A stretch of 57,430 nucleotides of DNA from a virus. Lineage: Duplodnaviria > Caudoviricetes. The stretch covers positions 1-57,430 of the IMG/VR virus record IMGVR_UViG_3300047557_002126. The stretch is one strand, 5' to 3'. The notes under the pieces were generated by a model that saw only the letters and a list, made by a program, of their open reading frames with translations, was not told the DNA's origin and did no database searches. Shown one piece after another: positions 1 to 57,430 of the stretch. The position numbers were made by a program, and so were the translations under genes. Each line of letters opens with the position of its first letter. The stretch's first letter is position 1.

Positions 1-138
1 TTCTTTTAACAGTTTAAGATACTTACATTCCTTGGCAGACTTAGCCCAATCCTTTGGGGGATTAGGCATTATCTTTTCTAGTTGCCAAAAATATTCTTGG
101 AGGCGTTCAGCCTCCGTTGGAAGTTTGTACTTAGCCAA
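1..138 (-). CDS. hypothetical protein, truncated by the window edge (MAKYKLPTEAERLQEYFWQLEKIMPNPPKDWAKSAKECKYLKLLKE...)
   Basis: Translated by hand. Open from a TTG at 138 that overlaps the upstream stop, and runs to the window edge. Confidence 0.55.
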   Translation of the reverse strand, partial: MAKYKLPTEAERLQEYFWQLEKIMPNPPKDWAKSAKECKYLKLLKE

Positions 139-337
139 AAGACGTAGGAATGTCTTTGGGTTTACCAAACTTCTCCATGATTTCTTCCATGGATTCCAAA
201 GATTCAAGCCGCACCAGGATGTCGGTCAGCTGGCTGATGACAACAGGATGTTCAGTACGTGCAGCAAATGCCAATGCTTCGCGCAGGTTGGCGGCTGCAT
301 CATTGGTGCATTGTTTGACCTGACTGGACAATGCCAT
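131..337 (-). CDS. conserved cyanophage hypothetical protein (MALSSQVK...LREALAFAARTEHP)
   Basis: ORF track. Resembles small cyanophage proteins of the MALS...LRxALAxAAR type; ATG at 337 preferred. Confidence 0.7.
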   Translation of the reverse strand: MALSSQVKQCTNDAAANLREALAFAARTEHPVVISQLTDILVRLESLESMEEIMEKFGKPKDIPTSFG

Positions 338-467
338 TTCGGAAACCTTTGGATTACGGGGAAGGAGAAATGTTTGCAACATGTCTATCGGTAATCATAC
401 CAATAAAACAATTGTTGCAAACACCATGCATTACGGCAATGTGGTAGACCGTAACTATTGGTAGGGT

Positions 468-1115
468 TTACGGTAATTCTTCCCAGAGCCAGCCGATTTG
501 ATATAGATCAAACATGGGTTCAATGCCAAGGGATTCCATGAGTTCGTAGATCAAACGACCTTTGCCCATGCGCTTACCTTGATGAATAACATTATCATCG
601 ACCACAATTAAAGTGCCGGTCTTGATAATGTTCTTGGCGGCAAACAGTTCCTTTAAATGGTGGGCTGCAGGCGCCCAATCGTTTAACCAGTTTTCAATGT
701 TATAAGAATCCAGGTAAAGAAGATCGCAACTGCCCCAGAAACTACCAAGAAGTTCAACAGAGTCGGACTCAATAATCTCCGCATGTTTAACAGCAGATCT
801 TGCTAGTTCGCATGCTTTTGGATCAATGTCAACAGAATACAAATTTCCGCCGAAACAATCGACAAAGTTATCAAAGAGAAGAGTAGAGCATCCGTCACCT
901 GTATAGTTGTTTTCTTCTCGGTAGGTTCCGGTTTCAATAATGACCGGAGGGTGCTCCAGGTCGATAAGGTGTTCAAAAATTTGCTCAAAGCTGTCTTTGC
1001 GTGCTCCAAGTTTGTCCTTGATTGCATCAAAATAACTATCCCATTTTACGAGTGCTTCAGTCTTGTCCATCTCAAGGATGTCTTCGTAGGAAACTTCGGT
1101 GTTGGTTGCGGTCAT
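468..1115 (-). CDS. class I SAM-dependent methyltransferase (Methyltransf_24-like)
   Basis: IIETG motif I, SVDID, DLLYLDS and IVVDD motifs. Confidence 0.8.
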   Translation of the reverse strand: MTATNTEVSYEDILEMDKTEALVKWDSYFDAIKDKLGARKDSFEQIFEHLIDLEHPPVIIETGTYREENNYTGDGCSTLLFDNFVDCFGGNLYSVDIDPKACELARSAVKHAEIIESDSVELLGSFWGSCDLLYLDSYNIENWLNDWAPAAHHLKELFAAKNIIKTGTLIVVDDNVIHQGKRMGKGRLIYELMESLGIEPMFDLYQIGWLWEELP

Positions 1116-1276
1116 TACAGTTCAATGCGGAGGTAATCAATTCCTTCTTGCTGAAGCTTTTCTTCGTGTAGGTCCGCTTCTATTGTTTCAAAATCATCAA
1201 AGGCCATCGCTTTGAATCGTTCGCCAGTTTTTTCTCCGTAGTAAAAACGGACAAGGTTGGGCACATGTTGATCCAT
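1115..1276 (-). CDS. hypothetical protein
   Basis: ATG at 1276 just after the hli stop; TAATG coupling to the downstream gene. Confidence 0.65.
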   Translation of the reverse strand: MDQHVPNLVRFYYGEKTGERFKAMAFDDFETIEADLHEEKLQQEGIDYLRIEL

Positions 1277-1277
1277 G

Positions 1278-1517
1278 TCAGTGCTGTATTCCAGTGAGTT
1301 GCCAGATAGATGCATGGTAAAACAATTCCAAATGCAACACAATGACCAAGGTGATCATGGCCAGCCGACCATTAACACGCTCTGCATACCAGAGTATGTC
1401 GTTTGGATTTGTTGGAAACTTCCAAAACTTTAAATCCACACAATTCTCAAAGATTGCTACAAAAATCCAAGAGGTACAATGCCAGAGATCTTCAAACCAC
1501 CTGAGAATTTTTTCCAT
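1278..1517 (-). CDS. hli: high-light inducible protein (Hli/HLIP)
   Basis: Chlorophyll-binding motif AERVNGRLAM followed by a hydrophobic helix. Confidence 0.9.
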   Translation of the reverse strand: MEKILRWFEDLWHCTSWIFVAIFENCVDLKFWKFPTNPNDILWYAERVNGRLAMITLVIVLHLELFYHASIWQLTGIQH

Positions 1518-1603
1518 TACCGGTAAACCAGCAAGATGTCAATAATGGTAGCAGCCAACAATGAAACCATGATCACCACAATGCCTGTGTTGAAGTCTTC
1601 CAT
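1517..1603 (-). CDS. 28-aa single-TM micropeptide MEDFNTGIVVIMVSLLAATIIDILLVYR
   Basis: Translated by hand. Its stop overlaps the hli start (TAATG). Confidence 0.55.
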   Translation of the reverse strand: MEDFNTGIVVIMVSLLAATIIDILLVYR

Positions 1604-1648
1604 GCGCAAATAAACCTGTTACATTAGGGTTAATATACATAACCCTAG

Positions 1649-2503
1649 ATGGTTGCTACAATAGATATTGAAACTCCTTGGATCCAGCTCCAGGAGCAGC
1701 AACCAGAATTGATGCGGGACCTAAACAGGCTGCCCGCCCGTGTAACAATTAATGGTAAAAGACATTACCATACTCCATTTGAAACAGGGCCAGCGCCTTC
1801 AGTTACCACAATATTGAGCGAGACAGCTTCCGAAGCAAACAAACGGAAGCTTGAAATGTGGTCGAAAAATAATCCCGGCGTAAAAGAAGCGGCTGCCGAA
1901 AGGGGAACAGCAATCCACTACGGTATGGAATGCTACCTAAAAGGGGATAAAAACCCTGAAATCCCAGAGGAGTACACGGACTTCTGGCAGGGTATGCCGC
2001 CAATCCTCGATCAATTTCAAGAAGTGTTATGGGCAGAGACACCTCTTCTAGAAAAACATCAGTTTGCTTTGTCAGAAGATGGGATCGGTCGGGTATGGGC
2101 CAGGGATAAAGAAGGTCGTGCTTGGGTGGGATCGCCTGACATCATTGGTGTGGTAAATGGAAAGCTGACGCTTGCCGACCTTAAAACCAGTGTCAAACCT
2201 TACAGCCGTAAGTGGCCTAAAGATCTGGAGAAAGGTAGCCCAGAATGGCGTGATCTCCTGGGTGGTTACATGAAATTTAAAAAATGTTTACGTCAGCTTG
2301 CCGCATACGATATTGGAATTGAGCAGACCTTGGGCATGAAAGTCCAGCAGGCGGCAGTATTGGTATCAACGCCTACACGTACCCAGGTCTTTAAGATCTC
2401 CAGGAATTATCTCAATCTGATTCGGACAGATTGGTATAAGGTCGTTGCAGAATATTATGCTCAGCTGGAAGCAGGCCATGAGTATGATGCTGATTTGATC
2501 TGA
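1649..2503 (+). CDS. PD-(D/E)XK exonuclease (phage exonuclease/Cas4-like)
   Basis: PSVTTIL, RGTAIH, GSPD...DLKTS and QLAAY motifs. Confidence 0.85.
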   Translation: MVATIDIETPWIQLQEQQPELMRDLNRLPARVTINGKRHYHTPFETGPAPSVTTILSETASEANKRKLEMWSKNNPGVKEAAAERGTAIHYGMECYLKGDKNPEIPEEYTDFWQGMPPILDQFQEVLWAETPLLEKHQFALSEDGIGRVWARDKEGRAWVGSPDIIGVVNGKLTLADLKTSVKPYSRKWPKDLEKGSPEWRDLLGGYMKFKKCLRQLAAYDIGIEQTLGMKVQQAAVLVSTPTRTQVFKISRNYLNLIRTDWYKVVAEYYAQLEAGHEYDADLI

Positions 2504-2508
2504 GGTCA

Positions 2509-2679
2509 ATGGATCAAGAAACTCAGGATGCTCTTGAGCGTTACAAAAAAGTTGCCTGGTCTATCGCATCTGAGACTGCAAATAAAACAAAGGGTGATCC
2601 GGTGCTCATCTACAAGAAGATGATGGAGCGCCTGCAGGTAGATTACCTGTCAAATCTGGAGTCTCAAATTAAGTCTTAG
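2509..2679 (+). CDS. hypothetical protein, 56 aa (MDQETQDALERYKKVAWSIA...)
   Basis: Translated by hand; GAGG just upstream; fills the intergenic gap. Confidence 0.6.
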   Translation: MDQETQDALERYKKVAWSIASETANKTKGDPVLIYKKMMERLQVDYLSNLESQIKS

Positions 2680-2760
2680 TAGTCTAAAAGCCTTTAGAAA
2701 TTTCTAACGGTTCCCTTGGATTGGGCGCCGTAGGATGAGTAGACAACCAACAAGCCTCCC

Positions 2761-2949
2761 ATGGAAATCCACCAGGTTTTCGTGGGTGAGTGGATGAATG
2801 GCCTTATGCGTCGCATGAATAATGCGGCGGATGGGGATTGTTTTGTCCTCCCCACCCAAATGCATCTCCATGCCTACAACCTATTAAAAAACGATTTTTT
2901 CCAGGGGCGAGACTTTAAAGTAACAGTAGAGGAATCCAAGAACGCATGA
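2761..2949 (+). CDS. hypothetical protein
   Basis: ORF track; ATGA overlap with the primase gene. Confidence 0.7.
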   Translation: MEIHQVFVGEWMNGLMRRMNNAADGDCFVLPTQMHLHAYNLLKNDFFQGRDFKVTVEESKNA

Positions 2950-5567
2950 CGAGCAAGCAACAAATGTCTTTAAAACCTGGAGAAATTCGCCTTGATTACA
3001 TTCCGCTGGATTGGCCGCTCACGCCACTGTCTGCCAATAAAGACCCATATGTTGTTGGTTGGCAAGGTAAACCGTACAGCGTCCGAGATATCGAAGAAGA
3101 AATCCTCACTGGTCGCTGTAAAGCCATTGGCCTGCTCGGTGGTCCTGTCTATAACAATCCCTATGGTTTGGTTTGGGTTGACGTTGACGGCCCAACCGTC
3201 TACCAACTCATTGAAGAAATCTCCGGTACAACATTTGATAACGCACTTCCCAATACCCTGACCATTCGTAGCGGTAAAGAAGGGCGCGAACGCAAGCTCT
3301 ACAAATTAGATAAAGAAAAACACAAACATTTTGTACGGAATAAATACACTTGGCATGCTGAAGGCAACAAAGAAAAGCTTGAGATCCTTTGGTCTAAACA
3401 CCAGGGTGTGTTAATGGGTTTACATCCGGAAACGGATGGTTACTTTACAGCTGAAGGCCAAGGGTTTGAGTGGGTGCAAGAGCTGCCTGAGTTCCCTGAA
3501 TGGCTGCTGTCCTGCATCATCAATAAAAATGTAAAGCAAGGGATTCCGGCCAAAGAAACAACCCGTGTTGTGGGCCAGGGATTTGCCATCAATTCAGTCA
3601 TTGGGCTTGAGCGCGACATCAAACTGGCGCGTGAAGCGATGTGGGGTATGCCCCCAGAGGCAGCAGATGATTACGACATCTGGATTGTTGTTGGACAATC
3701 TCTTCATTCATTGGACGAATCACTGCTCGATGATTGGGATGAATGGTCTAAGCAATCTGAAAAATATAGGGATGGTGAATGTCACAGGCGTTGGCTTTCC
3801 TTTAGTAAAGGTGGTGGCCGCAGCATTGGTTCACTCATCCATACCGCAAAAGAAAACGGCTGGCAACCATCGGAAGATTACAAAGCAATGAACGTTGACG
3901 ATGACACATTGGAGCACGTGTCTCAAATGCTGACTGAAATTGAAAACGACATCAAAACAACCTTTGTTTCATCCTTAGCAAAACCTTTGATTGCTCCAAC
4001 GGAAGGTAAACGCACTAGGACGCGAACTAAAAAAGAAGGGGAGGAGAAAGAGCAAAAACCGCGCAACCCACCTTCCAGTGAAATTGCAGACCTTCTCCTT
4101 GGAAATTACGCAGGCAACTTACTGTACAGCCAACAGCATGGTCAATTTTTCATGTATCAAAAAGAAGCGCCCGGTCTTTGGTCGCCCATGACAAAAGTTG
4201 AAGTGCTTGGTGATATTCGCATGCGCTTGCAAAGCATGGGTGACTTTCTGCCAAAGGGATTCACCTCTAATTTGATGAACGATATCTTTATTCAACTTCA
4301 GGCAACACTTGTATTTAACGATTGGTATGACGGAAGTAATTACCTTCTGTTTACCAACGGTGTGTTGGAGGTTGATACCAGGACATTGCTTCCGTTTAGC
4401 CGTGATAAATACATCACGCAGCAAATGCCATATGACTATGACCAGGCTGCCACCTGTGAACCCATCATCAAATGGCTAAAGCATACCCAACATGGAAGCT
4501 GGGAACGTGCTCAAGTTCTGCGTGCATGGCTGCGTGCAACACTGCTTGGCTGCTATGACATTCAGAAGTTTATTGAAATTGTTGGCCCAGGTAAGTCGGG
4601 TAAATCGACCTACGCAAACCTGGCAGTAGCACTGGTTGGTAAACAGAACACCTATTCGACAGATTTTGAAAACCTGGAGAAAAACCGTTTTGAAGCTGCA
4701 AGCTACATGGGTAAAAAGCTTCTGCTGTTCCAGGACGCTGATCGTTGGGGCGGTTCTGTTTCCAAGCTGAAAGCTATTACGGGTAACGACTGGATTCGTA
4801 GTGAACGTAAATATCAATCCGAAGGACAAGATCCATTCCAGTATCACGGGATGGTAATGATCACGGCCAACGAAGCTATCCAATCAACTGACTACACCTC
4901 AGGTCTTGCCCGTCGCCGTCTCACTGTTCCGTTCGATCGTCCATTTGAAGGTGGTCAAGCAGAGCAAAAAGAACTGATTAAGTTTGATCCCAAGGGGCGG
5001 CCTCAGGGTGTGTTTGCGCCATTGCTTCCAGGGCTTGTGAACTGGTTGCTGGATATGTCCACAGAAGAGATGCGCTCTTACCTAATGGAAACTAGCAAAC
5101 GTGTCAACTTTTTCCAGAAGTACGAAAAGATGCAAAGCCTGCGTTCCAACCCGCTGCTTGACTGGATGGAGCACAAACTTGTCTTTGATCCAGGGGCATC
5201 AACACCTGTTGGTTTCTGTAAATCAATCGCTGGTGGTTCTAATTTTTATGTGAACTGGAACCAGTGGTTGTATGCAAGTTATGCAGAATTCTGCCGTAGC
5301 TGCAATGTTGGTATCATGTCTCGCGGTCGATTTGAACCCCTTTTCCTTGACATCTGCAAACACCAATTAAAACTCAATGTGTTTGCCAAAAAGAACAGCA
5401 AGGGGATGCGGATCTTTAACGTTGTGGTTCGGGATTCAAACCCTAAATACGATCCGTATCCTTCAATTGTTGAAGTGTCAGCAGATAAAGAAAAATATTC
5501 GGAATTTTATGGAATGGTCTTAGATGAACCTACTAATGAGAAAATGGAAGCTGATGCGGAAATGTAG
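2946..5567 (+). CDS. primase-helicase (Prim-Pol + PriCT-2 + D5/P4-type SF3 helicase)
   Basis: N-terminal VDVD Prim-Pol motif; YDIWIVVGQSLH...WDEWS...KY (PriCT-2); FTNGVL (D5_N); Walker A GPGKSGKST; ITAN motif C. Confidence 0.93.
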   Translation: MTSKQQMSLKPGEIRLDYIPLDWPLTPLSANKDPYVVGWQGKPYSVRDIEEEILTGRCKAIGLLGGPVYNNPYGLVWVDVDGPTVYQLIEEISGTTFDNALPNTLTIRSGKEGRERKLYKLDKEKHKHFVRNKYTWHAEGNKEKLEILWSKHQGVLMGLHPETDGYFTAEGQGFEWVQELPEFPEWLLSCIINKNVKQGIPAKETTRVVGQGFAINSVIGLERDIKLAREAMWGMPPEAADDYDIWIVVGQSLHSLDESLLDDWDEWSKQSEKYRDGECHRRWLSFSKGGGRSIGSLIHTAKENGWQPSEDYKAMNVDDDTLEHVSQMLTEIENDIKTTFVSSLAKPLIAPTEGKRTRTRTKKEGEEKEQKPRNPPSSEIADLLLGNYAGNLLYSQQHGQFFMYQKEAPGLWSPMTKVEVLGDIRMRLQSMGDFLPKGFTSNLMNDIFIQLQATLVFNDWYDGSNYLLFTNGVLEVDTRTLLPFSRDKYITQQMPYDYDQAATCEPIIKWLKHTQHGSWERAQVLRAWLRATLLGCYDIQKFIEIVGPGKSGKSTYANLAVALVGKQNTYSTDFENLEKNRFEAASYMGKKLLLFQDADRWGGSVSKLKAITGNDWIRSERKYQSEGQDPFQYHGMVMITANEAIQSTDYTSGLARRRLTVPFDRPFEGGQAEQKELIKFDPKGRPQGVFAPLLPGLVNWLLDMSTEEMRSYLMETSKRVNFFQKYEKMQSLRSNPLLDWMEHKLVFDPGASTPVGFCKSIAGGSNFYVNWNQWLYASYAEFCRSCNVGIMSRGRFEPLFLDICKHQLKLNVFAKKNSKGMRIFNVVVRDSNPKYDPYPSIVEVSADKEKYSEFYGMVLDEPTNEKMEADAEM

Positions 5568-5926
5568 TGAGCAATGGTCGGCACCTGATCCTTGATCTGT
5601 ACGATTGCGATCCAGGGATCCTTGATGATTATGAGGAGCTTCAACGTTTGCTTGAAGCTTCTCTTGTTATGGCTAAAGCCAACATCCTCAGGATTATTGG
5701 TGAAAAATTTAATCCTCAAGGTGTGACCCTGCTTGCACTACTAGCCGAATCCCACGCATCTATTCACACATGGCCCGAGATTGGCTATGCAGCAGTTGAT
5801 CTGTATACATGTGGCGACAAAACAGAAACCCATAAGGCTGCAGAGTTTCTGAAAACAAAACTAAAGGCTGGAATTACCGAACAGAAAGAGTTAAAGCGTT
5901 CTGTTACTCCACAAGTTTCTGTATAG
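5567..5926 (+). CDS. speD: S-adenosylmethionine decarboxylase proenzyme (pyruvoyl, class 1b)
   Basis: GRHLILDLY, F.PQGVT, LAE|SHASIHTWPE self-cleavage site, D.YTCG. Confidence 0.92.
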   Translation: MSNGRHLILDLYDCDPGILDDYEELQRLLEASLVMAKANILRIIGEKFNPQGVTLLALLAESHASIHTWPEIGYAAVDLYTCGDKTETHKAAEFLKTKLKAGITEQKELKRSVTPQVSV

Positions 5927-5952
5927 TACATCCAGAATTATCTGGAAGTTCT

Positions 5953-7218
5953 GTGTCCAAAAAGCCAAAACTCCTCTGGTCTGGAGATATTATTGCCAAG
6001 ACCGGTTTTGCGCGTGTAACTGAAAATGTTCTTGCGCATCTAGGCGATAGCTACGAAGTAGTGGTACTTGGTAACAATTTTTGGGGCGACCCAGATCCTT
6101 TGCTGGACAAATATAAAATTTATCCTTCTTCCAATCGCTATCAAACAGCGCCATTCGGTGAGCAGCGCATTCGAGAAGTCGTAGAAAAAGAAAAGCCGGA
6201 TCTGGTCTTCATCATGAATGACCTCTGGATCTTGAATGAACTGTACCGGCAGATCCAGGACATCCATAAGACTGGTGCCTTCAAGTTTGTGGGTTATTAC
6301 CCCATGGACAGCTACGGCTGGACTGGATGCATTCTTGACACCATGAATGATTGGGACGCATCCGTTTGCTACACGCAGTTTGGTGCGCAAGAAGTTATTG
6401 CTGCTGGCTACCAGAAGCCCATCGCTGTGATCCCCCATGGCATTACACCAGGGCAGTTCTATCCCATGGATAAGGCTGAGGCACGTAAGCAGCTGAATCT
6501 GTCCGAAGACCTGTTCATTGTTTTTAACGGGAACCGAAATCAGTTCCGCAAACGGATTGACATTACTATCGAGGCTTTTGCCAAATTTGCAGTTGATAAA
6601 CCCAATGCACAACTGTATCTGCATATGGGTTTGAAGGACCAGGGCTGGGATGTGATGCCGTTGTTTGCACGTGCCATGCAACGTGAGGGTCTTGATCCCA
6701 ACGGTCGCATTATCCTTACTGCCCAGACGGAAGGGCCGCCGAATGTTGAGGTTGATTTCCTGAACGTCATCTATAACGCCGCTGATGTGGGCGTTAATAC
6801 CTGCAAGGGAGAAGGCTGGGGCTTGGTCAACTTCGAGCATGCGGGTTGCCGTGTGGCCCAGGTGGTGCCTAACCATACGTCTTGCCGTGAAATTTTTGAA
6901 GGGTATGGCCGCCTCATCCACTGCAACCACGTTGATGTAGACACCAACTACGCACGTGAGATGCCATGTCCGTCATCGGATCACCTGGCCGAAATTCTTA
7001 CGGATCTTTACAACAACAAAGAAAAGCTTGACGCTACAGCTGAGCTTTGTTACCAGCGTGCCACGGATCCTCGGTTTAGCTGGGAGACAGTAGCCAGTCA
7101 GTTTGATGGTGTGTTCCAGGAGGTGTTGAGTGGTGCCTTCCTGGAGGAGCACGACCTGACGCAGCAGGAAGTTAAGGAGAAACCTAAAAAACGGAAGAAG
7201 GTCAAAATCGGGGCCTAA
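5953..7218 (+). CDS. glycosyltransferase family 4 (GT-B)
   Basis: TGFARV, IPHG, NRNQFRK, YNAADV and EGWGL...E motifs. Confidence 0.9.
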   Translation: MSKKPKLLWSGDIIAKTGFARVTENVLAHLGDSYEVVVLGNNFWGDPDPLLDKYKIYPSSNRYQTAPFGEQRIREVVEKEKPDLVFIMNDLWILNELYRQIQDIHKTGAFKFVGYYPMDSYGWTGCILDTMNDWDASVCYTQFGAQEVIAAGYQKPIAVIPHGITPGQFYPMDKAEARKQLNLSEDLFIVFNGNRNQFRKRIDITIEAFAKFAVDKPNAQLYLHMGLKDQGWDVMPLFARAMQREGLDPNGRIILTAQTEGPPNVEVDFLNVIYNAADVGVNTCKGEGWGLVNFEHAGCRVAQVVPNHTSCREIFEGYGRLIHCNHVDVDTNYAREMPCPSSDHLAEILTDLYNNKEKLDATAELCYQRATDPRFSWETVASQFDGVFQEVLSGAFLEEHDLTQQEVKEKPKKRKKVKIGA

Positions 7219-7240
7219 GCTCTAACTGGGTAGAGGAGAG

Positions 7241-7267
7241 AGCCTCCGCTTCGGCGGGGGCTTTTTT
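7241..7267 (+). terminator. intrinsic terminator
   Basis: AGCCTCCGC-TTCG-GCGGGGGCT hairpin followed by a T tract, after the GT4 gene. Confidence 0.85.
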
Positions 7268-7282
7268 ATTGGCCTGAATCAG

Positions 7283-7548
7283 TGAGACGCAAGTTGAGAC
7301 GTGAGACTACCAGGTGTCTCATTTGTGTCTCAGATGATGGGGTAAATGAGACTGAGACTGGGGAAAAAGGCCTGTTGTAAGGGGTGAGGTCGGACTTTAC
7401 CGATTCAACAGGGTTTTTAACCCTACGTAGACGTGCATGACATTTTGGGGTCGTTTTGTAATTATGAGCTGGTGGCGGTGGGCAAAAGGGGTGGGTATAG
7501 TCGGAATCTTGGAATCTCGTCAATCTTGCGGTGAGAAAACACTGAGAC
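7283..7548. repeat. cluster of TGAGAC/GTCTCA hexamers (iteron-like)
   Basis: Forward copies at 7283, 7295, 7302, 7347, 7353 and 7543; reverse copies at 7316 and 7327. Confidence 0.8.
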
Positions 7549-7683
7549 TACAGAGATTGCGATCATACATAAACACCTGCTTGACGCAAATGACAAAATG
7601 ACCCCAAAATGTAATTCGTGTCTATATAAAATTAAAATCCGTGTAAGATCGGTTTTTTCGTCCCAAAGTCCGACCTGGCCCCC
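7381..7683. repeat. long imperfect inverted repeat, candidate replication origin
   Basis: 7387-7398 is the exact reverse complement of 7665-7676; 7440-7459 matches 7593-7612 at 19/20; the segments between also partly pair. Confidence 0.8.
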
Positions 7684-7721
7684 AAATTCGGGGGTGTATC
7701 CCGTTCTTCAGTCCTTTCTCA

Positions 7722-8096
7722 ATGCCACGTGCCTACAAGCCAATGCTCCCCCTCTGGTACGTCCGTGCCAGGCTGAAACTCACCCAGGAGTACCCCAGTG
7801 GTCTGATGTGGATCGACACCACGGGGCACCACAAGGCCGGTGAGATGGCCGGTAAATGGAACGGGCGTTACTACATGGTGCGCATGAGCGGCGATCAGTT
7901 CCACGCCCACCGCATCGTGTACTACCTACGCACCGGCAAAGATCCCGGCAGTGCAGATGTACTACATGGCAAAGACAATCCAGAGCGTGACAACCGCAAA
8001 CCTTTAACCCTCTTCCAAAGAAAACCACCTAAATACTCTTCATCCAGCGCTCACCGCCGCGATTTCAAACCCACTATCCAAACAACTGATGGCTAA
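7722..8096 (+). CDS. HNH-endonuclease-like protein (possibly degenerate)
   Basis: G..AG...Y..V.......AHRIVY...G.DP...V.H......DN pattern. Confidence 0.65.
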   Translation: MPRAYKPMLPLWYVRARLKLTQEYPSGLMWIDTTGHHKAGEMAGKWNGRYYMVRMSGDQFHAHRIVYYLRTGKDPGSADVLHGKDNPERDNRKPLTLFQRKPPKYSSSSAHRRDFKPTIQTTDG

Positions 8097-8742
8097 TCCA
8101 TTTCTTGTCGCCTCTCCCTTTACTTACTACGGAGAACTCAATGAAAAAACTGATGAAGAACTTGATGCACTTGGCTTTTATCGGGGCTACCCCTGTGCAC
8201 ACAACCATGTCATTCGCAACAAACAAGACCATTGGTGTTATGAATGTGTCCATAAAATCGTTTCAAATGTCTGTGGCTTTGACGTTAATTACTTACATGC
8301 TTCCTACAAACATAAATACGCTGCCCTTTGGGACTCGGTACAAATGCATTCCTTTGCTGAATGCTGGACATTTAAAAACAAAAAATCAAAGTCTTCCAAG
8401 CGAATATGCTTGCCTTCCTATCGATCTGGCTACAGTAAGCAATGCGCAGAAAATGTAACCGTACATAAAGCCATTTATCAATGCGCCTGGGGTGACGTAG
8501 GAAACCTTAGTGCTACCAGGACGTGCGGCAACAAAGAATGCTGCAACCCTCTTCACTTGACATCTGAATTCAATCGGCTTACACCACCAAAAACAATTGC
8601 ACCATTTGATATGAAATTTAAAGCGGAAAAGCTTATGTTTTATGCAGAACAACAAGAACGTGGAACACTAAAAAATTTCCTACGTTCTCAATACAAACTT
8701 TCAATCACTAAAGCATCATTAGTCAAAGAACCAGAACAGTAA
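8089..8742 (+). CDS. His-Me finger/Zn-binding homing-endonuclease-like protein
   Basis: ECW...VHKAIY...TRTCGNKECCNPLHL. Confidence 0.7.
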   Translation: MANPFLVASPFTYYGELNEKTDEELDALGFYRGYPCAHNHVIRNKQDHWCYECVHKIVSNVCGFDVNYLHASYKHKYAALWDSVQMHSFAECWTFKNKKSKSSKRICLPSYRSGYSKQCAENVTVHKAIYQCAWGDVGNLSATRTCGNKECCNPLHLTSEFNRLTPPKTIAPFDMKFKAEKLMFYAEQQERGTLKNFLRSQYKLSITKASLVKEPEQ

Positions 8743-8766
8743 AATAAAGAAAAACAATATAGTAAA

Positions 8767-9522
8767 ATGTCGCGTATTGGCAATGGTTCTACACAACGAC
8801 AGCGCACCAGGCAAAACCCTTTGGCGCTTGGGTCATTTAGTGAGACTGCCGTTCGCTACTTGCAAGGCAAACTAGGTCCAGAAAATAAATTAGTTGGGCG
8901 GGCAGATACAAATCAAACATCAAATGGCGGTTTTGGCGGGGGTACATACAATCACTGGTTCAAAATTAAACTTGAGACTCCCGCCTGGATTATCGTTGCC
9001 AAAGGACCACCGCGTCCCAAGTACATCAATGTTTCTGCATACGATTTAAACTACGACCCTATCCAAGGGCGTGGAATTTTTGATGCGGATAGCGTCATCC
9101 TGAATGATGATGGCACTATCTATCACCCATATGTTGGCCACATAATGGGTGCTCAATCTGACTTGTACAATTTTTACAGCCCCAACAGATTAGACAAAGG
9201 GGATGATCGTTACTACCCCCTAGAGATTGGTGAATACTTGTTATGTATTTCAAGTACTCGCAACGAACCTCTTGATTATGCTGTTGCACTTGTTATTGAA
9301 GTTGCGGATCCAACACCTGTAATCCTGCTAGAAGATTTTTCTCGGCTACTATTTGAAGATGTCGTCAGAGAAGACTTTGTTTTATGTGATACAACAGAAA
9401 ATTACACCGGGGCCGAGACTCATGAACATTCATTAACAGAGTGGCAAGCTGCATGGAATCGCGAACGTCAACCAGGTACTCCATTTCCAGAGGTTCTTGT
9501 TCCTTTAACAACAAAACCATGA
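8767..9522 (+). CDS. hypothetical phage protein
   Basis: 251-aa ORF with a TAAAAT motif upstream. Confidence 0.75.
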   Translation: MSRIGNGSTQRQRTRQNPLALGSFSETAVRYLQGKLGPENKLVGRADTNQTSNGGFGGGTYNHWFKIKLETPAWIIVAKGPPRPKYINVSAYDLNYDPIQGRGIFDADSVILNDDGTIYHPYVGHIMGAQSDLYNFYSPNRLDKGDDRYYPLEIGEYLLCISSTRNEPLDYAVALVIEVADPTPVILLEDFSRLLFEDVVREDFVLCDTTENYTGAETHEHSLTEWQAAWNRERQPGTPFPEVLVPLTTKP

Positions 9523-9665
9523 TTAAAATCTACAACTGGCTTCTGTGTAAACTGTTTAAACAATGCGAGCTTGAATTAAAACCAATAGAAGTGCACAAAA
9601 CAAGTCTTGAAAAGTACTGTGAATTAAACCCCTGGGCACCAGAGTGCAGAATCTATGAAGTATAA
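9519..9665 (+). CDS. cp12: CP12-like mini-protein (C-terminal CP12 motif only)
   Basis: C terminus TSLEKYCELNPWAPECRIYEV matches the CP12 LE.(F/Y)C..NP.A.EC..Y motif; ATGA overlap at the start. Confidence 0.75.
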   Translation: MIKIYNWLLCKLFKQCELELKPIEVHKTSLEKYCELNPWAPECRIYEV

Positions 9666-10071
9666 GAGGAAAAAACAAACGTTTGTTTTTAATCTTCCTC
9701 AAGGCAAAATTCTTAAAATGAGATTGCTTCCCTGGATGTATAACCAGGGAAGTTGTACTTGGCTTGTGTCTTTAGCTGTTGCAAAATCAAAACGTCAAAT
9801 CAACGACTGGTTGCAACGACGCAAAAATCAACGCACTAAAAAATTAGATTCAAATCTTACTGGAACATTTGGTCCGCTTGTCCAAGCTATTGCTGTACGT
9901 CAGCTAAGGAATTGGATGTTATGGCTGCCAGTGGGGGACTCACTGTGTCTACGGTGTGAATCTTCTAAGCCAGACAAACAATTTCAAGTATGGAAAAAAT
10001 GGTTTCAACGTCATGAAAATAAAAATTGGATTGTCAACCAAGACCACAAATACTTTCTGTATTACAAATGA
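9655..10071 (+). CDS. hypothetical phage protein
   Basis: ORF track, 138 aa, overlaps the upstream stop. Confidence 0.7.
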   Translation: MKYKRKKQTFVFNLPQGKILKMRLLPWMYNQGSCTWLVSLAVAKSKRQINDWLQRRKNQRTKKLDSNLTGTFGPLVQAIAVRQLRNWMLWLPVGDSLCLRCESSKPDKQFQVWKKWFQRHENKNWIVNQDHKYFLYYK

Positions 10072-10100
10072 TCTAAAATAAAAAAAAACGGGGTAAGCCC

Positions 10101-10265
10101 ATGGACAAGATTAATCAGTACTTTGAAATTCTTCTTGCGCTGCATGCGCTGTGCTCGTTAATTGCCGCAACAACTAAAACCCCCAAGGACGATAACTTTG
10201 TCGGCAAACTTTATAAGTTAATTGAGATTGGTGGTCTAGTTATTGGCCGTGCCAAAATGCGTTAA
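10101..10265 (+). CDS. small holin-like membrane protein, 54 aa
   Basis: Translated by hand: MDKINQYFEILLALHALCSLIAATTKTPKDDNFVGKLYKLIEIGGLVIGRAKMR. Hydrophobic helix plus TPxDD motif, near the endolysin. Confidence 0.6.
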   Translation: MDKINQYFEILLALHALCSLIAATTKTPKDDNFVGKLYKLIEIGGLVIGRAKMR

Positions 10266-10427
10266 TTAGTTTTCAATTGCCGTAAACCACCATACGCAAC
10301 CACCTTTGCTTTCAACCCATTCACGCGTAGCGTAGGCCTGATCTTTGGTCAACGTTACGCACTTTTTTTCATCATCTAATTCCCAGCACATATTAACTTT
10401 TATCTCTTTGTTTCTTTTTACTTTCAC
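10266..10427 (-). CDS. hypothetical protein
   Basis: GTG start immediately after the endolysin stop. Confidence 0.6.
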   Translation of the reverse strand: MKVKRNKEIKVNMCWELDDEKKCVTLTKDQAYATREWVESKGGCVWWFTAIEN

Positions 10428-10428
10428 T

Positions 10429-11448
10429 TTAATAGTCCCAACGTACACGTGGTTTACCTGGTCGAATTCCTAAATGCACAAACCCTTTTGGTGCGCCATA
10501 GCCTAAAGAGTATGGCCAATTTTTATCGCACCAATCTTGTAAAACATATGTATTTACTCCTTCAATGTAAAAATCAATTGCTCCTTTATTGACTGCATCA
10601 TATGTATGCTCACTGTTTTTAGCACCACCAACTTGTGCGTTAATTGGCTCTGGCCGTGATGCACTTGTAATAGTGATCGGTTTACCACCAAAATGCGCAC
10701 GTGCTTTTTCAACAAAACGACATAATTCCAATGCCGTATCACATTGATACTGTTGAGTAAAACGCCGTGCTTCTTGATTTAACGTTAGTTCTCCATAGGT
10801 AATATTGGGTGTTACCTTGTAGCCAAATGGGCTTTTAGGATTAAACTTTTGTGCTTGTATTGGATCCGTAAGTTTGCTTGAGACGTTACCACTGGTCCCA
10901 AGTTTATTATCCATAATTTGAATTAATTTTGTGGCATAACCTGGATCGGTCGCGTAACCTTCTTTTACCAATAAATTGGCACATTCATTCCTGCTGGCAG
11001 CTCTGTTAACGCCTTGGTATTTACCAAAGTCTTTATACCAGCGATCAACAAGGTAACAAACGCAGGTGTAAAGGTCAGGAAAGTCAATAAACCCTGCTTT
11101 AATTGTTATCCATTTTCCGTTAATAAATTCCTGTGTATTAACCTGTGTTCCGTTTCCTTTAAGACCAAAGTAGTTATTTAAACCAGAGGTGTGTTGACCC
11201 CAGCCAGATTCTAGTGCCCATTGTGCCGCCACAACTTCAGGCCATTTAGCACCAGCGTCTTTACCAGCTGCTAAAACACCTTCCCATGTATTGGTATATT
11301 TATTAACAAGTTGAGGCTTCGTGCGATAACGCATCGCAAAAGACTCCAGGGTTTCAGTAGTTAACTGATCCTGGAGCCAATTCCAGGCTTCAATTTGATG
11401 CTGTTCTTCTGCAAAATACTTTGCAGCGTCAATTAATTTTATTGTCAT
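10429..11448 (-). CDS. modular endolysin (GH73 glucosaminidase + peptidase M15)
   Basis: AQWALESGWG, NNYFGLKG and GYATDP (GH73); ITSASR..IN..VGGA..S.H...AIDF...FVHL (M15). Confidence 0.9.
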   Translation of the reverse strand: MTIKLIDAAKYFAEEQHQIEAWNWLQDQLTTETLESFAMRYRTKPQLVNKYTNTWEGVLAAGKDAGAKWPEVVAAQWALESGWGQHTSGLNNYFGLKGNGTQVNTQEFINGKWITIKAGFIDFPDLYTCVCYLVDRWYKDFGKYQGVNRAASRNECANLLVKEGYATDPGYATKLIQIMDNKLGTSGNVSSKLTDPIQAQKFNPKSPFGYKVTPNITYGELTLNQEARRFTQQYQCDTALELCRFVEKARAHFGGKPITITSASRPEPINAQVGGAKNSEHTYDAVNKGAIDFYIEGVNTYVLQDWCDKNWPYSLGYGAPKGFVHLGIRPGKPRVRWDY

Positions 11449-11491
11449 TGCCCTAGATGCTTTAATACAAATCTAAAGCAACTAAATGTAT

Positions 11492-11821
11492 TTACCAGGG
11501 GACGCCGTTGGCGGTGGTTGGGTTCAAAATATTTTGCACCTTGTCAACCAAACTGGCTTCAATTGCAGTAACTTGTTCTTCGCCAAGAATGCCTTTAATC
11601 CAGCCTAATACTTGTTCCTTGGTCAATTCAGAATAAGGAATGTAATCCTCTGGATCTGGATCGGAAAAACCAACACTACCATAGGCATATGCAGATTGAC
11701 CATCCTCCTCGTACGTTGCAGTCCATCCGCCAGCATAAATGGCTCCTTCTGGACACGTATCGCCATCCGGAAGCTTGCGATCTAAACCAGAAACGTCCCA
11801 GGTAACTACAGAATTTGTCAT
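11492..11821 (-). CDS. tail-associated acidic protein
   Basis: YIPYSELTKEQVLGW...GVPW pattern common next to phage tail fibres. Confidence 0.7.
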   Translation of the reverse strand: MTNSVVTWDVSGLDRKLPDGDTCPEGAIYAGGWTATYEEDGQSAYAYGSVGFSDPDPEDYIPYSELTKEQVLGWIKGILGEEQVTAIEASLVDKVQNILNPTTANGVPW

Positions 11822-11866
11822 TGCTTCTGTCTTTTTTACTATTATAGGTTTACCTATTTACCCAAC

Positions 11867-12544
11867 ATGGATTTAATTGCAGGAAAAACTTTTGTCATTT
11901 GCATACCGGGACGCCAGTTTTCTTCTGAGTTTATGTTGAATTTAATTGAACTTGTTGCATTTATTTCAAGACATGGTGGAAATTTTAAATTGTCCGTTCA
12001 GTATCTTCCTGTAATTAATGCATCGCGCTGTAAATGCCTTGCTGCTGATCTGGCCAACGGTAAAAAACAAAAACCTTTTAATGAGATTCAGTATGACTAC
12101 ATCCTTTGGATTGACTCTGACGTAATTTTTAACAATGACGCATTTTTAAAATTACTTCAGATGGATAAAACTATTGCTTCAGGCTGGTACGCGCAACCTT
12201 CTCAGGCATTAGATGGGACAATGTTTACACCTGTTGTGGAACATGCAGATCCAGAATATTTCAAAAAGAACATTACGTATAAATTTATGACTGTTAAAGA
12301 TATGTCAAAAAAGAAAAAACCATTTACTGTCGATCATATTGGTTTTGGATGGGTACTCATAAAACAAGGTGTATTTGAAACCCTGGAATATCCCTGGTTT
12401 GCGCCACGTATGCAAACAGCGGGTGAGTTCCAGGATCTTTGCTCAGAAGATGTGGCCTTTTGCTTGGACGCACAAAAAGCCGGTTATGAAATATGGCTAG
12501 ATCCAGCGTGTCGTGTAGGGCACGAAAAACAACTGGTTATTTAA
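11867..12544 (+). CDS. GT-A (family 2-like) glycosyltransferase
   Basis: YDYILWIDSD DxD motif, GFGW, SED..FC, VGHEK. Confidence 0.85.
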   Translation: MDLIAGKTFVICIPGRQFSSEFMLNLIELVAFISRHGGNFKLSVQYLPVINASRCKCLAADLANGKKQKPFNEIQYDYILWIDSDVIFNNDAFLKLLQMDKTIASGWYAQPSQALDGTMFTPVVEHADPEYFKKNITYKFMTVKDMSKKKKPFTVDHIGFGWVLIKQGVFETLEYPWFAPRMQTAGEFQDLCSEDVAFCLDAQKAGYEIWLDPACRVGHEKQLVI

Positions 12545-12560
12545 AATCAAGTAAGTTTTA

Positions 12561-15371
12561 TCAAGACAATCTATATGTAACAAAAGTATTAGCTGCGGTA
12601 CGTCTAGTTGCAAAACGGCCAGATGTACCTGTAGCCACAGAGCCAGAGCCAACAATAGTATGTGCAGTATTTGCAAGTACACGAACTAGGCTGGGACCTG
12701 TATTAATAACACTCCATTCAAATGTCATGTTGTTATAGATATTATTAACACCAGTATTAAAACCAGCTTCCGTGTTGGTTCCTGTTGGCAGCGTCATGTC
12801 CGTAGCCGCTGCAGAAGTACTTGTAATAATCCCTGCTTTTAAGTTGGCAGCGGTAAGAGTTGCTGTTGCATTAACAGCTGCCGGAGCCACCTGATTGTAT
12901 GCAATAATTCCATCGCTGGTTATGCGAAGCTGTTCCGTCGGGTTGCTCGCACCTGAACTTGTCGTGCTCAGGACAATTCGGCCCGGCATTGAGTCGGTGC
13001 CGGGGGTGTTGTCTACAAAAGATTCTATTGAAGCAGTGGCATTATTTAAGTCAGTACCGTCGTGCCCGGCAAAGATAATAAAACCAGTTCTGTCGCCGCT
13101 TGCAACCACGCTCGCGGATGCTCTTGCCCTGCCCAAGAACAAACCAGCAGAGTTTCCTGCACCTGTACTGTCTTGGCGATACAGGGATAGGCTTGACTGT
13201 GCATAGGTTGTGCCAGATAGCTGCAGGTTACTCTCAACCCCATAGATATTATTGCTTCCAGTCGTCCCCATCAGCAACCTGCCGGAGCTGTCGATGCGGG
13301 CGCGTTCAGTTGCAGCATTTAATGTCGTACCTGTTGTACCAGTAGATGCGATGGAGAATACGATTGGGCCACCTGCACCTGTGCCTGTTCCCCTACCACC
13401 TTGAACGGTAAGAGTAGCACCTGTGATGTTGGTGCCAGAACCACCAGTTGCCGCGATTAATGCATTTGCTGGAGAAGCATTTGTTTCACCATTACCAAAG
13501 AAGATTGTTCCTGCATTATTAATCCTCATCCGCTCCGTCGGCGGGCTGCTCGCTCCATCGGCGGTGGTGCTGAAGACCAAACGTCCCGGCATGTCGTTAG
13601 CGCCGGGGGTGCCGTCTACTTGGCACTCAATAGTTCCCGCTGTAATTGGTGCCGAACCATCAAAGCCAGACCAACGAATCTTGCCAAGACTGTTTCCACT
13701 TAAAACAATACTACCTCCATGAGTCTTGAGAAACTCAAGGTTGGGAATCCTTCCCCCAGAGGCTGAATTATGGTGAAGCAGTAGGTGGGTATTCTCTGAA
13801 GACAAGGCCGAATAGATTTCAACGGACCCAGCGCCAATGGCTCCAGTAGATGCACTACTCGTCCCCACCAGCAGCCTGCCGGAACTGTCGATGCGGGCTA
13901 CTTCGCTGGCGCCGATGTTGGTGATAAAGGGCGCTGTACTAGCATTAGCCGATATTGTCGTGCTACCCAGGTAGTCAACTTTGAACCTTTCGGTTAGCGC
14001 TCCAACCCCGTTATCGAGCTTGATTGTAAAGTTGCTTGCTGAGCCTGCCGTATTGATCGACGTGGCATCAAAAACCACATGATTGCGTGCCGCTCCACCG
14101 CCAGAAGAGTCGGCATTGAAAAAGCTAATTCTGCCCCACGGATCTGTAGTAGACCAGTCGCTACCTACTGACGTTGTTCCAATCCTCAGCTCAGTCGGCG
14201 TTGGAGAGGCGCTGCCGGTTGCAGAAGAAAGATGAAGCAGGGTGCTGGGGCTCGCGGTGCCAATACCCACATTGCCTGCATGGGTAATCCGCACAACTTC
14301 AGCCAACGTGTCATTGGAAGACGCGCTGGAATGCGTAAAAAAAGCAAGACCTAATCGATCGTCATCTACATCTGTTTGTACTGATGCGATAGCAGCACCA
14401 GGGCGATCACCATTGATCTTGCTAAGAGCGATTGCTGTTGAATAAGCGCCATTTGCTGGAGTACCACCAGATTGTTGGATGTAAAGGCCAGCAGTCGACG
14501 CACCTAAGTTAGCGTCAAACTGAGCTGTTGATAAAACTTGAAGTAATGCTCGCGGACTTGTGGTGCCCAGACCTAAACGGCCTGAGGAATCAATCCTCAT
14601 CCGCTCATCAATTCCGCCACTCGTATTGTTGGTGAGAAAACGAAGATCGCTGGCGCCACCATTGCTATTGGCATAAATATCAATTGAGGCCCTTACCGAT
14701 GCACCTGCCGGAGTCGAGGCATCACCAGAGTAAAACTCCAGTGCAGCGGTTGATTGATTTGCTACACCGTTGTAATTATTGCTAATGCGTAGTGTCGTAA
14801 CTTCCGAGACGATATTACTTGCGACTTCTAGCCTTGTTGCAGGGCTACTGGTCCCCAGACCTAAACGGCCACTTGCATCAACAAACAATCGTCCATTGCC
14901 ACTTGTTGTGATTGCTAGTTGATTTGCACCAGGGCTATATAAACCTGTATCCGAATCTCCACTTACAGATAACGAAGGAGTTGCTGCAAGACCCGACGCA
15001 ATAACTGTTGTACCAGTAACTGTAATGTTTGGGAAAACAAATGTACCGGTAGTTGCAATAGAAGCGGGAATTACAGTGCCGTCACTGGGCGTACCAACAG
15101 CTTGTACATCGCCTAGAACGGTAGCAAAAAATGTAGTGCCAGAGACAGGCGGCGTTGTAAAGGTAAGGCCAGATCCCGACACTAAATAGTCAACCCCTGG
15201 TTGCTGGATAACACCACCAAGGGAAAGTAATACGTTTTGGGCAAGGCCAGGGATAACACCTTGGCCACCAGCAGTCATGGTAAAGCCGGATGCTGTGCCG
15301 TTAAATCCCCCGGAAATTTGATCCAGGAGAATGTAACGACCAACAACCGGCTGCTGCCCAACGTAAGCCAT
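12561..15371 (-). CDS. tail fibre protein 1
   Basis: MAYVG start; FNG...LLSLGGVIQQPG head domain; repeated ERMRIDSSGRLGLGT modules. Confidence 0.88.
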   Translation of the reverse strand: MAYVGQQPVVGRYILLDQISGGFNGTASGFTMTAGGQGVIPGLAQNVLLSLGGVIQQPGVDYLVSGSGLTFTTPPVSGTTFFATVLGDVQAVGTPSDGTVIPASIATTGTFVFPNITVTGTTVIASGLAATPSLSVSGDSDTGLYSPGANQLAITTSGNGRLFVDASGRLGLGTSSPATRLEVASNIVSEVTTLRISNNYNGVANQSTAALEFYSGDASTPAGASVRASIDIYANSNGGASDLRFLTNNTSGGIDERMRIDSSGRLGLGTTSPRALLQVLSTAQFDANLGASTAGLYIQQSGGTPANGAYSTAIALSKINGDRPGAAIASVQTDVDDDRLGLAFFTHSSASSNDTLAEVVRITHAGNVGIGTASPSTLLHLSSATGSASPTPTELRIGTTSVGSDWSTTDPWGRISFFNADSSGGGAARNHVVFDATSINTAGSASNFTIKLDNGVGALTERFKVDYLGSTTISANASTAPFITNIGASEVARIDSSGRLLVGTSSASTGAIGAGSVEIYSALSSENTHLLLHHNSASGGRIPNLEFLKTHGGSIVLSGNSLGKIRWSGFDGSAPITAGTIECQVDGTPGANDMPGRLVFSTTADGASSPPTERMRINNAGTIFFGNGETNASPANALIAATGGSGTNITGATLTVQGGRGTGTGAGGPIVFSIASTGTTGTTLNAATERARIDSSGRLLMGTTGSNNIYGVESNLQLSGTTYAQSSLSLYRQDSTGAGNSAGLFLGRARASASVVASGDRTGFIIFAGHDGTDLNNATASIESFVDNTPGTDSMPGRIVLSTTSSGASNPTEQLRITSDGIIAYNQVAPAAVNATATLTAANLKAGIITSTSAAATDMTLPTGTNTEAGFNTGVNNIYNNMTFEWSVINTGPSLVRVLANTAHTIVGSGSVATGTSGRFATRRTAANTFVTYRLS

Positions 15372-15411
15372 TTGATATAGGAACACAAATACTTATGTTC
15401 CTATTTTAATG

Positions 15412-15600
15412 TCACTCGACTTCAGAAGTTGTTTCTACTGTTGACTCTTCTTCCAGCTCGCGCAGTGCATTAATTGCACCTTGAAGGCTAATTGCCTGCT
15501 CACGGCAAGAATTGATGACTTGAACAGCTTGATTGTGTTGTTCCACAACCTTTTCAAGTTCAGCAGTCAGCGATTCAATTTTTTCTGCGGGTGTTGCCAT
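15412..15600 (-). CDS. small coiled-coil protein
   Basis: ORF track; heptad pattern and LQGAI..L motif. Confidence 0.7.
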   Translation of the reverse strand: MATPAEKIESLTAELEKVVEQHNQAVQVINSCREQAISLQGAINALRELEEESTVETTSEVE

Positions 15601-15629
15601 GTTTCAAAACAATCTGGATAAATTATATC

Positions 15630-15836
15630 TTATTCACCCCAGATGGCGTTAGCAATTGCCACCACCTTGGGATCTTCGGTAGTTAGATTTGCACCAGGTT
15701 CCAGTACATGGCGGTGGTAAGTCTGGGACAGAACATTGCCGTCTTCCAGGACGCGAATGGCGGTGCGGACTTGGATATGCCCGGTCTCCAGCACTTCGAT
15801 CTTGTCAACGACGGATTCTTTGGTGAGTTCAGCCAT
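15630..15836 (-). CDS. tail-fibre-associated (assembly) protein
   Basis: DKIEV...IQVR......G......YHRHVL.PG......V.AIA..IW pattern; GGAGG upstream. Confidence 0.75.
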   Translation of the reverse strand: MAELTKESVVDKIEVLETGHIQVRTAIRVLEDGNVLSQTYHRHVLEPGANLTTEDPKVVAIANAIWGE

Positions 15837-15899
15837 TAGGGTCATCCTCCAGATGAGACAGGTTTAGGCCGTAGTTTTGAGCCGTTGCGGGCTTTGGCG

Positions 15900-18161
15900 T
15901 TACACAAAGTAACTGCCAGACACCATTAGTTCACCTGCCGCATCTAAAGGAATCACTACACTTGCTCCTCCGCCCGTTGGTACCTGATGCAATCTTATAT
16001 TGCTTGAATTGACCAGGCAGTATGCTTGCAGTATATTACCTGCCGTTAGCGCAATGTTGCTTGCCCATGCAGACAAGACAGCAAAGCTGTTTGCGACCGA
16101 AGAGGTAGTAAAGGGGAGCCCACTAAGGTCCATGTTACCCGTACCAGTATGGGCAGTCCATGTGATATAAATATTAAAGATCACGCGATTGCCAATCTTG
16201 GTGTATCTGCCTACTTGACTGCCATAGGTTCCCGTACCAGCAGTGCTTGTTCCTATAACTGTCGGCGTAAACGCCCCCTCCTCATAATCATCCAGTGCAT
16301 TAGCCGCTGCGGTGTCGCCACCGAACTGGATGCCGCCCGTGCCAGAGGCGAGGCGGATGTAGCGGTCGCTGGTTATGCGAAGCTGCTCCGTCGGGCCATT
16401 TCCGCCATCGGCGGTGGTAGAAAATATCAAGCGCGCCGGCATTTCTGCAGTTGTTGGCGTACTTTCGCAAACTGCTTGTATTACTGCGCCGCCCCGCATT
16501 ATTGGCGTCGTCGATGCATCTACACCATAAAAATCAATCTGCCCGAGAACGTCATCGGTCTGTACTGTGCCGCCAGTGTAATCAAAGCCTCCTGCGGTTG
16601 TTGCTCTGTTTCTGAATAAGGCCAGGCGGCAGTTGTTAGAAGCACTGTTGGCATAAATTCCAAGAGTGGAGGAAGATAGTGACGAGTTAGTAGAATTTAA
16701 CTGAAACGCAGGCGTTAATCCAGTCGAGCTGACGCTTTGCGCGGAAGAGGCCCCCACCAACAGCCTGCCGGAGCTGTCGATGCGGGCTACTTCGCTGGCG
16801 CCGATGTTGGCGATAAATGGTGCGGTTGCCGCAGCAGAAGTTAGAGTTGTAGTACCACTATTATTAACCGTGAATGGTGTGGTTGCTGTAGATACATTAT
16901 TTACCTGAAATACAGATGTTGTAATTTTAATCTCATAATCGGATTGAGTACCGCCAGCGGTATCCTCTAATCGAATAACAGGGTCATCTGCGGCAATGTG
17001 CAGCAAGGTTGCTGGACTCGTGGTACCGATACCGACGCGGCCATCGGAGGTAATGCGAAGCCGCTCCGTCGGGCTGCTCGCTCCATCTGCGGTGGTACTG
17101 AAAACAATCCGGCCCGGCATATCAGTGGTATCGCCACTGGTATCTGGCTGCCCATCAACAGCTACATAGATGCCTGCAGCCTTTACAAAAGCTGCAGCAG
17201 TGCCTGAGTATCCGGTGAACTCAAGAGCACCCAAGAAATCATCTTGAGAAACAACAGTCGGAGAAGCCGTAGTTCCCCTGGATCTAGAAAACGCTAAATA
17301 CGGACTTGTGCTAGCGGAAGCGTTTGCTGTAAAAAACTCACCAATGCGGCCATTATTGTCTCTTACTTGGAGAAGATGATTGTAGTTAGAAGTAGAAGTC
17401 GTCCCCACTAGCAACCTGCCGGAGCTGTCGATGCGGGCGCGTTCGGAGCCAATGTTTGCGGTTTCAAACTTAATATAGCCGCCCCCTCGATATGCTGAAA
17501 TTACTATTCCATTGCTCGCGCCAGAATCTCCGGTGGTCCCAATAACTCCTCCACCATTGCCATCCACGGATAACAGGTTTATTGCACGTTCATTACTAGT
17601 AGCAGTACCGGAAACGTAAAGCCCTGCACTACCCAATCCAGAGTTAGCTGTTGCAGCTATTAGTGCATTTCCATTGACATGCAAACTGTAGCCAGGTGCG
17701 GTAGTGCCAATCCCTACGTTTCCTGAGGAATTGATCGTAAGTCGTGGACTAGTAACTTCAACTCCGGTGTTATTTTGTGTATAGAACTCAAGCGCAGATG
17801 GGGCATTCCACTGCGTTATAGTTGACCATGTACCGTCTTGTCGGGCGCGAATACTTGCGGCAACGGTAAAGTTAGAAGTCTTGAATCCCTCCCATTCAAT
17901 GCGACCAATTTCTTCTGTTCCAGCCGTTGCTTCCAGGTTGTTACTGGACTCGATGCGAAGCTTTGGTGTATCTCCGCGATAATGCAAACCAACGTCTGGA
18001 CTGGTCGTCCCCAGGCCTACACGGTTGTTTGTATCATCAAGATACAAAGTTCCACTATCATAATCAAATGGCTGCGATAACTTCTCTCCCGTTACCGCAC
18101 CATTATTAATATTTTCAGTGCCGATATTAAAATCGGTCAGAACATTACCGATGTATGGCAT
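15900..18161 (-). CDS. tail fibre protein 2
   Basis: MPYIGN start, RIDSSGRLLVG repeats, C-terminal LDDYEEG.FTP...G.YTKIG domain. Confidence 0.88.
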   Translation of the reverse strand: MPYIGNVLTDFNIGTENINNGAVTGEKLSQPFDYDSGTLYLDDTNNRVGLGTTSPDVGLHYRGDTPKLRIESSNNLEATAGTEEIGRIEWEGFKTSNFTVAASIRARQDGTWSTITQWNAPSALEFYTQNNTGVEVTSPRLTINSSGNVGIGTTAPGYSLHVNGNALIAATANSGLGSAGLYVSGTATSNERAINLLSVDGNGGGVIGTTGDSGASNGIVISAYRGGGYIKFETANIGSERARIDSSGRLLVGTTSTSNYNHLLQVRDNNGRIGEFFTANASASTSPYLAFSRSRGTTASPTVVSQDDFLGALEFTGYSGTAAAFVKAAGIYVAVDGQPDTSGDTTDMPGRIVFSTTADGASSPTERLRITSDGRVGIGTTSPATLLHIAADDPVIRLEDTAGGTQSDYEIKITTSVFQVNNVSTATTPFTVNNSGTTTLTSAAATAPFIANIGASEVARIDSSGRLLVGASSAQSVSSTGLTPAFQLNSTNSSLSSSTLGIYANSASNNCRLALFRNRATTAGGFDYTGGTVQTDDVLGQIDFYGVDASTTPIMRGGAVIQAVCESTPTTAEMPARLIFSTTADGGNGPTEQLRITSDRYIRLASGTGGIQFGGDTAAANALDDYEEGAFTPTVIGTSTAGTGTYGSQVGRYTKIGNRVIFNIYITWTAHTGTGNMDLSGLPFTTSSVANSFAVLSAWASNIALTAGNILQAYCLVNSSNIRLHQVPTGGGASVVIPLDAAGELMVSGSYFV

Positions 18162-18163
18162 GG

Positions 18164-18535
18164 TTAGATCGTATTATCTTGCGGGTTCAACATGTAGGAG
18201 ACCGTAAGGTCTACCGAATTAGCAGTACCTGCATAAGCACGGATAACATCTTGGGATTCAACAATAATTTTATTTCCGGTCATAAACTCTAGAGAAGACT
18301 GGTTGGGGACCGTGCCAGAAGTAATAAGAGATCCCGTAATTGTTCCGCCGGATTTAATAATTTGTACAGTAACGTTTTGAGAATTAGCGGTTGTGTTGGA
18401 AGCAAGAATACCAAGAATTACGCCATAGGTTCCAGAGGGAACGCCACTAGAATTGCTTACGCCAGTAATAATGGGAGTCGGAGATGCTGATCCGCTGGCA
18501 ATACTGCGTCTAACTACAGAAACAAACCGGGCCAT
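18164..18535 (-). CDS. tail structural protein
   Basis: Beta-rich, VP..SSLE...GNK.I.E..D.I pattern, located between fibre genes. Confidence 0.7.
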   Translation of the reverse strand: MARFVSVVRRSIASGSASPTPIITGVSNSSGVPSGTYGVILGILASNTTANSQNVTVQIIKSGGTITGSLITSGTVPNQSSLEFMTGNKIIVESQDVIRAYAGTANSVDLTVSYMLNPQDNTI

Positions 18536-18578
18536 TTATTTGCGAATCAGGTGCACATTTTCTTTAATTATAACGTCT

Positions 18579-20048
18579 TTAACCAAGGGCAATAGCAAAC
18601 ACAATAGCAGTGTTATCTGCATATGGTTGTGTAGCAACCGTTTGACCACTAAACGTTAAACCAGATGCAAAAATTCCGCTTACACCGCTAATTACACCAC
18701 CGCTTAAATTCTGAAAAACGCCTGATGTACCTTGAATTACATTGCCTGTAACCGTGGCACCTGAAACAGAAGTCGTAAATACACCTGCAATTCCAGTTAA
18801 ATTTGTAAATTGCCCAGTGTCTCCTGTAACTAAAAGACCTGAGACACGCGTAGTAAACGTGCCCGAAACACCTGTAACATTGCCAAATAAACCAGTGGCA
18901 CCAGTAACAGTCGCACCTGAAACACTGGTAGTGAAGGTACCGGAAATTCCAGTGATTGTGCTGAATTGACCAGTATTACCTGTAACGGTTGCACCAGACA
19001 CGCGGTTGGTAAATGTACCGGAAATCCCCGTTAACGTGGTGAATAAACCGGTGGCTCCGGTAATTGTGGTGCCAGAAAGATTTGTGTAAACGCCGGAAAC
19101 ACCTGTAATATTAGAAAACTGACCAGTGTTCCCAGTGATCAGGGCACCCGAGAAAAATTGTGTAAAGACGCCGGAAACACCGCTGACATTACCAAAAGCA
19201 CCGGTATTACCAGTAACAGTTGCGCCGGAAACACGTGTGGTAAACGTTCCGGAAACTCCTGTGACAACTGTAAAGCGACCTGCGTCACCAGTAATAACAG
19301 CACCACTAAGCTGACTGGTAAATGTACCGGAAACACCGGTGATGTTTGCAACACGAACAGTGTCACCTGTAATGGTTGCACCAGAAAGTGTTCCACTGAC
19401 ATTGACACCAGAACTAAACTGAGCTAATCCAGAAACAAACAGTCCGCTGACGACGGTTAAATTACCGCTAACAACCAGAGTTGGCGTTGAAAGGGAATTA
19501 AAAATACCACTGGTTGCTTGAACGGTATTACCTGTAATTGTCTGGCCGCTTAAATTTAAAAATACCCCAGAAGTTCCTGAGATTGTATTGCCGGTAATTG
19601 TTGCGCCACTTAAACGTGTGGAAAAATTACCGCTGATCGCATTAATCGTGTCCCCTGTAACAGACGTAGCCGTTACATTGCCAGCATTAACGTTTGTGCC
19701 TTGAATATTAGTACCTGTAATTGTGGTACCACTAATGGTTCCACTAACAGTTGCGTTATTTTGAACGATTAATCCACTAACCGTGGCGCTGTTGCTAACG
19801 GTTAAACCAGATGTTGATGTCGAACCTGAAACCGTTAGGCCACTCTCAATAATAACGGAACCACTAATGGTTCCCCCTGTGCGGGGAAGGTAGTAAACAT
19901 TTAAATACGCCTTAGTTCCAGATATTGTTAGTTTCTTATTTTTAATCGCCGGGTCTGGCTCGGCAACATGGACAACCGTAAACAGGTCATTATCCGCAAG
20001 ATCAAGTCCTGCGAGTTCCTGTAATTCGCTAATTCTACGGTTGGCCAC
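18579..20048 (-). CDS. Thr/Gly/Ser-rich repeat tail protein (25-26-aa repeats)
   Basis: MANRRISEL start, tandem SGATVTGNTGQF...TG.SG.FT units, C-terminal AIVFAIALG. Confidence 0.8.
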   Translation of the reverse strand: MANRRISELQELAGLDLADNDLFTVVHVAEPDPAIKNKKLTISGTKAYLNVYYLPRTGGTISGSVIIESGLTVSGSTSTSGLTVSNSATVSGLIVQNNATVSGTISGTTITGTNIQGTNVNAGNVTATSVTGDTINAISGNFSTRLSGATITGNTISGTSGVFLNLSGQTITGNTVQATSGIFNSLSTPTLVVSGNLTVVSGLFVSGLAQFSSGVNVSGTLSGATITGDTVRVANITGVSGTFTSQLSGAVITGDAGRFTVVTGVSGTFTTRVSGATVTGNTGAFGNVSGVSGVFTQFFSGALITGNTGQFSNITGVSGVYTNLSGTTITGATGLFTTLTGISGTFTNRVSGATVTGNTGQFSTITGISGTFTTSVSGATVTGATGLFGNVTGVSGTFTTRVSGLLVTGDTGQFTNLTGIAGVFTTSVSGATVTGNVIQGTSGVFQNLSGGVISGVSGIFASGLTFSGQTVATQPYADNTAIVFAIALG

Positions 20049-20100
20049 TAACTATTGCATGAATACCCTTCACACAATTATAGTTCGGGTACTCCAAACC

Positions 20101-20439
20101 CTACTTTACTTTAATTTCAATTCGAGGCAGAACATTGCTAACAACATTCCAGCCATATTGGAGGCCCGTAACAATGCCACAAGAAATGACAAAAACCAAA
20201 ATTAATTCGGCCACTGTCAAATTTCGCCGCACATAAATAACCTTTGGCTGCTCGCTCGGTGCCTGAATAGCCATTGCTCGCTGCTGTGCCATGGCTTGTT
20301 GAATCGCAATCTCCTTGGCACGCGCCTTCATAAGCTCCAGCTGTTCTGGAGTGATTTGACCCGGAAGTGGACCCTGCGGTTGCGGTTGAGGTTCAATTGG
20401 ATTACCAGGGATTTGACTGGAAGGTACTTGTTCTTCCAT
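20101..20439 (-). CDS. hypothetical membrane protein
   Basis: P/Q-rich N terminus and one hydrophobic helix. Confidence 0.7.
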   Translation of the reverse strand: MEEQVPSSQIPGNPIEPQPQPQGPLPGQITPEQLELMKARAKEIAIQQAMAQQRAMAIQAPSEQPKVIYVRRNLTVAELILVFVISCGIVTGLQYGWNVVSNVLPRIEIKVK

Positions 20440-20493
20440 AATGGACGCAAAAGTTCTGCAAAAACATTAGCATCTAAATAAACGAATTGCTTT

Positions 20494-20949
20494 ATGGCTT
20501 ACGGAACAAGAAAAGGTCTTGAAGACATTGCGTACGAACTAAAAGGAATCAGAAATATTCTGGGTTCTATTTGGAGCGCACGTTACCAAAACAACGAAAC
20601 AGACCAGCTGCATCCCGATCTGTACGCAGATGAGTACATTTCAACAGAAGAGTGCGCTCGTAGGCTTGGGGTATCGGACCAGACTTTGCGTAATTGGATT
20701 CTGACCGGCAAGAAAAATCCTAAAAAAGGTTGGATCCAAAACGTACATTACGTCAACATCTCTCCGGACGTTACCAAGAAAGACGTAATTCGCATCCCCT
20801 GGAACAGGCTGATCGCTTCCTTTGTGCGAAACAACGAGGTAAGCCTGATGTCTTTCCGCAGTCCAAACACCTATAAAAGCACTAGGCAAGAAGACAAGGG
20901 TCGTGAAATTCCAAACCCCTCAGTTCCAGACGTTGATGAGGACGAATGA
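20494..20949 (+). CDS. HTH (MerR/excisionase-like) DNA-binding protein
   Basis: YISTEECARRLGVSDQTLRNW. Confidence 0.75.
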   Translation: MAYGTRKGLEDIAYELKGIRNILGSIWSARYQNNETDQLHPDLYADEYISTEECARRLGVSDQTLRNWILTGKKNPKKGWIQNVHYVNISPDVTKKDVIRIPWNRLIASFVRNNEVSLMSFRSPNTYKSTRQEDKGREIPNPSVPDVDEDE

Positions 20950-21413
20950 CAAATCGTTTTCAAAACCTGGACATAAATAGTGTTTCCGTAGAAAACTATT
21001 TAGACATTCTTCCCGAGAGCCTGCGTGCTCAGGTTGAAATGTTTCTGCCACCAGAAGGATCGTTTGATGATGGTTGCCTACGCAGGTATCTTTTCAACCT
21101 TAAAAATTACGAAGAGGAAGACCCAAATTCCAGCACAACCCTGGCCAATCGCTTGCGACTTGCATTTCTTGATATGCAACCAAGTACGATCTGCGGAAAA
21201 TTCCCCCTGGCAGATCTTGCCTTAAAACGTAGGCTTAGGTGTGTAGCTGAGTACTTAATACGTGCCGGAGAATTTGATAAACTACGGGACGAAAACAACA
21301 AGCTAATAAAAAAACGAGGAAATCTTGGCAAACTTGTGGTTATTTACAAGCCACTGCCCAAGATGAAACAAGTGTTATTTCGACAGGGACTTTTAAAAGA
21401 TGAACAGACGTGA
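20946..21413 (+). CDS. hypothetical protein
   Basis: ORF track; ATGA coupling. Confidence 0.75.
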   Translation: MTNRFQNLDINSVSVENYLDILPESLRAQVEMFLPPEGSFDDGCLRRYLFNLKNYEEEDPNSSTTLANRLRLAFLDMQPSTICGKFPLADLALKRRLRCVAEYLIRAGEFDKLRDENNKLIKKRGNLGKLVVIYKPLPKMKQVLFRQGLLKDEQT

Positions 21414-21786
21414 AAAATTAATCGCCTCTGCGCTCCAGGGGGATTTAAACGAGACTAACACCAAGATGCTAGATGCAACCATTAAGCTAATTCTTGGAGA
21501 TCTAGGCGAACAATACTGTAAGTTCTGGGACGCAGAAGGCCCTGGAATTATGGTGTTCCAGCCTGAAAGCAAAGAGCGATCCATGTTTTTCATGACGCTA
21601 AAAGAATTACACTCAGCACAAGAAAGTTGTGAAAAAGATAATGATGGTGATCTGGCGGAAACTTTCCGTCGCATTCTCCAGGCTGCACAAAAGATTGATC
21701 CAACAGAAAAGGCTGGATATCTGGTTAACGATGTTAACGGGATGCGCTATCTTGAAATTGATTACAACAAAGTAACTGACGACTGA
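21400..21786 (+). CDS. hypothetical protein
   Basis: ORF track; overlaps its neighbours in the operon. Confidence 0.75.
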   Translation: MNRREKLIASALQGDLNETNTKMLDATIKLILGDLGEQYCKFWDAEGPGIMVFQPESKERSMFFMTLKELHSAQESCEKDNDGDLAETFRRILQAAQKIDPTEKAGYLVNDVNGMRYLEIDYNKVTDD

Positions 21787-22379
21787 TGCCTGCGTTTCGT
21801 GGCAATGAACGAATGGAGTCCTATGAATGGATCTCCAATAAAGATCTTATTAATTCTGCCCATATGTTAATGGGTGGAATTGATCTGGATCCTGCAAGTT
21901 CTGATATTGCAAACGAATACGTCAACGCAGACACATACTACACACCTGCCGAAGACGGACTTAACGAAAAAGAATGGTTTGGCAAGGTCTATCTCTTTCC
22001 GCCGAACCATTCATATTTCTGGCACCACAAAGCACAACGCTGGAAAAAAACAAGGGGATTGTCACCGACATTAATCTCCGGTTATTCCCTGTGGTGGCGT
22101 ACGTTAAAACGCAAATGGCTCTCTGGAGAAGTTGAGCAGGCTGTATATTTTTGCAACTGCCCTGACATGGTTCGGTACTGTCAGGATATTTTTGATTTTC
22201 CAATCTGCTTTTTAAAAAGCACCCCAACTCTTTATAGGCATTTCTTTGACAGTGGTACCAGGGACTATCGCAACACCTGCACCTCTTTTGTGGTATATCT
22301 TCAACCTTCTGACGGGGACGACGATTACACCCAAAATTTTATTGACATTTACTCTGAAAAAGGTCGCATCATTGTCTAA
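21786..22379 (+). CDS. phage Dam-like DNA N6-adenine methyltransferase homolog with atypical motif IV
   Basis: EW...IDLDPASS..AN..V.A..YYT...DGL...W.G.V.LFPP; the canonical motif is NPP(Y). Confidence 0.75.
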   Translation: MPAFRGNERMESYEWISNKDLINSAHMLMGGIDLDPASSDIANEYVNADTYYTPAEDGLNEKEWFGKVYLFPPNHSYFWHHKAQRWKKTRGLSPTLISGYSLWWRTLKRKWLSGEVEQAVYFCNCPDMVRYCQDIFDFPICFLKSTPTLYRHFFDSGTRDYRNTCTSFVVYLQPSDGDDDYTQNFIDIYSEKGRIIV

Positions 22380-22412
22380 GAAGCCTATACTGATCTTCGA
22401 TCCACAAGATTC

Positions 22413-23000
22413 ATGAGCGTTCTTGCCGACTGGGAAATCCAAAAACTTGCTGAAGAAGAGGAGATGATTTCTCCTTTTGTTGATCACCTGGTAAGCAAAG
22501 AAGATGGCCGCAAGCTTCTTAGCTATGGCCTTAGCTCTTATGGGTATGACATTCGGTTGTCGCCAAAACAATGCATGATTTTTGGCAAGGTTCAGTCCGG
22601 TGATTGCGATCCAAAAAATTTTGATACTGGCATCCTCAAGCCCTCCGAATTATTGGAGGACGAACGCGGTCAATACTTCTTGCTCCCTCCGTATGGTTAT
22701 TGCCTTGGCGTGGCAATGGAACATATTAAGCTTCCGCGTGATGTCACAGTTGTTGCCGTTGGAAAATCAACGTACGCACGTTCTGGCATCCTGGTAAATA
22801 TCACTCCTGCCGAAGCGATGTGGCAGGGGTATCTAACCCTTGAGATCAGTAACTGCACGGGGCTATTCAACCGTGTCTACGCAAATGAAGGAATTACGCA
22901 ACTTCTTTTCTATCGCGGTAATCCCTGTAAGGTCAGCTACCAAGATCGAAAGGGTAAGTACCAAGACCAACCCTACGAGGTTGTCTACAGCCAGGTTTAA
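22413..23000 (+). CDS. dcd: dCTP deaminase
   Basis: SYGLSSYGYD, GKSTYARSG, TP.E..W.G.LTLE, YANEGI.Q and GKYQ.Q motifs. Confidence 0.95.
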   Translation: MSVLADWEIQKLAEEEEMISPFVDHLVSKEDGRKLLSYGLSSYGYDIRLSPKQCMIFGKVQSGDCDPKNFDTGILKPSELLEDERGQYFLLPPYGYCLGVAMEHIKLPRDVTVVAVGKSTYARSGILVNITPAEAMWQGYLTLEISNCTGLFNRVYANEGITQLLFYRGNPCKVSYQDRKGKYQDQPYEVVYSQV

Positions 23001-23377
23001 CCAAACCCGTAGAAAGTACCACCCATGCGGCCAGGCTTTCTAGCGTAGTTGGTACCACCAGCTTGTCCAATACGATCCCCAAGATTTGGAATCTGTACAC
23101 CCTTAACGGTTGCTTCCGATCTTGGGGTTTTTCCATTAATTGTTGTGTCTCTCAACAGTTGGGATTGCTTAAATTTTCCAGCGCTTTTAGATGCGCGTAA
23201 AAATTTTGCAACTCTGTTCTGATCTGAGTTGATATCTTCTACTGAACTTCGCGCCTGTGAATCAACACGCCGAAGGTCCGTATCGTATGCCTGCTCTGGC
23301 CTTAGATCAGAAACCTCAGCTCCTGATGTACCAGAGTCCTGGCGCGGATCGTAGTTTGGATCAAAGAATCTTGCCAT
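22997..23377 (-). CDS. hypothetical protein
   Basis: ATG (MARFFDPNY) shortly after a TATAAT motif. Confidence 0.7.
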   Translation of the reverse strand: MARFFDPNYDPRQDSGTSGAEVSDLRPEQAYDTDLRRVDSQARSSVEDINSDQNRVAKFLRASKSAGKFKQSQLLRDTTINGKTPRSEATVKGVQIPNLGDRIGQAGGTNYARKPGRMGGTFYGFG

Positions 23378-23418
23378 GATAATATTATAAAAAAGATAAA
23401 TCAAACCAAGGAATAAAT

Positions 23419-23766
23419 ATGCATAACGCCGCAGGTTTCTTGGACTCCTTCGTGCAAGACGAAATTATGTGTCGTTGTCTTGACGAAGATGATTTTGGTC
23501 AGCCGTTAGATAACACCGAGAACGACGTTCCGTTGTACGATATGTACAATCGCGGTTTGACGTTATGCGAACAAGGGCTGGAAAGGAACCCCTTGAATCT
23601 CGAGGGAGCACGGCCTGGAATGACGGGTTACATCCCGTCGATGGAGGAAGCGGTATCTCAGTTCCCGGCGTCCTCTCCAAAACCGAAAGCACTGGTTCTG
23701 GATCTGGGCAGCCCCAACGAGGAGATGCTGGAAGCGTCTCTGAAGCGCCGTGGTTTGCGCCGGTAG
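23419..23766 (+). CDS. hypothetical protein
   Basis: ORF track; AAGGA upstream. Confidence 0.65.
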   Translation: MHNAAGFLDSFVQDEIMCRCLDEDDFGQPLDNTENDVPLYDMYNRGLTLCEQGLERNPLNLEGARPGMTGYIPSMEEAVSQFPASSPKPKALVLDLGSPNEEMLEASLKRRGLRR

Positions 23767-23780
23767 ACGAACCAGAAGTA

Positions 23781-24062
23781 ATGGATTGCCCAGGGGGTGT
23801 ATGCCCTGTACCCTGGGCTACGATCCCAGAACGCCCCGTGCTCCAAGAAGATAAGGTTAACCACCCGTCCCATTACAAGGACCAGGGGTCAATCGAATGT
23901 ATTGAAGCAATTGAATCGCAACTAACTCCTGAAGAGTACCAAGGTTATCTACGTGGTAACTGTGTCAAATATCTTTGGCGCTGGAAAAACAAAGGCGGTG
24001 TAGAAGACTTGAAAAAAACACGTTGGTACCTAGACCGCCTTATCGAAACAGAAGAAGGCTAA
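23781..24062 (+). CDS. DUF3310 protein (T7 gp1.7 nucleotide-kinase-like); start uncertain
   Basis: VNHPSHY...IECIEAI...GN..KY.WR...K.G.EDLKK..WYL. Confidence 0.85.
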   Translation: MDCPGGVCPVPWATIPERPVLQEDKVNHPSHYKDQGSIECIEAIESQLTPEEYQGYLRGNCVKYLWRWKNKGGVEDLKKTRWYLDRLIETEEG

Positions 24063-24361
24063 AACGGCTGCAGATCATCTTCATCATCGTCCTCGTCGTC
24101 GTATACACATGCGGCGGCGAGTTCTGCTAATTCAAGATCCGTTGGAAAATCCCAATCAATTTCAATATTTTCACCAGCCATAATATCCTTGATGGCATAC
24201 CACTCCATTAGGCGCTGGTGGTAAAGGTTTAAAAGAGCGGAATACAGTTGCTCCCATGTCATTTCCTGAGCTTGTAATTCCGCCTTACGCATGGCAAATT
24301 GCATCTCAAGCGGAAGTTCAAAGTCCCTGGGCTCAACCGACCGTTCCATTCCGCTCTGCAT
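24059..24361 (-). CDS. nblA: NblA-like phycobilisome degradation protein with acidic C-terminal tail
   Basis: LPLEMQFAMRKAELQAQEMTWEQLYSALLNLYHQRLM fits the NblA L(S)LEQ.F.......V..M..EQ....L..L..Q pattern; start at 24361 or 24349. Confidence 0.75.
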   Translation of the reverse strand: MQSGMERSVEPRDFELPLEMQFAMRKAELQAQEMTWEQLYSALLNLYHQRLMEWYAIKDIMAGENIEIDWDFPTDLELAELAAACVYDDEDDDEDDLQPF

Positions 24362-24385
24362 GCTCAAGATGTAACTATTCTAATT

Positions 24386-25045
24386 CTATCTGTCAAAGAC
24401 AGAATTGAAATCATCCATGGGGTAATCGTCCCAAGGATTGTCATCAATCCTAAATTCGTTTGCAAACGCCGACAGCAAATAAGGATTTAAGTTGCGTTCC
24501 AGGTTGCGGATGGCGCTTACTTCATGTGGAGCAGCTGTGTAGTTCCTAAATGCTGCCAGGAGAATCTCGGTCGTGATGATAGGTGAGTTATCCAGACCTT
24601 CAAGGAATAGTGCAATTTCTTCTCGTCGCCGCTCCAGGAGGCTGCCGATTATCTGGTGGTCAGAATCAAAAACCCATCGCCCGATCTCTTCTGTCACTGC
24701 ATAAAAATTATCGTTTTCCAGATTGTCGACAATGCTGCTGTAAAAAAATGGTTCCCACCCAACAGAATGAATAAATGAAATTAAGGCTTGGCGCATCGCA
24801 TCATCTAGGCCAAGATTTAATTTTTGTAGCTGGGTATCAATTATGCTAACTTCGTGAAATAAATATTCCAGTGCTTTTTCTTTGCTGCAAAGCTGCCCGC
24901 GTTTGACCGGAGAACCATCTGGGTAAAATTGTGTGCCATACCCAATGGTGTAAGGCTCTGCCCCTGTAACGGGATCGGCATAAGCCTTTTCATTAAATCC
25001 CTCGTGTTTGCGAATTAAATTTATCGCATGCGAGAAATCTGCCAT
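24386..25045 (-). CDS. GH24 lysozyme with C-terminal extension
   Basis: LIRKHEG...AY.D......TIGYG and L..RR..E..LF. Confidence 0.88.
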   Translation of the reverse strand: MADFSHAINLIRKHEGFNEKAYADPVTGAEPYTIGYGTQFYPDGSPVKRGQLCSKEKALEYLFHEVSIIDTQLQKLNLGLDDAMRQALISFIHSVGWEPFFYSSIVDNLENDNFYAVTEEIGRWVFDSDHQIIGSLLERRREEIALFLEGLDNSPIITTEILLAAFRNYTAAPHEVSAIRNLERNLNPYLLSAFANEFRIDDNPWDDYPMDDFNSVFDR

Positions 25046-25081
25046 GGGGATAACACTAGTTATCCCCAATATACACAAATT

Positions 25082-25204
25082 TTACTTACCTTGTCCGCGA
25101 GAAAGTTTACGTCCGTGACTTGGTTTTGAATTACGTCCCTGTCCCTGTCGAGTGAGCTTGGGCTTGGATTCCAGGCGAACAGTTGTGGATTTGGGTTTTG
25201 CCAT
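25082..25204 (-). CDS. small basic phage peptide, 40 aa (...RQGQG...SRGQGK)
   Basis: Translated by hand; ends in the RGQG motif typical of a common phage micro-protein. Confidence 0.75.
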   Translation of the reverse strand: MAKPKSTTVRLESKPKLTRQGQGRNSKPSHGRKLSRGQGK

Positions 25205-25225
25205 GGGATTGACTTGCAGGCATCA

Positions 25226-25863
25226 CCACTTTACATCCTTTTTGGATGAAATACTTGCCCGCTGGAATTCCAGCGCCCTTCTTGAAATAAAAATTCTTGA
25301 GGGCATCCTGTTTCAATGCGGTTCTTTATGGATTCAGGATCTCTACCAGATTTTTTACAAGCGTCATTTAAGCACATTTTTTGGCCCTCATAAACAACAA
25401 AAATGTTATTTCTCCTGTTTCTATTCTGTTCTTTTACAGTGGCCCACCTAACATTTCCTTTTTCATAATTTCCGTTAACGTTTATTCTGTCAAGACTGCA
25501 ACCCTCGGGCCTTGGTCCAAGAGCTTGCCAGAATTCATCAAAAGATTCAAACAAAAACAAAACATGTCCATACGCGTTTTTATGGTTTTCATTAACTCTT
25601 TTCTTGGCTCGCCAGTAACTTTTCCATGCGCCATTTTTTAATGGATCATGCTTTGCGCAAGGACTTAAAATATTCAACTTTCGTCCAGTATATGCACAAG
25701 ATCTGCAAATCCATTCTCCTTTTTTACGGTTATATTGATCGATCCTTATGCTTGAACTTGCACTACATCTTTTGCAATTTACATCAACGTAACGCCAGGG
25801 ACCTGCAGGCATTGGTTTAAAATCTCTCCAAGCATTATACCACTTAGGATCATCCACTTTACA
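25226..25863 (-). mobile_element. free-standing homing-endonuclease insertion bounded by 10-bp direct repeats
   Basis: CCACTTTACA at both 25226-25235 and 25854-25863. Confidence 0.7.
25231..25857 (-). CDS. HNH homing endonuclease
   Basis: Two CxxC pairs and SLDRINVNGNYEKGNVRWAT..EQ..N. Confidence 0.9.
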   Translation of the reverse strand: MDDPKWYNAWRDFKPMPAGPWRYVDVNCKRCSASSSIRIDQYNRKKGEWICRSCAYTGRKLNILSPCAKHDPLKNGAWKSYWRAKKRVNENHKNAYGHVLFLFESFDEFWQALGPRPEGCSLDRINVNGNYEKGNVRWATVKEQNRNRRNNIFVVYEGQKMCLNDACKKSGRDPESIKNRIETGCPQEFLFQEGRWNSSGQVFHPKRM

Positions 25864-26153
25864 CGGTGACTCCAGTATCTGGCAGAAAGTTTTGAAGGAT
25901 TGGCATCTTGTGCGTTGTGACGCGCATAATAAGATTTGCGACGCGCCTTCTCTTTGGCGGACTGTGGGTTTTTCCCTGCGCCTTCAACTCCTTGCTGCCC
26001 AAACCTAACAATTTTTTCTTTACCTTCTGCGCAAGCTTTCACAATATGGCTTTTAGTTGGGTGCCCAGGAGTTCGCTGGGGTTTATTGCACGCCATCTTA
26101 TCTTTCTGATAACGTTTTGCAGCCTTAGCTGCATTTTTCTTTTTGTCTGCCAT
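25779..26153 (-). CDS. basic phage protein (K.VRFGQ.G...ARH...ARYWS..VKW family), C terminus extended by the HNH insertion
   Basis: Family motif ends at VKW; 24 extra residues are read into the insert. Confidence 0.75.
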   Translation of the reverse strand: MADKKKNAAKAAKRYQKDKMACNKPQRTPGHPTKSHIVKACAEGKEKIVRFGQQGVEGAGKNPQSAKEKARRKSYYARHNAQDANPSKLSARYWSHRVKWMILSGIMLGEILNQCLQVPGVTLM

Positions 26154-29100
26154 CAGAAAGAACCAAAGAAAGAATTTGAGAACGGATCAGATAAATCAGA
26201 GCCAGTGCTTTTACCTGCTGTAGGTGAAAGCTTTAAACGAGATTTAAATTCCGCCAAAATATCACCACCTCTTTTAATTTTAACTGGAGAACTCGGTTCT
26301 TCTTCCTCTTCTGTATCTTCATCTGGAAAGAAAGAAAAGTATTTACTCTTAGGTTCAGCTGTTTTACGAGCCGTGGTAGTTGTAGTTTTTTGCGCTGGAG
26401 TTTCTTCTTCTTCTTCTTCGCCAAAAGACATCATGCCTTCTAATTTGCCTAAATCGGAGAAGGGATCTCCAGTTGGCTTAAAGCTATATGTGTCTTTTAA
26501 TGATTTACCACCAAACGCTGTTTGGAATAACCGTCGATCTTCTTCTGTTACATCTGGCATAAATTCACCGTAAAAATCTTCCTCTGTACCCTGGTAACCA
26601 GCTGACTTAAATCTGTTAAACAAAGCATCTTCACTCTTTGCTTCGGCTTCTTCACGTTTATCAGAAGCACGTTGAATGTATTCAACACCCAACAATTCTT
26701 GCGTAGGAGTTTCACCGGCCTGGTTTAACTGTTTAATTTGTTCTCGAATATCTAAAGCAGTACCACTTTTGATACTGTCGGAAATCATTTTCTTTAATTC
26801 GGTAAGATCTTCGGTATTTGGATCCATACCGTAAATCTTTAATACTTTTTCAACCTGTTCTCGATTTTTTACTGGATCTAATTTACTTACAAATTCTTCT
26901 GCAAAATCATCAGGGTTTACAAACTGACCAAACACTGTGCCAATCTGCGCGTATTTATTGGCAAGATAAGGGGTTAAAACTTGTTTTAAATAAATTTCAG
27001 CAATCTTTGGGCTAAATACATCTGGGGCGGAATCATATTGCTTGCCTTGTCCAACAACTTCAAAATGTAATTTGGCAAAATCTTCTTTCTTGTTTACATC
27101 AAGACCATACATATAAGCCTTGGCTTGCCAGTTAATATCGTTACCTTTTTCATTTTTTGTTATTAATCCTTTTTTAGCTGCGTCCCAGGCTGTTTCTACA
27201 TCTTGTTTTTGTTTGACGTACTGATCAGGCAATGCATTGCCCCATTCTTTTTGAAACTGATCACCAAGAAGAACAGGTACGTCTCCAGTGCCGCCAATTC
27301 CTTTTTCAATGTAATAACCAGCTGGATTAAAATAATAATCAGCGTTAAATTTAGAAGGTTGCAGGCTATCTAGTGCCTTCATCCAAGATACGGATGCTGA
27401 TTCAGCAGCACGTTTTAATGTATTCAAGCGATCTTCAGTTTGAAAAATATTCTGCTTATCTCGATCAACGTTAATGTAATCCCTAAATTCACTGATTGAT
27501 TTAGATGCGTTAAAACGAGGAAGCAGGTAATCATTAAAAAAGTCTTGCGCAAATTTTACGTCATCATCAATACGCTTGCCAGGCTCCAAATAATCTTTTG
27601 GTCTCTTGTTATATATTTCTTGTGCCTTTTTCTTTTGCTCAGGAGTTGCAGATGTATTTTGTAGTGTTTGATATGCGTCATCATATTCAGACCACTTAGA
27701 AAGTGTTTCGGAATCAACCCAGCCCATCTCACGGCGTTGAGCTTCATAATCTAACCAAGATTTTTGTGTCTGTTTTCGTTTTTCAACAGGTACATAATCC
27801 TTGGGTAGGCTACCAGGCGAAACTAAATTTTGCGCGGATGTATCACCAGGATTTGTTTTTAATCGCTCGTATGCATCATCATATTTTTTCCAGGATGCAA
27901 TTTGCTCTGGAGTAGCAAAACCATTTTGAATAGTTCGCTGATAACCAGGCACATAATCATCGGGAACATCCAGTCCACCTGCATATTTTTTTTCTATTTG
28001 ATCGTAAAACCAACGTTCCCAGTTATACAAAATTCCGTTGTTACTACCAAAGACTTTTCCGGTATCTAAAGATAGTCCAAGGCTTTTGGTTAAGTCTTCA
28101 GGTTTTTTTCCGCCCATTGCAAGAAGGCCGCCAATGCCAGACTCCTGCATGACAGAATTTGCAATATTTTCTCGTAGTCCAAGAATTTCCTGGCCAAAAG
28201 ATGTGCCACTCAACAAATCAAATTTTTGTTCAAGCTGTTTTGCTTTAATTAATTCACGCCTGGAATCTTCCAGGAATTGTTTCTGCAGTACGGCAGCTTG
28301 CTGTGTAAGTTTAGCTTCTGCTTCACCAGCAACTTTAGTTAAAGCAATATCATATTGAGAGAGTTTTGTATCAACCTTCTGTACCTCTGGATTTTTTTTA
28401 ATATCCCCAAGGAGTGTTTGTATGCCTGAATACTTGCTTGGATCTAATTGGTTGGCCTTTGCTAAAAGCTCTCCAAATCCAGCCTCAGTGCGAATTTCTG
28501 GCTCCGCACCAGTCGCTTCTTTTACAGCATCGTACAATTTTGCCCAGGGTTGTTTAGTTTCTTTTGGAAAACGCTCAGCGTACAAAATCTCTGCTTGAGC
28601 AGTTTCCCATTGATCTTTTATTTTTTGACTGGAATTAACCAACTTTTCATATTGTCCAATAATGTCTTTAAGTTCATATGTTTGCTCAAGTTGAGTACCA
28701 CCAGGGCCGATTGGTTTTTGTATTTGTTTTAAACCAAGAATATCTCCCGCAATTTTGTCGCGTTCAAATTGACGTTGAGCGTCGGTTTTACCAGGTACTG
28801 TCTCTTCAATTTTTGCGTATTTAAATCCGTCGGTTGGCGTTACTGGTTTAAAGCCAGGATCTCGAATTCCTTTTTTTCTTGCTTCGTTTTGACCAATGTT
28901 TGTGTAATGCCATAGTGCATATGATTCGTAGTTGGGAAATTGACCAAGTATATAAAGATCTCCCTTTTTAACCGCGTTATCCCAATTTGTTTTTACAGAT
29001 TTGCCAATATCTGTTTCTTTGTAATAACCAGGGTCAAAGCGTATTGTGTTTTCAAATCCCTCAAAGGGAACTTTTGCGGCGTTTTTTTGATCCCAAAGAG

Positions 29101-29635
29101 ATACAATTTCTGTCTTGTAAAAACTATCAAATTCATTTTTTAATACTTTTCTAACCGTATCATCAGTACCAGTACCATTTAATGTGGACAAAAATTTTTT
29201 ATAGTCATCTGGTTGGCCCGTAATCTTTGCATTGTCTGCAGCTTTTTTTATGGTGTCATATGCTTTGTTGTTTGTGGTTGCAATAGTATTAGCATCTTGA
29301 TTTCTTTTATTGTCTCCCTTGGCACTGATTTGACTTGTTTGTACGCTTTCTATAACTGGATCTTGTTTTACACCCAAAGAAATTAAATAGTTACTTTGAA
29401 ATGTATATCCGGCCTGTCTTAATTTAGATGTGATCTCCTGAAAGGAATCATCTAACCCAAATTTAACAGGCACGTTTTCCTGATAAGCCCTCCAAGTAGT
29501 GCCGCCTTTACCGCCAAAGCCGGAAACATACTTTGTAACTGGAACATTTACTGAAACCTCAGAAAGAATAGGTCTATTTGCATTTTCATACTCAATGTTC
29601 CATTTTTTGTTTTTGGTGTCATATGAAATTCCCAT
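26153..29635 (-). CDS. large putative internal virion/ejection protein, 1160 aa
   Basis: Long ORF in the late region with internal repeats (W..YDDAY..L twice; F(D/N)..YY twice). Function inferred. Confidence 0.7.
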   Translation of the reverse strand: MGISYDTKNKKWNIEYENANRPILSEVSVNVPVTKYVSGFGGKGGTTWRAYQENVPVKFGLDDSFQEITSKLRQAGYTFQSNYLISLGVKQDPVIESVQTSQISAKGDNKRNQDANTIATTNNKAYDTIKKAADNAKITGQPDDYKKFLSTLNGTGTDDTVRKVLKNEFDSFYKTEIVSLWDQKNAAKVPFEGFENTIRFDPGYYKETDIGKSVKTNWDNAVKKGDLYILGQFPNYESYALWHYTNIGQNEARKKGIRDPGFKPVTPTDGFKYAKIEETVPGKTDAQRQFERDKIAGDILGLKQIQKPIGPGGTQLEQTYELKDIIGQYEKLVNSSQKIKDQWETAQAEILYAERFPKETKQPWAKLYDAVKEATGAEPEIRTEAGFGELLAKANQLDPSKYSGIQTLLGDIKKNPEVQKVDTKLSQYDIALTKVAGEAEAKLTQQAAVLQKQFLEDSRRELIKAKQLEQKFDLLSGTSFGQEILGLRENIANSVMQESGIGGLLAMGGKKPEDLTKSLGLSLDTGKVFGSNNGILYNWERWFYDQIEKKYAGGLDVPDDYVPGYQRTIQNGFATPEQIASWKKYDDAYERLKTNPGDTSAQNLVSPGSLPKDYVPVEKRKQTQKSWLDYEAQRREMGWVDSETLSKWSEYDDAYQTLQNTSATPEQKKKAQEIYNKRPKDYLEPGKRIDDDVKFAQDFFNDYLLPRFNASKSISEFRDYINVDRDKQNIFQTEDRLNTLKRAAESASVSWMKALDSLQPSKFNADYYFNPAGYYIEKGIGGTGDVPVLLGDQFQKEWGNALPDQYVKQKQDVETAWDAAKKGLITKNEKGNDINWQAKAYMYGLDVNKKEDFAKLHFEVVGQGKQYDSAPDVFSPKIAEIYLKQVLTPYLANKYAQIGTVFGQFVNPDDFAEEFVSKLDPVKNREQVEKVLKIYGMDPNTEDLTELKKMISDSIKSGTALDIREQIKQLNQAGETPTQELLGVEYIQRASDKREEAEAKSEDALFNRFKSAGYQGTEEDFYGEFMPDVTEEDRRLFQTAFGGKSLKDTYSFKPTGDPFSDLGKLEGMMSFGEEEEEETPAQKTTTTTARKTAEPKSKYFSFFPDEDTEEEEEPSSPVKIKRGGDILAEFKSRLKLSPTAGKSTGSDLSDPFSNSFFGSF

Positions 29636-29636
29636 G

Positions 29637-29999
29637 TCATCCAGCCATTGATAACGTATCTACTTGATAAACAAAAACATTAATCGGTTCTTGTTTAATC
29701 CAAGCATTAATTCTATCCATCTTAGCCTGACAAAAAAACTCTTGATGTTCAAACCACTCTTGAACCTTGCTACTGGCTTTAGATGTATTACATCTTCTGC
29801 ATGCCGGTACTAAATTATTTCTGTTGCTAGACCCAGAACGAAACCTTGGTACAATGTGATCCAGTGATGTGGCATCAGCTTCGCAGTAAGCGCACTTGTA
29901 ATCCCAGGCTTCGTAAATTGACTGTCTATAACGTTTCTTGGCAAGTTTAGGTGTTAGTTCAATAAGCAGGGCGAGAGGCTCTTGCTCACTGTTGAACAT
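29637..29999 (-). CDS. HNH endonuclease (McrA/HNH_5 type)
   Basis: CAYC....SLDHIVP...G.....NLV.ACRRCN..K. Confidence 0.9.
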   Translation of the reverse strand: MFNSEQEPLALLIELTPKLAKKRYRQSIYEAWDYKCAYCEADATSLDHIVPRFRSGSSNRNNLVPACRRCNTSKASSKVQEWFEHQEFFCQAKMDRINAWIKQEPINVFVYQVDTLSMAG

Positions 30000-30135
30000 A
30001 CTCTTTAATTGCCGTTATCTTATTTTAATTTGACCTAGCCATTTACCCCAAAAGAAAACAATATTACAGTTTGTTTACAATCATTGCATCTCTCTTGAGA
30101 CTCGATACGTTATAGGTGTAGGCCATTCAAGATTT

Positions 30136-30342
30136 ATGGCGTCCAGAGCAATGTGGGTTTCAGCCCAAAAAGCCGAAGAGATTCTTGGCATTGACAAGAA
30201 GACCCTCTTCAAGTACCGAGATGACGGCACTCTGAAGCTTGGTCCCCACTACGCTGCCTTTCCAGAGACTCGCTCCAGGGACAGCTACAGGTGGAACGTA
30301 AAAGCAGTGAAGAAACACCTGGATAAAATCAACGCCAATTAA
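30136..30342 (+). CDS. small HTH DNA-binding protein
   Basis: WVSAQKAEEILGIDKKTLFKYR...G.HY. Confidence 0.75.
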   Translation: MASRAMWVSAQKAEEILGIDKKTLFKYRDDGTLKLGPHYAAFPETRSRDSYRWNVKAVKKHLDKINAN

Positions 30343-30351
30343 ATTAGATGG

Positions 30352-30373
30352 GCCGGGGGAAACCCCGGCTTTT
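30352..30373 (+). terminator. intrinsic terminator between convergent genes
   Basis: GCCGGGG-GAAA-CCCCGGC followed by TTTT. Confidence 0.8.
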
Positions 30374-31937
30374 ATATTGAAGGTTTACCATCCAAACTTG
30401 GGACATATTCAATTCCATTTTTGTCAATCATTACAAAATTTTCCATGACAATAAGATTGGAAGGAATATTAAATAACTTCTGCATCATCGGCATCATCAT
30501 TGGCGATTGACAGTTATACGGAGGAACATCCATTCGAGACAAAGATCTACGAGCCAAGCGTGAAGCACTTGATTCAAGCTGTTCAGATTCTGTTTCATCT
30601 ACAATCTTTTGTTCCCAAGCAGCCATTGAACCAATACCCACAGGGAAATCAGATGGCTCTGGAGGGAAAGTGCCGTCTTTAAACTTAAGGGCATAAATGT
30701 GTTTGCAATAACGGAACTCATCTAGCAATGGCGTCCAGTTATCACTGATTTGTGTAATTTTTCCGTTGGCAGAACTGTAATCGTCATAGCCCGGCATGCT
30801 TTCTGCTGTTGATCCAGGTATTGATGGATCTGCTGGCGCACTTGTTTTGCGTAAATAAATTGCACCAAAATCCCTAAACACTCCAGGGTTGTCACGATTA
30901 ACATTCTCCCCCTCTTGAACGGAGCCGCCCTGACCCAGAGACACAGGAAAACCTGAAGGTGCGTACACAGTCATCCTTCGATTAACCTTAGCGCTTGTCA
31001 TTGCACTGTTATCTACAACACCACTAAGGGTCATAATTTCGTTTCGACCGGGTTTAATATTGGCAATGCTTGTTCGGGGAAACTGCTTACTGGTTGTATC
31101 ACCATTTGACTGAATAAACGCATAATCGCGGCGCGTAAAATCTTGGCACGAACAGCAAAAACGCGCACCTGTAATTAAAAACCTTCCAGGTGTAAATCCA
31201 ATTGGAGAAGGTGTAAGTAGTTCTTTGTCTGGCGATACGTATACGGAACCTGCCTTGCGGAATTTAAGTATTCCCGTTAACGATCCAGTATTTACCAAGA
31301 CTGCCTGTACGTATCCATATCGCGTTTGGGTTGCAGGATTAATTGTGTCAGCGTTAATAATTTCACCACCTTCAACAATTACCCTATCTTCCATAATCTC
31401 GGTAGTAATTGGCGTAATACCAAACGGACCACCCCCTAATCTCACAAAAAACGGTGGAGGAAGCGGGTTGCTTGGCCCCCAAGAACCAGCAAGTTTAACG
31501 TACCAGTAATCCTTGTCTTCCGTGACTGATTCAATAAATAATTTCTGCGAAGAAACTGGATCAGTTAATTTGTCGCAACGTAGGGAGCCTGCATAACGCC
31601 ATCCGGCCCAATGCATCCCAAGCTCTTTGTTCTTAGTTGGGAAGCCTACAAATGCGCCAGATACTGTTGGTTGTGGGTTGGCAACTGAACTAGGTGTGCT
31701 GCCAGGTACTGGAATAGTGTATTTAAAGGGATATTGAAAGTCGTTGTCATAAAACGTTGCATTGGCAAGTTCATATCCTCTTCTCCAGCGGGTCCAGGCA
31801 GATTCACGGTTTGCAGCCGCAAGTGAATCCGGGACGCTTCCCTTGGAGAATTCTGTTGTAATAGGTTGGACAACCTTCGGTAAAAAAGGCTGTGAGGCCT
31901 GGAAATTACCAAAGCTATTTCCAGATTTTTTTGCCAT
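30372..31937 (-). CDS. SWIM-type Zn-finger-containing protein
   Basis: CSCQDF and CKHIYAL half-motifs. Confidence 0.7.
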   Translation of the reverse strand: MAKKSGNSFGNFQASQPFLPKVVQPITTEFSKGSVPDSLAAANRESAWTRWRRGYELANATFYDNDFQYPFKYTIPVPGSTPSSVANPQPTVSGAFVGFPTKNKELGMHWAGWRYAGSLRCDKLTDPVSSQKLFIESVTEDKDYWYVKLAGSWGPSNPLPPPFFVRLGGGPFGITPITTEIMEDRVIVEGGEIINADTINPATQTRYGYVQAVLVNTGSLTGILKFRKAGSVYVSPDKELLTPSPIGFTPGRFLITGARFCCSCQDFTRRDYAFIQSNGDTTSKQFPRTSIANIKPGRNEIMTLSGVVDNSAMTSAKVNRRMTVYAPSGFPVSLGQGGSVQEGENVNRDNPGVFRDFGAIYLRKTSAPADPSIPGSTAESMPGYDDYSSANGKITQISDNWTPLLDEFRYCKHIYALKFKDGTFPPEPSDFPVGIGSMAAWEQKIVDETESEQLESSASRLARRSLSRMDVPPYNCQSPMMMPMMQKLFNIPSNLIVMENFVMIDKNGIEYVPSLDGKPSI

Positions 31938-31940
31938 TCG

Positions 31941-32726
31941 TTAGAAGAATCCGCCTTGCGCAATCACATGTGCGCCAGGGATATAGCCAGAAGAGTTGGG
32001 GCCGTCAGGGAACACACCCACATAAATGCGATCGCCACGCTCCAGGTAAATGCCTTTGTTGCGTAAAGGAGCCGTCTCGCCAAGACCAGTGGTGTTGCCT
32101 GCGTTAACAACAGGAACGGCAAGCTGAGGCATCACATCAGAACAGTCAATTGTCTGCGTACCAGCTGGAACAGTCTTGGCAAACAGGACTCGATAGTCAC
32201 CGGAACCAGGGATCGGAATCGTGGTGCCACGGGTGTGGTAAAACACAAATGTCACAGCCTGCTGGTAGCCGTAAGCAACGCCGTTATACAGGAAGCCAGA
32301 GGCAATACCGCCGGAGTAGTTAAGTGCTGTGTTGACGCCTGTAAGGGTGCCAGAGCCAGTGTAGGTGTAATAACCGTAGCCGCTGAAGGGAGCGCCACCA
32401 CCGGTCAGAGAACCTGTTGCTGTGATTAAAACAACCTGACCACTGACCAAAGAAATGGGCGTACCAGATGTCGAGGCGTTAACTGTGTAATCGGGATCCC
32501 GATAAAAATCGTTGCGAGTAATTGTAATTGAATCAATAAGTCCACCGTTATTATTATCTTCACTCAACGTGGCATCCATGTCCACCAGGATGGATGGAGC
32601 CTGACCACCTTGCACAAATAAAGTATTAGTTGCTGCACTTCCAACGGTTTGAGTTGTTACACGAACCGTATCAAATAACGGACGGTCAATAAGCAGGGGC
32701 TGCTTGTTGGTACTAGTAGATGCCAA
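31941..32726 (-). CDS. virion structural protein
   Basis: MASTSTNKQPLLIDRP start, beta-rich, C-terminal AQGGFF; late region. Confidence 0.7.
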   Translation of the reverse strand: MASTSTNKQPLLIDRPLFDTVRVTTQTVGSAATNTLFVQGGQAPSILVDMDATLSEDNNNGGLIDSITITRNDFYRDPDYTVNASTSGTPISLVSGQVVLITATGSLTGGGAPFSGYGYYTYTGSGTLTGVNTALNYSGGIASGFLYNGVAYGYQQAVTFVFYHTRGTTIPIPGSGDYRVLFAKTVPAGTQTIDCSDVMPQLAVPVVNAGNTTGLGETAPLRNKGIYLERGDRIYVGVFPDGPNSSGYIPGAHVIAQGGFF

Positions 32727-32798
32727 ATTAACCTCCTTTAGCTACAGCCTTTACTGCAAAATCTAATTCTTGCCAATATTCTAACGAATAACTCTGCT

Positions 32799-33089
32799 TT
32801 ACGCAAAACCACCAAGAGGACCAAATGGTGTATTGGGCATCTTCATTGCAGAACGAGCAAGTAAGTCAGGGTCTTGCTGCAACGCCAGAAAACGTTCAAA
32901 CGATTCTGAACGTGGTGCATTACTTACAGAAGATGTCAACCGATTAAAGTCATCAACTTTATACAACTTGGCAAGGCGATATTGCATTTCTTTGCTGGGG
33001 TCGGGTTTGTTGCTCCGACCACCAGACAAATAACTGTTGTATTCACCAGGGAGCGAATCGCCCGACTCAAGATAATTTTGTCGGTTCAT
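32799..33089 (-). CDS. hypothetical protein
   Basis: ORF track; ATGA coupling. Confidence 0.65.
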   Translation of the reverse strand: MNRQNYLESGDSLPGEYNSYLSGGRSNKPDPSKEMQYRLAKLYKVDDFNRLTSSVSNAPRSESFERFLALQQDPDLLARSAMKMPNTPFGPLGGFA

Positions 33090-33748
33090 TGCAAAATACC
33101 CCCTGGCATTAGATTTGTAATTAAACCACCTGGCATCATGTTGCTAAGAACTTGAGCCTTAAATGCATTAAGCAAACTGCCAGACACGCTTTGGGCTTGC
33201 TCTTCCGCATCTTTAGGTTGAATTTCCAAGCCTGCATTGCGCAGTGTGTCTAGAACACTTGGCATCTCTCCAGGGAGTGCTGGGCGTGAAAAATCAATAC
33301 CTTGATCAAGCTGGCCGACCTTCCCGTAATAATCACGGGCAGCTTTCATACGCACTTCATCTTTTGGGATCCCAGCACGTTCAAAATCACGGCGGAATAC
33401 CAAAGCAGCTTGCTCAGGAGATTGTGCTTTACGCAAGGATGCGGCAGCACGGCTCTCTGGTCCTTGTAGTTCATATACAAGGAAATCTGCTTGAAGCTCA
33501 GGATCACCTGGGTCCTTTTTGCGTTGCTTTGCAAAATTAACCAAAGCACTCTGTCGGCCACCCGTCCATTGGGCAAGGCCATAGCCGCCACGGCCCATTG
33601 GACCACCCACCTTGCCACCTTCGTTGACACGCGGATTAAAACCAGATTCCTGAGCAAAATTTCCAAGTACGCCAGCAATCTGGGCATTGGAAAAACCTTG
33701 TTGTTTTAATCGTCTTGCGACAACAGCGGCGGCGGGATTTAATGACAT
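33086..33748 (-). CDS. phage tail lysozyme (Phage_lysozyme2-like)
   Basis: AG..GN..QESG.NP, G.GLAQWT..R, Q..F...EL and F...FER motifs; AAGGAG SD. Confidence 0.88.
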   Translation of the reverse strand: MSLNPAAAVVARRLKQQGFSNAQIAGVLGNFAQESGFNPRVNEGGKVGGPMGRGGYGLAQWTGGRQSALVNFAKQRKKDPGDPELQADFLVYELQGPESRAAASLRKAQSPEQAALVFRRDFERAGIPKDEVRMKAARDYYGKVGQLDQGIDFSRPALPGEMPSVLDTLRNAGLEIQPKDAEEQAQSVSGSLLNAFKAQVLSNMMPGGLITNLMPGGILQ

Positions 33749-33761
33749 TCTCGGCTTCTCC

Positions 33762-33878
33762 TTAATCTCCTACCCAGTTTGAACTTGCTCTGAGACCAGG
33801 AATAAAAACTGTTTGCAGAACCAAGGCGGTTGCAAGATGGGTCAAAGAACGCTTAACAAGTCTGGGACAAAGAATCAT
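33762..33878 (-). CDS. 38-aa signal-peptide-like micro-ORF MILCPRLVKRSLTHLATALVLQTVFIPGLRASSNWVGD
   Basis: Translated by hand; n/h/c signal-peptide architecture. Confidence 0.6.
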   Translation of the reverse strand: MILCPRLVKRSLTHLATALVLQTVFIPGLRASSNWVGD

Positions 33879-33881
33879 TGG

Positions 33882-33965
33882 ATTAAAGCAACAACACTGG
33901 CCCCCGTGAATCTATGATTCGTGTCCAGCAGGCTGGGCTTACATGCAAAGCAATGCCAGGTGTTT
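33882..33965 (-). ncRNA. candidate structured cis-regulatory leader RNA
   Basis: Closing stem AACAC(C)TGGC/GCCAGTGTT encloses the hairpins CCAG-CCTG-CTGG and GAATC-ATA-GATTC. Confidence 0.45.
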
Positions 33966-33969
33966 TATT

Positions 33970-34953
33970 TTACTTGTTCTTAGCCTGACCTAAAAGTTGA
34001 CGCTGGTATGCTTCAATCATTTCAGGTGTTAAATTCTCATCAGAGAAATTAAGAAACGGAGCGCCTTCGCCGCCAACAAACGTTGGGCTAGCAGGATTTA
34101 ACGCTTGATCAACTTGAGGAGTTAAAGGTGTCGGGCCAAGGGTAGGTTCACCCATTGTCGTCGAGCCGCCTCCTGTTTGATAACCAAATGTCCGTTGCAT
34201 TAACGGATTAAAAGAAGGGGCTGGCATTTGACCGGTCTGCTTCTGGATTACATCAAACCCGGATTGACCAGGTTGAACTTTTGCTGCAAGTTTAGGATTA
34301 GCCTTGGCCCACATGGCCATACCAATATCTTCAGCCGACTGGACTTGCTCTGGAGTGGCGCCAGGTGCTGCTGCAAGTCGACGAGCAGCCTCATAACGTT
34401 GTAATTCAGGATCTTGTGCAGTCAGCTGAGCAACACGAGATTTCTCTTGTTGATAAGCGCGTTCTGCAGGATTGCGTCCCTCAGTGCCTGCAAACGAAGT
34501 TTCTGCGGGAATATAGCTAGCCATGTTCCCGCCACCAATGCCACCGCCTGCAGTCGGGCCAGTAGCTGCGCGAGCGGCTGCAGATAAACGCAATTCATCT
34601 CCACGGTAATTAGGAGGTAAATTGCCAACACGCGGTGAAGTATAGGGAATCTGCCCTTGCATTAACTGACCAGCTGCATATTGCAGCTCATTTATTGGTC
34701 CGCGAGCAATATTTAAAACATCTGCAGCGTTACGTTGTTTTTGTTCTTGATAGCCAGGGATGGAATAAACAAGACTGGCTAATCCTGCTCCAAGATTTCC
34801 TCCCCTTGGTGCCAATGCACCTCCCCGCGTTGATAAGGAGCCAGCCCGAGTAACGGCTCCCGCAGCAGGAGGTAATGCTCTGGTATTTGTTACGTCACGT
34901 ACTTGAACAGGACGTACACCACCGCGACCAAATAACGAATTAAACCAAGACAT
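33970..34953 (-). CDS. putative internal virion protein
   Basis: G/A/P/Q-rich ORF, TAATG-coupled to the upstream gene. Confidence 0.7.
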   Translation of the reverse strand: MSWFNSLFGRGGVRPVQVRDVTNTRALPPAAGAVTRAGSLSTRGGALAPRGGNLGAGLASLVYSIPGYQEQKQRNAADVLNIARGPINELQYAAGQLMQGQIPYTSPRVGNLPPNYRGDELRLSAAARAATGPTAGGGIGGGNMASYIPAETSFAGTEGRNPAERAYQQEKSRVAQLTAQDPELQRYEAARRLAAAPGATPEQVQSAEDIGMAMWAKANPKLAAKVQPGQSGFDVIQKQTGQMPAPSFNPLMQRTFGYQTGGGSTTMGEPTLGPTPLTPQVDQALNPASPTFVGGEGAPFLNFSDENLTPEMIEAYQRQLLGQAKNK

Positions 34954-35414
34954 TACCGCCAAACCTCATGTAAATAAATGCGGGTGCCAACACCTACGTC
35001 AGCTGGACCAGGGAGGGCCTGGATAAACTCAGCGCCAGAGCGCTCAAAGCGATACCGAGCCTGGAACGGATCTTTGTAGTTGGGAACATAAAGAATATTG
35101 GCAAGTCGATTTGTCTCATAGAGATAAATCTCATCCCAAACCTTTAAAGCTTCTTTGGCATTGCTGGAACGGATCGTACGATCAACGTCACCAACAATGT
35201 TCTCGATCCGTGTCGAGGGGGAAGATGCAACCTCTGTCTTTTTCTCGGCAGTATCGCAGCGCCCAACCTGGATAATAATTTTGTCGTAGAAGTACGAATC
35301 TGGGACCGTATTCATCGCTTCTTCCAGACGGGCATAGTCACCCGCTGGAACAGAAACGGTAAAGTATCCCAAATGATACCTAACCCTACTTTTGTCGAAG
35401 TCAGATAACTGCAC
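34953..35414 (-). CDS. putative head-tail adaptor/neck protein
   Basis: L...DK..VRYHLG start; position downstream of the capsid operon. Inferred. Confidence 0.55.
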   Translation of the reverse strand: MQLSDFDKSRVRYHLGYFTVSVPAGDYARLEEAMNTVPDSYFYDKIIIQVGRCDTAEKKTEVASSPSTRIENIVGDVDRTIRSSNAKEALKVWDEIYLYETNRLANILYVPNYKDPFQARYRFERSGAEFIQALPGPADVGVGTRIYLHEVWR

Positions 35415-35453
35415 TTATACGACCCAGGATATTTTTATTATAAAAGCAGCAAA

Positions 35454-36146
35454 TCAAACGGTTTCGTAACCGGTTGTTAATCCATATGCGCCAAATGGAT
35501 TCATTGCTGTTTGAAGAACATTGCCGAGAATTTGTTGTTTAAATGCACCCAGTAATGTTTGTGGTTCTCTCTTTTGTTCCGCCTTGCGTGGCTCGTAATT
35601 TGTGCCAAGCATAAAAGCTTCGATCAAATCACCGGTACGACGCTGAGATTCGTCATAGCTAATACCAGGATTTGCAGCAACGCTTGTATTGGTCAGATCT
35701 GTTGCCTCGCCTAAGGTCTTCATGTGACCATAGCCAAGTTCATATTTCTGGTCTGGTGTTGTCCAGGTAGCAAGGTTTCCATAGCCACCTACATTAGAAC
35801 GAGGGGTAAATTTAATGTCGCCCTCAACATAAATCTCTGTCCCTTCTTTACCTGCGTAATCGCGCCCGCGATGATATCTACTTGCGCCGGGAATGCCTGT
35901 ATTGCGTGGACCCCATCCAGATGTCATGGTTAGTCCAGCAGCCGGATTTAAAATAACCTGACCGCTTTTATCTTGAATATATTTGGGTACGCGATTTGGA
36001 CCCACACGTACGTTTAAAAATTTGCTGCGGTGAATACCAGGATCTTCGTATTCACCAGTAACTAAATTTTTTACATACGCATGAAGATGGGGGCCACTAG
36101 ATACACCAGTGGATCCAAGCTGTCCGAGTCTTGTAATCTTTGCCAT
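35454..36146 (-). CDS. M23 peptidase with permuted motif order
   Basis: GSTGVSSGPHLH at the N terminus, then HRGRD, GGYGN and YGHM. Confidence 0.8.
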   Translation of the reverse strand: MAKITRLGQLGSTGVSSGPHLHAYVKNLVTGEYEDPGIHRSKFLNVRVGPNRVPKYIQDKSGQVILNPAAGLTMTSGWGPRNTGIPGASRYHRGRDYAGKEGTEIYVEGDIKFTPRSNVGGYGNLATWTTPDQKYELGYGHMKTLGEATDLTNTSVAANPGISYDESQRRTGDLIEAFMLGTNYEPRKAEQKREPQTLLGAFKQQILGNVLQTAMNPFGAYGLTTGYETV

Positions 36147-36162
36147 GATTACATTTTAAAAC

Positions 36163-36192
36163 AAGAAAACCCCCGGTTTCCCAGGGGTTCTT
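36163..36192 (-). terminator. intrinsic terminator of the capsid operon
   Basis: Minus strand AACCCCTGG-GAAA-CCGGGGGTT followed by TTCTT. Confidence 0.75.
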
Positions 36193-36201
36193 GAGATGAG
36201 A

Positions 36202-36612
36202 TTAAACCCTAATCAGATCGGCTGCCATCACAGCCTCCCAATCAACTCTTTTAATTTGTTTTAACTGCTCAAGACTGTTAAATCTTTCACCCGACAAAGA
36301 CATCTGAAGATCTTTGATTTCCCGAGCAGTCTTCAGTCCAATGCCCTTGATATGATCAGCGATCATCTGAGCAGTGGCCGAATTAATATTTAATCGGGTA
36401 TCAGGGGGAAAGGCGCGGGGCTCTTCTTGTGCCGCTCGATCTTTTACCTGAAGAGTTTTAACCTTTTTGGTTGCACCTTCGTCAGGTTCAATTTCTGTTT
36501 TGTAAACGGTATAAAGGCGACCGTCCTGATCCTCGACCATGAACCAATCGCCGTTATCCCATTCGCTAACAACTTTGACGCGAGCGCCGTTCTTTTTGTG
36601 CTTATAGAGCAT
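36202..36612 (-). CDS. helix-hairpin-helix (ComEA-like) protein
   Basis: RLNINSAT...IKGIG...A..I.......F.SLEQL..I. Confidence 0.8.
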   Translation of the reverse strand: MLYKHKKNGARVKVVSEWDNGDWFMVEDQDGRLYTVYKTEIEPDEGATKKVKTLQVKDRAAQEEPRAFPPDTRLNINSATAQMIADHIKGIGLKTAREIKDLQMSLSGERFNSLEQLKQIKRVDWEAVMAADLIRV

Positions 36613-36652
36613 AAGGACCAGGGATCAAATCTCTGGTCCTAGTTTACCCCAA

Positions 36653-37456
36653 TCAGCTGACAGTGCGACCGGTCAGATAACCGTCGATGTCTTCGTAGCC
36701 AGGAGCTTCGTCGGGCTGGATGTAGCACACTTCCACAACCAGGTAACCGGTACGGCCAGCATTGGCATCACCGCTGGAGATGTAGAAACCACCAGAAGTT
36801 GTGGTGCTGTTAGCAGTCTCCTTAGCGAACACCTTCAGGGTGGTAGCAGCGGTAGCGGCGTAGTTCACGTTACCGGCGGTCACACCAGCAGCGCCCGAAG
36901 CGATCAGGAAAGGATTGGTGCTGTAAGCAGCGGAACCACCAGCGAAGAAGATTTCACCAGCCTGGGTACCAGACACAGTGGAGGCCAGGTTGGCCTGGAT
37001 CACACCTTCGCCAATACCGGAGGCAGCGGTAGGGCTGCCAGCATTGGAGCGACCGAAGGAGATCACGTTGCCGGTAGCGGCATACACACCGGAAGCCACG
37101 CGGCCATCACCCCAGCCAGAAGCCACGGAGATGGTGGTGCGGTACACATAAGCAGGCAGAGTGCTGCTACCAGAGATCACCATGCCGGTGATGTCGGGCC
37201 GGGTGTCGTCCTGGCGATAGGGCGAAGGAACGATCACATCAGCCGAAGCCACAGCGCCAGCGCCAGAGGTGGTGGTCACAGGGACATAACCACGCTGCTG
37301 GAAGTAACGATAACCAGGAACGGCCAGCACAGAAGTGGGGCCACCCTTGGACGAATCGTTGGTGCCGTTGTCGTTGGTATCAATGTTCTTGTACCAACCG
37401 TTCAGAGGCTCTGCCCAGTTACCTGGGTAGATCTTTTTAGCAGACAAATAAGTCAT
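36653..37456 (-). CDS. abundant virion structural protein (capsid decoration-like)
   Basis: Directly after the capsid gene, AAGGAG SD, same strong codon bias. Confidence 0.7.
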   Translation of the reverse strand: MTYLSAKKIYPGNWAEPLNGWYKNIDTNDNGTNDSSKGGPTSVLAVPGYRYFQQRGYVPVTTTSGAGAVASADVIVPSPYRQDDTRPDITGMVISGSSTLPAYVYRTTISVASGWGDGRVASGVYAATGNVISFGRSNAGSPTAASGIGEGVIQANLASTVSGTQAGEIFFAGGSAAYSTNPFLIASGAAGVTAGNVNYAATAATTLKVFAKETANSTTTSGGFYISSGDANAGRTGYLVVEVCYIQPDEAPGYEDIDGYLTGRTVS

Positions 37457-37490
37457 TTATTTCTCCTTTTGTTTTGTGCTAAGAGAATTA

Positions 37491-38654
37491 TCAGATGCTG
37501 CCGTCGTCAGACACGAAGCTGAAGGCAGTGGTCACGAAGTCCTTGTTCAGGATTTCGAAGCCAGCGTACAGCTGCCAAATCAAAATGATGAAGCGGCTGA
37601 AGTCGTCGTTGTTGTTGATGAGGACCTGAGCGTTCGGGCCACCGATACCAACACCAATCGCCTGAGGACCGAAGAAGTAACCTTGGGCAACTTCTTGGGA
37701 GGTGTAGCTGGAACCACCATCGAACGAAGCGGTGACGTTCTTGGTCGGGAAGTTGGTCGACTCGAAGAACTTAACGCCTTCAAACTGCACGCCAGTCGGC
37801 ATCACAGGCTCACCAGCCAGGAAGTAGCCCTGACCAGCTTGGGGACCCATGTAGAACGATGCGTTGTTAGGCATCGCAGGGTTGCCCATGTACATGCCCT
37901 GACCGGGGTTGCCAGCGTAACGGGCAATCTCACGGAAGTCAGGATCACGACGCAGGTGCATCATGAAGGTGGGATCGCAAATGCAGCGATACAGACCATC
38001 AGCGTAGGTAGGAACGTTACGCTTACGCAGGTCCTTCACCACATTCAGCAGGTCGGTACGGACCTGGAACTGCTGCACCTGGTTGCCGTACTCGGTGGTG
38101 GTGTAAGAAATACGACCGGAAGCATCTTTGTTTTTACCACCAGCGAAGTAGTAACCGCCCTGGGTGGTAGAAGCTTCACCATTGGCTTCGGCTTTGGCGA
38201 GTTCATCAATGAACACGCGGTCGCGCCAACGGCGATAGTCGTCGAGCAGCGTCAGGCTACCGATCGACTGATGGAACATGTTGAGGTTACCGGTGTCCAG
38301 CAGAAGACGCTGGGCGGTAATCAGGGTCTCACGAGCAATCTTGAAGGTGCTCGGCTGGGTCGGATCGCCCGGATCAGCAGGACCGGTGTACTCTTTCAGC
38401 ACCACAAGCACCTTTTCCTTGGTGATGTTGCGGCTGTTAGCAGTACCGATAGTCTGGTCAGCAATACGCTCCCGGCTATCCTTCGTGCCAGGGCTACCCC
38501 AGAACTTGTAGCGGTCTAACTGAACGGTTTGACCAGGCTGACGGGTGAAGTCGTGAACAACCACGGGCTCCACTGCCATTTCAGCGATGTAGGCAGGATG
38601 CGGACGGTAGAGTTCCGCACCAAGGATTTTTGGAAAATCGTTATCAAGAAACAC
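37491..38654 (-). CDS. major capsid protein (N4 gp56-like)
   Basis: GQTVQLDRY, L.EY, G...GV.F.EST, ...DDF.R...L.W pattern; GGAGG SD; strong codon bias; downstream of portal and scaffold. Confidence 0.85.
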   Translation of the reverse strand: MFLDNDFPKILGAELYRPHPAYIAEMAVEPVVVHDFTRQPGQTVQLDRYKFWGSPGTKDSRERIADQTIGTANSRNITKEKVLVVLKEYTGPADPGDPTQPSTFKIARETLITAQRLLLDTGNLNMFHQSIGSLTLLDDYRRWRDRVFIDELAKAEANGEASTTQGGYYFAGGKNKDASGRISYTTTEYGNQVQQFQVRTDLLNVVKDLRKRNVPTYADGLYRCICDPTFMMHLRRDPDFREIARYAGNPGQGMYMGNPAMPNNASFYMGPQAGQGYFLAGEPVMPTGVQFEGVKFFESTNFPTKNVTASFDGGSSYTSQEVAQGYFFGPQAIGVGIGGPNAQVLINNNDDFSRFIILIWQLYAGFEILNKDFVTTAFSFVSDDGSI

Positions 38655-38764
38655 TGTTTAATATCCTCCAGAGTCGCAGGACTTGTGGGTGAAAGATTTA
38701 GACAAGTTTTGTCTTATCTAAAACAAATTTTAGCAGGATCTAATTTTTTGTTTAAATAAACAAA

Positions 38765-39256
38765 TTAGACGTACTGCAGATTACTGGAACCATAAGATTC
38801 CGGATTAATTCCTTGCTGCATTCCAGGAATTCCGATGGCGTTGTAAATGTCTGCACCGCCACCACCGGCAAGGCCGCCAATACCTGCTGCAATAGGAACA
38901 CCTAAGGCTCCTTGAACAGCAAGAGTTGTAGGCAGCGTACGAGCACTATTTACAGCTTGCTTAGCTGAAATTTTTGCTGCACCAGCAGCTACTGCATCAC
39001 CAGAACGACGGGCTTTGCTAGCAGCACGGATGGCATCAATTGCATTTTGCTTTCCAAGAGCGCGTGCCCTTGGTGCAAGGCCAGCAACAAAACCAGGAAT
39101 TGCGGCAAGTGATGCAGCATTTAATGCCTCCATGCCCAAACGAAGCGGACCTTCACCTCGTTCGTCATCCATTACGTTGCCAATAAGAGAGCCACCAGCG
39201 CCGAGAACAGCGCCGGTAGCAGCTCCAATCAGTGGTCCGTATTTACCGGCTAACAC
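38765..39256 (-). CDS. Gly/Ala-rich hypothetical protein
   Basis: ORF track; glycine-zipper hydrophobic segments. Confidence 0.7.
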   Translation of the reverse strand: MLAGKYGPLIGAATGAVLGAGGSLIGNVMDDERGEGPLRLGMEALNAASLAAIPGFVAGLAPRARALGKQNAIDAIRAASKARRSGDAVAAGAAKISAKQAVNSARTLPTTLAVQGALGVPIAAGIGGLAGGGGADIYNAIGIPGMQQGINPESYGSSNLQYV

Positions 39257-39260
39257 TGAA

Positions 39261-40268
39261 TCACTCCATTACAAACAGTTTGTTGGCAACGGTTTGAGGC
39301 TGAGCTTGATTCAGAACACGCCAGGCGTTCTGGGGATCACGTGCCATCATTTCGCTGAAGGTGCCCCAGAAGTTTTCAGGCTGTTGAGGAGCAGCTGCAG
39401 CGGGAGGAGCGGGGAACTCACCAATCTGGCTGTAAGCATCAGTGGTGGGATAGCCACGGGTCTCCAGTTCAGCTTCGCTTTCATACACCGGGCAAGGACC
39501 TTCGGGACCGAAGAACTTAAGGGTGTAATCGCTCAGAACATCTGGGTTGGTAAGAATCTCGTTATAAGCAAGATTCTCCTGGTGCTCATTAACTGCAAAG
39601 TTGGCATAACCAACAATCAGATTTTGGGCACGCTCGCCCCAGGCAACAGCACTATCCAGCATCTGTTCCAGCTGGACGGCGTAATTATTTAGAACGGCGG
39701 GAGCTTCGGTTCCGAACGCGTTTAGCACCTCGCGTGTTTCCGGACTCATCCGGTAATAATCCGCGATCGCGTTGTCCACTTCCGCGCTCGGATCCTGATT
39801 CAGAGCCTGTGAGAGCGCCGAATAAATTGGGGAAGAGTTGGGAGAGTAATCCTGGCTGGGCGACCAAGTCGGCTGAGCCGATGGTTGCATAGCTGGGCTG
39901 CTGACTTGGCCGTAATTCGCCGGGGTAAATTGAGTCGGCGGAATCGATGGTTGAGCCTGGAACGGGGATTGAACTGGTGCGCTCAGCAGGTTCACCACCT
40001 TGTTGAACGCCGATTCCCAGGGATTCCCCGCCGGTTCCGAAGTCGGTTGGGATTGGGGGGCGTACGCTGTAGGGGCGGATTGGTAGCTGGGGCTCGCCTG
40101 TGGTACTGCTTGGGGGTAGCTGGTACCCACCTGATAAGCCACTGGAGCTGCCTGGTAGCTGGGGGCTGGTGCCGCCGCTGTCGGAGCTGCCACCACGTAG
40201 CTGCTGGGGGCTACTGCTACTGGTGCTTGGCTCGTCTGTGGGGTCGATTGGACGGTAGCGTCCTGCAT
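39261..40268 (-). CDS. putative capsid scaffolding protein
   Basis: P/A/Q/S-rich and acidic; lies between portal and capsid; AAGGAG SD before the ATG. Confidence 0.7.
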   Translation of the reverse strand: MQDATVQSTPQTSQAPVAVAPSSYVVAAPTAAAPAPSYQAAPVAYQVGTSYPQAVPQASPSYQSAPTAYAPQSQPTSEPAGNPWESAFNKVVNLLSAPVQSPFQAQPSIPPTQFTPANYGQVSSPAMQPSAQPTWSPSQDYSPNSSPIYSALSQALNQDPSAEVDNAIADYYRMSPETREVLNAFGTEAPAVLNNYAVQLEQMLDSAVAWGERAQNLIVGYANFAVNEHQENLAYNEILTNPDVLSDYTLKFFGPEGPCPVYESEAELETRGYPTTDAYSQIGEFPAPPAAAAPQQPENFWGTFSEMMARDPQNAWRVLNQAQPQTVANKLFVME

Positions 40269-42018
40269 AACTCATCTCCTTTTGTAATGCTTCTAAGGTG
40301 CGATACAGATATGGGGTTAAATCCAATCGCGGATCCGCAGCCATCGGTAAGTCCGGTGATTGCGGGTGGGGAGTCTGCATCATCCCCCCCACAAGGCGAG
40401 CAAATTGAGAATAAGCATTCTGCAATTCATTCACCATCCTGAACGGGAACCCAGATAACATCTCGGCCCTTTCCTCGTCCGTTTTAGACGGAAAGAGGTA
40501 CTTCAGTGCTTCAATGCTATCAACACCTAATTCCTGAAGGTTCCTAACAACGATAGAGTTGTTAAGAATATCCTGCGTTGAATCTTCATACACAGGTCCA
40601 GTCCAGCGCCATAACATTGTTACATCGCCGTCAGGAATCAAGCCAATAACACCTGGTGGAATCATTTTTGTTTCCACGCAAGCCATCATGATTTCTTTAA
40701 CTTGATCGTTAAATACTTTCATTGCTTCTTTGTAACCGTTGATGTCTGCTTCGCTTGCATCAACAGGCAGATCGACTGGTTTTTCAATACCAGCGGCAGC
40801 CGCTAACGACTGACGGAACATTTGCTCTTCCTGGTAAATAATTAATTCCAAGCAACGGCAAATGCCATATGTATAAATTGCGTTTGCTTTTTTCTTTGAA
40901 GTTGCAGAAACGCGGCCAAACAATGATTTGTACTCCGTTGCAGTCACGCCAGCAGAAATAGAAAGTTCGTCTACACCACCAAGTGCTGTGCGAATCTCTT
41001 CCCTATACTGACGAGCAAATTGATTTTGATCACCAGTGATAGCATCTGGAACAATGTAACCAACTCGATCGTTTGGCTCCAGGTTTGCAATGATGCGTGG
41101 AACACGAATCTGTCCATCAACACCACGGCTGACCGGATCAGCCTTGAACATTGACGCACTTAATTGAGAAGGACTTGTAAAACCAGAGTTTGCTGCAATA
41201 GAAGGACGTTGAACAACAGAATCTCCACCGGCCTCAATTAGATCTGTCTTGGGACGAGAAGAAAGAAGGGTTGGGTTACCAAAGAACTGAACGTTTTTGC
41301 GCATGGTGCGAACCATTTCGTCATGCGTGACAATATGGTTGGCCATTGCATCAAATTCACCAACACCCTCATTAGCAAAGCCTTTGGGGTTGTTAAAGAT
41401 TTCAACGCAAGGAATAAATCCAAGTGTATTTTTAAATGTTTTAGTTTTGCCTGTTACGGCATATTCAGGGAGATCAAAAGAAAGCTCGCCTTCCGAATGA
41501 GTTTCTTTAATTTCTTTTCTTTTAATTGACAGACGGATGTATCGACGGGATCCGTTGCTATCCCCAATAGATTTACCAGTTAAATTTGTTTGATTAATAT
41601 CAGCGCCAAATCCACCTGGCCGACGAATCTTGTAGCTGTAGATCACCACGACTTCATCAAGCTCGCCATCTACGTTGTAGAACGTACGATATTCATGTTC
41701 TCGGAAATAATAGATGCGATAGTTAATTTTGGTTGGACGAATATAAAAAAGGCCCTTGCCATCACAAAGAAAATAATCCCAGATGGAATCCAGGCGAACA
41801 TCAATTTGATTGTATTTAATTACTCGATCGATAAAATCTTTGCGCTGATTACCGAAGTTATCTTGGCTGGGAAAAAATTCAACACCCTGGCGGATGCCAA
41901 ACATTTTCATCTGCGCTAAATGAGAGGCAACAACACCTGTATCGACAACCGTAGAGCTGTCTTTGTCGATGTAGGCATTAATAATTTCTTGAAGCCTAGC
42001 TTTAGCGTCAGCAGCCAT
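39685..42018 (-). CDS. portal protein with long C-terminal extension overlapping the scaffold gene
   Basis: Between terminase and capsid; N.LGFIP.V...N....G.GE motif; GAGG SD. Confidence 0.8.
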   Translation of the reverse strand: MAADAKARLQEIINAYIDKDSSTVVDTGVVASHLAQMKMFGIRQGVEFFPSQDNFGNQRKDFIDRVIKYNQIDVRLDSIWDYFLCDGKGLFYIRPTKINYRIYYFREHEYRTFYNVDGELDEVVVIYSYKIRRPGGFGADINQTNLTGKSIGDSNGSRRYIRLSIKRKEIKETHSEGELSFDLPEYAVTGKTKTFKNTLGFIPCVEIFNNPKGFANEGVGEFDAMANHIVTHDEMVRTMRKNVQFFGNPTLLSSRPKTDLIEAGGDSVVQRPSIAANSGFTSPSQLSASMFKADPVSRGVDGQIRVPRIIANLEPNDRVGYIVPDAITGDQNQFARQYREEIRTALGGVDELSISAGVTATEYKSLFGRVSATSKKKANAIYTYGICRCLELIIYQEEQMFRQSLAAAAGIEKPVDLPVDASEADINGYKEAMKVFNDQVKEIMMACVETKMIPPGVIGLIPDGDVTMLWRWTGPVYEDSTQDILNNSIVVRNLQELGVDSIEALKYLFPSKTDEERAEMLSGFPFRMVNELQNAYSQFARLVGGMMQTPHPQSPDLPMAADPRLDLTPYLYRTLEALQKEMSYAGRYRPIDPTDEPSTSSSSPQQLRGGSSDSGGTSPQLPGSSSGLSGGYQLPPSSTTGEPQLPIRPYSVRPPIPTDFGTGGESLGIGVQQGGEPAERTSSIPVPGSTIDSADSIYPGELRPSQQPSYATIGSADLVAQPGLLSQLFPNLFGALTGSESGSERGSGQRDRGLLPDESGNTRGAKRVRNRSSRRSK

Positions 42019-42164
42019 TAAGTATTAACCTCACTATTTAAATTGATCTTAGCAGTTTTCTTTTGTTTCTTTTCAAGTAACCACCGGTCAAAAAAAGCTA
42101 GCTCCGCAGGAGAGAAAAGATCTGGATGTTCCAGTGCTTGTTTAACTAGCTTTTTCTTTTTCAT
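42018..42164 (-). CDS. small basic protein, 48 aa (MKKKKLVKQALEHPDLFSPAEL...)
   Basis: Translated by hand; coupled at both ends (TGATG and TAATG). Confidence 0.7.
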   Translation of the reverse strand: MKKKKLVKQALEHPDLFSPAELAFFDRWLLEKKQKKTAKINLNSEVNT

Positions 42165-42628
42165 CAGGAAACAAATTTATTTTGAAACCCGGCGGGAATG
42201 CTTGCGTTCCAAGGGACAGTGCTACCTGGTGTTGGGCCAGGGCGCTCCCACATTGGTTGTGGACGGAAATTAGGATTACCAGGGGGCTTAATCATACCTG
42301 GATTCCAGCCTGGGGCAGGAAGTGGCGTATTCGGGCCACGGGGGATTTCAGAAGCAACTGCACCAAGATTACCTGGGGCACCAGGAATTAATGAATCACC
42401 AAAAGCAAGCGGAAGCTGTGGGCCAGCACCGGGCATAATTCCACGACGCATCAGCTCATCGTTGAGTTGTTGATTCTGCTGGGTACCGCCCTCGTAAAGA
42501 CGCTTCAGCTGCTCGCCAGACCTGCCGCCAAGTGCTCCTGGACGCTTGTTAATTTCAAAGCTAGGACCTCCAGCGAGCATACCAGCTTGATTTCCCACCG
42601 AAGGAGCACCGTTGTAGTAACGAATCAT
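42164..42628 (-). CDS. P/G-rich hypothetical protein
   Basis: ATG at 42628 with GGAGG upstream. Confidence 0.65.
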   Translation of the reverse strand: MIRYYNGAPSVGNQAGMLAGGPSFEINKRPGALGGRSGEQLKRLYEGGTQQNQQLNDELMRRGIMPGAGPQLPLAFGDSLIPGAPGNLGAVASEIPRGPNTPLPAPGWNPGMIKPPGNPNFRPQPMWERPGPTPGSTVPWNASIPAGFQNKFVS

Positions 42629-42629
42629 T

Positions 42630-42812
42630 TTAATCCTCCAACACCTCGTAACCAGACATTTCATTAAGTCTACTCAATACAACTCCATCTCCCTTAATAT
42701 TCCACTCAAGAATATCGTCCTCTTCCCAGCCAAGCTCCTCAATCAAATCGTCAGGAAATGTGATGAACAAATCACCGTTATCATCTTCCTGCACTTCAAG
42801 GATGTAGCTCAT
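42630..42812 (-). CDS. AbrB/MazE/SpoVT-family small protein
   Basis: I.FP....EELGW...D.LEW pattern. Confidence 0.75.
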   Translation of the reverse strand: MSYILEVQEDDNGDLFITFPDDLIEELGWEEDDILEWNIKGDGVVLSRLNEMSGYEVLED

Positions 42813-43102
42813 TTTGCCAAAAGCTTTTCAATTAGCTTATCAAGCTTAATATTGATTTGCTTAAAGTTGTCATGCATTGTTTGAATTTCCCTCAAAAAAT
42901 CAACTTTCAATACGTATTCCAGAGGCATCCTGTTGATGGTATCTTCAAGTGATTTAATTTTTTCATCTTGACGATGTAGTTCTTCTTGCACATCCCTAAC
43001 GCGTTCGTGTGCACGGTTTAAGAACTTATTCATAACCCAGCTCCCGCCTGTTACAGCAGAACCTACCGCCGTTATGACTAAGGCGAGATACTCGGGACCC
43101 AC
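42809..43102 (-). CDS. membrane-anchored coiled-coil protein
   Basis: N-terminal TM segment, P.EYVLK.DF, ..KLDKL. Confidence 0.7.
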   Translation of the reverse strand: MGPEYLALVITAVGSAVTGGSWVMNKFLNRAHERVRDVQEELHRQDEKIKSLEDTINRMPLEYVLKVDFLREIQTMHDNFKQINIKLDKLIEKLLAK

Positions 43103-43131
43103 TTGACCAAAGCTTTTTTACCATTCTAATT

Positions 43132-44661
43132 TTAGTAATCAAACTGAAGTTGACTTTTTTTAGAAAGACCAGTAACCAACCAAACCAGTGCGTCAACACA
43201 GTCATCGTGACTACTGACACCAAAGTTTGTAAGCTCTTCAAACATATTTGTGAAATTTCGGTAGCGGTTGAAGATAATTTTGCGATCCTCAAACATGCCC
43301 ATAATTCCACGGAAACGAGCCAACTTATCTGCACGGAATCCTTTGACAGGGTGCCAAATTAAGTTATAAAGACCTTCACCGTTTAAGCACACACGCTTGA
43401 AGTCGGCCTCCAGGGATGCCTGGTACTGTACCGCCTCACTCCATACGTCACACGTTGAATATGTTGGGAAGTAATTACCGTTCTCATCTTTTCCAAGTAC
43501 GCACCAATCATTGAGAAGTTCCTTGAGTGCATCTAGTTTTTCAAGGTTACCCATAACGCGCATCCGGCGATAATCAATGATATGAATATGATCACCAATG
43601 CGTCCGCCAAGAACAAATACGGTGTAATCGTTTTTCTCCTTAGTACCAGCAGAGAGGTCAACCCCAACTCCCAAGGCATCAAATTCAGTTGCAATTTCAG
43701 CTTTAACCAACAACTCTGGTGCAAGCGACAGTTCGTTTTGGCGAACAATTTGATTCATGTACTGAAAAGAAAAAGCAATTGGAGCTTGCCGTTTCTTTTC
43801 CTTTAGATAATCCAACGACCACATGTCGGGCCAATAAGATTCTTCTTCTCCAGTTTCATCGTTATTTAAAATTGCAGATAGAACAATCTGTGACCAATTG
43901 TTTTGTGGATTAAAGGTTGTGGCATGCACATCATCATGACGGAACCGTGTACCAAGACAAATGGCCCTGCCACCCTCAAACATGGTGGGTGCAATAACTG
44001 CATTCCAATTATCCTGCATGATTTTACGGATATCTGGATTGGCAATATCAGAAGCTGATTTGATAGGGTCATCGATGATGACCAGGTGAGAACGCTTTGA
44101 AGTCACCGAGCCTTTAAGGCCTGCAGCGCAAAGTGTAAATTGTTCTTCACCAGTGGTGTCGATGCCTGCAAATTTATGGTCAATGGACCAGTACTCATTG
44201 CTGGTTACGTTCTTTAAAAGTTTTACACAAGGGAATACTTCTTGGTATTTTTTGCTTTCAATAATACGTTTAATTGTTGCCGACTTGGAACGAGCAATAT
44301 CAACCGTATAAGAAAGATAAAGAATTTGCAGTGTGCGTTTTGCGAGAGTATGAATGCCAATGGCCCAGGCCGTAAAAAGACCGAGCACTGTTGACTTAGC
44401 AGAACCCCGTGGACCTAACAAATCAATATTGGGGCCAGCAATTTTAATAAGGCAAGAACTGTCCTCGTTTGATACCAGGTGTCGATGCCAGTTTTTGTGG
44501 TGTTGCGCCGGAGGCTTATCTGCTACGTACTCACAAAAGAAACCAAAATCCTCTTGTGCCTTCTTCAGTAAATCTTCGTTATTGCTTTTGCGGACTTTGT
44601 GATTTTTTGCAGCAGCCTGCGCATTCCGCCGATAAGCAAGATGAAGATGAGAAGGAGACAT
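43132..44661 (-). CDS. terL: terminase large subunit
   Basis: PRGSAKST Walker A, IIDD Walker B, GTR, QY.N, GVD and HDD.VDA nuclease motifs. Confidence 0.93.
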   Translation of the reverse strand: MSPSHLHLAYRRNAQAAAKNHKVRKSNNEDLLKKAQEDFGFFCEYVADKPPAQHHKNWHRHLVSNEDSSCLIKIAGPNIDLLGPRGSAKSTVLGLFTAWAIGIHTLAKRTLQILYLSYTVDIARSKSATIKRIIESKKYQEVFPCVKLLKNVTSNEYWSIDHKFAGIDTTGEEQFTLCAAGLKGSVTSKRSHLVIIDDPIKSASDIANPDIRKIMQDNWNAVIAPTMFEGGRAICLGTRFRHDDVHATTFNPQNNWSQIVLSAILNNDETGEEESYWPDMWSLDYLKEKKRQAPIAFSFQYMNQIVRQNELSLAPELLVKAEIATEFDALGVGVDLSAGTKEKNDYTVFVLGGRIGDHIHIIDYRRMRVMGNLEKLDALKELLNDWCVLGKDENGNYFPTYSTCDVWSEAVQYQASLEADFKRVCLNGEGLYNLIWHPVKGFRADKLARFRGIMGMFEDRKIIFNRYRNFTNMFEELTNFGVSSHDDCVDALVWLVTGLSKKSQLQFDY

Positions 44662-44689
44662 ATGTATTCAGCTTTGACTGAATACTAGC

Positions 44690-44848
44690 CTATTTCTTTT
44701 GTTTACGTTTTTGCTCTTGGTATTTACGTGCCTTTTCTAATGCCGCTTTACGTTTTTCTTTATCATTCATCTCAGTGCCGTCTTCGTTTTTAGCTTCTTT
44801 TTTCTTGAAGTGCTCAAGAAGCTGGGGCGGCATTTTATTCTTAGGCAT
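44690..44848 (-). CDS. small basic protein, 52 aa (MPKNKMPPQLLEHFKKK...)
   Basis: Translated by hand; fills the gap. Confidence 0.7.
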   Translation of the reverse strand: MPKNKMPPQLLEHFKKKEAKNEDGTEMNDKEKRKAALEKARKYQEQKRKQKK

Positions 44849-44852
44849 TTAA

Positions 44853-45029
44853 TTAAATAGCGCGACGGGATGTTCCAGGGCCAAATTTAATCCCTGGTCG
44901 ATCTGTTGTGGGACGTACTTCACGTGATGGTTGGGATGGACCACGATCACCCGATTCGTTTGGCTGGGGGCGCATGCCAACTTGTGGCCGGTTTCCAGCA
45001 AGAGGAATGTTAGTGCGTGTTGCGCCCAT
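44853..45029 (-). CDS. hypothetical protein, 58 aa (MGATRTNIPLAGNRPQ...)
   Basis: Translated by hand; fills the gap; TAAAAT upstream. Confidence 0.55.
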   Translation of the reverse strand: MGATRTNIPLAGNRPQVGMRPQPNESGDRGPSQPSREVRPTTDRPGIKFGPGTSRRAI

Positions 45030-45059
45030 TGTTTAAGCTTTTTATGTATTTTAAAACAG

Positions 45060-45716
45060 TTATTCGTCAAGTTGCATTTTTGCCCACACACTCATCGAAG
45101 CTTCATGCAATGGACCTTCAATTGGATCATCCTTAAAGATTGCCATAAGTTCACGCATTGCACGGTCGGCACCGGCCATGAGTAAGCCTTTGCGATCTTT
45201 CATGGATGTAAATGATTCAACCTGTGCAATAGTGCTGCGCAATTCTTTTTGCATCGAGGCAATACGTGCTACACCCACATCACGCTTGACGACATAATTC
45301 TCAATGTCTTCCCTGAGTTTTCTAATGTCCTCCTGCATCTCTCCAATTTCCATCAGGAGAGTTTTGCGGTGATCAGGCTTAGGATATTTTTGTTTTAACC
45401 AGGCGTCGCAGTAAGAAATCTCTCCGCGATAGCCAAGAAATCGCGCATAAAGATAACACTCCACAACAGAGTAGTTATCCTTGGCAAAGCAAAGAAATGA
45501 CTCTTGGGTAGAAGAGTCAAGATTATCTACCCAAGAATAAAAAATTTTAGAATCTATATCCTCGCTGGGACTGCTGGTAATCCCGTTCTTCGTCGCGTTG
45601 CTTAAACTCTTGGGCTTGAGTGGTTCCTGCCCGAGCTTCTTCTGCTCCCTTTGCGATGGTTGCACGTTCTTGTTCTCCCTTATACTTGGCTGCTTTTTCG
45701 CCAAATTCGGCGCCAA
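45060..45716 (-). CDS. helical protein, possible terminase small subunit (start uncertain)
   Basis: YLYARFL...QKELR...DRKGLL.AGADRA.REL; upstream of terL; no in-frame ATG before the core. Confidence 0.55.
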   Translation of the reverse strand: MAPNLAKKQPSIRENKNVQPSQREQKKLGQEPLKPKSLSNATKNGITSSPSEDIDSKIFYSWVDNLDSSTQESFLCFAKDNYSVVECYLYARFLGYRGEISYCDAWLKQKYPKPDHRKTLLMEIGEMQEDIRKLREDIENYVVKRDVGVARIASMQKELRSTIAQVESFTSMKDRKGLLMAGADRAMRELMAIFKDDPIEGPLHEASMSVWAKMQLDE

Positions 45717-45924
45717 GTTCTAAAGTAGCACGTGCTTCATCTGTGGTGCCGCCGTAATAACGATCTGCAGCTTCTTTTTTCAGACGCGATTTAGTTGCGT
45801 CATCAAGGCTGGTGTCTGCATCAATGTCAGAAATGCGGCTTTGATAATCACCGCGATTTTTCTGGTAATTGTATGCAGCACCAGCGGCGTCACGATAAGC
45901 CTGCAGGCGTTCTTCGTCGGACAT
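45547..45924 (-). CDS. putative internal virion protein
   Basis: Charged helical ORF. Confidence 0.7.
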   Translation of the reverse strand: MSDEERLQAYRDAAGAAYNYQKNRGDYQSRISDIDADTSLDDATKSRLKKEAADRYYGGTTDEARATLELGAEFGEKAAKYKGEQERATIAKGAEEARAGTTQAQEFKQRDEERDYQQSQRGYRF

Positions 45925-45934
45925 TTTAAAGGAA

Positions 45935-46195
45935 TTAGAAGTTGCTCATCATGCCAGCAAGACCACCGGCCATGATGTCACGGCGACCTTCCACAGACTT
46001 CTGACGCTGTTGCTTCATCTTGGAGCCTTCCAGGCGGCCCAGGAGGCCTTCAAATTCAGCCATATTAAAACTGGAAGGGGTATAAGCAGACTCAAACAGA
46101 CGCTTGCGCTGTTCGGCTTTGGTTGCTTCATCAACACCACCGGCTCTATTGATTTCAGCAAGAAGGCGGTTGTATTCTCCCGAAGACATTGTCAT
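45935..46195 (-). CDS. putative internal virion protein
   Basis: ORF track; AAGGA SD. Confidence 0.7.
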   Translation of the reverse strand: MTMSSGEYNRLLAEINRAGGVDEATKAEQRKRLFESAYTPSSFNMAEFEGLLGRLEGSKMKQQRQKSVEGRRDIMAGGLAGMMSNF

Positions 46196-46255
46196 TGGTT
46201 TAATCCTTACTTATTTAACGGACTAAATAAATTATAGCAATCTAGATCTAATTTA

Positions 46256-47170
46256 TTACCAGAAGCCAGACGCTAATGCACCATAGATATTGGTCTTAGA
46301 AGAAATTTCCGCAACTTCACGGGTGCCTTTATTTTTAATTTTTTGTATGTCGGAATCAATCTGACCTTGCAACTTAGTTAAACCAGCGTTATAAGCAAAC
46401 TCATCACGTTGACGTAGCTTTTGTTGCATATTTTCAATTTCTGCAACACTTCCAGTAAAGGAAGAAGGCATTGCGCCAAATTTAAGCCCGACCGTTTTTT
46501 CAAGATCCGGATCAAGAGCAGGAGAAAAACCTGTGCCTGTTGAGATGGTATAACGACCTGTACTTTTGTACCAGTCAGGTGCACCCTCTTGGCCCTTGAC
46601 AAGTTCTTTCTCGCTGGGACCAAAATAACTGCGATAGTAATTTTCTAGATAGCTACCACCAACTTTTTCTTTATATTCATCGCTAGCTTTAATTGAAGTA
46701 CCAATAGCATCAATATCAAGCTTGCCACCAGACTTTTGAATTTCGTCCAGACGTGTTTTAAGTTCTTGATCAGATGCTTTGCGTCCAAGGAGATCCTGGA
46801 ACGCTCGCTGAACCAGCGTTTCGCGTTGCGTTGGCAGCTGCTCTAATGTGTATTGCTCAATGCCAGCAAGTTGCCCGGAAACATCACCGGCTTCAAGTCC
46901 GTACTTTTGTTGGAATTTTTCAAGTTCTTCCTTAGCCCGATCGGCAGTTAAAGCACCGGACTTAAGTTGTTGCTGATAAAGATTTGAATATTGGCCAAGA
47001 TTTTGAAGACCCGTTGTGCGTAAGTTTGCTTTACGTGTTGCTTCCGCCAGTTCTTCTTGGTCTTTTTTATCTCTTGCGTATTGAATATCTTTTGCAAGTT
47101 CAGCATAATATGCACGCTGTTCTGCGCTTTCTTTAGGAGCTTCTACAGTTGTACGTCCGCCGCCACCCAT
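46256..47170 (-). CDS. putative internal virion protein
   Basis: MGGGG start; F..LLGR.A...E motif; helical. Confidence 0.7.
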   Translation of the reverse strand: MGGGGRTTVEAPKESAEQRAYYAELAKDIQYARDKKDQEELAEATRKANLRTTGLQNLGQYSNLYQQQLKSGALTADRAKEELEKFQQKYGLEAGDVSGQLAGIEQYTLEQLPTQRETLVQRAFQDLLGRKASDQELKTRLDEIQKSGGKLDIDAIGTSIKASDEYKEKVGGSYLENYYRSYFGPSEKELVKGQEGAPDWYKSTGRYTISTGTGFSPALDPDLEKTVGLKFGAMPSSFTGSVAEIENMQQKLRQRDEFAYNAGLTKLQGQIDSDIQKIKNKGTREVAEISSKTNIYGALASGFW

Positions 47171-47197
47171 TTGTTTTCTCTATTGCTTTAATCTATT

Positions 47198-47788
47198 TTA
47201 TGCTGATTGCATCCAGGCTGGATTTGAGTAGCGTGATGCATTGAACACAGGTGCACCAAACATTGCATCTGTGATTGCACGGCGTTCTGCTGCACTTTCT
47301 GCCAAAGCGCCCGCCCTGCGGCGTGCGGAGAGTTCTCGACCTTCTGGCGACAACTCATCACGGAAAGCCTGAAGAGTATCTTCAGAACGAATCATGCGCT
47401 CTTGCGGAGCAAAGAAAAGATTTTCATATTCCCGCGCACGTTTTTGACGTTGGTATTCATACTCAGGTAAAGAAACCTGACCCCATTGATTCGTTTGGGC
47501 ACCACGGAAAGCTGCCTGCATAGCAGCTTCGGCTTGCATTTTGCCAAGGTCTGCGGCAAGTTGCCGGTTTGCAGCTTCCTGCCGACCGCCAAAAATACCA
47601 CCGAGTACACTGCTGCCTAATGTGGCTGCAGCCATGAATGGAAATGCCATACCTGATGCTCCTGATGTGCCCTTAGCAGCGTCTAAACTTTTAATGCCAC
47701 TGAGTTTTAAATTGGCTCCAGTGCCAAAATCTATTCCCGAGAATGGGGAACCACTGAAACTATTATAAAACTCATTACCTGTGGCCAT
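47198..47788 (-). CDS. DNA-pilot-like internal virion protein
   Basis: Hydrophobic AAATLGSSVLGGIFGG followed by Q/A-rich coiled coil. Confidence 0.65.
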   Translation of the reverse strand: MATGNEFYNSFSGSPFSGIDFGTGANLKLSGIKSLDAAKGTSGASGMAFPFMAAATLGSSVLGGIFGGRQEAANRQLAADLGKMQAEAAMQAAFRGAQTNQWGQVSLPEYEYQRQKRAREYENLFFAPQERMIRSEDTLQAFRDELSPEGRELSARRRAGALAESAAERRAITDAMFGAPVFNASRYSNPAWMQSA

Positions 47789-47792
47789 TTAA

Positions 47793-48263
47793 TTAAAAGT
47801 AACGTTGACCAACTTGTGGAGCAACCCGTGGCACCGCTTGTAATCCAGCAAGATATGCATTACCAATGTTACCAATGGCTTGACCCATATAATCAGGGCT
47901 TACACCATAGCCACCAAACGCTGCCCGAGCAGCCTGGCCCAAGTTGCCAATGGTGTCATTAATCATGCGATAACGCATTTGTTGCTCACCGCGTGCTTTG
48001 TCAAATTCAAGTTGTTGCTCCAGGATTTCACGGCGTCCCTTAGGAGACATTGCGTAAGCCTGTTGTTCAACAATTGGTCGGAACATCCCTGCAAACTCAG
48101 CATCGGGATTCATCGCGCCAGTTAAAAATTGACCGACAGCTTTTTCTTTTACAGTGTCAGGAATTTTATCCGTACCACCGTATAAAGTGCCGACTTCATC
48201 AAGGATGGACTTCCAGCGTCCAGCTTGAGGTATTTGAGGTTGTTGTACTGGCATGATGCTCAT
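47793..48263 (-). CDS. putative internal virion protein
   Basis: ORF track; AGGAGG SD. Confidence 0.7.
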   Translation of the reverse strand: MSIMPVQQPQIPQAGRWKSILDEVGTLYGGTDKIPDTVKEKAVGQFLTGAMNPDAEFAGMFRPIVEQQAYAMSPKGRREILEQQLEFDKARGEQQMRYRMINDTIGNLGQAARAAFGGYGVSPDYMGQAIGNIGNAYLAGLQAVPRVAPQVGQRYF

Positions 48264-48275
48264 AGCAACCTCCTA

Positions 48276-49040
48276 TCAGCCCATAGGGCCGCGAATAGCA
48301 CCGGTCTGAAGCACGGAATTTGCGTAGGGGTTAGAGGTAAGCATCTGACCTGTCAGAGCGCCACCAATATTCATGGCTTGGCCAGCAAGTTGCATGCCAC
48401 CAAGGTTACGCTGCAGTTGGGCGGTGAGACCAGCAAGCTGTTGGTTCATCTGCATCTGACGACCCACATCCCGATCCTTCATTTTATTGACCACCTGGTA
48501 ACTACGCTCCATGGCTTCGGCTGGTGCGTTAACACCTAACTGTTTTAAAGCCATAAACTGATTGTATTCCTGCTGGGACATACCACCCAGGCCAGCTTCT
48601 TTGCCTGTACCAGCAGCAGTGCCAGCTTCGCGTTGAGTACCTGCAATTGCTGCTGCGGCGTCACCAACAGCTGCCTGTGTACCACCAACTAATTGACCAA
48701 GTCCACCCTGTACACCACGGCCAAGCTGAGCACCAACACTGCCACTAAGAAGGCTACCGCCAATCTGTGCGCCTAAACGGAGATAGGGATTGCCAATGCC
48801 AGAAGTAAGACCACCAAGTAACTTACCTCCAACAACCGTACCCACACCTGCGCCAATACCACCGGCAAGATCACCTTGAAGAGCAGAAGAAACCGCAGTT
48901 GCCGCGCCAGCACCATACCGTGCGCCTTTAGTATCAACTGCAGTGTTTACGGCACCGCCTAGAAGATTTAACAAATTTTGAAAAAGTCCCGGATCTGCCG
49001 ATGTAGTCCCAGGGGGCAGTTGGGGTGTACCTTGGGCCAT
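48276..49040 (-). CDS. Gly-zipper putative internal virion protein
   Basis: GxxxG-rich hydrophobic segments and Q/M-rich C terminus. Confidence 0.7.
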   Translation of the reverse strand: MAQGTPQLPPGTTSADPGLFQNLLNLLGGAVNTAVDTKGARYGAGAATAVSSALQGDLAGGIGAGVGTVVGGKLLGGLTSGIGNPYLRLGAQIGGSLLSGSVGAQLGRGVQGGLGQLVGGTQAAVGDAAAAIAGTQREAGTAAGTGKEAGLGGMSQQEYNQFMALKQLGVNAPAEAMERSYQVVNKMKDRDVGRQMQMNQQLAGLTAQLQRNLGGMQLAGQAMNIGGALTGQMLTSNPYANSVLQTGAIRGPMG

Positions 49041-49074
49041 GAATACGTATTATTTTCTTGGTACTTTAATTTTA

Positions 49075-50052
49075 TCAGCTTATATTTTGATCGTATTGAG
49101 TTGTAGAAGGATAGGTAGGACGATTGGCGCGGGCAATAACTTCATTGGCTACGTTGCCAAGAAGTACACCACCAACAGAACCAGCAAGTCCTGCAACAGC
49201 TCCACGAACTAAACGCTGTGCTGGGGTGCCAGTGCGTGGCATTTGTGTGTCGCGTTTTAAAGATGCTTTTGCCGCAAGAGAGCCACCAACAAAACCTCCT
49301 GCCATCGGCAAGTTGGCAGGGAAACCAAGAAGTCTTAATTCAGGTTTGCCTTCCAAGTTCTCCATTGTTCCCTTGACAACACCAAGGCCAAGCAACCCTT
49401 TATCTTGGTACAAGAATTGTTGATAATTTGCGTAACGTTCTGGCGTTAAATCAGGAATTTCTTGTTTAGCCGTTTCGTATTTTAATGGGTCGCCGGTACG
49501 TCCCAAGAAGAAACGCTCGAATAATTCTGGACCTGCTTGCGTAGTTGTACGCCGATCTTCTGCACCAACTTCTGCATAACGTTGTGCATAACCTTTAGGA
49601 CGAAATTGTTCGTCGGGATTTGTAATATCGTAAGTACCAGCGGCTGCGATAGCAGGGAATGCAATGCCTGCCTGCACCAGGGCCTTGCCTGTTGGAGAAG
49701 CCGTGTACTTCCCCATATATTTGTCACTTAAAGCTTGAGAAATTGCAAGGGGATGATTGTATCGCCAGAAATATGTGCGCGTGCCATCATTGGCTACATC
49801 AACAAGTAAGCGCGATGAATATGCACCAAGGAATTCAGCGGGATTTTCTTTGAAGGAAACACCTTGTCCCCTGACAGCCTGGCGATAACGAGGATCAAGA
49901 ATACTCTGGCCGTAACCTGTCGTGCGAATTAATTGGCGTTGAGCGGCATCTGCTTTACGCAGACCCGACGCATAGCTTTGCGCAAAAGGTTGAACCTTTT
50001 CGGCAATATTATGAGCAATATCAGTCAGGCCTTGGGCTGCGCGGGCAAACAT
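49075..50052 (-). CDS. hypothetical protein with Gly-zipper C terminus
   Basis: ORF track; TAATG coupling. Confidence 0.75.
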   Translation of the reverse strand: MFARAAQGLTDIAHNIAEKVQPFAQSYASGLRKADAAQRQLIRTTGYGQSILDPRYRQAVRGQGVSFKENPAEFLGAYSSRLLVDVANDGTRTYFWRYNHPLAISQALSDKYMGKYTASPTGKALVQAGIAFPAIAAAGTYDITNPDEQFRPKGYAQRYAEVGAEDRRTTTQAGPELFERFFLGRTGDPLKYETAKQEIPDLTPERYANYQQFLYQDKGLLGLGVVKGTMENLEGKPELRLLGFPANLPMAGGFVGGSLAAKASLKRDTQMPRTGTPAQRLVRGAVAGLAGSVGGVLLGNVANEVIARANRPTYPSTTQYDQNIS

Positions 50053-50717
50053 TAGATTGCACCTCGTGATAAACCGTAGGGATCCAAAACGTTCGGAGGG
50101 ATATAAGATGCTTGACCAGTCACTGCACGTTCGGGCAGACCTTGAAGTTGGAATTGCGTTCCAGGGACATTCATTTCCTGCTGGAGATTATTAACTGCAA
50201 TGCGTTGGGCGTCTTGTTGGGTGGCAACCTGTTGTTGACCTTGCGGCTGGTAAGGTTTTTGCATGCCCGCCATGATCATTGAACTTGCAATCGGCGTAAG
50301 CGTAAGGGCAACATCTTGCGCCATTGATGGCCTATAAATTTTGTCTGTAACTGTTTCGCCTTTGCGATTAACATGGGTCAGCATCCCAAGGCGCCCTGGA
50401 GCAAACCTACCTGCCAAAGCAAGACCGCCTGCACCTAATCCCAGATCAAGGGCTGTAGCACCAGCAGCTTGGAGAGGATCTCCTGTTCCAGCCAAAGTAA
50501 GGCCACCTGTTACCAAGGCATTTGGAAGCAGTACTTCGGCAATCTGACGTGCGCCTGTTCCAGCCAAAGGTTGTGCCGCCTGTGCAACATTACGCACTTG
50601 CGATACGCCAGGGCCAGAAACGCTGACCTGTTGAATAGGGGGCGTACCAATACCTACGCGTCCCAAACGGGTCTTAAGTGAATTAAGTGCCGTATTAAGA
50701 GAGGCGCGTAGGCTCAT
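50052..50717 (-). CDS. hypothetical protein
   Basis: ORF track; AAGGA SD. Confidence 0.7.
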   Translation of the reverse strand: MSLRASLNTALNSLKTRLGRVGIGTPPIQQVSVSGPGVSQVRNVAQAAQPLAGTGARQIAEVLLPNALVTGGLTLAGTGDPLQAAGATALDLGLGAGGLALAGRFAPGRLGMLTHVNRKGETVTDKIYRPSMAQDVALTLTPIASSMIMAGMQKPYQPQGQQQVATQQDAQRIAVNNLQQEMNVPGTQFQLQGLPERAVTGQASYIPPNVLDPYGLSRGAI

Positions 50718-50754
50718 ATCAACATCCTTTTAATTGATTATATTTCAAGCAAAT

Positions 50755-51348
50755 TTATGCTTGCTGCTGTTCTTTTTCTTCGACTTTTGCACCGGCCTCT
50801 TCGTTTTGTTTAGCTGTAAACTCTTTTGACTTAACAACTTGTTCAGCCGTTGGTTCCGCGCCGGTATCTTCTTCTGCTTGTTTTTGTGCTCGCATGGCAA
50901 GAAAGTTTTGCGGATCTGGATTATTAATGTTTGGCATTGTTTTTGCCAGATCGTCTTCTGGGTTGCGAACTGGACTTAGTAAATACTTTTCAACCCACAG
51001 TTGATTAAAATCTGGATCTTCTTTAAATGACCTTGTAATAGGGCGACCGGTATCAAAGTCGTAACCATTTTCTGGATCATCAGGATTAAAACGTCCCAGG
51101 CCAATAAAGCCCTCTGTTTTTTGTGGATCTTCAGGATCAACAAAACCCTTTCGTGGGTTAAGAATGCGCTCCCTGGATTTAACGCGATTTACAAAATCTG
51201 ACGAAGTAAAATGCCCGTAGTTCCAGGGGGATTCCTGGCCTACTTTTTTGGCTGATACGTCAAATAATTCTTTGAAGTTTAATTTGGTTTTGCGGTTAAA
51301 AGTACCGTCAAAATATTGAGCTGCCTCTAGGCGTGCGTCTCTGGGCAT
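50755..51348 (-). CDS. hypothetical protein
   Basis: ORF track. Confidence 0.7.
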   Translation of the reverse strand: MPRDARLEAAQYFDGTFNRKTKLNFKELFDVSAKKVGQESPWNYGHFTSSDFVNRVKSRERILNPRKGFVDPEDPQKTEGFIGLGRFNPDDPENGYDFDTGRPITRSFKEDPDFNQLWVEKYLLSPVRNPEDDLAKTMPNINNPDPQNFLAMRAQKQAEEDTGAEPTAEQVVKSKEFTAKQNEEAGAKVEEKEQQQA

Positions 51349-51351
51349 GGT

Positions 51352-51567
51352 TTATTTTTTCTCTTGTTTTTTCTTGCCGTGTAATCCTACCAACGTCTTG
51401 CGAAGGTTTGCCTGCTTCACTGTTTTTTCATCATATTTTTCAGGATTTGACAGAACGTTTTCCTGAAGCTGTGCAGTGGTAATGCCTTTCTTTTTGGCTT
51501 TAGCAGTGAAGGCGCCTTCCTTCATCTGCATGCCTTGAATCCACTTTTTCTTTTTCTTTTCAGCCAT
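51352..51567 (-). CDS. small basic phage protein (KWIQ....K.GAF...Q..L..TL)
   Basis: Pattern of a common lysine-rich phage micro-protein. Confidence 0.75.
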   Translation of the reverse strand: MAEKKKKKWIQGMQMKEGAFTAKAKKKGITTAQLQENVLSNPEKYDEKTVKQANLRKTLVGLHGKKKQEKK

Positions 51568-51594
51568 TATGTTTTCTAAGTTTTTTTTATTTTA

Positions 51595-54465
51595 TCAAGG
51601 CTCAGCGCGATAAGTCCTCATAGGACCACCACGCCTAAATGCGGAACGCATTAAATCATTCTGCCAATCTTCTCCGCCAATTCCATAACGAGGAATGTTG
51701 GTTGCAATGTTGCCAGAGTAATCAGGTGCTTGGCGAAGCGGTGTCATATGGGGATATGCGATACGCTGACCAATCGATGTTGGTTGGATGATTTGTTTGC
51801 CGCCAGCACCAATGATTGGATCTTCGTAATAACCACCGACACGAGATAAACCAGGTGATTGTGTCAGAGGACCAATGGGAGAAGGCTCTTGGCCTGTAAT
51901 AAATTGTGTTTGTGGAAGTTGGCTGTAATAACGAGCTTTCTCTCCACGGCGAGTCAGATCCATTGTTCCAGGGCGTGCACCAATATCCCTACTAGCAGGA
52001 ACGGGCTTGCTTGGTGTCTGAAGCGTTGCAATTACGGTGCCGCCTGGCATGTCACCAATGAATGGGCTGATGGGTGCAGCAACACTCCGGCCTGGGCGAT
52101 ACTGGGAGTAATTAGTGCGCTTGCTGGGTTCTTGGCCGGGAAGTCCCAGGGATCCTGCCAAGCTTAAAGGAGAAACACGCGGACCATATTGTGGAGGAAT
52201 AACAGGACCTGGTTCACGGGCAGGAGTAACATATGGAGCTGGTGTACTAATTGCTTTTTGCTGCAGACCACCAGCAAGAGCATCAGCTAAGAAATTTTGT
52301 GCATTCTGTTCAACTTGTGCGGCAATAGCACGATTACGCGGTGTACCAGCAACGTTATAAACAGTGCCAATAACATCAGGATTGTCCTGAGTTAGATACC
52401 TGCGTCCAGTAGCGGTTTCAACTGCACCTGTAATGCGAGGGCCACGGATAACACTATTGGCTTTACTCTTTCCAGTAAAGATAACAGGGCCTGCTGCTTC
52501 GGCGGCGGCACCGGTATAAACGTCGGGAGCGCCAAGGATTGGGCCGATGTCTCCTTTTTCTTCCGAAACGTAGCCTGTACGTAATTGTTGAACAGAAGGA
52601 AATTCAGGCAGCGGCTCAGAGGGTTCAACACTCATGCCACGGCGCAATGTCTCCATGGCCCGAGCAACATCTTGTGCAGGACCAGGGGCAAGTGTTGGGC
52701 GTTGATTACGAGCCTGATTAAGGATTTGGCGCGAGAGATCAACAGAAGCCTGGGCGCGTTCCAGAGCACTTAATTGAAGTTGAGTTGGCTCTACGTTGTA
52801 GGTTGCACGTGAGCGTAATACTTCAGACGCAAGGCGAGCAGTGTCTGCTTCCAGGGGGGTACGCGGCTGGTTGCTTGCAAAAGCTTGTTGATTTTTTTGA
52901 AGGATGTAAGTTAACTCTTCATCAGAAGCTTCGCGCAAACGATTGAGAGTCCGAGCTTTTTCTTCGAATTGTGGACCTTGTTCTTGGCGTGCTTTTAAAC
53001 CGGTATCTGCAGAAGCAAAGCGTCCAGCTTCGTCAAGGTAAGCAATGTCACCTGTAATGCCAGGCTTGCCACCACGTAGCTGCCTGCCACGCATGGTGGT
53101 TTCAATTGGGGCAATCCCACCAGTCAGGAGAGATTCAATATCCTCACCAATTTCACGTGTTTCTTCACCACGTAGTTCTGCTCGTTGGCGAGCGTTATCA
53201 ACTAACGCAAGTTGATCATTTAATTCTTCTCGATATTGTTTATTAAATTCAGCTGCAAATTCCTGTGGCGATGCTTGAGGGCTCACTTGCTGGCCTTCAA
53301 GTTTAATTTCGTCCAGGATTTGATTGGCTTGATTACGCAGTGCTAAAGCACGACGAATGCGTTGATTGACTTGTTGGGTTTGAATTGCATTTTCAGCAGA
53401 GTAGTCATAATCGAGATCAATTTCTTGTGCGCGGAGATAACGTTTGCCTTGCTCAACAAGTTGGTTGATACGACCTTCACCTTCAGCCTGGTCAACCGGA
53501 AGTCCATCAGTAAGAGATGCTGCCACTTGATTGATAGGCTCATCCTGCTCCATGCCTTGGATACGGCTTTGCTCAGCCATTTCCTCCAGAAGATCTACTT
53601 GACTCATGTCAAGATCTTCGTTGCGTTGGAGTTGTGACTTAACACGACCAGTCATCTGGTCTTCTGCAGAACCAATTGCGTTTGCAATTTGATCATTTAA
53701 AAATGACTGGGCGTTTTGCTGTTTTGTTACCAGAGATTCCGGCTTAACTTGCTCAACAGCAACAATTGGGGCGGTTTCAGTTGCAGCTTCAGTTAAATAT
53801 CCGGCAGGAGTACCGGTTTTTTGGAAATAACCCGCAATAAAATCTTTGGCGCCGGGAAGTTGACGCTCTGCTGCGGTTGGTGTGATATCAGAGACCGCAA
53901 CTTCGGTGATTTCAGCCGGAACAATGCCAGCTTGACGGGGAGTACGGGTAATTTCACCGCCAGGCTCCCGGCCACGCAGTAAGCCACGGGGTTCTGTACC
54001 AGGGAGTTGGCTGATATCAGCTAATTGCACCCCACCACGGCGGGATCCAGCTGGCCGTGGGGTTGGTGTGGGGGCAGCAGTGGAAGTTGGGGCTGGACGA
54101 GACGGTGCAGGACGCGACGGCGGGGGTTGAGTGCGTCCTGCGGCGCGATAAACGTTCCCAAGATCCTCAAAATCAACCTCTTGTACACCTTGGGCTGCAG
54201 CACGACCCACATTGCCCATCCGTACGCCACCACGGCGACCTAGTGCACGTAAGCCAAGGACACCAAGACCGGCTGCTGCTGCACCAAGGCCCAGAGTTTG
54301 GAGGAGATTAGAGGATTCCGCTTGTTTTGTCTCGGGTGATTTGAGTTGATTACGACGCCATTCCGCAACTTGAGGCGCAATACGTGCTTTGGCTTCCGGA
54401 TCTTCCACCACGGGAGTGCCTGTTGCACGACTAAAGGCGTAAAAATCGGCGTCGGATAAAGCCAT
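51595..54465 (-). CDS. large low-complexity putative virion protein, 956 aa
   Basis: Long P/A/Q/R-rich ORF; first gene of the minus-strand block. Confidence 0.75.
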   Translation of the reverse strand: MALSDADFYAFSRATGTPVVEDPEAKARIAPQVAEWRRNQLKSPETKQAESSNLLQTLGLGAAAAGLGVLGLRALGRRGGVRMGNVGRAAAQGVQEVDFEDLGNVYRAAGRTQPPPSRPAPSRPAPTSTAAPTPTPRPAGSRRGGVQLADISQLPGTEPRGLLRGREPGGEITRTPRQAGIVPAEITEVAVSDITPTAAERQLPGAKDFIAGYFQKTGTPAGYLTEAATETAPIVAVEQVKPESLVTKQQNAQSFLNDQIANAIGSAEDQMTGRVKSQLQRNEDLDMSQVDLLEEMAEQSRIQGMEQDEPINQVAASLTDGLPVDQAEGEGRINQLVEQGKRYLRAQEIDLDYDYSAENAIQTQQVNQRIRRALALRNQANQILDEIKLEGQQVSPQASPQEFAAEFNKQYREELNDQLALVDNARQRAELRGEETREIGEDIESLLTGGIAPIETTMRGRQLRGGKPGITGDIAYLDEAGRFASADTGLKARQEQGPQFEEKARTLNRLREASDEELTYILQKNQQAFASNQPRTPLEADTARLASEVLRSRATYNVEPTQLQLSALERAQASVDLSRQILNQARNQRPTLAPGPAQDVARAMETLRRGMSVEPSEPLPEFPSVQQLRTGYVSEEKGDIGPILGAPDVYTGAAAEAAGPVIFTGKSKANSVIRGPRITGAVETATGRRYLTQDNPDVIGTVYNVAGTPRNRAIAAQVEQNAQNFLADALAGGLQQKAISTPAPYVTPAREPGPVIPPQYGPRVSPLSLAGSLGLPGQEPSKRTNYSQYRPGRSVAAPISPFIGDMPGGTVIATLQTPSKPVPASRDIGARPGTMDLTRRGEKARYYSQLPQTQFITGQEPSPIGPLTQSPGLSRVGGYYEDPIIGAGGKQIIQPTSIGQRIAYPHMTPLRQAPDYSGNIATNIPRYGIGGEDWQNDLMRSAFRRGGPMRTYRAEP

Positions 54466-54575
54466 TAGGTTTATTTGTTACTTATTTAGAGCCTTAGGTT
54501 TATTTTATGCGATAAACACCCAAAGAATATAAGGTGTATAGTATATGAAGGATTAAATAAACACGAAAGATCCCG

Positions 54576-54785
54576 ATGAACGACGAGGATCGTCTGAAAA
54601 AAGTAGAAGGTCTGACCGCTATTAAATCCCGTGCGGAAAAAATGGCGACAGAAGGGGCTGATGCTTTTACAGTTCGTGATTTTATTAATGAAGGCGCAAA
54701 GAAACTTGCGTTCCAGCACCCCGATACAGAAGCTTTTCGTAAGGCGGCCGTTGCTGCGGCCCGCCAAGTAAAGAAAAAGATCTAA
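54576..54785 (+). CDS. hypothetical protein
   Basis: ORF track; TATAGT upstream; hairpin and T tract downstream. Confidence 0.7.
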   Translation: MNDEDRLKKVEGLTAIKSRAEKMATEGADAFTVRDFINEGAKKLAFQHPDTEAFRKAAVAAARQVKKKI

Positions 54786-54811
54786 TCAATAATTAAAACA
54801 GAATAACCGAC

Positions 54812-54852
54812 GCGCGATTTTGTCTAAATTCTTGGGCAAAGTCGTGTTTTTA
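54812..54852 (+). terminator. probable terminator
   Basis: GCGATTTTGTCTAA/TTGGGCAAAGTCGT stem with G-U pairs, followed by TTTTT. Confidence 0.5.
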
Positions 54853-55447
54853 ATGACATTTTTGTGATTTTAGCAAATTTTAGAAAATGTAATTTTTGCT
54901 AAAAAGTTATTTGCGCATTACTTGTATAGTCGGATAGTAACCTGCGACATTTCTGGGTATATTTCACTTTTACAAATTTATATTTTGGTGTTATTCCAGG
55001 GTTTAATTACACGTTTTTTCTGCGGCAACGTGAGGTTTTGACCCTCAAAATGCTGTTGGCTACTCGATTCTTCTCCACCCACCCACCCGAGAGGGAATAC
55101 GGGAAGAAAAAAAGAAAGGGGGTGGTGGTAACAATTATAGTAGCAGCGCGAGCGTGAGTGAAGCCTGCTGCGATTGAAGGTTAGTTTAAGTTACCTGACT
55201 ACGTTTATATGTAGTATAAGCGTAGAGGAACTGTCATAATGCGTAGATTAACCTACGCTATAATCCCTAACCTTCCATTATATCCTAGGCTAGCTCGCGG
55301 GAGATGGGAGAAAGAAGACAGTTGTAATTGAGAATTATATGTTGAGAGATTGAAGGTATGTAATTGAAGAAGATGAAGATTGTGTAACAAGTGATCGGGG
55401 GCTGCGCATCCGTAACACGCAGATGTTCCACTACTCAGCTCAACACA

Positions 55448-55627
55448 ATGGTCATTAGCTGCACTTATGTAACTGATGAAGCTGTCTACGAGTTCCAGGT
55501 GAACAAGACAGAAGATTGCGCTCGTGTAACTAAGTGGGTCCGTAAGGGCGCACGTGGTTATGACAAGAGCACAAGCATGACTGTTTCAATGGCACGCAAG
55601 TTGGCCAAGCAACTTGTTAATAGCTGA
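55448..55627 (+). CDS. early hypothetical protein
   Basis: ATG after a CAACACA leader. Confidence 0.65.
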   Translation: MVISCTYVTDEAVYEFQVNKTEDCARVTKWVRKGARGYDKSTSMTVSMARKLAKQLVNS

Positions 55628-55695
55628 TCCGTATAAGCGGGACCCAGGGTGCAAACCCCTGGGCAGTAATTGCCTCCAGCGGAGATAGGCACCGC
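55623..55695 (+). ncRNA. early intergenic structured element, copy 1
   Basis: CCG-TATAAG-CGG; CCCAGGG-TGCAAAC-CCCTGGG; ATTGCCT...AGGCA. Confidence 0.6.
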
Positions 55696-55711
55696 ACCAC
55701 AGCACAACACC

Positions 55712-55876
55712 ATGGCTGTACGTAAGACCATTGCTCAGCAACTCTCCAAAGCTGCTAAGGCTCTGGAGAATGATAAGAGCAAGGAGAAGCTTGGCGTTGC
55801 AATGTTTACTGCAAGGGTTGCATTGGCGAATGCCATCATGCCCAAGCAATTCAACATGCCGACCAGGAAGAACTGA
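55712..55876 (+). CDS. early hypothetical protein
   Basis: ATG after ACAACACC. Confidence 0.65.
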   Translation: MAVRKTIAQQLSKAAKALENDKSKEKLGVAMFTARVALANAIMPKQFNMPTRKN

Positions 55877-55886
55877 TCCATTTACT

Positions 55887-55953
55887 GCTGAGTACCAAGC
55901 GTGATGCTGGGGATCGAATCCCCACTCAGCTATTGCCAGCCGCCAAGGCTGGC
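55887..55953 (+). ncRNA. early intergenic structured element, copy 2
   Basis: GCTGAG/CTCAGC closing stem; TGGGG-ATCGAAT-CCCCA; TATT then GCCAGCC/GGCTGGC. Confidence 0.6.
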
Positions 55954-55967
55954 CTACATCACAACAC

Positions 55968-56150
55968 ATGCGTACTTTCTTCATCTCCTTCAGCACTGCG
56001 ATGACTGCTGGCATGATGCTTATTGCTCCAACCATTGCTCATCACTTGCATGAGGCAACTCTCAAGCAATGTGTAATGCATGATTGGCCAGCGCACCAGG
56101 CTGAAGCACACCTCAAGTTCTGCGCTGATTACGTCAAGCAGAACGGCTAA
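55968..56150 (+). CDS. early small protein with N-terminal hydrophobic segment
   Basis: QC..HDWP..Q...H..FC pattern. Confidence 0.7.
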   Translation: MRTFFISFSTAMTAGMMLIAPTIAHHLHEATLKQCVMHDWPAHQAEAHLKFCADYVKQNG

Positions 56151-56213
56151 TTCGTCAAAGCGAGTGGCAGGGTGCAAACCCCTGCCTAGCTATTGCCACA
56201 CACTGAGTGTGGC
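56145..56213 (+). ncRNA. early intergenic structured element, copy 3
   Basis: TCG-TCAAAG-CGA; GGCAGGG-TGCAAAC-CCCTGCC; TATT then GCCACAC/GTGTGGC. Confidence 0.6.
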
Positions 56214-56224
56214 TACCTATCAAA

Positions 56225-56305
56225 ATGCTTACTATCTTTGCATTGATCGTGGCTGCACCCTTCGTACTCGACTATATCGAGAAGAAGGGTAAGACACGTA
56301 AGTGA
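56225..56305 (+). CDS. 26-aa membrane micropeptide MLTIFALIVAAPFVLDYIEKKGKTRK
   Basis: Translated by hand; lies after element copy 3, as the other early genes follow theirs. Confidence 0.5.
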   Translation: MLTIFALIVAAPFVLDYIEKKGKTRK

Positions 56306-56341
56306 TCTTGTCTAATCATCTGTTCAACTACAACTCAATCC

Positions 56342-56569
56342 ATGTTTATCTATCAACCTTTCATCAACTCAGGCGACCGTGTCGCTTGGTATGGCGGTGA
56401 GTCCACACAACTGCACTACGAAGTACAGGTGGATGGACACGATGGCAATCCTGATTGGATTGAACGTGGTGTCCGTACACTAGGCGGTGGCATACCAGTA
56501 GGTATGTCCGAGCTACATGCAGAGCTTGTGGACTACTACAACTACTGCCAAACCACTGACGGTATCTGA
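56342..56569 (+). CDS. early hypothetical protein
   Basis: ORF track; C/A-rich leader. Confidence 0.7.
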   Translation: MFIYQPFINSGDRVAWYGGESTQLHYEVQVDGHDGNPDWIERGVRTLGGGIPVGMSELHAELVDYYNYCQTTDGI

Positions 56570-56571
56570 TC

Positions 56572-56772
56572 ATGAAGAACGAACTATTCCAAGTCAATCT
56601 CGCTGTCATGATGGGCATTGGTATTGGTGCATTGCTTTGTGTCTTCGGACAGAAGGCAATTAATGCATACAGTATCCGTACATGCCCATCGAAACCAGAC
56701 CATGTGCTGGTTCGTATGACCAACAGTTTTGTGGGCGACGCAGTTTATTGTGTCGAACGCAAGTATGTTTGA
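56572..56772 (+). CDS. early small membrane protein
   Basis: TM segment then C...GD..YC. Confidence 0.7.
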   Translation: MKNELFQVNLAVMMGIGIGALLCVFGQKAINAYSIRTCPSKPDHVLVRMTNSFVGDAVYCVERKYV

Positions 56773-56839
56773 TTCTTGCACGAAGGGCCTACGGGCCTTT
56801 CCTGCAGGATTCACTCCTGCATTCAATGTCAACGCAACC

Positions 56840-57040
56840 ATGAAACATGTTGTTAAGCTTGGTGCCAAGCAGTACGTAACACTTGATTCTTACGGTGGGT
56901 CTTATGAGACTCGACGCAAGGAACAAGTCATCGTGCTGATCCTTGGCATCCTTGTTGCTGCACTCAGCATTGGCGCACTGATGGGCGCTGACATCACTCA
57001 ATTCGAACCTCAACTCACCAATGGGCAACCTCGCAATTGA
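56840..57040 (+). CDS. early small membrane protein
   Basis: ATG after CGCAACC; one TM segment. Confidence 0.65.
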   Translation: MKHVVKLGAKQYVTLDSYGGSYETRRKEQVIVLILGILVAALSIGALMGADITQFEPQLTNGQPRN

Positions 57041-57347
57041 AACTGCTCTGATCGAAGAACGTATTGAGACACTCAGGCAGAAACTACTGGAGAACTACAA
57101 GTCTCAGTACCACAAGACACAAGTGGATTTTAACCTGGTCAAAGGCAAGAAGTATTACAAGCTTGTCCTGATGGATCCAGGTGCCTCTGTCCACTGCTTC
57201 ATCAGTCGTCAGACTGGTGCCGTATACAAGCCAGCTACATGGCAAAGACCAGCGGCCCATGCACGGTACAACTTGTTGGATGACATCTCATTTGCTGAGT
57301 GTCTACGCCGTGCTGACTGGGCTGGAAATTATTTGTATTTGAGGTAA
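57021..57347 (+). CDS. conserved cyanophage early protein
   Basis: GKKYYK...VHCF....G.VYKPA.W..PA.H.RY.L...ADW.G.YLY pattern. Confidence 0.8.
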   Translation: MGNLAIETALIEERIETLRQKLLENYKSQYHKTQVDFNLVKGKKYYKLVLMDPGASVHCFISRQTGAVYKPATWQRPAAHARYNLLDDISFAECLRRADWAGNYLYLR

Positions 57348-57349
57348 CT

Positions 57350-57430
57350 ATGAACTCTCCTTACCAGAAACGAATGAATAAGCTTCGTGAAGCATTTGGA
57401 AACAAGTGCATTAAATGCGGAGCTAAAGAC
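57350..57430 (+). CDS. probable HNH endonuclease, N terminus only (truncated by window)
   Basis: GAGG SD; MNSPYQKRMNKLREAFGNKCIKCG with a CxxC pair. Confidence 0.55.
   Translation, partial: MNSPYQKRMNKLREAFGNKCIKCGAKD

What the first reader, a model, noticed from the sequence alone, without database searches (positions are those of the whole stretch)
55623..56213. Repeated tRNA-elbow-like RNA modules punctuating the early operon
Seen: three consecutive intergenic spacers share one architecture. (1) A closing stem: GCTG/CAGT, GCTGAG/CTCAGC, GGCTA/TAGCT; in copies 1 and 3 it overlaps the upstream stop codon. (2) A short segment ending AAGCG, forming a 3-bp hairpin in copies 1 and 3. (3) A GC stem with a 7-nt T-loop-like loop: TGCAAAC, ATCGAAT, TGCAAAC versus tRNA TTCGAAT. 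(4) ATTGCC opening a further hairpin. (5) An SD-less C/A-rich leader to the next ATG. Copies 1 and 3 share CAGGGTGCAAACCCCTG, but the outer pairs flip from CC/GG to GG/CC, and the last hairpin differs in sequence while staying paired, which is compensatory change within one genome. There is no anticodon arm. Inference: tRNA-mimic signals that direct RNase P/Z processing or stabilisation of each early cistron, act as put-like antitermination or translation elements, or are released as decoys against tRNA-targeting defences. I do not recognise a named family.
Basis: partly seen in the sequence, partly recalled or inferred. Interest (0 to 1): 0.75.

Follow-up and report, generated by a model that had tools for sequence, protein, structure and literature searches.

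The report
tRNA-like punctuation between cyanophage early genes
The three spacers belong to a large, previously undescribed family of phage RNA elements that imitate the acceptor arm, T arm and elbow of a tRNA, and that probably mark where a multi-gene early messenger RNA is cut into single-gene pieces.

Summary
A covariance model built from the three copies finds only those three in the 57 kb contig (77-93 bits; next best 11.9). It finds 2 copies in Synechococcus phage S-EIVl and more than 300 in IMG/VR viral contigs, always in same-strand arrays about 275 nt apart. No Rfam 15 family reaches threshold, and ARAGORN calls no element a tRNA.

Each element has two modules.
- **5' module: a minimal tRNA mimic.** P1 and P3 stack to 12 bp (11-13 in 136 of 144). 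The 7-nt loop follows the T-loop pattern. A D-like hairpin covaries with the loop as tRNA G18/G19 do with positions 55/56. The upstream stop codon lies inside P1.
- **3' module: starts at A-UU-GCC.** It is a hairpin or, in copy 1, a covarying pseudoknot, and it forms the next gene's 5' UTR.

The two modules combine freely. In related contigs the slot between genes is sometimes filled by a type II hammerhead motif instead. In one contig the hammerhead directly replaces the tRNA-like module ahead of the same 3' module.

Best reading (about 0.5): these are processing signals cut by host tRNA-maturation nucleases, most plausibly an RNase Z-type cut after P1. No RNA-end data were available. This is a new variant of a known principle (mitochondrial t-elements, phage hammerhead arrays).

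The parts
55621..55694 (+). Copy 1: type A tRNA-like 5' module plus beta-type 3' module. P1 is 55623-26 / 55664-67 and contains the stop TGA at 55625-27. The D-like hairpin is 55629-32 / 55637-40. The T-arm is 55643-49 / 55657-63, with loop 55650-56. The beta module is a pseudoknot: S1 55672-75 / 55687-90 and S2 55679-82 / 55692-95 (S2 ends one base past this part's end).
   Evidence: R1 scores it 84.0 bits. It shows compensatory changes against S-EIVl L003:4000-4073.
55696..55714 (+). C/A-rich leader and the ATG (55712) of the second cistron.
   Evidence: The leader word recurs before three ATGs (family D3).
55885..55957 (+). Copy 2: type B tRNA-like module plus alpha-type hairpin. The acceptor-like P1 is 55887-93 / 55924-30 and contains an in-frame TGA at 55889-91. 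The T-arm loop is 55913-19. P4 is 55935-41 / 55947-53.
   Evidence: R1 scores it 76.9 bits. Fold z = -3.93. Type B relatives are listed.
55874..55876 (+). The stop codon actually used by cistron 2. It lies 11 nt before P1 of copy 2, in frame with the TGA inside P1.
55954..55970 (+). C/A-rich leader and the ATG (55968) of the third cistron.
56144..56217 (+). Copy 3: type A tRNA-like module plus alpha-type hairpin. P1 is 56145-49 / 56187-91 and contains the stop TAA at 56148-50. The D-like hairpin is 56152-55 / 56160-63. The T-arm is 56166-72 / 56180-86, with loop 56173-79. P4 is 56195-201 / 56207-13.
   Evidence: R1 scores it 93.3 bits. Fold z = -3.21. It shows compensatory changes against S-EIVl L003:4294-4367.
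56214..56227 (+). Leader and the ATG (56225) of the fourth cistron, which encodes 26 aa.
55397..55451 (+). 5' UTR of the first cistron. It holds a conserved G-run and hairpin (55397-55422), then the same C/A-rich leader word before the ATG at 55449. This is the probable start of the operon's transcript.
   Evidence: The same hairpin sequence recurs in L041, L124 and L179. The fold itself is not significant (z = 0.86), so this part is tentative.

Best explanation
The three spacers are copies of a modular RNA 'punctuation' element that sits between genes and is typical of S-EIVl-like cyanophage contigs.

**Module 1: a minimal tRNA mimic.**
- An acceptor-like stem (P1) stacks on a T-arm (P3), giving a helix of about 12 bp.
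- The loop follows the T-loop pattern.
- A short D-like hairpin docks on that loop to form an elbow.
- The stop codon of the upstream gene lies in the 5' strand of P1.

**Module 2: the next gene's 5' UTR.** It follows after an unpaired A and UU. It is a hairpin or small pseudoknot, followed by a G-poor leader or by a hairpin that pairs the ribosome-binding site with the start codon.

**Proposed mechanism (inferred, not shown).**
1. The host's tRNA-maturation nucleases read module 1 as a tRNA precursor and cut the early polycistronic transcript there.
2. The most plausible cut is RNase Z-type, just 3' of P1 after the unpaired A. RNase P or RNase E may also take part.
3. Each upstream mRNA then keeps its stop codon and ends in a compact tRNA-like cap.
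4. Each downstream mRNA begins 2-3 nt before a stable structure.
For: **Shown: the structure is real.**
- On 89 distinct sequences, 91.5% of cells are paired, against 69.8% in shuffles and 31-48% in slid controls. Of 22 pairs, 18 change on both sides.
- S-EIVl has syntenic copies with compensatory changes in P1, P3 and P4.

**Shown: the shape is tRNA-like.**
- P1+P3 is 12 bp in 91 of 144 elements and 11-13 bp in 136 of 144. The split varies between 5+7, 6+6 and 7+5. P3 abuts the 3' strand of P1 with no gap in 133 of 144.
- Nearly all loops among 210 distinct elements fit N-K-C-R-A-N-N.
- The last loop base of the D-like hairpin pairs with loop position 3 as G-C in 152 sequences and A-U in 6, with no G-U or A-C. 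The base before it is G where loop position 2 is U, and A or C where it is G. This mirrors tRNA G19-C56 and G18-psi55 (recalled).

**Shown: position.**
- Within a locus, all copies lie on one strand; this was tallied for the first 173 hits, in 70 sources. Median spacing is 275 nt.
- The upstream stop codon ends exactly at model position 7 in 91 of 141 cases and at position 6 in 10 more.
- Leaders contain 4% G, and 6 of 67 have a Shine-Dalgarno-like 4-mer.

**Shown: the modules are independent.** Combinations A+beta 65, B+beta 31, A+alpha 30, A+gamma 19, B+alpha 10 and C+beta 5 all occur.

**Basis for the cleavage inference.**
- Type II hammerhead motifs lie in the same operons, on the same strand. 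Nine hits (about seven distinct sequences) fall in L016 (2), L136, L151, L155, L163, L173 and L194 (2).
- Each follows an open frame of 82-120 codons whose stop codon abuts or overlaps the motif or lies a few nt before it, and most are followed by a leader and ATG.
- In L136 the hammerhead is followed directly by the same linker and beta module that follow the tRNA-like module elsewhere.

**Precedents read in papers.**
- Tandem hammerheads flank single genes in prophages and are proposed to process long phage transcripts (PMC3088659, passages).
- Plant mitochondrial t-elements direct RNase Z and RNase P cuts that form mRNA ends (PMC1920247, abstract and passages).
Against: - No RNA ends were seen.
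- The hammerheads are motif calls only. The single one scored by Rfam is below its threshold (30.3 bits against 37). None lies in the window itself.
- A stable P4 starting 2-3 nt after the proposed cut may hinder RNase Z.
- If RNase P also cuts at the 5' side of P1, the upstream mRNA loses its stop codon.
- The tight placement of the stop codon inside P1 is not explained by a pure processing model. It hints at a link with translation.
- Folding energy does not distinguish copy 1 from shuffles.
- No RNA nuclease, RNA ligase or CCA-adding enzyme was found among 20 large ORFs of the window. The model therefore depends entirely on host enzymes.
Confidence: 0.5

Rival explanations
1. The element is not cut. 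It is a stabiliser or insulator: a fully structured spacer that leaves no single-stranded RNA for RNase E or exonucleases and keeps neighbouring cistrons folding independently.
For: - Almost the whole spacer is base-paired, and the stop codon sits inside P1, so no naked RNA is left.
- A beta module can also stand alone in a 5' UTR with no upstream ORF, as in L124 and L142.
Against: - A plain hairpin would do this job. The conserved 12-bp stack, the T-loop pattern and the covarying elbow pair point to recognition of a tRNA shape.
- Self-cleaving hammerhead motifs fill equivalent slots.
Confidence: 0.15
2. It is a translation device. The ribosome terminating inside P1 unfolds the tRNA mimic. The mimic, or its refolding, then holds or hands over the ribosome to the next start codon (coupling or re-initiation), or it contacts tRNA-elbow binding sites on the ribosome.
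For: - The stop codon ends at one fixed position of P1 in 91 of 141 cases, with 10 more one base earlier.
- U-R-A is kept while the P1 pair covaries between G-C and A-U.
- Most leaders lack a Shine-Dalgarno sequence.
- 45 of 67 beta modules are followed by a context that matches a hairpin pairing the start codon with sequence next to GGAG.
Against: - A type C module occurs in a 5' UTR with no upstream ORF (L179).
- Stop and start are about 85-95 nt apart.
- 40 of 141 upstream ORFs end elsewhere.
- Hammerhead motifs in equivalent slots also overlap stop codons, so the overlap may simply reflect tight packing.
Confidence: 0.12
3. The tRNA-like module is itself a new self-cleaving ribozyme, interchangeable with the hammerhead.
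For: - It occupies the same slot as hammerhead motifs.
- It has highly conserved unpaired bases: the A after P1, the loop, and the A-UU linker.
- Searching beside known ribozymes is how several ribozyme classes were found (recalled).
Against: The linker between P1 and P3 ranges from 8 to 26 nt and comes in three unrelated sequence types. No common catalytic core is visible. The features that are conserved are those of a tRNA shape.
Confidence: 0.05
4. The repeats are mainly boundaries for recombination. They let early-gene cassettes be shuffled between co-infecting phages, like the promoter-stem-loop cassettes of T4-type phages (recalled).
For: - Modules combine freely. The same upstream ORF family (motif HDWP...C) is followed by A+alpha, A+gamma, B+alpha, B+beta or A+beta in different contigs.
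- The element supplies its own stop codon.
Against: - Strand-specific G-U pairs and compensatory changes show selection on the RNA fold, not only on DNA identity.
- Shuffling may be a side effect of the repeats.
Confidence: 0.05
5. The element acts as a decoy or sponge for a host tRNA-targeting defence, or for a tRNA-modifying enzyme. Alternatively, it is a put-like antiterminator acting on RNA polymerase.
For: The elbow is tRNA-like, and the elements lie in an early operon.
Against: - There is no anticodon arm.
- No terminator-like site lies on the + strand between 55400 and 57430.
- A copy after nearly every small gene is not what a put-type signal needs.
Confidence: 0.04

Closest known systems
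Plant mitochondrial t-elements and the tRNA punctuation of mitochondrial transcripts
   Same: Both are tRNA-like folds with an acceptor stem and T-arm, embedded in long transcripts beside protein genes. In mitochondria, RNase Z and RNase P use them to make mRNA ends. Some of those RNase P cuts even lie upstream of the annotated stop codon (PMC1920247, passages).
   Different: - These elements are in a phage of a bacterium.
- They are much smaller (about 45 nt) and have no anticodon arm.
- They come in arrays, one after nearly every early gene.
- They are fused to a second 5' UTR module.
- Cleavage has not been shown.
Tandem hammerhead ribozymes in prophage and phage transcripts
   Same: Both are structured RNAs flanking single genes in same-strand arrays and proposed to cut long phage RNAs into gene-length mRNAs (PMC3088659, passages). 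Here hammerhead motifs occur in the same operons as the tRNA-like elements.
   Different: The window's elements lack the hammerhead core. They would need a trans-acting enzyme.
RNase III processing sites between the early genes of phage T7 (recalled)
   Same: Both are repeated structures between the genes of an early operon. In T7 the cut leaves a stabilising hairpin on the upstream mRNA.
   Different: T7 sites are long double-stranded hairpins with an internal loop. Here the longest stack is 11-13 bp and carries a T-loop and elbow.
tRNA-like domain of tmRNA; mascRNA at the MALAT1 3' end (recalled)
   Same: Both are tRNA mimics that keep the acceptor, T-arm and elbow and lack a working anticodon arm. 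mascRNA defines an RNA 3' end through RNase P and RNase Z.
   Different: ARAGORN calls no tmRNA. There is no CCA, no tag reading frame and no sequence relation.
Rfam RF03093 queA RNA
   Same: Copy 3 gives a weak local match covering the AAGCGAG word and the 3' strand of P4 (22.1 bits, E 0.31).
   Different: - The score is far below the gathering score of 52.6.
- No such hit appeared in 9 related loci at E up to 5.
- The family is not discussed in the main text of its source paper, and the supplements were closed.

Membership tests
tRNA gene (cloverleaf) | An anticodon arm and a full cloverleaf detectable by tRNA finders. | tested here: not met
   ARAGORN finds 0 genes in the window. It calls none of the elements in 120 related loci, while it does find 10 real tRNA genes there. 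No tRNA family hit appears even at E up to 10.
tRNA-like structure (acceptor/T-arm minihelix with elbow) | An acceptor stem stacked on the T stem to about 12 bp, with the T stem directly abutting the acceptor 3' strand. | tested here: met
   The stack is 12 bp in 91 of 144 elements and 11-13 bp in 136 of 144. There is no gap in 133 of 144.
tRNA-like structure (acceptor/T-arm minihelix with elbow) | A 7-nt T-loop pattern and D-loop/T-loop tertiary pairs. | tested here: met
   Loop census. Covariation is G-C 152 and A-U 6 with no mismatched combination. The neighbouring base tracks loop position 2. The A-U cases come from about three lineages only.
Plant mitochondrial t-element | The conserved T-arm word GGTTCRANYCC (PMC1920247). 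| tested here: inconclusive
   Type C relatives carry it. Window copy 2 differs at one position. Copies 1 and 3 have a different loop.
Plant mitochondrial t-element | The ends of the element coincide with mapped mRNA ends, cut by RNase Z or RNase P. | not testable with these tools
   No RNA holder was listed.
Hammerhead ribozyme | The CUGANGA and GAAA cores around three helices, with an NUH cleavage site. | tested here: not met
   My scan of 1.76 Mb, window included, found 11 type II motifs in related loci and none in the window.
Any Rfam 15 family | A score at or above the family's gathering threshold. | tested here: not met
   There are 0 matches in the window and 0 in 14 related loci.
T7-type RNase III site | A double-stranded stem of about two helical turns (recalled). 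| tested here: not met
   The longest coaxial stack is 10-16 bp, mostly 12.
T4-type promoter-stem-loop cassette (PeSL, recalled) | An early promoter inside each repeat. | tested here: not met
   No sigma-70-like site lies on the + strand inside 55400-57430. Phage-specific promoters are not covered by that scan.

The most novel reading that the evidence does not exclude
The tRNA-elbow module is a new class of self-cleaving ribozyme built on a T-loop scaffold. Phages would use it interchangeably with hammerheads to cut their early transcripts.

A milder variant of this reading: the stop codon inside the acceptor-like stem lets the terminating ribosome gate the folding, so cleavage by host tRNA nucleases depends on translation.
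Probability: 0.06. Interest if true: 0.95.

Novelty: new variant of a known kind. Interest (0 to 1): 0.72.

Why it matters
If the reading holds, a widespread lineage of freshwater cyanophages cuts up its early operon using the host's tRNA-maturation machinery. That is the strategy known from mitochondria, not from phages, which were known to use RNase III sites or self-cleaving ribozymes.

The family offers several things:
- A compact (about 45 nt) natural tRNA-shape mimic with more than 200 distinct variants.
- A clear test bed for what RNase Z and RNase P need in a substrate.
- A set of portable, combinable parts for use between genes: a cleavage module plus a 5' UTR module.

It also adds an undescribed RNA family, and a small covarying pseudoknot, to the catalogue of phage RNAs. 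S-EIVl is a cultured phage with two copies, so the question can be tested directly.

Tried and rejected
**Family and gene searches**
- Rfam at gathering thresholds gave nothing, on the window and on 14 loci.
- Rfam at loose E-values gave only chance-level hits for the elements. The queA hit is 22.1 bits, and no tRNA or tmRNA hit appeared.
- ARAGORN calls no element.

**Expression data**
- No RNA holder was listed.

**Ideas considered and dropped**
- A pseudoknot between the T-loop and the AUUGCC word. In S-EIVl the G of that word changes together with its P4 partner, so it belongs to P4.
- The AUG inside the beta module as the real start codon. About half the copies have AUA there.

**Where else the element occurs**
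- Among named phages, only S-EIVl matches, and it has just 2 copies in its whole genome.
- A scan of bacterial and archaeal genomes gave 5 loci. Only one short MAG contig (L199) holds true elements, and L200 has a partial match. No cellular origin was found.

**Window genes**
- Pfam on 20 large window ORFs found no RNA-processing enzyme.

**Literature and earlier findings**
- Literature searches found no description of these elements.
- The S-EIV1 genome paper is not held, and supplements are closed, so a mention there cannot be excluded.
- Earlier-findings look-ups returned nothing.

**Technical note**
- My first classifier for the modules upstream of beta modules had a range error. It was replaced.

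Full report
**Context.** The window is a complete IMG/VR virus record of 57,430 nt, linear and estimated 73% complete. Its only named relative is Synechococcus phage S-EIVl, KJ410740. That phage matched the query precisely at the three spacers (3 pieces, 78.5% identity).

The finding lies at the start of a + strand run of small ORFs, following an AT-rich non-coding stretch.

The copies lie at 55621-55694, 55885-55957 and 56144-56217.

Run with filters off over the window and the S-EIVl region, it scores the three copies at 76.9-93.3 bits and two syntenic S-EIVl copies at 66.7 and 83.4 bits. The next best window hit is 11.9 bits, E 0.45.

Folding energy alone is significant for copies 2 and 3 (z = -3.93 and -3.21) but not for copy 1 (z = -0.26).

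- R1 found 104 matches in the first 80 loci and 64 in the other 39.
- It found 162 more in 75 loci fetched with a pattern for the 3' module.
- For the first 173 hits, in 70 sources, every locus has all its copies on one strand. There are up to 7 copies per locus, and median spacing is 275 nt.
- On 89 distinct sequences, 91.5% of cells are paired, against 69.8% after shuffling and 31-48% with slid partners. Of 22 pairs, 18 show changes on both sides.
- G-U pairs are common on this strand, so the constraint acts on the RNA.

No Rfam 15 family reaches threshold in the window or in 14 related loci. ARAGORN calls none of the elements in 120 loci, though it does find 9 tRNA-Leu(UAA) genes and 1 tRNA-Met gene there.

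Among named phages only S-EIVl has the element, with 2 copies in its whole genome. Among one genome per prokaryote species, only one short MAG contig has true copies.

**The 5' module is a minimal tRNA mimic.**

- *Stack length.* P3 abuts the 3' strand of P1 without a gap in 133 of 144 elements. P1+P3 totals 12 bp in 91 of 144 and 11-13 bp in 136 of 144. The split varies between 5+7, 6+6 and 7+5. This is the length of the tRNA acceptor/T-arm stack (established knowledge).
- *Loop pattern.* The 7-nt loops are UGCAAAC (93 of 210 distinct elements), AUCGAAU (26), UGCAAUC (15), AUCAAAU (11), UUCGAUU (6) and others. Nearly all fit N-K-C-R-A-N-N, the T-loop pattern.
- *Three linker types.* Type A is a 3-4 bp hairpin ending in AAG before its 3' strand (window copies 1 and 3). 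Type B is window copy 2. Type C is only 8 nt long and carries a canonical T-arm word.
- *Tertiary covariation.* In the model-aligned sequences, the last loop base of the hairpin covaries with loop position 3: G with C in 152 sequences, A with U in 6, and never G with U or A with C. The base before it is G when loop position 2 is U, and A or C when it is G. This is the logic of the tRNA G19-C56 and G18-psi55 elbow contacts (recalled). The six A-U cases come from about three lineages, so the support is real but thin.

**The stop codon lies inside P1.** Of 152 distinct elements, 141 have an upstream ORF of at least 25 codons that ends nearby. The stop ends exactly at model position 7 in 91 of them and at position 6 in 10 more. 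It is TGA in 108, TAA in 28 and TAG in 5.

The P1 pair that holds the middle base of the stop codon switches between G-C and A-U, which corresponds to UGA or UAA.

In the window, copies 1 and 3 follow this rule. Copy 2 has its stop 11 nt earlier and a second in-frame TGA inside P1.

**The 3' module is a separate unit.** After P1 come an unpaired A, then UU, then GCC opening the module.

- *Alpha type* (copies 2 and 3) is a 7-bp hairpin.
- *Gamma type* is a 5-bp hairpin.
- *Beta type* (copy 1) is two interleaved 4-bp helices. On 34 distinct sequences from the unbiased first scan, 99.6% of cells pair and 5 of 8 pairs change on both sides. Slid controls give 32-43%.
- Leaders after alpha and gamma types have 4% G, and 6 of 67 hold a Shine-Dalgarno-like 4-mer.
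- 45 of 67 beta modules are followed by a context that matches a small hairpin pairing the AUG or GUG start with sequence beside a GGAG.
- 5' and 3' types combine freely: A+beta 65, B+beta 31, A+alpha 30, A+gamma 19, B+alpha 10, C+beta 5.
- One upstream ORF family is followed by five different combinations.
- Beta modules also stand directly after a conserved 5' UTR hairpin with no upstream ORF, as in L124 and L142.
- The first cistron of the window has that same hairpin sequence and leader word.

**Hammerheads fill the same slots.** A loose Rfam scan of 9 related loci gave a type II hammerhead in L016 at 7427-7500, with 30.3 bits against a gathering score of 37. It lies one slot after the last tRNA-like element. 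The stop codon overlaps its first bases, and a beta-type module and an ATG follow it.

My own scan of all loci (1.76 Mb) for complete type II cores with three helices found 11 motifs.

- Nine lie in contigs that carry the arrays: L016 (2), L136, L151, L155, L163, L173 and L194 (2). Two pairs are identical or nearly so.
- All nine are on the array strand.
- Each follows an open frame of 82-120 codons whose stop codon abuts or overlaps the motif or lies a few nt before it.
- Most are followed by a short leader and an ATG.
- In L136 the hammerhead is followed directly by the same linker and beta module that follow the tRNA-like module elsewhere.
- Of 156 distinct beta modules, 131 have the tRNA-like module by my criteria. 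About 5 more have it with an imperfect P1.

Tandem hammerheads flanking single genes in prophages have been proposed to process long phage RNAs (PMC3088659, passages).

**Mechanism.** What is shown: a conserved tRNA-shaped fold, its fixed relation to the stop and start codons, its modularity, and its positional equivalence with self-cleaving motifs.

What is inferred: the fold is a cleavage signal for host tRNA nucleases. A cut just 3' of P1 is the only one that leaves the stop codon on the upstream mRNA, and it parallels the hammerhead cut, which lies downstream of the stop. RNase Z cuts at or next to the discriminator base (PMC1920247), and the conserved A-UU fits that position. The products would be an upstream mRNA capped by the tRNA mimic and a downstream mRNA that begins 2-3 nt before P4.

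Three things do not fit cleanly:
- P4 lies very close to the proposed cut.
- RNase P would remove the stop codon, although plant mitochondria do tolerate this at nad6 and ccmC.
- The position of the stop codon hints at a role for the terminating ribosome.

No terminator-like site lies in the operon on the + strand, which argues against antitermination. The missing anticodon arm argues against a decoy for anticodon nucleases.

**Limits.**
- No RNA run held the sequence, so there is no expression or end data.
- The hammerheads are sequence-motif predictions.
- The IMG/VR loci were retrieved with patterns derived from the window, so the census is biased towards type A and beta forms.
- The S-EIV1 genome paper and all supplements could not be read.

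**Verdict.** The feature is real and conserved. It is an undescribed phage RNA family.

Noticed in passing
L016:5561-5621 and 7425-7498; L136:4009-4069; L151 107-179 (-); L155:2207-2273; L163:11883-11953; L173 2864-2921 (-); L194 976-1042 and 4156-4213 (-): Type II hammerhead motifs with complete cores lie between small ORFs of the same operons that carry the tRNA-like elements. In each case the stop codon abuts or overlaps the motif or lies a few nt before it. Only one was scored by Rfam, and it fell below threshold.
   Followed up: partly
L079, about 1215-1266 and 1435-1486 (- strand): An unrelated viral contig with no R1 hits has two type II hammerhead motifs 220 nt apart. Each sits between a stop codon and a start codon preceded by a Shine-Dalgarno sequence.
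   Followed up: no
window 56773-56822: The next long spacer of the operon has no tRNA-like module. It folds into a strong structure with two nested or adjacent hairpins (z = -4.97, 0 of 200 shuffles as good), followed by a C/A-rich leader and the ATG at 56841. This may be another kind of module between genes.
   Followed up: partly
window 55397-55422; also L041, L124 and L179: A conserved G-run plus hairpin sequence precedes the first cistron and recurs at the head of arrays in other contigs. It is probably the 5' end of the early transcript. The fold is not significant by energy (z = 0.86).
   Followed up: partly
L172:736, 1054, 1290, 2144: A GC-rich viral contig carries four beta-type 3' modules. 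Each is preceded by a plain GC hairpin with a TGA at its foot instead of the tRNA-like module. The beta pseudoknot is therefore more widespread than the tRNA mimic.
   Followed up: no
L014:8178-8253, L034, L064, L075, L078, L110, L127, L128, L180: Nine related contig pieces carry a real tRNA-Leu(UAA) gene on the same strand as the arrays, several kb away. The window has none, but it is only 73% complete.
   Followed up: no
Beta-type modules in many loci, for example L043:11598 and L051:3095: A small covarying hairpin pairs the start codon (AUG with CAU, GUG with CAC) with sequence next to a GGAG. It looks like a closed ribosome-binding site that must be opened.
   Followed up: partly
window 5567-5926 (+): The phage encodes an S-adenosylmethionine decarboxylase (Pfam PF02675, E 1.6e-35), next to a primase-helicase gene and a glycosyltransferase gene.
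   Followed up: no
window 54800-55390: An AT-rich non-coding region lies between the divergent late and early gene blocks. It holds an inverted repeat at 54868-54904 and repeated GATTGAAGGT words at 55172 and 55348. It is probably the control region.
   Followed up: no
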